Part shown: positions 1 to 18,885 of the stretch, one piece after another | Numbering within the stretch: the first letter of the stretch is position 1 | Layout: each line of letters starts with the position of its first letter | Origin: Candidatus Calditenuaceae archaeon HR02 | GTDB lineage: Archaea; Thermoproteota; Nitrososphaeria_A; Caldarchaeales; Calditenuaceae | Assembly: GCA_002898395.1 (NCBI GenBank) | Contig: BEHE01000025.1 | Span: 1 to 18,885, forward strand | DNA: 18,885 bases | Direction: 5' to 3' | The notes under the pieces: generated by a model | The model's input: only the letters and a program-made list of their open reading frames with translations | Database searches by the model: none | Told to the model about the DNA's origin: nothing | Made by a program: the position numbers and the translations under genes

Positions 1-294
1 CACGTCAATTGCAGACCAAATGAAGCATCTCTGTCCTTTCAAGCTGATCACGGTCTCGTCCACAGCCACAATCCTCCTGGACTTCCTCGAAGGATTGAAG
101 AGGTATGATACCTCATGGACCCATTCCCTAACGCTCTCCCTAGATGCATTGACTAGGGAATACCTCTCAGAGATGCCCCTCAAGCTTAGACCTGCTAGAT
201 AGAGGATTACAGCATACGCCTTCTCCAATGGAGAATAGTTGTGGAACCTGAACAGGGAAGAGATCCTTCCGATCAGGTAATCCAAGACGTGCAC
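1..294 (-). CDS. IS6-family-like DDE transposase, N-terminal part (gene continues beyond the left window edge)
   Basis: This is a hand translation and is not a single ORF in the supplied track. The minus strand from GTG at 294-292 reads VHVLDYLIGRISSLFRFHNYSPLEKAYAVILYLAGLSLRGISERYSLVNASRESVREWVHEVSYLFNPSRKSRRIVAVDETVISLKGQRCFIWSAIDV and stays open to position 1. It has an HTH-like segment followed by the VDET...G....W.AID first-Asp region typical of IS6/IS26-type transposases. It is collinear with the second copy at 3318-3985. Confidence 0.55.
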   Translation of the reverse strand, partial: MHVLDYLIGRISSLFRFHNYSPLEKAYAVILYLAGLSLRGISERYSLVNASRESVREWVHEVSYLFNPSRKSRRIVAVDETVISLKGQRCFIWSAIDV

Positions 295-361
295 GAAGGA
301 TATTGAACGAGCAAGGCCATAGGCACTTCTCAGAAAAGCTTAAGTAAAAGTTGACAGTGCC
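1..361 (-). mobile_element. Partial IS6-like insertion sequence (transposase-proximal end)
   Basis: Positions 348-361, aagttgacagtgcc, reverse-complement to GGCACTGTCAACTT. Its first 8 nt equal the IS26 terminal repeat start GGCACTGT as I recall it. It lies 67 nt upstream of the transposase start, which is the usual IS6 geometry. Confidence 0.45.
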
Positions 362-450
362 TCCGCTCTCCGTGAGCACTATGCCAGCTACGCCACCAGG
401 CCCCACAATCACGCTCCCGCGCTCTAGGCGCAGTAGAAAAGACGTGCTAG

Positions 451-1363
451 TTATTGGGCCTGAGCACGATTCATGAATGGTTTCTTATCTCTTAGCATCG
501 CGTAGCAGCACCTCAGCAGCCTCCTGGCTAGAGCTACTGTTGCTACCCTCTCCTCTCTCCTGCCCGCTATCCTGTGATAAGCCCTAGTGAAGTGCGTGTC
601 GTACCTCCTGTGTACGTGTGCAACCTCGACCATTATCCACCTAAGCCACCTAGAGCCCTCCCTAGTTATGCTCCCCCTCCTCACCCCACCACCACTACTC
701 CTCTCAGAGGGGACTAGACCAGCGTAGCTGCATAGATGACCAGCGTCAGGGAACCTAGAGACGTCACCAATCCCGGCCTTTATCATCAATGCCGAGTACA
801 ATCCAACGCCTGGTATAGTCATGAGAAGCCTAACTTCCTCATCGCTAGAGTATTTGTCTAGCTCCCTAGACACAAGACCTATCTCCTGATTCAGGCTCTT
901 TAATACCCTTAGGTACTGGTCTATAGAGGATATGCCCTCCTCCTAACAAGCTCCCTAACCCTAGCTATCTCTCCCTCGGGTATGTAAGACATGGGCAAGG
1001 CCCCAAGCCTAGCAAGCTCAGCTAAACATTTAGAATCGCTCCTATCGCTCTTAAGCCTGTTCTCAGCGATCAACCTAGTCTTCCTTGGATGGGCAACCAT
1101 TACGTTCAAACCCATACCCCTAAGCCTACTGTACATAGGATACACGTAGCTAGAAGACTCCACAGCGACTAGAGAGACGTTTCTGCTAGAAAGGAAAGAG
1201 TAGACCTCATCCTAGGCATCCTCCTAGACTCCACCACATTACCAAGCCAGTCAACCAACGTAGCGTCGCAGCATCTCTTATGAACGTCTAAACCGCAGAC
1301 TAAACCGCTCATAGCATGCCCTGAGCGAACCTTAGAATTAAGCCTAACCCCACATCGCATCAC
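451..1363 (-). pseudogene. IS110-family transposase, disrupted (three reading frames)
   Basis: ORF 1169-1363 carries the N-terminal GLDVHK motif. ORF 921-1163 carries the rest of the DEDD domain (SDRSDSKCLAELARLGAL). ORF 451-873 carries the C-terminal Transposase_20-like domain (LLMTIPGVGLYSALMIKAGIGDVSRFPDAGHLCSYAGLVPSERSSGG). The three pieces are collinear but in different frames, so there are at least two frameshifts. Confidence 0.8.
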
Positions 1364-1411
1364 GCTCTTAGCAGTATAACCCTTATTAAGTTCTAGGCGC
1401 GTTGATTAGTT

Positions 1412-1621
1412 ATGGCTGGTCCTGTATCTTTATCTCGTGAGTTGCTGAGAGAGTTGCGAGAGCATATTGATAGGGTTGAGGAGATACTCGCTACGTTAGA
1501 GGAGATGGCTGATGGCGAGGGGTTGGAGCGTATAAAGAAGGCTACGGAGGAGTATCGCCGTGGGGAGATAGTATCGGCTGAAAGTCCAGAGGACATACGT
1601 AAGTTATTAAGGAGAGAGTAG
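1412..1621 (+). CDS. Putative antitoxin partner of the downstream RelE-like toxin
   Basis: A 69-aa acidic helical protein whose stop lies 7 nt before the toxin start. This is the classic antitoxin-first bicistron. No strong family motif was recognised. Confidence 0.55.
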   Translation: MAGPVSLSRELLRELREHIDRVEEILATLEEMADGEGLERIKKATEEYRRGEIVSAESPEDIRKLLRRE

Positions 1622-1628
1622 CCCTGCT

Positions 1629-1883
1629 TTGACTTATAAGGCTCTATTTACTAGGTCGTTTCTTAGAGAGTATAGGAAACTTCCTCAGGAAGTTAAGCAG
1701 CGTATTGAGGAGGAGATACTAGAGATTGTGAAAAGACCATACTCCGGGACGAAGCTTAGGGGCGAATTAACAGGCTACTACAGATGGAAGGTTGGAGACT
1801 ACAGAATAATCTATATGATAGACGAGAAAAACCGACACGTAGTATTCGTAGATGTGGGAATAAGAAGAGCAATATATGACTAG
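1629..1883 (+). CDS. RelE/ParE-superfamily toxin (mRNA interferase-like)
   Basis: An 84-aa protein with the RelE/StbE-like pattern F.REYRKLP...K.RI......I...P..G..L.G.L.GYYR.KVGDYRIIY.ID......V.V..VG.R..IY. It uses a TTG start. Confidence 0.8.
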   Translation: MTYKALFTRSFLREYRKLPQEVKQRIEEEILEIVKRPYSGTKLRGELTGYYRWKVGDYRIIYMIDEKNRHVVFVDVGIRRAIYD

Positions 1884-1891
1884 CGGATAGT

Positions 1892-1910
1892 GGAGCGTGT
1901 CGAAAAATTC
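1892..1910. repeat. Left terminal inverted repeat GGAGCGTGTCGAAAAATTC
   Basis: Its reverse complement, GAATTTTTCGACACGCTCC, matches 2757-2775 (GAATTTTTAGACACGCTCC) at 18 of 19 positions. Confidence 0.85.
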
Positions 1911-1940
1911 TTGACCTAATAAGTCTTTCGCTGTAGTGGG

Positions 1941-2780
1941 ATGCGGTTACTTTCTATGTGGTCTGCTGAGGTTGAGGACCTTGGTGAGCTTATATCAATA
2001 GTGTTGGAGGTCTCTTCTAGGTATGTTGGGCTGGTGGTTAAGTCTAGGGGGAGGAGGCCTTCTAGGGAGTATTTAGCTATAGTAGTTGTTAAGGAGGGGG
2101 TTAAGTGGTCTCTTAGGTTTGCGGAGGAGGAGTTGTCTTACAGGCTCTTCGGTGAGAGGGTTGATCATAGTGTTATACATTATTGGGAGGCTAGGCTTAG
2201 GGAGGCTGGTGTCCTAGAGGCTATACTGGAGGAGATAGGCAGAATTGTTGAGTCGAAGCTCTCGTACAGATACTCGGTACTAGACTGGACTGAGGTACCT
2301 ACTTGGTCTAAGGGAAGCGTTATGCTCCATGTAACGGCTAGGATATCTGAAGATACGGTGTATCCTGTTGGGGCATATGTTAGCTATGGCGGTGAGTCTG
2401 TGGCTGAGGAGGTTTTGAACGCCCTGCCCCCGGGGAGGAGGCTCCTCATGATGGACGGATACTATGACGCTGAGGATGCTATTGGGATAGCCTTCGAGAG
2501 GGGATATATCCCATTAGTCAAACCGAACACTAGGAGGGACAGGGGATACTATAGGAGGAAGTCTAGGAAGGTATTCGGAGTACTAGCCGATAACTATAGG
2601 TATAGGCCTAGGGGAGAGTCTACATTCGGATCAATAATAAACGAGTTCGGAGACAGAATAAAGACAAGGAGATACGATACAACAGCAACCAGAATAATAG
2701 CCAGACTCATAGCACACGCAGCAAAGATACTAATAAGGATAAGGAAGGTTATAACGGAATTTTTAGACACGCTCCTCTAG
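1941..2780 (+). CDS. DDE transposase (IS5/IS4-like)
   Basis: A 279-aa protein. Candidate DDE triad contexts are SVLDWTEV, LLMMDGYYDAEDAIGIAFERGYIP (the ADKGYDS-like second Asp), and YRYRPRGESTFGSIINEFG (the Y..R..vE..F..lK-like Glu region). Confidence 0.7.
   Translation: MRLLSMWSAEVEDLGELISIVLEVSSRYVGLVVKSRGRRPSREYLAIVVVKEGVKWSLRFAEEELSYRLFGERVDHSVIHYWEARLREAGVLEAILEEIGRIVESKLSYRYSVLDWTEVPTWSKGSVMLHVTARISEDTVYPVGAYVSYGGESVAEEVLNALPPGRRLLMMDGYYDAEDAIGIAFERGYIPLVKPNTRRDRGYYRRKSRKVFGVLADNYRYRPRGESTFGSIINEFGDRIKTRRYDTTATRIIARLIAHAAKILIRIRKVITEFLDTLL
2757..2775. repeat. Right terminal inverted repeat of the same IS
   Basis: See 1892-1910. This repeat lies inside the last codons of the transposase ORF. 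Confidence 0.85.
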
Positions 2781-2921
2781 AGAAATATTGGCATTAGTCG
2801 CCGAGAGTGCGGATTGCTGGTTACTCTTAGAGAGGCTGTAAGATTCTTTTTCATATCTAAGGATAGAAAAGATGTTATAACAAATTCATCGTTCTCTTAT
2901 ATTAGCTGATAACGCAGGAGA

Positions 2922-3245
2922 TTACTGCTTAGACGCTTGTGCTTCTACTAGTTTTGCTAGGGCCTGCCAGAGAGGAGCCATGTCACGCCTAAACCCAGCT
3001 ATCTCCTGAACGATCTCTGCAATCCTCTTTTCTAATGATTCGAATCTCTTATCCAGAGAATCCAATCTTGCTTCAATTCTACCTAATCTAGAGTTCATGT
3101 CGTACAGCAATATGAGCGAAGCCTCCTGGACGGTCAGCCTCCTCTTAGCGGCCTTCTCTAAGATAGCTCCTAAAACCGGCTTAATAAGGGTCTCAACCGC
3201 CACATCAACAGCCTTTTCAACCAAGCTTTCACGTATGAACAGCAT
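2922..3245 (-). CDS. Hypothetical coiled-coil protein
   Basis: A 107-aa ORF with heptad-like repeats (RLGRIEARLDSLDKRFESLEKRIAEIVQEI). A TATA-like ttttataag sits on the minus strand about 25-30 nt upstream of the ATG. Function unknown. Confidence 0.5.
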   Translation of the reverse strand: MLFIRESLVEKAVDVAVETLIKPVLGAILEKAAKRRLTVQEASLILLYDMNSRLGRIEARLDSLDKRFESLEKRIAEIVQEIAGFRRDMAPLWQALAKLVEAQASKQ

Positions 3246-3281
3246 TGAAGGACATACATAAATCTATCTTATAAAACAGAA

Positions 3282-3997
3282 GGATCTGTTAAGTTGTTAT
3301 TACTCAATCTTGATCTCTCATACTAGTCTTTTTAGTGTGTTTTTTACCCATTCTTCTTGGAATAGTATTGTTAGCTTCATCCAGCTCCATACGTGTTCTA
3401 GCACGCAGTTCTTCCTCCTACACGGAAAATAGCTATCAAATACCCTAGTCATGTCCTTTATCCTTGTGCAGATTACGCTCTCTATCACCTCGTGCATCCA
3501 GCTACCGAATCTGTATACCCTATGTTCTAGGTCTAGGCTCTTACATGCAGCCAAGTAATGACTCCCACCATCAGCATATACTTGGTGCCTCCCAAACCTC
3601 CTGACAAGCTCCCCTAGGAAATCCTCCACTACCAGCTGATTTCTAGTACGGGAGAGCCACATACCCAGTATCCTCCTGCTATGAAGAACCAAGCACTAGA
3701 ACCACCCAACCTAACCTCACTATCATCTATCACGAATAGTGATACCCTACATCTAGATGCGTAGACATTCCTGAAGCCCCATAGCCTCTTCTCCCAAAGC
3801 CAGACAGCAACATAACTCACAAAGATGAAAGGCTCTAAAGCCTTAGCGACCTTCCTAAGGCTGTTACCCAGATACCTGAGGTATAATGCATAGAGGACGA
3901 CAGGCACCAGAGTCCTAAAGACCATCAAGAAAACCCATAAACAAAGAACAAGAAAACCAGGCCATAAACAAAACAATAAAACCAACTTAACAGACCC
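3282..3997 (-). mobile_element. IS6-like insertion sequence (716 bp) with a frameshifted transposase
   Basis: The terminal inverted repeats are GGATCTGTTAAGTTG (3282-3296) and the reverse complement of 3983-3997, GGGTCTGTTAAGTTG (14/15 match). The GG..CTGTT start resembles IS6/IS26 ends. Confidence 0.6.
3318..3985 (-). pseudogene. IS6-family-like DDE transposase, one frameshift
   Basis: ORF 3629-3985 holds the HTH region and first Asp (LFVIDDSEVRLGG). ORF 3318-3692 holds the second Asp (VYADGGSHY) and the Glu region (HEVIESVICTRIKD). The two ORFs overlap in different frames. The likely true start is MVFRT at 3925, because the upstream residues translate a GT-rich non-coding end. Confidence 0.65.
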
Positions 3998-4069
3998 GGA
4001 GCTATCAATGCTAAAACTAATTATTAATTATCTTTATCGAGATACCTGCCTGCTATTAAGCTGAGATGA

Positions 4070-4745
4070 GTGGTGCTTGCAGCTGCTGCGGGTTTTTGTC
4101 GGCTATCGCTATTGGATTGCCAGTATAATAGCCCTAATATTCCAGACCTCTGGTGCGCGGAGCATGGTGGTAGGTCGTCTATAAGGTTTTGGCCCAACTG
4201 CAATTGTTATAATGCTTTTCAGTGGGAGTCCGCTGACGGATTCAGATATAGCGTTAGTCTCGTCTCTCCCACATGTTGGGTCTGTTATCCCTATGGTATC
4301 CACCTCTGTGTACACCAGCAGGTCAGGGCATGATGTTGAAATAACACTCATCGGCGTGGAGGCTTCGCTTTTACCTAAGCTGCTCGGCGAGCTTAAAATG
4401 ATAGACGGCCAGTTATACCCAGACATTCTGTCTCCTGTTGGTTAAGCTGGATACTAGATAGCCTCTAGTTGTGGAGTAGAGATTCCAATAATTCTCCCGT
4501 AGAATCCAGCTAGTCATTAGTGGCGTGCTTGATAGGTGTGGGACATCGACGTTCATCTAAATCGACAACGTCGTCTTCATACCTATAGATGCTTTAAAAG
4601 CATTAACGAATATGAGAAACTATAATCTAATACTGGCGAGGGCCGACAGCATAGAGAAGGTTCAGAGTATCGTTGATCAGTTAACTACAATACACGGTGA
4701 AAGAACCAGAGTGATAGCTTTGCAGAGCCTCACCAAAGCTATTTA
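4070..4745 (+). pseudogene. Decayed MacB/FtsX-type ABC permease (N-terminal TM and periplasmic-domain remnants, C-terminal FtsX domain missing)
   Basis: One frame reads ...IASIIALIFQTSGARSMVVGRL*GFGPTAIVIMLFSGSPLTDSDIALVSSLPHVGSVIPMVSTSV...VEITLIGVEAS..., with an in-frame TAA at 4182-4184. Later fragments (ISGVLDRCGTSTFI, IDNVVFIPIDALKALTNMRNYNLILARADSIEKVQSIVDQL) lie in other frames. The pattern matches the MacB periplasmic core domain. Confidence 0.55.
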
Positions 4746-4806
4746 GATTAGATATTTATGAACAAAATGTTCATCATGCTTTTTAGCACCTCGCCCGCTG
4801 TTTTAA

Positions 4807-5340
4807 TTGAAGGTGGATGGAAGTATGAGGAGAGCAATCTTAATCCCGGTGGTTGGTGCTGTTTCGTTGATGGCCGCTTTGGTGGTGGTATTCTTTACTG
4901 GGGTAGCGGCGCAGTCAACTGCATCGTACATACCAGTGCATGGTGGTTTTTGGTGGAGGCATGGATGGAGGTGGTGGAATGCCACTGTGGAAACTACTGA
5001 GGTATCTCGCTCGGGTCAGATTGTAGACGCACAGGGTTGGGCGATAGTCTTAGCCAGTGGCCAAGAGAGCTACGAACTTAAGGTTCCCGTGCTAGTAGAT
5101 TCTAATGGAAATATGATGAGCCTAACCAAGGTCTTCTTCGAAGACTTGATTAGGAAGAACGACCGCCTGGAAATATCGGCAACTAAAGTAACCGTAACTA
5201 GGTCTGATGGCACCTCCTATAGCTTGTACATCCTAAGGTCGTTGCGGGACTCAGATACGGGATTCGAGGTCTGGGTGCCTAATTACCGCCTGCCTCCGCA
5301 AGGCAGCGCCACAGGGACATCTGGTGGACAATCAGCTTAA
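4807..5340 (+). CDS. Hypothetical membrane-anchored or secreted protein
   Basis: A 177-aa ORF. The likely start is MRRAILIP at 4825. It has an N-terminal hydrophobic anchor, a Trp-rich segment (GGFWWRHGWRWW), and a Gly/Ser-rich tail. No family was recognised. Confidence 0.5.
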   Translation: MKVDGSMRRAILIPVVGAVSLMAALVVVFFTGVAAQSTASYIPVHGGFWWRHGWRWWNATVETTEVSRSGQIVDAQGWAIVLASGQESYELKVPVLVDSNGNMMSLTKVFFEDLIRKNDRLEISATKVTVTRSDGTSYSLYILRSLRDSDTGFEVWVPNYRLPPQGSATGTSGGQSA

Positions 5341-5428
5341 AATCACGACATCCCTTCATTTTTATAGGTAATAGCCCACTATAGGGTTTTCTTATTAGTC
5401 CTTAGGCTGGATATTTATATAGAGGCAG

Positions 5429-5779
5429 TTGCTCTTGTCTTCTCCTTCCTCACATTTCTACGCTCTTTCACCATCTATCTCAAGTTCCGCTCTAGTAGCT
5501 ATCCTTTTCCTAGGAAGCGGCTTTCTCATAATGTCCGTGGCCACGTTTACTAGAGTTGTATCAGTCTCCCTAATGCTGATAAGCCGCAACATCGCACAAT
5601 CTTTCCTATTCCTTTTTTGGGTTGAAAGTATCTACCCGGCATTGAGGATAATAGCATACTTGGTCTTGATAGCTTCATATGTTTACTCGGCCTTTACAGG
5701 GAGAGAGGCAAGTGACTTAGCGGTGATATCCCCTCCCCTATTTCTCGTATATAACCCGCCGTTCGAACTCATATCCTAG
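5429..5779 (+). CDS. Hypothetical polytopic membrane protein (possibly part of a decayed gene)
   Basis: A hydrophobic 116-aa ORF, possibly starting at the internal ATG at 5531. More membrane-like coding capacity follows in another frame. Confidence 0.35.
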   Translation: MLLSSPSSHFYALSPSISSSALVAILFLGSGFLIMSVATFTRVVSVSLMLISRNIAQSFLFLFWVESIYPALRIIAYLVLIASYVYSAFTGREASDLAVISPPLFLVYNPPFELIS

Positions 5780-5853
5780 ATACTAGTGATTATTTGATTA
5801 TTCTAGCTATATTCAGCGGGTAAAATTTCGTCTCCACAAAAGCACCAGCCAGC

Positions 5854-6009
5854 ATGCAAGTTTTCATGGGATTTACATTCCTAGCCGTCAGCCATCTCTT
5901 CTTCCTTACCACTATCATAGATTCGGTAAACTATCTACTCGGGCATGTCTTCCAACTCACGGCTCTTACCATGCTGTTATCAGCCACTATAACCGCTGGG
6001 GGGAAATGA
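5854..6009 (+). CDS. Small hydrophobic ORF coupled to the downstream winged-helix gene
   Basis: Hand-translated as MQVFMGFTFLAVSHLFFLTTIIDSVNYLLGHVFQLTALTMLLSATITAGGK. Its TGA overlaps the next ATG (ATGA at 6006-6009). An in-frame TAA at 5821-5823 separates it from further upstream hydrophobic coding sequence. Confidence 0.3.
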   Translation: MQVFMGFTFLAVSHLFFLTTIIDSVNYLLGHVFQLTALTMLLSATITAGGK

Positions 6010-6276
6010 AGCGGCGTGAATACCGTTCGAGAATACTGATAATACGGGATATCCTTAACTCTATATCCACCAATAGCCCAGCTAGAATATCAACCATAGT
6101 CCGGGACGCTAATATCCCCTATGATAGACTAGTTAAGATTCTCGAGTCCATGAAGCAGAACAGCCTTGGTTGACACGGTTGAAGATGCTTATGTATTAAC
6201 AGAGCGGGGAGAGCATCTGCTTGAGGAGATAAACTATATAGAGAAACTAGCGAAGGCATTCGGAATAAGAATATAG
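6006..6276 (+). pseudogene. Small winged-helix transcriptional regulator (archaeal COG3432-like), single +1 frameshift
   Basis: Hand translation gives MKRREYRSRILIIRDILNSISTNSPARISTIVRDANIPYDRLVKILESMKQNSLG*. From 6169 in the next frame it continues VDTVEDAYVLTERGEHLLEEINYIEKLAKAFGIRI*. An extra G around 6168-6169 breaks an otherwise typical wHTH. Confidence 0.5.
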
Positions 6277-6389
6277 CACGTTATTCAGAAAGCCTCTAAG
6301 ACTGTTCATAGACCGCGTCTATTGCTGGCCTGCGCTTCACAATTTGTGCATAATATTTAATTACTTCAGTTTTTCGATTTTAACGCTAG

Positions 6390-6890
6390 GTGGGCTATGC
6401 TATGCGAATTATGTGGCCAGTAATAGGTGTTATAATCGCGGCTGTTATAGCATCAGCTGCGTTCTTCATAGGTATTCAACAGACAGGGCCGCCTGCGTCT
6501 CAGGGAACAACTGCCACTGCTGAGACGCGAACAACAGCGCCCCCTACCAGCCGCGGTGTGGTATCGCTAACGTTATATCTTAACGACTATGGCTATAACG
6601 CATCTAAGGGGGGCCCGACGATAACAGCTTACGTCGGTGATTTAATTAGGATAAGATTGGTTGGCAACGGCTCTGGGCCTATAAGGCATGATTTCACGCT
6701 TGATAGGGAGAGTCCCTCACCCTATGATATCCAGTCGGATAGGCTGCGTAACGGGGAGGAGCAGGTTATAGAGTTCGTAGCCAACCATGAGGGCGAGTAT
6801 AAGTATTACTGTAGCGTCAAACCACCCTTCGGACAGAGCCATAGAGAACGGGGGCAAGAAGGAACAATAATCATTCTTCCAAGGAGCTGA
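6390..6890 (+). CDS. Membrane-anchored type-1 copper (cupredoxin) protein
   Basis: It has an N-terminal TM helix, a Thr/Pro-rich linker, and a cupredoxin ligand pattern: H100 (RHDF), C141 (YKYYC), H151, then GQEGTIIIL where plastocyanin-type proteins have GMxG. Confidence 0.7.
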   Translation: MGYAMRIMWPVIGVIIAAVIASAAFFIGIQQTGPPASQGTTATAETRTTAPPTSRGVVSLTLYLNDYGYNASKGGPTITAYVGDLIRIRLVGNGSGPIRHDFTLDRESPSPYDIQSDRLRNGEEQVIEFVANHEGEYKYYCSVKPPFGQSHRERGQEGTIIILPRS

Positions 6891-6893
6891 GCC

Positions 6894-7265
6894 TTGAGGC
6901 ATATATTATTAGTAGTCTCTCTTCTCGCATCGATTCTTTTCGGAATAGTGCTGTTAACTACTGATGCTGAGCTATGGGATAACGCGCCGTCGCATGCCTA
7001 TGGGTTAATAGGCTTGGTGCTGGTGGATGTCGTCCTTATCATCATATCCCAAAGGAGTAAAAATGGCTTCTTGAAACATGTTAGATATATAGGAGTTGTT
7101 AAGTTTCTCATCATTCTGGGGGACATACTGACGGCCCCTGAGTTTGGAATAACCTACTTAGAGTTCGCGGAGTATCTGCTGAGCCTCTGGGCATATGATG
7201 GGCTTCTCGGAAGCCAGCTGGCTATAGCATTGTCCTCGCATTACCATCTGAGAAGACTATCATGA
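6894..7265 (+). CDS. Hypothetical membrane protein, coupled to the cupredoxin gene
   Basis: A 123-aa ORF with 3-4 hydrophobic helices. Its TTG start lies 4 nt after the cupredoxin stop. Confidence 0.5.
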   Translation: MRHILLVVSLLASILFGIVLLTTDAELWDNAPSHAYGLIGLVLVDVVLIIISQRSKNGFLKHVRYIGVVKFLIILGDILTAPEFGITYLEFAEYLLSLWAYDGLLGSQLAIALSSHYHLRRLS

Positions 7266-7329
7266 TCCTCACTAAGCTATATGAATAATCTTACCACGTA
7301 GAAGTGTGTGTAGCTTAATCTTGGAATGG

Positions 7330-7710
7330 CTATTTATTTGATTTATCTATTATTTGCTGCCTTGGCGTTATCCATTTGCTGCCCCATTTTCTGAGAGCCG
7401 TTAGCATTGGTTTAAGCTCCCTACCTTTCTGCGTCAGCTCATACTTGACTAGGAACGGGTTTGTGCTCACTATCTTCCTATCCACCACCCCCTCCTCTTG
7501 CAATGACTTTAACGCTCTGGATAAGGTCTTCGCATTCATCTGGGGGAAGGATCTAAGAAGCTCGTTAAAGCCTTTAGGCCCATCAAGTAGAAATCGTATA
7601 ACAACAAGCTTCCATATCGATCTAATCCTCATCAATGCCTCAACTATCGGACATACTTCACCTACTTGACATGACTCGCTGTTTTCTCTTACCTTTCGCT
7701 CCGATCCCAT
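7330..7710 (-). CDS. HxlR-family (MarR/DUF24-type) winged-helix transcriptional regulator
   Basis: The motif is CPIVEALMRIRSIWKLVVIRFLLDGPKGFNELLRS....NAKTLSRALKSLQEEGVVDRK......VKYELTQKGRELKPMLTALRKWG, which is the HxlR signature. Two N-terminal Cys residues are present (SCQVGEVCP). Confidence 0.85.
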   Translation of the reverse strand: MGSERKVRENSESCQVGEVCPIVEALMRIRSIWKLVVIRFLLDGPKGFNELLRSFPQMNAKTLSRALKSLQEEGVVDRKIVSTNPFLVKYELTQKGRELKPMLTALRKWGSKWITPRQQIIDKSNK

Positions 7711-7722
7711 GGCTAACTGACA

Positions 7723-7735
7723 TAAGTGCCACTTA
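7723..7735. promoter_or_regulatory. Perfect 6-1-6 palindrome TAAGTG-C-CACTTA, candidate operator
   Basis: Read directly from the sequence. It lies between the hxlR-type start (7710) and the shared AT-rich box. Confidence 0.35.
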
Positions 7736-7737
7736 CT

Positions 7738-7747
7738 AATTTATATA
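7738..7747. promoter_or_regulatory. AT-rich TATA-like box (AATTTATATA), possibly shared by the divergent promoters
   Basis: It is about 30 nt from the minus-strand ATG (7710) and about 29 nt from the plus-strand GTG (7776). This spacing fits archaeal leaderless or short-leader promoters. Confidence 0.35.
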
Positions 7748-7775
7748 GTTGCATTTGTATAGCAGATAGCAAAAG

Positions 7776-8261
7776 GTGAGCGACATGGCGTTCTTAGATT
7801 TCCTAACCCAGTACACGGATGTCGCAACATTAGCCCTACGGATAGCAGTCGGGGCTCTGATGATAATCCACGGCATGCCAAAGCTAGCAGGCCCAGCGAG
7901 GCCACAGATGCGCGAAGGGATGAAGCAACTCGGTATACCTGGGGGTTTATTCGACCTGGTTGCGATACTGGAGTTCTTCGGGGGGCTATTTCTCTTACTG
8001 GGTTTCTTAACTAGAATAGCCTCTATACTCTTCATCCTAGAGATGGTCGGCACAATACTCCTATACCTAACCAAGATAGGCAAGATGGTCCCGCCTCCGG
8101 AGATGCTGACCCAGATGGTTCAGGCATCTAGAAGCTTCATGCGGGGCTACATGGCAGGTGTAGGTGGATGGGAACTTGACAAATTGATACTAGCAGCCGC
8201 GATAGTGATCCTAATTCTAGGAGGGGGAGCATTCTCCATAGACGCCCTCATAGGACTATAA
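7776..8261 (+). CDS. DoxX-family membrane protein
   Basis: The motif is LALRIAVGALMIIHGMPKL.....GIPGGLFDLVAILEFFGGLFLLLGFLTRIASILFILEMV....GGWELDKLILAAAIVILILGGGAFSIDALIG, the DoxX pattern. The start may instead be ATG 7785, which is preceded by aaaGGTGAg. Confidence 0.85.
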   Translation: MSDMAFLDFLTQYTDVATLALRIAVGALMIIHGMPKLAGPARPQMREGMKQLGIPGGLFDLVAILEFFGGLFLLLGFLTRIASILFILEMVGTILLYLTKIGKMVPPPEMLTQMVQASRSFMRGYMAGVGGWELDKLILAAAIVILILGGGAFSIDALIGL

Positions 8262-8269
8262 GGAGGTGA
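8262..8269 (+). promoter_or_regulatory. Shine-Dalgarno-like GGAGGTGA
   Basis: It lies 7 nt upstream of ATG 8277, immediately after the DoxX stop, which indicates translational coupling within an operon. Confidence 0.5.
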
Positions 8270-8276
8270 TTATTCA

Positions 8277-9176
8277 ATGGCTCCAGTAATAGAGATAATA
8301 GAATACACAGACCCTTACTGCACGTGGTGCTGGGGAAGTGAGCCGATTTTGAGGAAGATTAAGGAGGTTTATGGTGAGCAGGTGGAGATATCTTATAAGA
8401 TGGGTGGGTTGGTCGGGGATATCCGTGATTTCTATGATCCGGTTAACGAGATTGGCGGTGAGCGTTGGTATGAGCAGGTTGCAGCCCACTGGGAGGATGC
8501 TTCACGTAAGCATGGCATGCCCGTGGATAGTAGTGTCTTCTACGAGATAAAGGACAGCTTCACATCAACCTATCCAGCAAACATAGCTGTTAAGGCAGCT
8601 GAGTTTCAGGACAGAGAACTGGCTAAACGTTATCTTCGGAGGCTTAGGGAGGGAGCAGCCGCTGAGAGGAAGCATATACACAGGCTGGAAGTGCAGGCAG
8701 AGCTTGCCAAAGAGGTTGGATTGGATGCCAACCAGCTGGTAGAGGATATACGAGGTGGAAGGGCTGAGGAGGCCTTCCTCAAAGACCTAACCGACTGCAG
8801 GTCCATGGAGATAACGGGCTTCCCAACATTCCTTGTAAAGAACCTAGAAACCGGCAGATCGCATCTGGTCTATGGGTATAGGCGGTACGCTTACTTCGAG
8901 GGGCTGCTGGACGAAATCTCAGGGGATTCGCTGGTGAAGAGGAGGATAGAGAGGAACGAGGATGAGGTATTGAGCTTCATAAGCCGATGGGGAAAGGTGG
9001 CCACGCAGGAGGTAGCGACCCTACTTGACATCCCAAAATATCAAGCACTCGAGATGCTAAAGTCCATCAGCGATAAAGGCCTAATCTACGGTAGGAAAGC
9101 TGGGAACGACTATTTCTGGAGTGTGAAGACAGTAATAACCTGCGATAACGAGATGGGGATATGCAGAGCGATTTAA
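8277..9176 (+). CDS. Cytoplasmic DsbA-family thioredoxin-fold protein with a C-terminal winged-helix-like domain (SpxH/YjbH-like architecture)
   Basis: There is a CTWC active-site motif at residues 15-18 with no signal peptide or TM helix. The DsbA/FrnE-like core includes PANIAVKAAEFQ and ITGFPTFLV. A C-terminal region of about 70 aa (VLSFISRWGKVATQEVATLLDIPKYQALEMLKSISDKGLIYGRKAGNDYFWS) looks like a wHTH. Confidence 0.8.
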   Translation: MAPVIEIIEYTDPYCTWCWGSEPILRKIKEVYGEQVEISYKMGGLVGDIRDFYDPVNEIGGERWYEQVAAHWEDASRKHGMPVDSSVFYEIKDSFTSTYPANIAVKAAEFQDRELAKRYLRRLREGAAAERKHIHRLEVQAELAKEVGLDANQLVEDIRGGRAEEAFLKDLTDCRSMEITGFPTFLVKNLETGRSHLVYGYRRYAYFEGLLDEISGDSLVKRRIERNEDEVLSFISRWGKVATQEVATLLDIPKYQALEMLKSISDKGLIYGRKAGNDYFWSVKTVITCDNEMGICRAI

Positions 9177-9568
9177 AAAAAGGATTACCCAACATAAAAA
9201 TAGAGATGTTAGCCATGCAAGGCTCCTGGCCTCCAGACTACACGAAAGAAAGAACAATAAAGATAACTACCAGAGGTAGGAAGACAGGCAGGCCCCACAC
9301 CGTTACTATATGGTTTGGAGTTGATGAGAATGGTAGGATGTTCGTATCGTCTCTAAGGAATAGAGACTGGGTGAAGAATATACTCGCTAACCCCGAGGTT
9401 GAGGTTACGATAAAAGGTGTAACCCGTAAAATGAGGGCTGTGAAAGTTGAATCAAAGGAGGATAAGCAGCTCATACGCAGTATATGGAGAAAGAAATACG
9501 GATTAATGGCTAGGATAATGAGGCTTCCGAGAGAGGATGGAATAAGCTTCGAGCTGAGGGATGTTTAG
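9161..9568 (+). CDS. Split beta-barrel, Ddn-like (deazaflavin-dependent nitroreductase/quinone reductase family) protein
   Basis: The motif TTRGRKTGRPHTVTIWF....GRMFVSSLRNRDWVKNILANPEVEVTIKG resembles the PF04075-type signature (TtGRkSG.pr...l....vv.S.....p.W..Nl.anP.V.v). The real start is probably ATG 9206 or 9215. Confidence 0.7.
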   Translation: MQSDLKKGLPNIKIEMLAMQGSWPPDYTKERTIKITTRGRKTGRPHTVTIWFGVDENGRMFVSSLRNRDWVKNILANPEVEVTIKGVTRKMRAVKVESKEDKQLIRSIWRKKYGLMARIMRLPREDGISFELRDV

Positions 9569-10154
9569 AAGGATGTCGGCCTTCTGGGACCTAGCCTACT
9601 TGACCGGCTCTACTCCATGGGACAGCGATGAGCCGTCTAAGGAACTAGTCGAACTGATTGAAAGCGGCGTCATAAAACCCTGTCGTGCACTGGATATAGG
9701 GTGCGGAACCGGGTCTAACGTCATTTTCCTAGCCACGAAAGGATTCGAGGCCCATGGCCTAGATATATCCAAGGTAGCTCTGCTGAAGGCTATGAGGAGG
9801 GCGGAGGCAAGAGGCGCGAAATGCTACTTCCACAATCTAGACTTCAGGGATGTGAAAAAGGTAAGTAGATTAGGAATTTTCGACCTGGCTATCGACGTAG
9901 GCTGCTACCACAGTCTACCCCATGGGGGCGATAGAATAAGTTACCTCGACTCCCTTAACGAGGTGCTTAGGAGGGGAGGGGATTATCTTATATGGTGCTT
10001 CGTGAGAGGGGCGGGCTTTAGCTGGGGGCCGCCGGGGGTTGAGGAGTATGAGGTGGAGCGGAACTTCGGGAGCAGATATGCTCTAATCGAGAAACGTAAA
10101 ATTAGGACACCTTTCAGGGACCTTCTGTTCTATCACATGCAGAGAGTGGGCTGA
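9561..10154 (+). CDS. Class I SAM-dependent methyltransferase (TPMT/TehB-like)
   Basis: It has an N-terminal W...Y....PWD motif and SAM motif I (RALDIGCGTGSNVIFLATKGFEAHGLDIS). Its start overlaps the preceding stop by 8 nt. Confidence 0.8.
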   Translation: MFRRMSAFWDLAYLTGSTPWDSDEPSKELVELIESGVIKPCRALDIGCGTGSNVIFLATKGFEAHGLDISKVALLKAMRRAEARGAKCYFHNLDFRDVKKVSRLGIFDLAIDVGCYHSLPHGGDRISYLDSLNEVLRRGGDYLIWCFVRGAGFSWGPPGVEEYEVERNFGSRYALIEKRKIRTPFRDLLFYHMQRVG

Positions 10155-10159
10155 GGCAT

Positions 10160-10831
10160 ATGCGTATATTGGTGGAGTTCTTTCACGATGTGTTATGCGC
10201 GTGGTGCTACTGCCTATCCCCACGCGTGAGAAAGTTAGCTACGAGCTTCCCAGAGGTTGAGGTGGTTCATAGGTGCTTCGCGTTAGCCCCAGAGCCAGAC
10301 AGCATATCAAGGATATTCGGAAGCAAGGAGAGGGGGAAGGCTGAGATAATGCGGCACTGGAGAGCGGCTAACCTGAATGACGACGAGCATAGGATAAACG
10401 CGGACCTGATGGAGAAGAGGGAGTTTGACTACCCATACTCCATGCCTGGGCTTAGGGCATGTAAGGCGGCGGAGTTGCAAAGAGGCCAGCTTGGGCACTG
10501 GGATATGTTCGACAGGATACAGAGGGCACATCTAACCGAGTGTAGGAACATAGCTGATACCAACGTACTTACAGAGTGCGCCCGCGATATTGGGCTGGAC
10601 GTTAACAAGTTCCTCATCGATTTTAACAGTAGGAGGGTAGAGGATATGATTAGGGGGGACCTTAGAGAGGCCGAGAAGCTGGGTATACACGCTGTACCAA
10701 CACTAGTCATAAACAGAAAATACATCGTACAAGGTGCAATCCATATGAGTGAGCTAGAGCTTTTGTTTGAGCAGTTGGTTGAAACTGGTGAGGTACTCAC
10801 CTTGATCCCGGGATTAGTATATGCTCTTTGA
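10160..10831 (+). CDS. DsbA-family (FrnE-like) thiol-disulfide oxidoreductase/isomerase, cytoplasmic
   Basis: It has a CAWC motif at residues 13-16, no signal peptide, and a conserved cis-Pro region (GIHAVPTLVIN). Confidence 0.8.
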   Translation: MRILVEFFHDVLCAWCYCLSPRVRKLATSFPEVEVVHRCFALAPEPDSISRIFGSKERGKAEIMRHWRAANLNDDEHRINADLMEKREFDYPYSMPGLRACKAAELQRGQLGHWDMFDRIQRAHLTECRNIADTNVLTECARDIGLDVNKFLIDFNSRRVEDMIRGDLREAEKLGIHAVPTLVINRKYIVQGAIHMSELELLFEQLVETGEVLTLIPGLVYAL

Positions 10832-10842
10832 GGTGATGCAAG

Positions 10843-11634
10843 GTGGCGCACTATCTGGTTAAAGCCAAAATGGTTGGTGGTAAGATAAATGAACTGCGTA
10901 AGAAGATCAGTAGTGGGTATATATCTTCGTTAAAGCCCTTCGGAAGAGCTTTAGAGTACAGCCTAGTTAACGCTGGGTATTCGTTTGACGGTTATGTTAT
11001 GTGGGAGGAGGAAGACTACTGCTCCCCGCCCCTTGCCACGGAACGCCAAGCCGTATTGGACCATTATTTCATAGATTTATCAGCTGAGAGGGTTAGGGAA
11101 GGTATGGGCTGGAGGATGATAATGCATTACCCAAACTTCTGGCTCTTGTATGAGGGGCTGCCGAGAAGGGAGGGTGAGAGGCCCCTGACTAGGAGGGAGA
11201 TGCCCCATCAGCAGATAAGCCAGAACCCATCAGCGGAGGTGTATAACAAGCTGGCCGATCTGCTCTTCAGCATACCCGAAGTCCAGGAGGAGGCTAGCCT
11301 TATCTCCGTTCCAGGCGCTAGGGCTTTGTGGCTATCATCTGAGAAGGTTAATCCCTCGCCTGACTCGTTTATGGTTGAGAGGGAGTTTGCCCACCTCCAC
11401 CCGCCGTATGATGGTAGCATGCATCTAATGGCTCCTCCCAACTGGGTGGACGAGATACTTGGGAAGGGATGGGGAGAAAGGCACCCGCTAGCAGGCCATG
11501 CAATCCCCCGCAACGCAGTAATGGTATATGCTCCGCGCAACGAGCATGAGGTGAAAATAGTCCATAACATTGTTCTCTTATCGTATTGGAGGGCTAAGGG
11601 CGAGCGAATACCAAGCCCTAGGAGTATAGGGTGA
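10843..11634 (+). CDS. Two-domain hypothetical protein; the C-terminal domain resembles the small EF.H.HP..DGS.H family (annotated luciferase-domain/DUF5519 as far as I recall)
   Basis: The GTG start is preceded by GAGGTGA. The C-terminal motif is REFAHLHPPYDGSMHLMAPPNWVDEILGKGWGERHPLAG....AVMVYAPRNEHEV. No family was recognised for the N-terminal ~110 aa. Confidence 0.55.
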   Translation: MAHYLVKAKMVGGKINELRKKISSGYISSLKPFGRALEYSLVNAGYSFDGYVMWEEEDYCSPPLATERQAVLDHYFIDLSAERVREGMGWRMIMHYPNFWLLYEGLPRREGERPLTRREMPHQQISQNPSAEVYNKLADLLFSIPEVQEEASLISVPGARALWLSSEKVNPSPDSFMVEREFAHLHPPYDGSMHLMAPPNWVDEILGKGWGERHPLAGHAIPRNAVMVYAPRNEHEVKIVHNIVLLSYWRAKGERIPSPRSIG

Positions 11635-11640
11635 TCCGGG

Positions 11641-12540
11641 ATGTATAGGATTGATTCTCTTGCCTGCATCGGCTGGGTTAGCCTAACTGTCTCTGATTTG
11701 GAGAGGTCTCTGGATTTCTATACAAAGTTGCTGGGCATGAGAAGGGTATGCGAAGTAAGCGATGGTGGAGTAGGACTTGGTGTTGAGGACGATGACCCAT
11801 TAGTCATTTTATATGAGCAGAGAGGGGCAAGGCCTAAGCCTCCAAACACTAGGGGTTTGTATCACTACGCCATTCTACTCCCAAGCCGCAGGGATTTAGC
11901 CAGAGTTTTCATAAGGCTGACACATAACTGGGACTTCGAGGGGTTTGCAGACCATATAGTAAGCGAGGCCCTCTATCTGAAAGATCCAGATGGGCATGGA
12001 ATTGAGCTATATGCTGATAAACCAGCTGAGAAATGGAGGTATAACAAGCTTAATGAGATAGAAATGGCAACACTGCCATTAGACATAGATGACCTACTAA
12101 AAGAGGCCCGGGGAGAAGTCAGGGATATACTAAGTAAAGACTGGGAGATGCCTAGGGGGACAAAGATAGGACACATACACCTACAAGTATCATCCCTAAA
12201 AAAGGCAGAACAGTTCTACCATATCATCTTGGGATTTGACATAACTATGAGAAGATACCCTGGTGCATTATTCATGTCCGCGGGCGGGTATCATCACCAC
12301 ATAGGCGCCAACATATGGGCCGGAGTAAACGCTCCTCCCCCACCTAGCGGGTGCGTGCAGCTTAAAAGCTTCTCTATTAAACTTAGCTCAACTGAACAGT
12401 TAAATCTTGTATCAGGCCGGTTGAGGACTCATGATTACGAGTTTAAAGACTATCCTATACACAGGATAAACAATTACGTTGGAATAGCGACGAGAGACCT
12501 AGACGGAAATGCGGTGGAGATAGTCGCAAGGACCGTTTAA
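11641..12540 (+). CDS. Two-domain VOC-superfamily extradiol ring-cleavage dioxygenase (CatE/MhqO-like, COG2514-type)
   Basis: It has duplicated glyoxalase/VOC modules (IGWVSLTVSDLERSLDFYTKLLGM and IGHIHLQVSSLKKAEQFYHIILGF) and the characteristic GGYHHHIGANIW segment. Confidence 0.8.
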   Translation: MYRIDSLACIGWVSLTVSDLERSLDFYTKLLGMRRVCEVSDGGVGLGVEDDDPLVILYEQRGARPKPPNTRGLYHYAILLPSRRDLARVFIRLTHNWDFEGFADHIVSEALYLKDPDGHGIELYADKPAEKWRYNKLNEIEMATLPLDIDDLLKEARGEVRDILSKDWEMPRGTKIGHIHLQVSSLKKAEQFYHIILGFDITMRRYPGALFMSAGGYHHHIGANIWAGVNAPPPPSGCVQLKSFSIKLSSTEQLNLVSGRLRTHDYEFKDYPIHRINNYVGIATRDLDGNAVEIVARTV

Positions 12541-12809
12541 AAGATATACTTCTACCCTCACACAGAAGCAGGTAAGACGGCTGCAATGGCAACATAAGCT
12601 AGGGCTGGAAAGTGTAAATCAATAGATGGTGTGGGGTTGCATGTTGATAAGATAGCCGCGGTCCATGCGTAGCATCTCCCCTTGTCATAGACTCTGGAAA
12701 GCTACAGGCTCTAGAGGGCTAGTAGTGAGCCTGGCTTATTATCGAGGTGGTTAAAGTGCTTAGTGATAGGGCTAGTGATAGTTGTTCCTATCCTCGTCGA
12801 AGGGTCGGG

Positions 12810-14054
12810 CTAGAAGTCTCGCCACTTGGTTGCGTGGGTTGCGAGGGCTACACCTACCATGGCCACCAATCCTACGATTGCCGCGGATACTAGCGCCTCG
12901 GATACTGAACCCATTATAAGCGTCACCCTCAGGGCCACGTGGAAGTAGTAGAGGGGTGTGAAGCGCGCTATCTGCTGCATGAAGTCGGGCATAATCTCGA
13001 GGGGCCAGAAAGCGCCTGAGAGAAACATCATGGGGTATGAGACCGTGTTTCCTAGGGCAGTCACAGCGTCGGGCGTCTTCAGAACCCCGCCGATGAAGGC
13101 TCCTAGGCCTGTGAAAGCAAGCGTGCCGAGTATGATGATTAAGACGCTGAATACGTTGGGTGTGATGGTTATGTGGAAGACCAGCCAGCCTACAGTTATC
13201 ATCGTGGCTGTCAGGATTAGGGAGACAATGGCTTGCATTATAATGAGCGAAACCATCCATAAAGATCGTGAGAGAGGGGTGGTTGAAAGCAGTTTCATCA
13301 CACCGTTTCGCCTCAGCTCAGAGGTGAAGGAAGAGACGCCGAGTAAACCGTTGGTCATTACGAATGCCGCCACAATGCCTGGCAGATAGTAGTCAACTGG
13401 GCGGAATTGCCTGGCGCCGCTGTAGACGATATTTATCTCTATGGCTGAGGATGCGTTGAGGAGCGCCAGCTCGAACCTGTCAGCAATGGTGTTGATTATG
13501 CCCTCAACCGATTGGAGTATCCTGTCGTCGGGGCTTCCTTCGAGAATGAGGGGTTTTTTCTCTGTTTCGAAGAATCGTTTAGACGCCTTCAACATGTTGA
13601 GACCTTGGCTTACGTTCGCTCTCCCCTCCGCGGATAAGTTCTCTCCCGCCAGTTCTAAGAGCTTTTCTATAGTGTCGGCTGTAATATCTATTCGAGTTGC
13701 TATGGTGTTGTTTAGTAGCGATGCGGTGAATCCTTGGGGGATCGTGAGTATCCGGATGGCGGCGAATCCCGTGGATTTCGGAGCTGGCGCTTCCGGCGTG
13801 AGTAGCTTGATGTCGAAGACTCTGCTGTTGTTGAGGGCCTGGATGAATGCTGCAGCGAGAGGGGCTGGATTGCCTTGTGGGTCAAGGTCAAGGTTCCGTA
13901 TGTAAAGGCTGTAGTTGGGCGGTGAAGGCCCTCCGAAAATAGTGCCAAAGAGAAGCAGAAACATGATGGGTAGAGCGAATCCGAAGAAGAGGCTAGATTT
14001 ATCTCTCATCCAAGCTTTGAACAACAGGAAAACGATCCTAGAAATCGTGGTCAA
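12810..14054 (-). CDS. ABC-2-type transporter permease with a large extracytoplasmic loop
   Basis: A 414-aa protein with one N-terminal TM helix, a soluble loop of about 190 aa, and then 5 TM helices. Its start overlaps the ATPase stop by 4 nt. Confidence 0.8.
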   Translation of the reverse strand: MTTISRIVFLLFKAWMRDKSSLFFGFALPIMFLLLFGTIFGGPSPPNYSLYIRNLDLDPQGNPAPLAAAFIQALNNSRVFDIKLLTPEAPAPKSTGFAAIRILTIPQGFTASLLNNTIATRIDITADTIEKLLELAGENLSAEGRANVSQGLNMLKASKRFFETEKKPLILEGSPDDRILQSVEGIINTIADRFELALLNASSAIEINIVYSGARQFRPVDYYLPGIVAAFVMTNGLLGVSSFTSELRRNGVMKLLSTTPLSRSLWMVSLIIMQAIVSLILTATMITVGWLVFHITITPNVFSVLIIILGTLAFTGLGAFIGGVLKTPDAVTALGNTVSYPMMFLSGAFWPLEIMPDFMQQIARFTPLYYFHVALRVTLIMGSVSEALVSAAIVGLVAMVGVALATHATKWRDF

Positions 14055-14980
14055 ATCAGCTCACCTGTCTCGGAGAGCCTCGATCCGATAACCGATAGAA
14101 AAACATCCTCAAGCCCGGGTTGCCTAACCTGCGGATAAGCCATGAAACCGCCGCTCCTCAGCAGAGCAACGACATCAAACACTTCTGATTCTTTCTCAAC
14201 TTTGATCACTACGAGCCCTTCCTCCGTCTGCTCCACCAAGTATCCGCCCTCGCGTAGAAGTTGGGCAGCTTCCGGCTCTAGGAAATCGAAGACGAGACGT
14301 GTTCTTCCCCCGTACTTAGCAACCAGCTCCCGCACTCTTCCCTCAACAGCTATCCTTCCTCTGACCATCACCGCTACACGGTCGCTAAGCCTCTCAGCCT
14401 CCTCCATGTAATGCGTCGTCAGAATTACGGTAGCTCCAGATTTTTGGATATTTTTGATGTAGAGCCATGTTTCACGTCTTGCTTCGGGGTCAAAACCCGT
14501 GGTGGGCTCGTCGAGGAAAACTATCTCGGGGTTTCCGACAAGGGCCATGGCTATACCGACCCTCCTCTTCAGCCCACCTGATAGTTTTGAGAACATTTGT
14601 TTCCTAATTTCCCACAGACCCAGCGAGTCGAGAACCTCCTGTATGTTATCGGCTTTCTTAGCCACCGCTGCCAGCTGTACGTTTTCGAATACGGTTAGGT
14701 TGTCTATGGCTTTAAAGTCCTGCGGCAGGACACCTATAATCTGCTTTATTTTCATGCTATCGCCGGGGTTTTTCACGCTGAGACCCTTGACGAATGCGTC
14801 GCCGGAGGTCGGAGTCCTGAGACACTCGAGAATCTCGACAGTCGTCGTTTTTCCCGCACCGTTGGGGCCCAGCAGCGAGAATACCTCACCTCGGTAAACC
14901 CTGAAAGAAACATTATCAACAGCCACGACACCGCCGTATTTCTTTACAATGCCTTCGACGACAACCACTTCGGAAACCAT
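14051..14980 (-). CDS. ABC transporter ATP-binding protein (ABC-2/DrrA-like)
   Basis: Motifs present are Walker A (GPNGAGKTT), Q-loop (VLPQ), signature (LSGGLKRR), Walker B (VFLDEPTTGFD), and H-loop (LTTHYMEE). Confidence 0.9.
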   Translation of the reverse strand: MVSEVVVVEGIVKKYGGVVAVDNVSFRVYRGEVFSLLGPNGAGKTTTVEILECLRTPTSGDAFVKGLSVKNPGDSMKIKQIIGVLPQDFKAIDNLTVFENVQLAAVAKKADNIQEVLDSLGLWEIRKQMFSKLSGGLKRRVGIAMALVGNPEIVFLDEPTTGFDPEARRETWLYIKNIQKSGATVILTTHYMEEAERLSDRVAVMVRGRIAVEGRVRELVAKYGGRTRLVFDFLEPEAAQLLREGGYLVEQTEEGLVVIKVEKESEVFDVVALLRSGGFMAYPQVRQPGLEDVFLSVIGSRLSETGELI

Positions 14981-15356
14981 AAACCCTCTCTCCTCGAACC
15001 ATTCTAAAAATCTTTACGGGGCCGGCCACTCCGCCCAGAAACTGAAGAGGTGTTTCGGGTATTAACGTTTCCAGCCGATCTAAATACGAGACCCCCACGC
15101 GACTGCAATTATCATTGAATGTATTACCCAGGCGGGATCCATACACGTTTCCGATAGCTAGACGTAGTGGTATCTAATTACCTGAATAACACACTCTAAA
15201 CTTTCCTCGTGGAAAATAGTAACATAAAACCCCCTGTAATACGCAAAATGTAATAAAAAGAATTTAGGTTTGTGGTATTGATCACCTGCTACTCTCGGTC
15301 ATCTTCATCATTGGTATACATTAAGAAGAATATAAAACTCGGAAATAAATAATCAT

Positions 15357-16514
15357 TTATTCCATATGCCAGAGTTTTTCTAATGGATAGTTGTTTGGAA
15401 AAAGTTTGGAGATATCCCTGTCCGAGCTTGTTGGAAATGATATATTGTTCTCTGCCGTTGCGAGGAATCCAACCGTGATATAGAGGATTAGGGCTGTCCA
15501 AGTAATGGTCTGGTATAGATTTGATTTGGTCTTTGAACGTATCGAATCGCCTATTGATTCTGCTCCCTTGTATATTGCGACTAGGAACCCTGGGTATGTC
15601 AAAAATACGAACCTCGAACTTATTATTCCTATGAAATGGTCAAGAACGATGAATCCTCCTCCGACTATTAGGGATGATAGGAACAGATTATCCCTTCCCT
15701 TAGCCGATTTGCTTATATTTATTGTTGTATACACTATCAATATCCACCCGATGTGATAGGCTGCGATTATCTGGTATAGCTCCTTCAGAACTTTATCGAT
15801 GGCGAGTGAGCTTTGCAATGCCTGGTAGAAATATGAGGTATAGCCTGGTTCTGGGACTAATATGCTAGATGTTGCTAAGCCACCAGTGGCGAATATAAAG
15901 AGGATGAGGGTTTCCTTAAGCGCTTGATAAAGATTTTTGTCATTTAATATTCTATAAACGAATATGTACGCTATGCCAAGGATGCTGACTTCTCGGCCCA
16001 TAGTTGTAAAATATAATAAAACTCCGAGAAGAAGTAAAGATTTGGTTTTTTGCTTTTGATCAGTTGCTAGATATAGGATTGATGCCGCTATAGTTAGATA
16101 ACTAAGCATGTCTGTCGATATTGCGGCTCCATAAACCATTACTGGTACTGAGAAGGAAAAGAGAATCGAAACAATGGTTGCAGTTTTGAGATCATAGAGT
16201 TTTTTAATCGACAAGAAGTATAGTGTCACAGTTGTTATCCAGAGAACAGAATTAGTTAATCCAAACGCATTGTTTACACCGATGTAGCTAGATAATGTAT
16301 TAGCGGCTGCTGGCATAACTATACGCATACGGAAGGGCTGTGGCGGTGGGGCATCGACCTCACCCCTCAGCCAAAGCAGTAGATGTACGTAAAAAGGCGA
16401 GTCAAAATCTAACTTTGGGTCACCACGTACTTGGTTGGCATTCCCAAAATGGAGGATTGCGCTAATGGTAGCGAGTAGACAGACCATAATTAAAGGCTTT
16501 CTAGTATTTGTCAC
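15357..16514 (-). CDS. Polytopic membrane protein, possibly a GT-C-fold glycosyltransferase
   Basis: A 385-aa protein with about 10 hydrophobic helices. An acidic DFD motif follows TM1 (GDPKLDFDSPFY), reminiscent of the first-loop motif of ArnT/PMT-type enzymes. The functional call is weak. The gene is visibly more A+T-rich than its neighbours. Confidence 0.45.
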   Translation of the reverse strand: MTNTRKPLIMVCLLATISAILHFGNANQVRGDPKLDFDSPFYVHLLLWLRGEVDAPPPQPFRMRIVMPAAANTLSSYIGVNNAFGLTNSVLWITTVTLYFLSIKKLYDLKTATIVSILFSFSVPVMVYGAAISTDMLSYLTIAASILYLATDQKQKTKSLLLLGVLLYFTTMGREVSILGIAYIFVYRILNDKNLYQALKETLILFIFATGGLATSSILVPEPGYTSYFYQALQSSLAIDKVLKELYQIIAAYHIGWILIVYTTINISKSAKGRDNLFLSSLIVGGGFIVLDHFIGIISSRFVFLTYPGFLVAIYKGAESIGDSIRSKTKSNLYQTITWTALILYITVGFLATAENNISFPTSSDRDISKLFPNNYPLEKLWHME

Positions 16515-16632
16515 CCTAGGGCCGAACTCATATTTGATTTATTAAAACATTTCTTATCATGGGGGGTACTGATGAGCAGATGACTATGACGGCTTTTCTA
16601 TTCTGGATACGAATTCGGAGCCATACGGCTAC

Positions 16633-16926
16633 TTGCTGGGGAAGGCCTCAATCTCTTCTATTCCCAGTTTTTATGAGGCCGCATGCGAACATTATTCTCG
16701 ATACGAGTTCTATAAATTTTTATATCTCGTTAATTGTCATTTTTACTGTGTTTTCCGCGGGATTATTGATAGAATTGCTGAATTGAAGGGTAGAGTCGAG
16801 GTGTTTAGGGATAAGCTCTCAAAAAATGAGGTGTTGACGCGTTATGTATTGATCGACCCTTTCCTCAAGCTTTTGGGCTGGGATACTGAGGACCCAAGGC
16901 AAGTTAAGCCAGAGTTAATGACTTAG
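16633..16926 (+). pseudogene. Probable truncated remnant of a restriction-endonuclease-like (HsdR N-terminal type) protein
   Basis: Only the last ~45 codons look genuine. SKNEVLTRYVLIDPFLKLLGWDTEDPRQVKPE resembles the sE..tr..lI.P.L..LGW motif that begins HSDR_N-type domains. The ORF then stops at 16924-16926 before the nuclease core. Confidence 0.3.
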
Positions 16927-17379
16927 GTAGGTGGAGGTGGTCAAGTATTTAGTGGCGATAGGCGAAGCGAGCAGGGACGACCTTAGGATAAAGATCGGCT
17001 GCTAAGTTTCTCTTCGTGGCCTTCTCCAGGCTGTATGATATTTTGCAATAGAGTGTTTCGACAACAGCTAGGCCGCCCAAACAAATCGAGAAAAGCCCTC
17101 CGCCGCATGAAAATATGGACGGATAGCCATGGGTGAGAGCACCTCACCCCTCAAACGTTTAATAGAATCAATAACATGCTTCTCGCCCCAGAGGCCGCAT
17201 CCCCTAACCCCTAAAACCCACACACCGACACAAAACACCCAACACACCCAAGCAACCCTAGACAGTGGAAATAGACTCCACACCCAGAAACCCCCCACAA
17301 ACCATAACACCTATATTCTCAGACACACCATCTCCCCACCGAAGAGCCAACCCAGCACCAAACCAGGAAAACCCCAAAT

Positions 17380-17466
17380 GCGGCGGTGCCCTAGCCCGGT
17401 AGGGGGGTGGCCTGCTAAGCCACTGGGCCGATAAAGCCCGCGAGGGTTCAAATCCCTCCCGCCGCG
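17380..17466 (+). tRNA. tRNA-Ser (anticodon GCU), class II, no intron
   Basis: Hand-folded. The acceptor stem is GCGGCGG/CCGCCGC, with discriminator G. The D stem is CCCT/GGGG. The anticodon stem is GTGGC/GCCAC with loop CTGCTAA. The long variable arm is GGGC-CGATAAA-GCCC. The T arm is GAGGG-TTCAAAT-CCCTC. No CCA is encoded. Confidence 0.9.
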
Positions 17467-17471
17467 GGGTA

Positions 17472-17590
17472 GTTAAATTATTATAATAAGCAGGGGGAAT
17501 AAGGGGGGAGGGGCGGGTGTTCGTCTGCACTTCATCATATTCCTGCCGATACTTTTCTTCAAAATCTCACAAATCTTCCACCACTCCTTC
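17472..17590. repeat. Left arm of a 119-bp perfect inverted repeat
   Basis: Base-by-base comparison shows 17472-17590 equals the reverse complement of 18663-18781 with no mismatch. Imperfect similarity (many mismatches) continues inward to about 17675 on the left and about 18578 on the right. Confidence 0.9.
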
Positions 17591-18357
17591 CTTTCCCCTA
17601 TCTTGTCCATATAACGCCGTGTCCTCTTTATGGAGAAATCGATGAGGTATCTCCTCCTAGGTATCGATGTTCCGACCTTCTCCAAGAACCTTTGATGGTC
17701 CTCAGGATAGATATACGTCACATATACGTCATTCTTCCTCTCTATCCACATTCGCCTCTTGGGATGCCATGCTTTGCTACCCTTCTTAATCGCTAGTATC
17801 AATGGACTTGTCCTTATATCCAGCTCGGCAAGTAGCTGTCTGATATATTCGAGTAATTGGACATCGGTGTTCGCGTAGGCTGGCATCAATCCTGCGCCAT
17901 CACCGTCGAAGAAGCCTCTTAGGAATCCTAGTCTCGCCTCGGGGTCGGAGTCCATGTATTTCCGCCACTCGCCACTATCTAGCAGATAGTATGGCTCGGT
18001 TGATGTGGCGTACACTCTGTAACCACCGTCCCTGAATATTATCGACGGTCATAACCCTATCCTCCTTAGAGCCTCAGCAAATGCCTCCACAAACTCTCGA
18101 TCCCTGACACGCAACATAAGGTCTGAATTGCCCGCATGTCTTTTTCTGTTGCCATCCGATAAAACACTCCCGACAACATACCTAAACCAATAACCCTCCC
18201 TCACAACAACACTGACCCTACCTTCAGGCCTATGAGTTCCTCTACACCAGTAGCTGATTTGGCTTTTACTTAACCACACCCCGAATAATTCATAAATCCT
18301 CTCCTGAATCTTCCTATAGCTCATATCTTCCCCCTGAGCTCCAGCACCCTTTGACAC
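17473..18357 (-). pseudogene. Double-motif LAGLIDADG endonuclease-like protein with N-terminal HTH, interrupted by a single in-frame TGA
   Basis: ORF 18049-18357 holds the HTH (MSYRKIQERIYELFGVWLSKSQISYW) and LAGLIDADG motif 1 (FRYVVGSVLSDGN). ORF 17473-18015 holds motif 2 (LGFLRGFFDGDGA). The two ORFs share one frame (885 nt, 295 codons) and are separated only by TGA at 18049-18051. The likely start is ATG 18324. Confidence 0.75.
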
Positions 18358-18519
18358 ATCCTCACCCTAACTGGATATGGGAGGTAGTGCCTCTCCAAAC
18401 CCACCTCCACCTGTTCAGGGACACTTATATACCGCTTAGGCCACCCCCCTCCTACATCCACGACATGGCCTAGTCCTTAGCCTTACACCGCAGTATGGAC
18501 ACCAGACACTATAGGTTAG

Positions 18520-18780
18520 CCAATACATCCTACAAACACTAAAGTAGCTGGGGGCTATCAGGAGTTCCTCAAAACCGTGGGAACATCGATAACCAGGAAG
18601 AGATACTTCATCGAATTATCAACAAAGGCGATTCGTTACTACATGGATGAGATAAGAGAAAAGAAGGAGTGGTGGAAGATTTGTGAGATTTTGAAGAAAA
18701 GTATCGGCAGGAATATGATGAAGTGCAGACGAACACCCGCCCCTCCCCCCTTATTCCCCCTGCTTATTATAATAATTTAA
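18520..18780 (+). pseudogene. Degenerate 3' fragment of a second LAGLIDADG gene copy, in inverted orientation
   Basis: Translation ...GGYQEFLKTVGTSITRKRYFIELSTKAIRYYMDEIREKKEWWKICEILKKSIGRNMMKCRRTPAPPPLFPLLIIII parallels the C-terminus of the full gene (PEDHQRFLEKVGTSIPRRRYLIDFSIKRTRRYMDKIGERKEWWKICEIL...). Weaker, frame-broken similarity (LFRD..., SMDTRHYRLA) may extend back to about 18400. Confidence 0.6.
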
Positions 18781-18781
18781 C
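18663..18781. repeat. Right arm of the 119-bp perfect inverted repeat
   Basis: See 17472-17590. Confidence 0.9.
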
Positions 18782-18786
18782 AGTAA

Positions 18787-18885
18787 CGCCGGGGGTGGGA
18801 TTCGAACCCACGCGCCCCGTCAAGGGGCAGCGGCTGTCGCGTCGGGCCAGCATTGGTTTGATGATCTCGAGGCCGCCCCAATGGC
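18787..18885 (-). tRNA. tRNA-Ser (anticodon CGA), class II, with a 30-nt intron at 37/38; the 5' part is cut by the window edge
   Basis: Hand-folded from the reverse complement. The T arm is GTGGG-TTCGAAT-CCCAC, the 3' acceptor strand is CCCCGGC, and the discriminator is G. The variable arm is GCCCC-TTGAC-GGGGC. The anticodon stem is GCGGC/GCCGC and the loop is CTCGAG|A, interrupted by ATCATCAAACCAATGCTGGCCCGACGCGAC (plus-strand coordinates 18836-18865). The 5' acceptor strand is not in the window. Confidence 0.75.

Follow-up and report, generated by a model that had tools for sequence, protein, structure and literature searches.

The window analysed here is a stretch of 18,885 nt from the hot-spring archaeon Ca. 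Calditenuaceae archaeon HR02. Between positions 7330 and 12540, an hxlR gene is opposed to seven co-directional genes. The features of this region are as follows:

7330–7710, minus strand: HxlR/DUF24-family winged-helix regulator, 126 aa (Pfam HxlR, 86.9 bits)
7714–7735: candidate operator, an imperfect inverted repeat TAACTGACA-N4-TGCCACTTA
7740–7747: palindromic TATA-like element TTTATATA (sequence)
7776–8261, plus strand: DoxX-family integral membrane protein (Pfam DoxX, 57.1 bits)
8277–9176, plus strand: YjbH/SpxH-like DsbA, the anchor gene (Thioredoxin_5, 120.7 bits; DSBA, 53.6)
9161–9568, plus strand: Ddn/FDOR-A-type deazaflavin/flavin-dependent reductase, split-β-barrel (PF04075, 53.1 bits; TIGR00026, 58.1 bits)
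9172–9179, plus strand: second TATA-like element TTTAAAAA, possible internal promoter (speculative)
9561–10154, plus strand: class I SAM methyltransferase, TPMT/TehB-like (PF05724, 47.5 bits)
10160–10831, plus strand: second DsbA-fold CxxC protein, FrnE/YjbH-like, cytoplasmic (DSBA, 75.7 bits)
10843–11157, plus strand: fusion protein, N-terminal domain of a ~100-aa family without a name (no Pfam family)
11152–11634, plus strand: fusion protein, DUF5519/PF17648 'Luciferase' domain (72.3 bits)
11641–12540, plus strand: two-domain VOC protein, CatE-like family (Glyoxalase, 86.6 bits)

The Pfam and NCBIfam profile matches exceed the curated cut-offs for all family calls. The assignments made in the first-pass annotation hold, and its ORF positions and junction sizes match a direct reading of the sequence. 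The DoxX stop and the next ATG are 15 nt apart, with GGAGGTGA in the interval. The reductase and methyltransferase genes overlap by 8 nt (9568/9561), and the gaps measure 5 nt at 10154/10160, 11 nt at 10831/10843 and 6 nt at 11634/11641. In addition, all internal genes have a GGTGA/GAGG-type motif 5–9 nt 5′ of the start.

The regulator carries Cys20 within the motif VCPIVEAL, at the place of the conserved N-terminal sensing Cys of its family. This residue is present in 14/14 linked HxlR regulators, and the Cys-x-Lys formaldehyde pair is found in none of the 14. The divergent spacer is 65 bp long, as first annotated, when measured to GTG 7776. However, ATG 7785 is the likelier doxX start, because it is preceded by GGTGA 5 nt upstream and is conserved in the relative HR01 and at locus L107; this extends the spacer to 74 bp. 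The inverted repeat, set between the start codon of hxlR and the TATA-like element, is unique in the window (0.05 chance matches expected). In L107 its arms match perfectly (9-4-9); L027 also conserves it, and L037 and HR01 retain part of it. The TATA-like element, one of only two such elements within 7200–12900, could be shared as a promoter element by both directions; in HR01, it is conserved together with 20/21 bases downstream. With transcription starts inferred from the usual archaeal promoter spacing, shared use would leave hxlR with a near-leaderless transcript and doxX with a ~15-nt leader carrying GGTGA.

The DoxX protein contains no Cys. It is 84% identical to the DoxX of L107 and, over the core, 35% identical to the catD-type DoxX of Bacillus. 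DoxX is also kin to thiosulfate:quinone oxidoreductase subunits, and L027 retains a deleted remnant of DoxX. The following DsbA is made of a Thioredoxin_5 domain and a C-terminal winged-helix part, and its best PDB match is YjbH (6GHB, E = 2e-23, aa 5–265). An N-terminal CTWC motif, present in 83/85 homologues, is complemented by a C-terminal Cys pair C-x6-C (CDNEMGIC) found in nearly all homologues at ≥58% identity. This DsbA is cytoplasmic and, since CxxC already stands at aa 15–18, has no signal peptide. HxlR is its commonest neighbour and is always divergent (11/55 informative metagenomic loci, plus L107); reciprocally, this DsbA is the gene paired most often with HxlR. Locus comparison thus makes it the anchor of the module.

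The Glyoxalase match of the VOC protein covers both domains. The protein is 80% identical to its counterpart in L107, which directly follows DoxX-DsbA, and shares 44% identity (E = 2e-65) with the VOC from a DoxX+VOC bicistron in Bacillus. We regard it as a candidate extradiol ring-cleaving dioxygenase. Its canonical third metal ligand, a C-terminal Glu, is not conserved (Ile in L044 and L046) and its N-domain carries Trp at the first ligand position; a search for a close relative with a solved structure found none. In L036, the VOC gene is followed by an aldehyde dehydrogenase gene, as is the HR01 VOC paralogue (55% identical) at L108. This fits a quinone/catechol reading, such a neighbour being expected after meta-cleavage. 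The same arrangement, the widespread 'catechol 2,3-dioxygenase' label of this VOC family in the sources and the ABM-like and oxygenase-associated domains of the fusion protein could also point to growth-supporting aromatic catabolism through a meta-cleavage pathway, instead of a stress response. This is unlikely, however: hydrolase, hydratase, aldolase and initial ring-hydroxylating oxygenase genes are absent from the HR02 cluster, the regulator falls into the thiol-sensing DUF24 type, thiol-redox proteins account for half of the genes, and gene composition differs among close relatives.

Gene order or subsets of the locus are seen in HR01, L027, L037, L107, L110, L036, L043, L044 and L046. 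The HR02 order is also found in L110, and subsets in at least ten loci. A compact module with divergent HxlR and DoxX-DsbA-VOC occurs in L107 (proteins 74–84% identical to those of HR02), L043 and L044. L046 shows the DoxX-DsbA-VOC trio at a contig start. The lineages in which the core is compact are Ca. Pelearchaeum and another archaeal one. The recurrent core consists of a divergent HxlR and DoxX, YjbH-like DsbA and CatE-like VOC genes, the last three of which are shown by comparison to form the ancestral core. In HR02, the reductase, the methyltransferase, the FrnE-like DsbA and the fusion protein lie between the anchor and VOC, and relatives carry other subsets. The HR01 locus has neither HxlR nor VOC, so that the inserted genes would work without both. 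Of the whole set, C. subterraneum retains just DsbA-DsbA-fusion protein, and at many DsbA-anchor loci no other cluster gene is present.

Outside archaea, the heat-loving bacterium Thermoflexus (Chloroflexota) clusters homologues of 6/7 operon proteins. The VOC, the DUF5519 domain, the N-domain (53%), the FrnE-like DsbA (55%), DoxX and the YjbH-like DsbA have counterparts there at 33–55% identity, and the cluster additionally includes a methyltransferase. The fusion protein is split across two genes, its N-domain homologue being encoded separately, and an in-frame TGA at the CxxC of a DsbA indicates a possible selenocysteine DsbA. The differing compositions of HR02 and HR01, as well as the DsbA-anchor loci devoid of any other cluster gene, might suggest a chance adjacency of unrelated redox genes in HR02, with no functional unit. 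This is extremely unlikely and disfavoured in view of the tiny gaps and overlaps, the SD-like motif ahead of each internal gene, the order kept in L110 and the subsets kept elsewhere, the clustering across domains, and the fission or fusion of the fusion-gene halves within those clusters. The gene arrangement, by its recurrence in relatives and in one bacterium, is more than chance.

The first-pass annotation had proposed a unit of regulator, DoxX and dioxygenase-like protein, and the neighbourhoods bear this out. On the other hand, it had placed the YjbH-like DsbA among the inserts, where we find the anchor; it had seen a self-contained seven-gene system, whose composition is not fixed; and it had treated the cluster as archaeal, where Thermoflexus has the system too. 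Its interpretation thus stands for the families and the recurring core unit, and not for these three points. It knew of no description of the combination as a system in Archaea, and literature searches found no description of these genes together.

Among the inserted genes, the reductase is directly 3′ of the DsbA anchor in 8/10 informative closest-tier loci, and its TIGR00026 score exceeds the cut-off of 46.35. It probably starts at ATG 9206 and not at 9161, because the later start fits the N-termini of homologues. This leaves a 29-nt A-rich gap, with TTTAAAAA at 9172, ~27 nt 5′ of ATG 9206, where the core meets the inserted block; speculatively, TTTAAAAA may be an internal promoter. Quinone reduction is known from FDOR-A enzymes (PMC8498797). 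For TACK archaea, F420 synthesis has been deduced from genes only, and F420 is a candidate cofactor of the reductase in the HR02 lineage. The methyltransferase follows the reductase in HR01, L027, L037, L110, L032 and L035. It exceeds the PF05724 cut-off of 26 and matches TPMT and TehB, with equivalog-model scores far under their cut-offs. The second DsbA has a CAWC motif and lacks the C-terminal Cys pair; its PDB matches are FrnE (5CNW, 1.9e-12) and YjbH (1.5e-12). FrnE-type DsbAs are cytoplasmic reductases required for diamide tolerance (PMC8945050).

The product first listed as an unknown protein (ORF 10843–11634, plus strand) can now be typed by sequence as a nameless ~100-aa domain fused to a DUF5519/PF17648 domain (profile match at aa 180–246). 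The latter has invariant residues H122, E181, H184, H186, D190, H194, E212 and H214, which may make up a metal site. Its AF2 model (pLDDT 94.8) gave no significant match in a PDB fold search (best E = 0.07), and a PDB sequence search gave none. The N-domain, which matched no Pfam family, belongs to a family of 240 representative clusters, mostly of stand-alone proteins, with the motif W-x-E-x-D-Y-C-x-P-P-L, the Cys of which is conserved in 106/117. It is predicted to fold as a ferredoxin-like α+β barrel, with weak Foldseek matches to ABM, NIPSNAP and polyketide-cyclase folds. The fusion protein adjoins CxxC proteins in two independent arrangements, either DsbA or Rdx, with Rdx/SelW-like proteins paired to it in L004 and L010. 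ABM-like folds are also found among polyketide tailoring enzymes, the name FrnE derives from the frenolicin cluster and a methyltransferase is at hand; HR01 has an upstream PqqD-like 85-aa gene and small ORFs, and DoxX a weak match to HvfX of RiPP maturation (28 bits vs cut-off 80). A role in making or tailoring a small natural product, whether quinone/aromatic or peptide, is nevertheless very unlikely: neither a scaffold-forming enzyme (PKS, NRPS, radical SAM or cyclodehydratase) nor a precursor peptide is found within the window or shared across the loci, the PqqD-like gene is missing from HR02, and the regulator type and catDE homology favour detoxification.

The main rival, to which we assign a minor probability, is thiol/disulfide or reactive sulfur-selenium (or metalloid) homeostasis. 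DoxX would pair with the YjbH-like DsbA as a membrane-quinone-linked thiol oxidoreductase, and disulfides or persulfides would pass along the second DsbA and the N-domain Cys. The TPMT/TehB-like enzyme would add methyl groups to sulfide, selenide or tellurite-derived species, and the VOC would be metallothiol-transferase-like or another non-dioxygenase enzyme. Consistent with this are the two CxxC DsbA proteins, one with an extra Cys pair, the conserved N-domain Cys, the Rdx/SelW-like neighbours, the in-frame TGA of Thermoflexus, the methyltransferase matches, a weak DoxD match of DoxX, FosA and FosB thiol transferases among the NCBIfam matches of the VOC, and the diamide and cadmium sensitivity of frnE mutants. 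In M. tuberculosis, according to work cited in PMC7907618, DoxX joins SseA and SodA in a thiol-oxidoreductase complex, which agrees with the electrophile-defence reading as well. Against it stand the identity of the VOC to a Bacillus catE-type protein and its pairing with DoxX as in catDE, the aldehyde dehydrogenase neighbours, the quinone-reducing family of the reductase, the lack of Cys in DoxX and the absence of sulfurtransferase, rhodanese and persulfide dioxygenase from the cluster.

Overall, we slightly favour, over all other explanations together, a thiol-sensed electrophile (quinone/catechol/disulfide-stress) defence like the CatR/YodB-catDE and Mhq systems of Bacillus, best read as rebuilt around cytoplasmic DsbA-fold thiol proteins, with catechols or hydroquinones as the presumed substrate class. 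An HxlR-family dimer would bind the 22-bp inverted repeat and, because the repeat abuts the shared TATA box, would silence hxlR and the operon alike until alkylation or oxidation of Cys20 releases it. The reductase would convert quinones to hydroquinones by two-electron reduction, the fusion protein would oxygenate or otherwise transform an aromatic intermediate, the VOC would open the ring and the methyltransferase would cap a reactive thiol or hydroxyl. Working with DoxX as a membrane partner, both DsbA proteins would resolve disulfides and quinone-thiol adducts or reduce them, with the conserved Cys of the fusion protein among the sites acted on. Counting against such a defence, HxlR stands at only 11 of the 55 informative loci and is absent beside the HR01 cluster, which also lacks the VOC; the third metal ligand of the VOC is unconserved, its first ligand position holds Trp in the N-domain, and F420 synthesis in TACK archaea is a deduction from genes. 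The TPMT/TehB-like methyltransferase, Rdx, the possible selenocysteine DsbA and the kinship of DoxX fit sulfur/selenium chemistry equally well.

Two parallels speak for the defence reading. On a Deinococcus plasmid, the genes run MarR-DoxX-reductase-VOC-hydrolase, and a quinone oxidoreductase gene is close by. Bacillus catDE encodes a catechol 2,3-dioxygenase, with CatR and YodB, both DUF24 regulators, as its repressors (PMC6212828). There, a DoxX gene is followed by a VOC gene, a pairing also found in the HR02 core, to which HR02 adds the thiol-redox DsbA and four inserted genes.

We mapped the ORFs of the locus, which lies on an 18,885-bp contig of Candidatus Calditenuaceae archaeon HR02, and read its junctions directly. 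The arrangement described in the first-pass annotation, a regulator gene divergent from seven co-directional genes, was borne out, and every family named there was recovered by profile searches above curated cut-offs. The main features are as follows.

7330-7710, minus strand: hxlR, 126 amino acids (ORF positions)
7714-7735: candidate operator, a 22-bp inverted repeat TAACTGACA-N4-TGCCACTTA, adjoining the TATA-like element (sequence)
7740-7747: palindromic TATA-like element in the 65-bp divergent spacer (sequence)
7776 to 12540, plus strand: seven co-directional genes (ORF positions), in order DoxX, YjbH-like DsbA, reductase, methyltransferase, FrnE-like DsbA, fusion protein and VOC protein (genes 2 to 8)

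On direct reading, the DoxX stop is separated from the next ATG by 15 nt containing GGAGGTGA, the genes meeting at 9561/9568 overlap by 8 nt, and three gaps further downstream measure 5, 11 and 6 nt. A GGTGA/GAGG-type motif lies 5-9 nt upstream of every internal start. The more likely start of DoxX is ATG 7785, because GGTGA is found 5 nt upstream and this ATG is kept in the cluster of the related archaeon HR01 and in L107 (Ca. Pelearchaeum). Similarly, ATG 9206 is the more likely start of the reductase since it agrees with the N-termini of homologues. On balance, the locus is probably a thiol-sensed defence operon against electrophiles (quinones or catechols), made of a conserved core and exchangeable accessory genes.

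Beyond the operon, an ABC-2 exporter pair (permease and ATPase; 12810-14980, minus strand) is convergent with its 3' end. In HR01, too, an ABC-2 pair follows the cluster at a distance of about 3.5 kb (L003 12354-14022; ATPase 33% identical), and a link of the exporter pair to the operon is possible. A tRNA-Ser(GCT) gene (17379-17467, plus strand) lies 5 nt from the end of an opposite-strand 180-aa LAGLIDADG_3 ORF (17473-18015, minus strand).

The regulator carries a PF01638 winged-helix HxlR domain (86.9 bits; cut-off 20.8). The N-terminal cysteine of the HxlR/DUF24 family (Cys11 in HxlR and its equivalents) is the sensor of electrophiles and oxidants (PMC7835342), and Cys20 of the HR02 protein, in 'VCPIVE', aligns with a cysteine in all 14 regulators linked to the YjbH-like DsbA. 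Formaldehyde sensing by Bacillus HxlR needs a Cys-x-Lys pair on helix α1, which forms a methylene bridge (PMC7835342). This pair is found in 0/14 of the linked regulators, HR02 having C20-P-I and the +2 residue being I, M, V or A; hence formaldehyde sensing was ruled out. HxlR is the commonest neighbour of the YjbH-like DsbA gene and is divergent in every case: it is present in 11 of the 55 metagenomic loci with enough upstream sequence to show its position, as well as in L107 and in the window.

The inverted repeat at 7714-7735 is unique in the window, with 0.05 chance matches expected. L107 has it as a perfect 9-4-9 repeat; conservation extends to L027, and part of the repeat is retained in L037 and HR01. 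A smaller palindrome, TAAGTGcCACTTA (7723-7735), was the first choice as operator and was dropped after alignment with L107 and L027, because the conserved element proved to be the larger TAACTGACA-N4-TGyCAsTTA. With the usual archaeal promoter spacing, an HxlR dimer bound at 7714-7735 would mask both the point where hxlR transcription begins and the BRE side of the doxX promoter, and would thereby repress both genes.

Upstream of hxlR, the window has two small genes (6390-7265). One encodes a 166-aa protein with a weak cupredoxin-like match (E = 0.034). The other, for a 123-aa membrane protein, is also found beside hxlR in L027 (9121-9320; 61-76% identity). In L107 this position is taken by a PEBP gene, and a CopD fragment follows the VOC gene. 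In HR01, an 85-aa PqqD-like gene (L003 4024-4281) lies directly upstream of doxX, where HR02 has hxlR, with small ORFs further upstream. In two further loci (L095 571-874 and L101 5003-5227), 4-5 direct repeats of about 22 bp, CTACAGATACTTTCTTACTATC, stand in tandem in the region that separates hxlR from the DsbA homologue, and in that lineage they may serve as an operator array. In L100, the DsbA homologue and the divergent hxlR are separated by a metallo-beta-lactamase-fold gene (9226-9918; motif THAEVDH).

Related loci were fetched in four ways, with the fusion protein, the YjbH-like DsbA (80 metagenomic loci), the VOC protein and a short bacterial DUF5519 protein, and all cluster proteins of the window were mapped onto them by tblastn. 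The gene orders are listed below.

Gene orders at related loci (MTase, methyltransferase; a slash separates divergent genes)
L107 (Ca. Pelearchaeum): HxlR (minus strand) / DoxX - DsbA - VOC; 74-84% identical to HR02
L043 and L044: HxlR (minus strand) / DoxX - DsbA - VOC
L046: DoxX - DsbA - VOC; DoxX is at the contig start, leaving the HxlR position out of view
L037: HxlR (minus strand) / DoxX - DsbA - reductase - MTase - DsbA
L027: as L037, with DoxX internally deleted and a Cys-rich 183-aa gene in addition
HR01: DoxX - DsbA - 180-aa gene - reductase - MTase - DsbA - fusion protein; HxlR and VOC absent at the locus
L110: DsbA - 185-aa gene - reductase - MTase - DsbA - frame-shifted fusion gene - VOC
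L036: DsbA - fusion protein - VOC - aldehyde dehydrogenase
C. subterraneum: DsbA - DsbA - fusion protein
L028-L035: DsbA - reductase, in some with MTase

These gene orders across the compared loci point to the YjbH-like DsbA (gene 3) as the anchor of the module. The fusion protein was rejected for this role: its gene stands alone in L008 and L009, and DsbA is missing from L004 and L005. Judged by gene order, the HR02 operon is best described as an L107-type core with four genes (reductase, methyltransferase, FrnE-like DsbA and fusion protein) between the YjbH-like DsbA and VOC genes. A TATA-like TTTAAAAA is found at 9172, exactly where the core DsbA gene meets the inserted block. Judging from HR01, the inserted genes can function where HxlR and VOC genes are not adjacent. 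A Cys-rich gene of 180-185 aa (CxxC...CxxC, zinc-ribbon-like), which matches no Pfam family, lies between the YjbH-like DsbA and reductase genes in L003 (5813-6355), L027 (10885-11436) and L110 (3545-4102), and is absent in HR02 and L037. The DoxX remnant of L027 (9768-10000), between hxlR and the DsbA gene, has about 60 codons with an internal deletion, and the promoter and inverted repeat are retained.

The best solved relative of the anchor protein (299 aa) is Geobacillus YjbH/SpxH (6GHB_B, E = 2.2e-23, residues 5-265), the alignment taking in the DsbA-like domain and continuing into the winged-helix part at the C-terminus. The protein is predicted to be cytoplasmic, because its CTWC motif is at residues 15-18. 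This motif is kept in 83/85 homologues, and among homologues at least 58% identical almost all have a second cysteine pair at the C-terminal end. The pair is usually C-x6-C (CDPETGxC; CDNEMGIC in HR02), and C-x4-C in the L043/L044/L046 clade. In Firmicutes, YjbH/SpxH is the adaptor for degradation of Spx by ClpXP. Such a role was considered unlikely for gene 3: it matches no NCBIfam model, that of SpxH included, and no ArsC/Spx-like ORF is found within the window. In addition, these archaea are not known to have ClpXP or Spx. Given these points and the extra cysteine pair, the protein is more likely a thiol-disulfide oxidoreductase than a proteolysis adaptor.

The second DsbA (gene 6, 223 aa) matches the DSBA family with 75.7 bits, and has CAWC at residues 13-16 and no signal peptide. 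Its closest solved structures are FrnE (5CNW, 1.9e-12) and YjbH. In Deinococcus FrnE, a C-terminal CxxxxC motif regenerates the active site (PMC8945050). This motif is absent from gene 6, whose C-terminal end, '...GEVLTLIPGLVYAL', is cysteine-free.

Between the two DsbA genes, gene 4 encodes a split-beta-barrel domain (PF04075, 53.1 bits, cut-off 22; TIGR00026, 58.1 bits, cut-off 46.35) and gene 5 a methyltransferase matching Pfam TPMT (47.5 bits; cut-off 26) but scoring well under the cut-offs of the equivalog TIGR03840 (18 against 223 bits) and of TehB models (about 35 against more than 200 bits).

The 263-aa product of gene 7, left as an unknown protein in the first-pass annotation, could be typed in its C-terminal part by profile search: residues ~104-263 are a DUF5519 domain (PF17648, 72.3 bits; cut-off 23.7). 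Residues H122, E181, H184, H186, D190, H194, E212 and H214 are invariant, and these invariant H, E and D residues are common to 46 short bacterial members. AlphaFold predicts the whole protein with a pLDDT of 92.5 and the DUF5519 domain alone with 94.8. Neither sequence nor fold searches found a solved relative of the whole protein or of this domain; Foldseek against the PDB gave nothing significant for the protein, and a best E of 0.07 for the domain. Our literature search on DUF5519 found nothing, and no characterised prokaryotic member. Two short bacterial DUF5519 loci (L112 and L113) have no cluster; both carry a Pirin gene within 1-2.5 kb (L112 5442-6275, L113 1453-2421).

Residues 1-100 of the fusion protein form a domain of a small family that Pfam does not list. 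The family counts 240 representative clusters among 1.84 billion proteins, its members being mainly stand-alone and 100-130 aa long. Members carry the motif W-x-E-x-D-Y-C-x-P-P-L, its cysteine being kept in 106/117, and the modelled domain weakly resembles ABM, NIPSNAP and polyketide-cyclase alpha+beta barrels (Foldseek). Occurrences of this N-domain, with the motif WxExDYCxPPL, are as follows.

Window 10843-11157: N-domain of the fusion protein
L011-L026: stand-alone N-domain genes
L114 (Thermoflexus) 12090-12419: N-domain

Stand-alone N-domain genes occur in Gemmatimonadales, Nitratireductor, Fraserbacteria and other bacteria, and in 16 other bacterial loci they show no linkage to any cluster family; an aldo-keto reductase gene adjoins them in L011 and L012.

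The fusion protein is tied to thioredoxin-fold partners in two independent arrangements, with DsbA and with Rdx, since in two archaeal lineages a Rdx/SelW-like partner is found instead of DsbA. In L004 (8001-9576) and L010 (36-1525), from two Caldarchaeales lineages, the fusion gene is followed by genes for a Rdx/SelW-like CxxC protein and then RpiB. The Rdx/SelW-like gene overlaps the fusion gene by 4 bp in L004, and no DsbA genes precede the fusion gene in either locus. In L110 (5753-6435), the fusion gene is in three frame-shifted pieces (38-55% identity) with the rest of the cluster intact, and is either a pseudogene or an assembly error.

A related cluster was found in a bacterium. In Thermoflexus sp. 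(CP076326.1, Chloroflexota), a short DUF5519 gene lies within a co-directional cluster in the order VOC314, DUF5519, VOC296, DsbA, 109-aa gene, two DoxX genes, methyltransferase and DsbA298. No FDOR-type reductase gene is found in this cluster.

Identity between Thermoflexus and HR02 proteins
DUF5519 and C-terminal part of the fusion protein: 48%
109-aa protein and N-domain of the fusion protein: 53%
VOC296 and VOC299 (gene 8): 49%
DsbA200 and DsbA223 (gene 6): 55%
DsbA298 and DsbA299 (gene 3): 39%
DoxXb and DoxX (gene 2): 33%

The two halves of gene 7 are thus encoded by two neighbouring genes in Thermoflexus and by a single one in archaea, a fission/fusion relationship which argues that they work together. 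A second Thermoflexus strain (L115) cleanly lacks the DoxX-methyltransferase-DsbA298 block (L114 13275-15193); hence the system would be modular in Thermoflexus too. The Thermoflexus homologue of gene 6 (L114 11415-12065) has an in-frame TGA (11448-11450) at the first cysteine of CxxC, reading MVRVTFYHDVL-TGA-VWCF against FFHDVLCAWCY in HR02, with a good Shine-Dalgarno sequence before its ATG. The same is seen in L115, so that the TGA at CxxC is conserved in two independent strains, and the protein is a candidate selenocysteine (UxxC) DsbA. A SECIS test revealed a hairpin 17-31 nt after the TGA, at the right distance but no stabler than shuffled sequence (z = 0.15).

The VOC protein (gene 8) is a two-domain member of a very large family (>7,000 matches) widely labelled catechol 2,3-dioxygenase in the source databases. 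No close solved relative was found, and profile matches to HPCD and C23O are weak (1e-8 to 1e-6). In the C-terminal domain, H178/H180 and H218-220 are invariant. The canonical third ligand Glu ('GNAVEIV') is Ile in L044 and L046 and falls outside the invariant columns of 30 diverse VOC members. In the N-terminal domain, the first ligand position is occupied by Trp, and H75, H105, E109 and E122 are also invariant. The family may use other metal ligands. An aldehyde dehydrogenase gene follows the VOC gene in L036, and likewise the gene of HR01's 55%-identical VOC paralogue in L108; this would be expected downstream of meta-cleavage, ring cleavage by the VOC protein being putative.

Several features are about as consistent with the chemistry of sulfur/selenium or general disulfide stress as with quinone or catechol defence. 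These are the TPMT/TehB-like methyltransferase, the Rdx partner of the fusion protein, the possible selenocysteine DsbA of Thermoflexus, and the M. tuberculosis DoxX-SseA-SodA thiol-oxidoreductase precedent (cited in PMC7907618). A bolder proposal, which we consider improbable, is that DoxX, the YjbH-like DsbA with CTWC and C-terminal cysteine pair, the FrnE-like DsbA (possibly a selenoprotein in Thermoflexus), the ABM-like cysteine domain, the His-rich DUF5519 and the CatE-like VOC protein form an undescribed thiol-dependent system for processing quinones or aromatics in thermophilic archaea and Chloroflexota. On this proposal the fungal luciferase would descend from prokaryotic DUF5519, itself a new metal-dependent oxygenase fold; the cysteine of DUF5519's partner domain would be recycled by a dedicated DsbA or Rdx, and DoxX would link this relay to the membrane quinone pool.

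The value of the locus is that DoxX, an archaeal YjbH-like DsbA, DUF5519 and a new small cysteine domain share one testable biochemical setting. DoxX, cytoplasmic DsbA-fold proteins and DUF5519 are widespread and poorly understood; here they stand in one regulated unit alongside an enzyme family of which a Bacillus member, CatE, has been characterised, and this gives a biochemical context and a short list of substrates for each. The 'SpxH-like' architecture is present in archaea, where a ClpXP adaptor role is unlikely. The cysteine-containing family without a Pfam entry would be a dedicated partner of DUF5519, fused to it in archaea and split from it in Thermoflexus, and the presence of fungal-luciferase-domain relatives within catechol/quinone-type clusters offers a lead on the origin of the fungal luciferase. 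Thermoflexus has cultivated members, so the system may be open to experiment. Literature searches on HxlR with DoxX and DsbA, and on DoxX with MhqR, found nothing.

Among known systems, YjbH/SpxH shares with gene 3 a two-part architecture, with sequence similarity across both parts and CxxC in the DsbA-like domain; unlike it, the archaeal clade has the extra conserved C-terminal cysteine pair. The FrnE/DsbM type is also a cytoplasmic DsbA fold with CxxC, and both HR02 DsbA proteins match DsbM, with active sites CTWC and CAWC as against CP(W/F)C. FrnE, like gene 3, has a C-terminal cysteine pair, but it is CxxxxC in FrnE and C-x6-C in HR02, where it sits on the YjbH-like protein while the FrnE-like gene 6 has no tail cysteine. 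PF17648, the 'Luciferase domain', is presumably built around the fungal luciferase nnLuz, and the C-terminal domain of gene 7 matches it with 72 bits. The substrate that nnLuz oxidises with O2 is the catechol-bearing pyrone 3-hydroxyhispidin (PMC6294908). In contrast to nnLuz, prokaryotic DUF5519 proteins are soluble, of ~155 aa or fused to the N-domain, and have the invariant His/Glu/Asp set.

The FDOR-A/Ddn family, whose Pfam and TIGR00026 cut-offs gene 4 exceeds, reduces quinones and is listed mainly for Actinobacteria and Chloroflexi (PMC8498797), whereas gene 4 is archaeal. These enzymes use F420H2; F420 in TACK archaea is deduced from genes only (PMC8498797), making an F420 cofactor putative for gene 4. 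On a Deinococcus plasmid, the annotation gives MarR-DoxX-'NADPH-dependent F420 reductase'-VOC-alpha/beta hydrolase with a quinone oxidoreductase nearby. The MhqR regulon comprises mhqNOP, mhqED and azoR2. As here, such MarR modules put a VOC dioxygenase and a quinone/nitro-type reductase, together with DoxX, under the control of a MarR-superfamily repressor. However, the HR02 reductase is a split-beta-barrel FDOR-A rather than a nitroreductase or azoreductase, HR02 has no carboxylesterase, and Mhq has no counterpart of the two DsbA proteins and the DUF5519 fusion.

A further comparison is with catDE, in which CatD is a DoxX protein. In B. subtilis, catDE encodes catechol 2,3-dioxygenase and is repressed by the DUF24 regulators CatR and YodB, repression being relieved by catechol or quinone stress (PMC6212828). 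For sequence comparison, a Bacillus sp. chromosome stood in for B. subtilis 168 CatE, its genes being of catDE type by arrangement only: a 134-aa DoxX protein is followed after 21 nt by a 285-aa VOC protein. The HR02 VOC protein is 44% identical to the latter (E = 2e-65), and HR02 DoxX 35% identical to the former over its core (81 aa). HR02 thus has a DoxX gene in one operon with a two-domain VOC gene homologous to the DoxX-linked VOC gene of Bacillus. The CatR/YodB-catDE analogy of the first-pass annotation is therefore sound for the regulator, DoxX and VOC, given this similarity, the DUF24 regulators, the Deinococcus module and the aldehyde dehydrogenase neighbours; the interpretation as a whole was supported in part, the gene set being modular across loci. 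Both systems have a DoxX-family membrane protein, a two-domain VOC protein of one family and a regulator of the same Pfam family with a conserved N-terminal cysteine. Unlike catDE, every archaeal core has a YjbH-like DsbA between DoxX and VOC, HR02 adds four more genes, and the regulator is divergent beside the operon, with an archaeal TATA-type promoter in HR02. Relative to catDE, then, what appears new is the obligatory YjbH-like DsbA in the core, the second DsbA, the DUF5519 fusion protein, an FDOR-type reductase in an archaeon, and the presence of the set in both Archaea and Bacteria.

Follow-up and report, generated by a model that had tools for sequence, protein, structure and literature searches.

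Analysis of an 18,885-nucleotide stretch of DNA from Candidatus Calditenuaceae archaeon HR02 (contig BEHE01000025.1; hereafter the window) and of its homologues identified an archaeal family of LAGLIDADG genes that is characteristically found just 3' of stable-RNA genes, beside many tRNAs and sometimes SRP RNA. The window holds two defective copies, which lie between convergent tRNA-Ser genes and end in the arms of a perfect inverted repeat. The explanation that we consider probable, if by no means secure, is a free-standing homing-endonuclease element that occupies stable-RNA 3' flanks in a SegB-like manner, with the repeat arms representing a recent gene-conversion patch.

For the family survey, 80 loci from archaeal metagenome-assembled genomes and genomes were collected, and those with 250 nt or more of downstream sequence, 69 in all, were counted. 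A convergent tRNA gene starts no more than 130 nt from the end of the match at 44 of the 69 loci, where about 0.1 would be expected, and no more than 400 nt away at 51 of the 69; with a background of one tRNA per 37 kb, the binomial P for the 44 loci is ~2e-103. Upstream of the gene, a tRNA was seen at only 2 of 66 loci. Rfam adds two further tRNAs and two SRP RNA genes, and inspection by eye revealed more tRNA 3' ends; at about 10 of the 69 loci, no RNA gene was seen. Homologues from metagenomes abut tRNA-Tyr. Exceptions to the usual orientation, with the gene on the tRNA strand, were found at survey loci L014 and L037 and in T. indicus and T. cleftensis. A duplicated tRNA-Val at L006 was discarded as a scaffold-gap artefact. 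The initial annotation had suggested a homing or mobile cassette directed at the 3' flank of tRNA-Ser genes, and had raised the question of whether homologues sit beside tRNA genes. The counts answer that question in the affirmative. The link to tRNA flanks is strongly supported by the family comparison, which also points to mobility; the limitation to serine does not stand, as the tRNAs adjoining family members represent more than 20 anticodon types.

Where a genome has several copies, these share 75–88% DNA identity, each lies beside a different tRNA, and the similarity between copies stays in register as far as the tRNA 3' end. The family includes many truncated and broken copies, and C-terminal remnants beside tRNAs recur (L072, L074, and L081). 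The T-rich sequence directly after the tRNA is supplied by the element, and family members are often found on very short contigs. With regard to a viral origin, no relatives were found among IMG/VR contigs. A literature search, conducted within a searchable library, yielded no report that connects archaeal LAGLIDADG genes with tRNA flanks.

The two tRNA-Ser genes of the window are convergent and differ in sequence. The left gene, tRNA-Ser(GCU), is complete and without an intron on the plus strand (17380–17466; ARAGORN, Rfam RF00005 with 57.2 bits, and alignment), and its 3' end is the discriminator G at 17466. The right gene, tRNA-Ser(CGA), occupies 18787–18885 on the minus strand, with its 3' end at 18787, its anticodon at 18867–18869, and a 30-nt intron at 18836–18865; it lacks ~19 nt at the 5' end, the window ending where the contig ends. 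Both ARAGORN and Rfam miss this gene because the contig end cuts it, and it was recognized by alignment to the tRNA-Ser(UGA) genes of L014 and L049, which it matches in the anticodon stem, variable arm, T arm, and acceptor.

A 119-bp perfect inverted repeat had been reported between these two genes, and repeat search and alignment returned exactly the coordinates claimed: the left arm spans 17472–17590, and the right arm spans 18663–18781. Each arm starts exactly 5 nt past the discriminator base of its tRNA-Ser gene, the spacers being GGGTA (17467–17471) on the left and AGTAA (18782–18786) on the right. The abrupt drop in identity previously described beyond the 119 bp was also found, to 69%, but the weaker similarity continues for ~115 bp rather than about 85 bp, gapless and in register, to 17705/18548. 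An inverted-repeat search of 17000–18885 reported none besides the 119-bp pair. The repeat lies ~100 bp from the contig end, and the local arrangement could be mis-joined.

The left arm belongs to copy 1 (17473–18461, minus strand), an HTH plus double-LAGLIDADG endonuclease pseudogene with a GTG start at 18461 and its stop codon at 17473–17475; the arm makes up its last 38 codons and stop, outside the part of the protein that is conserved in homologues. Copy 1 is a free-standing ORF between RNA genes, with its own start and stop and without intein flanks, and Rfam reported no intron family there. It had been described as a full-length double-motif gene, which holds for its extent but not for its reading frame. 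Alignment with homologues placed an in-frame nonsense TGA (18049–18051, minus strand) at a near-invariant Arg position, consistent with a CGA>TGA change. Furthermore, the first N-terminal helix of the family is encoded upstream in a different frame (ORF 18461–18321), and a 1-nt frameshift near 18325 was therefore deduced; at the junction (18321–18327, minus strand), the upstream ORF carrying HTH helix 1 ends in YLPYPVRVRMCQRVLELRGKI and a stop, and the main frame begins with an ATG at 18324. Intact homologues exist (e.g. L058, L095, and L098), and copy 1, with one nonsense codon and one frameshift, appears to have been inactivated recently. Family members with intact genes occur in T. indicus (CP040846), T. 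cleftensis (CP003651), and Caldarchaeales PSS.bin.6, the copies of the last lying beside tRNA-Thr and tRNA-Pro.

Three conserved motifs of copy 1, all on the minus strand, were located by alignment with homologues. The HTH recognition-helix motif SKSQISYWCRG lies at 18238–18270. LAGLIDADG motif 1, YVVGSVLSDGN (18148–18180; residues 49–59), carries the catalytic Asp57, which is invariant, and motif 2, LGFLRGFFDGDGAG (17890–17931; residues 132–145), carries the catalytic Asp142, a position occupied by either Asp or Glu in all homologues of the alignment. The Pfam LAGLIDADG_3 model scored 36.7 bits against copy 1 (cut-off 22.5). An AF2 model of copy 1 (pLDDT 77) was compared with known structures using Foldseek; all top matches were I-DmoI (E 2e-10, TM 0.71), followed by PI-PfuI and I-Tsp061I. 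The predicted protein is thus an N-terminal HTH followed by an I-DmoI-like two-domain nuclease fold. Searches of solved structures by sequence, and of NCBIfam, gave no relatives.

As previously proposed, the right arm is the 3' end of a decayed second copy. Copy 2 (18547–18780, plus strand) is a remnant of a diverged paralogue and consists of the C-terminal 77 codons only, of which 18548–18662 are 69% identical to copy 1 and the remainder is the identical arm. The copies are head-to-head, and each is tail to tail with one tRNA-Ser, 5 nt from its 3' end. Copy 2 would appear to be an older paralogue that has been cut down to 77 codons. Given a background identity of 69%, the probability of 119 consecutive matches is ~1e-19, and gene conversion seems the best account of the abrupt step from 100 to 69%. 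The identical 119 bp would then be a recent break-repair patch exchanged between copies 1 and 2, ending on one side at the tRNA, where homology ends. Since both copies are defective, such a conversion would not have been driven by their own product.

The initial annotation had also entertained gene conversion, with the purpose of preserving a functional element inside the 119 bp. Conversion remains the preferred account, but the functional element found no support: with regard to a structured RNA or terminator hairpin, the arm folds no better than shuffled sequences (z +1.2 and +0.5), and a search of the arm against Rfam matched no family. The first 64 nt of the arm alone gave a weak signal (z = -2.7). 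The arm does contain a G-run motif, GGGGGAATAAGGGGGGAGGGGCGGG, on the plus, tRNA strand (17493–17517; the gene strand is C-rich), with its mirror copy at 18736–18760, and the spacers of family members from thermophiles repeatedly show similar C-run motifs.

Two other origins of the identical arms were considered. The 1,072 bp between the arms may form an invertible segment that flips by homologous recombination, thereby swapping which tRNA-Ser stands beside the long copy, with recombination maintaining the identity of the arms. A perfect inverted identity of 119 bp suffices for homologous recombination, and both gene orientations occur at the same tRNA flank among Thermococcus species. We nevertheless think this improbable: no recombinase gene, and no invertase gene, was found within the segment or close to it, a flip would switch nothing functional, both copies being dead, and inversion would follow from the repeat while leaving the placement of the gene beside tRNAs unexplained. 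It seems equally doubtful that the assembler fused arms from copies at separate loci by way of the 119 bp that they share close to the contig end. The contig comprises nothing beyond the window and stops within a tRNA, 104 bp after the right arm, family members evidently break assemblies, as their very short contigs indicate, and L065 may be chimeric. On the other hand, the right copy continues in frame as a 69%-identical paralogue, to within ~85 bp of the start of copy 1, and even a mis-joined contig would require that the sample hold the arm abutting two different tRNA-Ser genes, which is what matters biologically. A fold-back artefact does not apply, because the identity ends at the 5-nt spacers, beyond which lie two different tRNAs.

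Selection and descent were assessed across the family. Ka/Ks values among family pairs were 0.05–0.4, corresponding to purifying selection; left out of this comparison were L062/L065, whose copies are frameshifted, and L040/L064, which gave inconsistent values (70.8% nucleotide identity versus a pN of 0.65). In the orthologous pairs L028/L052, L046/L058, and L047/L051, the gene is as diverged as its flanks. Equal divergence of gene and flanks together with purifying selection is compatible with a gene that has long been inherited vertically, and may point to a host function instead of active homing. A rough neighbour-joining tree contained clades tied to a single RNA, namely initiator tRNA-Met in Euryarchaeota and Cys, Ser-GCU, and SRP in mesophilic Nitrososphaeria, as well as clades confined to one genome in Caldarchaeales. 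In Thermococcus, Methanocaldococcus, and Archaeoglobaceae, the linkage to initiator tRNA-Met is stable. As far as this tree can be read, the clusters confined to single genomes in Caldarchaeales would suggest hopping between different tRNA genes within a genome.

The family is patchy in its phyletic spread. At the initiator tRNA-Met/AcnX locus of Thermococcus, the gene was tail to tail with the tRNA in 7 cases, co-directional in 2, and absent in 3, the gene-free sites, such as those of T. nautili and T. onnurineus, differing in their neighbouring genes too. In the comparison of L062 with L065, the gene and tRNA-Ala are ~98% identical and the adjoining flank only 72%. The shared copy is already a pseudogene, however, and one of the two contigs is of very low coverage, so a chimeric assembly is possible.

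These observations also bear on whether the protein is a domesticated DNA-binding protein and not, or not only, selfish, for example a WhiA-like regulator, a roadblock or terminator of tRNA read-through, or a guardian that keeps tRNA genes intact. The combination of a LAGLIDADG fold with an HTH recalls WhiA, which was also obtained as a structural match (E 6e-6), and several properties would suit a resident gene: its persistence beside one and the same RNA gene in different species, with flanks diverged to the same degree, the Ka/Ks range, the stable linkage to initiator tRNA-Met in the three groups named above, and the T-rich sequence that the element places right after the tRNA. Such a role was judged unlikely. 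WhiA is a single-copy bacterial transcription factor that has lost its catalytic residues and carries a C-terminal HTH on its LAGLIDADG scaffold, whereas the archaeal family keeps the catalytic acids of both motifs, has its HTH at the N terminus, and is multi-copy and decaying; the WhiA Pfam model reached 15.8 against a cut-off of 23.2. The several copies per genome beside different tRNAs, the frequency of truncated and broken copies (both window copies included), the presence/absence pattern among Thermococcus species, and the patchy phyletic spread also count against it. A host role may be retained in some lineages.

Unoccupied sites, which the initial annotation had proposed looking for, were searched for, and no clean one was found for either the window or the tRNA-Tyr homologues. 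For the window, the exact 27-nt 3' end of tRNA-Ser(GCU) was matched in metagenome contigs at three unrelated loci, none of them syntenic. For the tRNA-Tyr homologues, the upstream BrxL neighbour was used as the anchor; the closest BrxL genes (86% at the DNA level) lie in other contexts, beside tRNA-Ala without an endonuclease gene, and are not orthologous sites. Integrase-style insertion was rejected, as no direct repeat of the tRNA 3' end is present upstream of the gene; an att-like repeat of the tRNA end was seen at only 1 of ~55 loci. The SSV-type tyrosine-integrase elements of archaea likewise use the tRNA 3' end as a conserved, safe landing site, but the present family has no integrase and no att-type direct repeat and consists of a single ~1-kb gene.

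Under the favoured homing-endonuclease explanation, the RNA gene would be the target. The enzyme would cut an unoccupied allele in or beside the 3' part of the RNA gene, a conserved target, and repair of the break from an occupied allele would copy the endonuclease gene into the flank, leaving the essential RNA gene undamaged. On the RNA side, the conserved 3' part of the RNA gene itself could serve as the homology for repair.

The closest precedent is SegB, a free-standing GIY-YIG homing endonuclease in the tRNA gene cluster of phage T4 that recognizes a T-psi-C stem-loop motif (PMC2330249). SegB and the archaeal family are both free-standing endonuclease genes among or beside tRNA genes, and in SegB, the targeting of many tRNA genes by way of their common 3' part has a direct precedent. 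SegB, however, is a GIY-YIG enzyme at a single locus in a phage genome, whereas the archaeal genes are LAGLIDADG, chromosomal, and present at many loci, with a junction that falls precisely at the 3' end of the tRNA and usually a tail-to-tail arrangement; cleavage has been demonstrated for SegB and is presumed for the archaeal proteins. The "intronless homing" genes of the T4 Seg/Mob type are similar in lying outside introns and inteins and beside a conserved gene, but they encode GIY-YIG or HNH enzymes; the LAGLIDADG family would thus work like them without being a member. I-DmoI, I-Tsp061I, and I-PorI share with the family a monomeric two-motif LAGLIDADG architecture, archaeal thermophile hosts, and a home in stable-RNA genes. 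These enzymes reside inside bulge-helix-bulge introns that are spliced out of rRNA, whereas the present genes are not part of the RNA gene, mostly lie on the strand opposite to it, carry an extra N-terminal HTH, and share only ~15% sequence identity with them.

A more specific proposal, which we regard as possible but would stop short of calling probable, is that the family constitutes an undescribed archaeal selfish element, a one-gene HTH-LAGLIDADG cassette that recognizes a generic 3' part of stable RNAs (the tRNA T-arm and acceptor, or SRP RNA), inserts precisely at the 3' end, and hops between tRNA genes within a genome. By analogy, it would be the cellular LAGLIDADG counterpart of phage SegB.

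Known homing endonucleases persist within inteins and self-splicing introns or, in the case of phages, free between genes. If the explanation favoured here is correct, a large archaeal family that settles at the 3' ends of essential RNA genes would represent, in cellular genomes, a third way to an insertion site that does no harm. The family would also offer thermostable meganucleases whose targets, the tRNA genes, are conserved and can be predicted, and would help to account for the breaks in metagenome assemblies and the rearrangement points that occur at tRNA flanks. For annotation, an archaeal LAGLIDADG gene or fragment that is tail to tail with a tRNA can now be recognized as a family member, not an oddity. 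Finally, the family would provide a natural system in which to follow changes of endonuclease specificity from one related target to another and the point at which a selfish nuclease turns into a resident.

In the window, a complete metagenome contig of 18,885 bp, positions 17472–17590 pair with 18663–18781 over 119 bp at 100% identity, exactly the inverted repeat described in the initial annotation. The sharp drop reported beyond it was also recovered: the two sides continue gap-free and in the same register at 69% identity over ~115 bp more, a background at which 119 successive matches would arise with a probability of ~1e-19. Both of the convergent tRNA-Ser genes claimed to flank the repeat could be placed, tRNA-Ser(GCU) (17380–17466, + strand) by ARAGORN and Rfam, and tRNA-Ser(CGA) (− strand, 3′ end at 18787) by alignment with tRNA-Ser(UGA) genes of two other archaea. 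This alignment spans the anticodon stem, long variable arm, T arm, and acceptor, with a 30-nt intron following the CGA anticodon; both programs miss the gene because ~19 nt at its 5′ side lie beyond the contig and because of the intron. Each arm begins exactly 5 nt past the discriminator base of its tRNA. A fold-back artefact was ruled out, since identity stops at the arm start, 5 nt from the tRNAs, and the two tRNAs are unlike. A mis-join at the contig end is possible, as is inversion of the segment between the arms.

The gene ending in the left arm (copy 1) had been described as a full-length double-motif LAGLIDADG gene; its extent and both motifs stand, but its intactness does not. The minus-strand ORFs 18357–18049 and 18015–17473 form a single reading frame broken by a TGA at 18049–18051, which in an alignment with 13 homologues stands in place of a near-invariant Arg, just before a Pro that never varies; a CGA codon mutated to TGA would fit. 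All family members share an N-terminal three-helix HTH with the first helix (Y)LPRELRIKLYEEVxxLRxxG; in the window this helix (YLPYPVRVRMCQRVLELRGK) lies in another frame than the main ORF, in an ORF (18461–18321, − strand) terminating in a TGA that overlaps the main-frame ATG. Given the in-frame TGA and the out-of-frame helix, copy 1 is a pseudogene that keeps its full length but carries two lesions. In Pfam, the protein scores above the curated cut-off for LAGLIDADG_3, and its motifs (YVVGSVLSDGN and LGFLRGFFDGDGAG) retain the acidic residues. The best structural match of its AlphaFold model (pLDDT 77) was the archaeal intron endonuclease I-DmoI (E 2e-10, TM 0.71), followed by PI-PfuI and I-Tsp061I and, more weakly, WhiA. 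Copy 2, at the right arm, is decayed as proposed, with only the last 77 codons retained (18547–18780).

Alignment with the homologues placed the 119-bp arm almost wholly past the conserved part of the protein; in effect, the arm is the spacer from conserved gene body to tRNA. Of the earlier suggestion that gene conversion preserves a functional element here, the conversion part is favoured: the 119 identical bases are most readily explained by repair or conversion, one of the two inverted copies having passed a short patch beside the tRNA to the other. No structured RNA was found in the arm.

A search of 5.8 billion proteins returned only 13 relatives (~33% identity), on contigs mostly of 1.2–2.9 kb (one of 4.5 kb); in four of five such contigs, an intron-containing tRNA-Tyr(GUA) lies on the opposite strand just past the gene. 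Among 1.84 billion cluster representatives, 218 proteins matched a profile at E ≤ 1e-30, including many short fragments. A scan with a single genome for each species of archaea and bacteria yielded 113 relatives. The 80 retained are all archaeal (Caldarchaeales ('Aigarchaeota'), other Nitrososphaerota, Thermococcus, Archaeoglobaceae, and Methanocaldococcus), frequently with multiple copies per genome. tRNAs were counted by ARAGORN with introns allowed at the 69 loci having at least 250 nt downstream. A convergent tRNA starts within 130 nt of the end of the protein match at 44 of the 69 and lies within 400 nt at 51, against a background of one tRNA per 37 kb in the same loci (binomial P ~2e-103); upstream of the gene, a tRNA within 400 nt was found at 2 of 66 loci. 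The tRNA-flank association claimed for the window thus extends to its relatives, and not to tRNA-Ser alone: 25 anticodons were called, although a few intron-containing calls (e.g. Tyr-ATA and Ser-AGA) are probably wrong. Two tRNAs missed by ARAGORN were recovered by Rfam, and further tRNA 3′ ends were seen by eye at several loci. At a few loci the tRNA is on the same strand as the gene, and no RNA gene is seen at ~10 of the 69. Two related Nitrososphaeria copies (L047, 3236–3550, and L051, 6980–7292, both − strand) are convergent with an archaeal SRP RNA gene identified by Rfam ~220 nt past the stop, with no tRNA, so the home of the family is the 3′ ends of stable-RNA genes in general.

Within-genome paralogues share 75–88% DNA identity, each adjoining another tRNA; one Caldarchaeales MAG has copies beside tRNAs for Thr, Pro, Ser, Ile, Met, and Lys. 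In several genomes, as in the window, paralogue similarity runs in register as far as the tRNA 3′ end. No duplicated tRNA 3′ end was found at the far border of the gene, which disfavours integrase insertion. C-terminal remnants abutting tRNAs also occur at three other family loci (L072, L074, and L081). A rough neighbour-joining tree showed two regimes: clades tied to one RNA (initiator tRNA-Met for all euryarchaeal members; Cys, Ser-GCU, and SRP in mesophilic Nitrososphaeria) and clades tied to one genome with many tRNAs (thermophilic Caldarchaeales). In two MAGs of different species, a frameshifted pseudogene and its tRNA-Ala (L062, 5621–6971; L065, 1–1324) are ~98% identical, against 72% in the neighbouring flank. 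This pattern would fit recent transfer or co-conversion; a chimeric contig is also possible, because the lesion is common to both and one contig has 1.7× coverage.

The flank of the initiator tRNA-Met was compared within Thermococcus using the adjoining conserved AcnX gene as anchor, with eight more loci obtained from seven look-ups. The family gene is tail to tail with the tRNA at L093, at its near-identical copy L094 (both split), and at six loci of the species-wide scan. Intact members co-directional with the tRNA were found in the complete genomes of T. indicus (L095, CP040846; gene 2191–3234, tRNA-Met 3332–3409, both − strand) and T. cleftensis CL1 (L098, CP003651; 2208–3221 and 3330–3407, both − strand), starting ~100 nt downstream of tRNA-Met, the reverse of the layout usual there. 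The gene is lacking in T. onnurineus-like, T. gammatolerans-like, and T. nautili loci. The flank is therefore polymorphic within one genus for both the gene and its orientation. None of the three gene-free sites is a clean empty allele, because neighbouring genes differ there too. At the P. furiosus locus (L099), tRNA-Gln, not tRNA-Met, adjoins AcnX, with no endonuclease match.

Runs of at least four G-tracts on the tRNA strand lie between gene and tRNA at 17493–17517 and, mirrored, at 18736–18760. On the gene strand they read as C-tracts, in many cases with a T-run behind them, and their form resembles a G-quadruplex. Such a run was present in 9 of 57 family spacers (L007, L018, L024, L041, L062, L065, L067, L072, and L075) versus 0.6% of control windows. 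The motif is kept where the ORF ends before it, and because it persists beyond the stop it may act at the DNA or RNA level, or it may be the gene terminator.

A 250-nt C/A-rich, nearly G-free tract (~17129–17378) lies directly upstream of tRNA-Ser(GCU), and 17001–17500 has a GC skew of −0.24 and an AT skew of +0.30. Positions 15000–16500, just before the tRNA/endonuclease region, have 40% GC versus ~50% around them and may have been acquired; the 385-amino acid membrane protein encoded there matches PMT_2 (glycosyltransferase) weakly. Elsewhere in the window, an IS110-family transposase is represented by a C-terminal fragment (Pfam Transposase_20; 451–873, − strand), and a 279-amino acid ORF (1941–2780, + strand) has no Pfam match. 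In three crenarchaeal contigs, the end of the BREX gene brxL adjoins a convergent tRNA (L005, 1–1080; L089, 5001–6180; L090, 360–1913). One has tRNA-Tyr, separated from brxL by the endonuclease gene, and two have tRNA-Ala immediately beside brxL. tRNA 3′ flanks gather both defence islands and family endonuclease genes. Compared with L005, the L001 locus has 2.9 kb inserted between its endonuclease gene and brxL (169–3060), containing three ORFs that carry no annotation.

The data best support a free-standing homing-endonuclease element that resides in the 3′ flank of genes for stable RNAs. We infer cleavage, target site, and homing: recognition by the enzyme of the 3′ portion that tRNA genes have in common would account for the presence of one lineage beside many different tRNAs, the in-register junction, and the consistent sparing of the RNA gene. 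The chief rival reading is domestication, in which the protein would serve a role at the 3′ ends of RNA genes. Ka/Ks values of 0.05–0.4 place the protein under selection, and in some orthologous pairs gene divergence equals flank divergence, which fits vertical residence; such purifying selection and vertical retention favour domestication, whereas the conserved catalytic residues, varying copy number, frequent decay, and presence/absence among loci speak against it. For the homing element there is a direct precedent in T4 SegB, encoded as a free-standing endonuclease gene in a phage tRNA cluster and recognizing the T-psi-C stem-loop motif (PMC2330249), although SegB is a GIY-YIG enzyme of a phage and the present family is LAGLIDADG, archaeal, and chromosomal. 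The nearest item in a full-text literature search was the SegB paper, and the search turned up no account of archaeal LAGLIDADG genes tied to tRNA flanks. We would place the family among the free-standing homing endonucleases, here of LAGLIDADG type, archaeal, chromosomal, and anchored at the 3′ ends of RNA genes. The locus in the window is a decayed member, valuable because it exposed the family rule.
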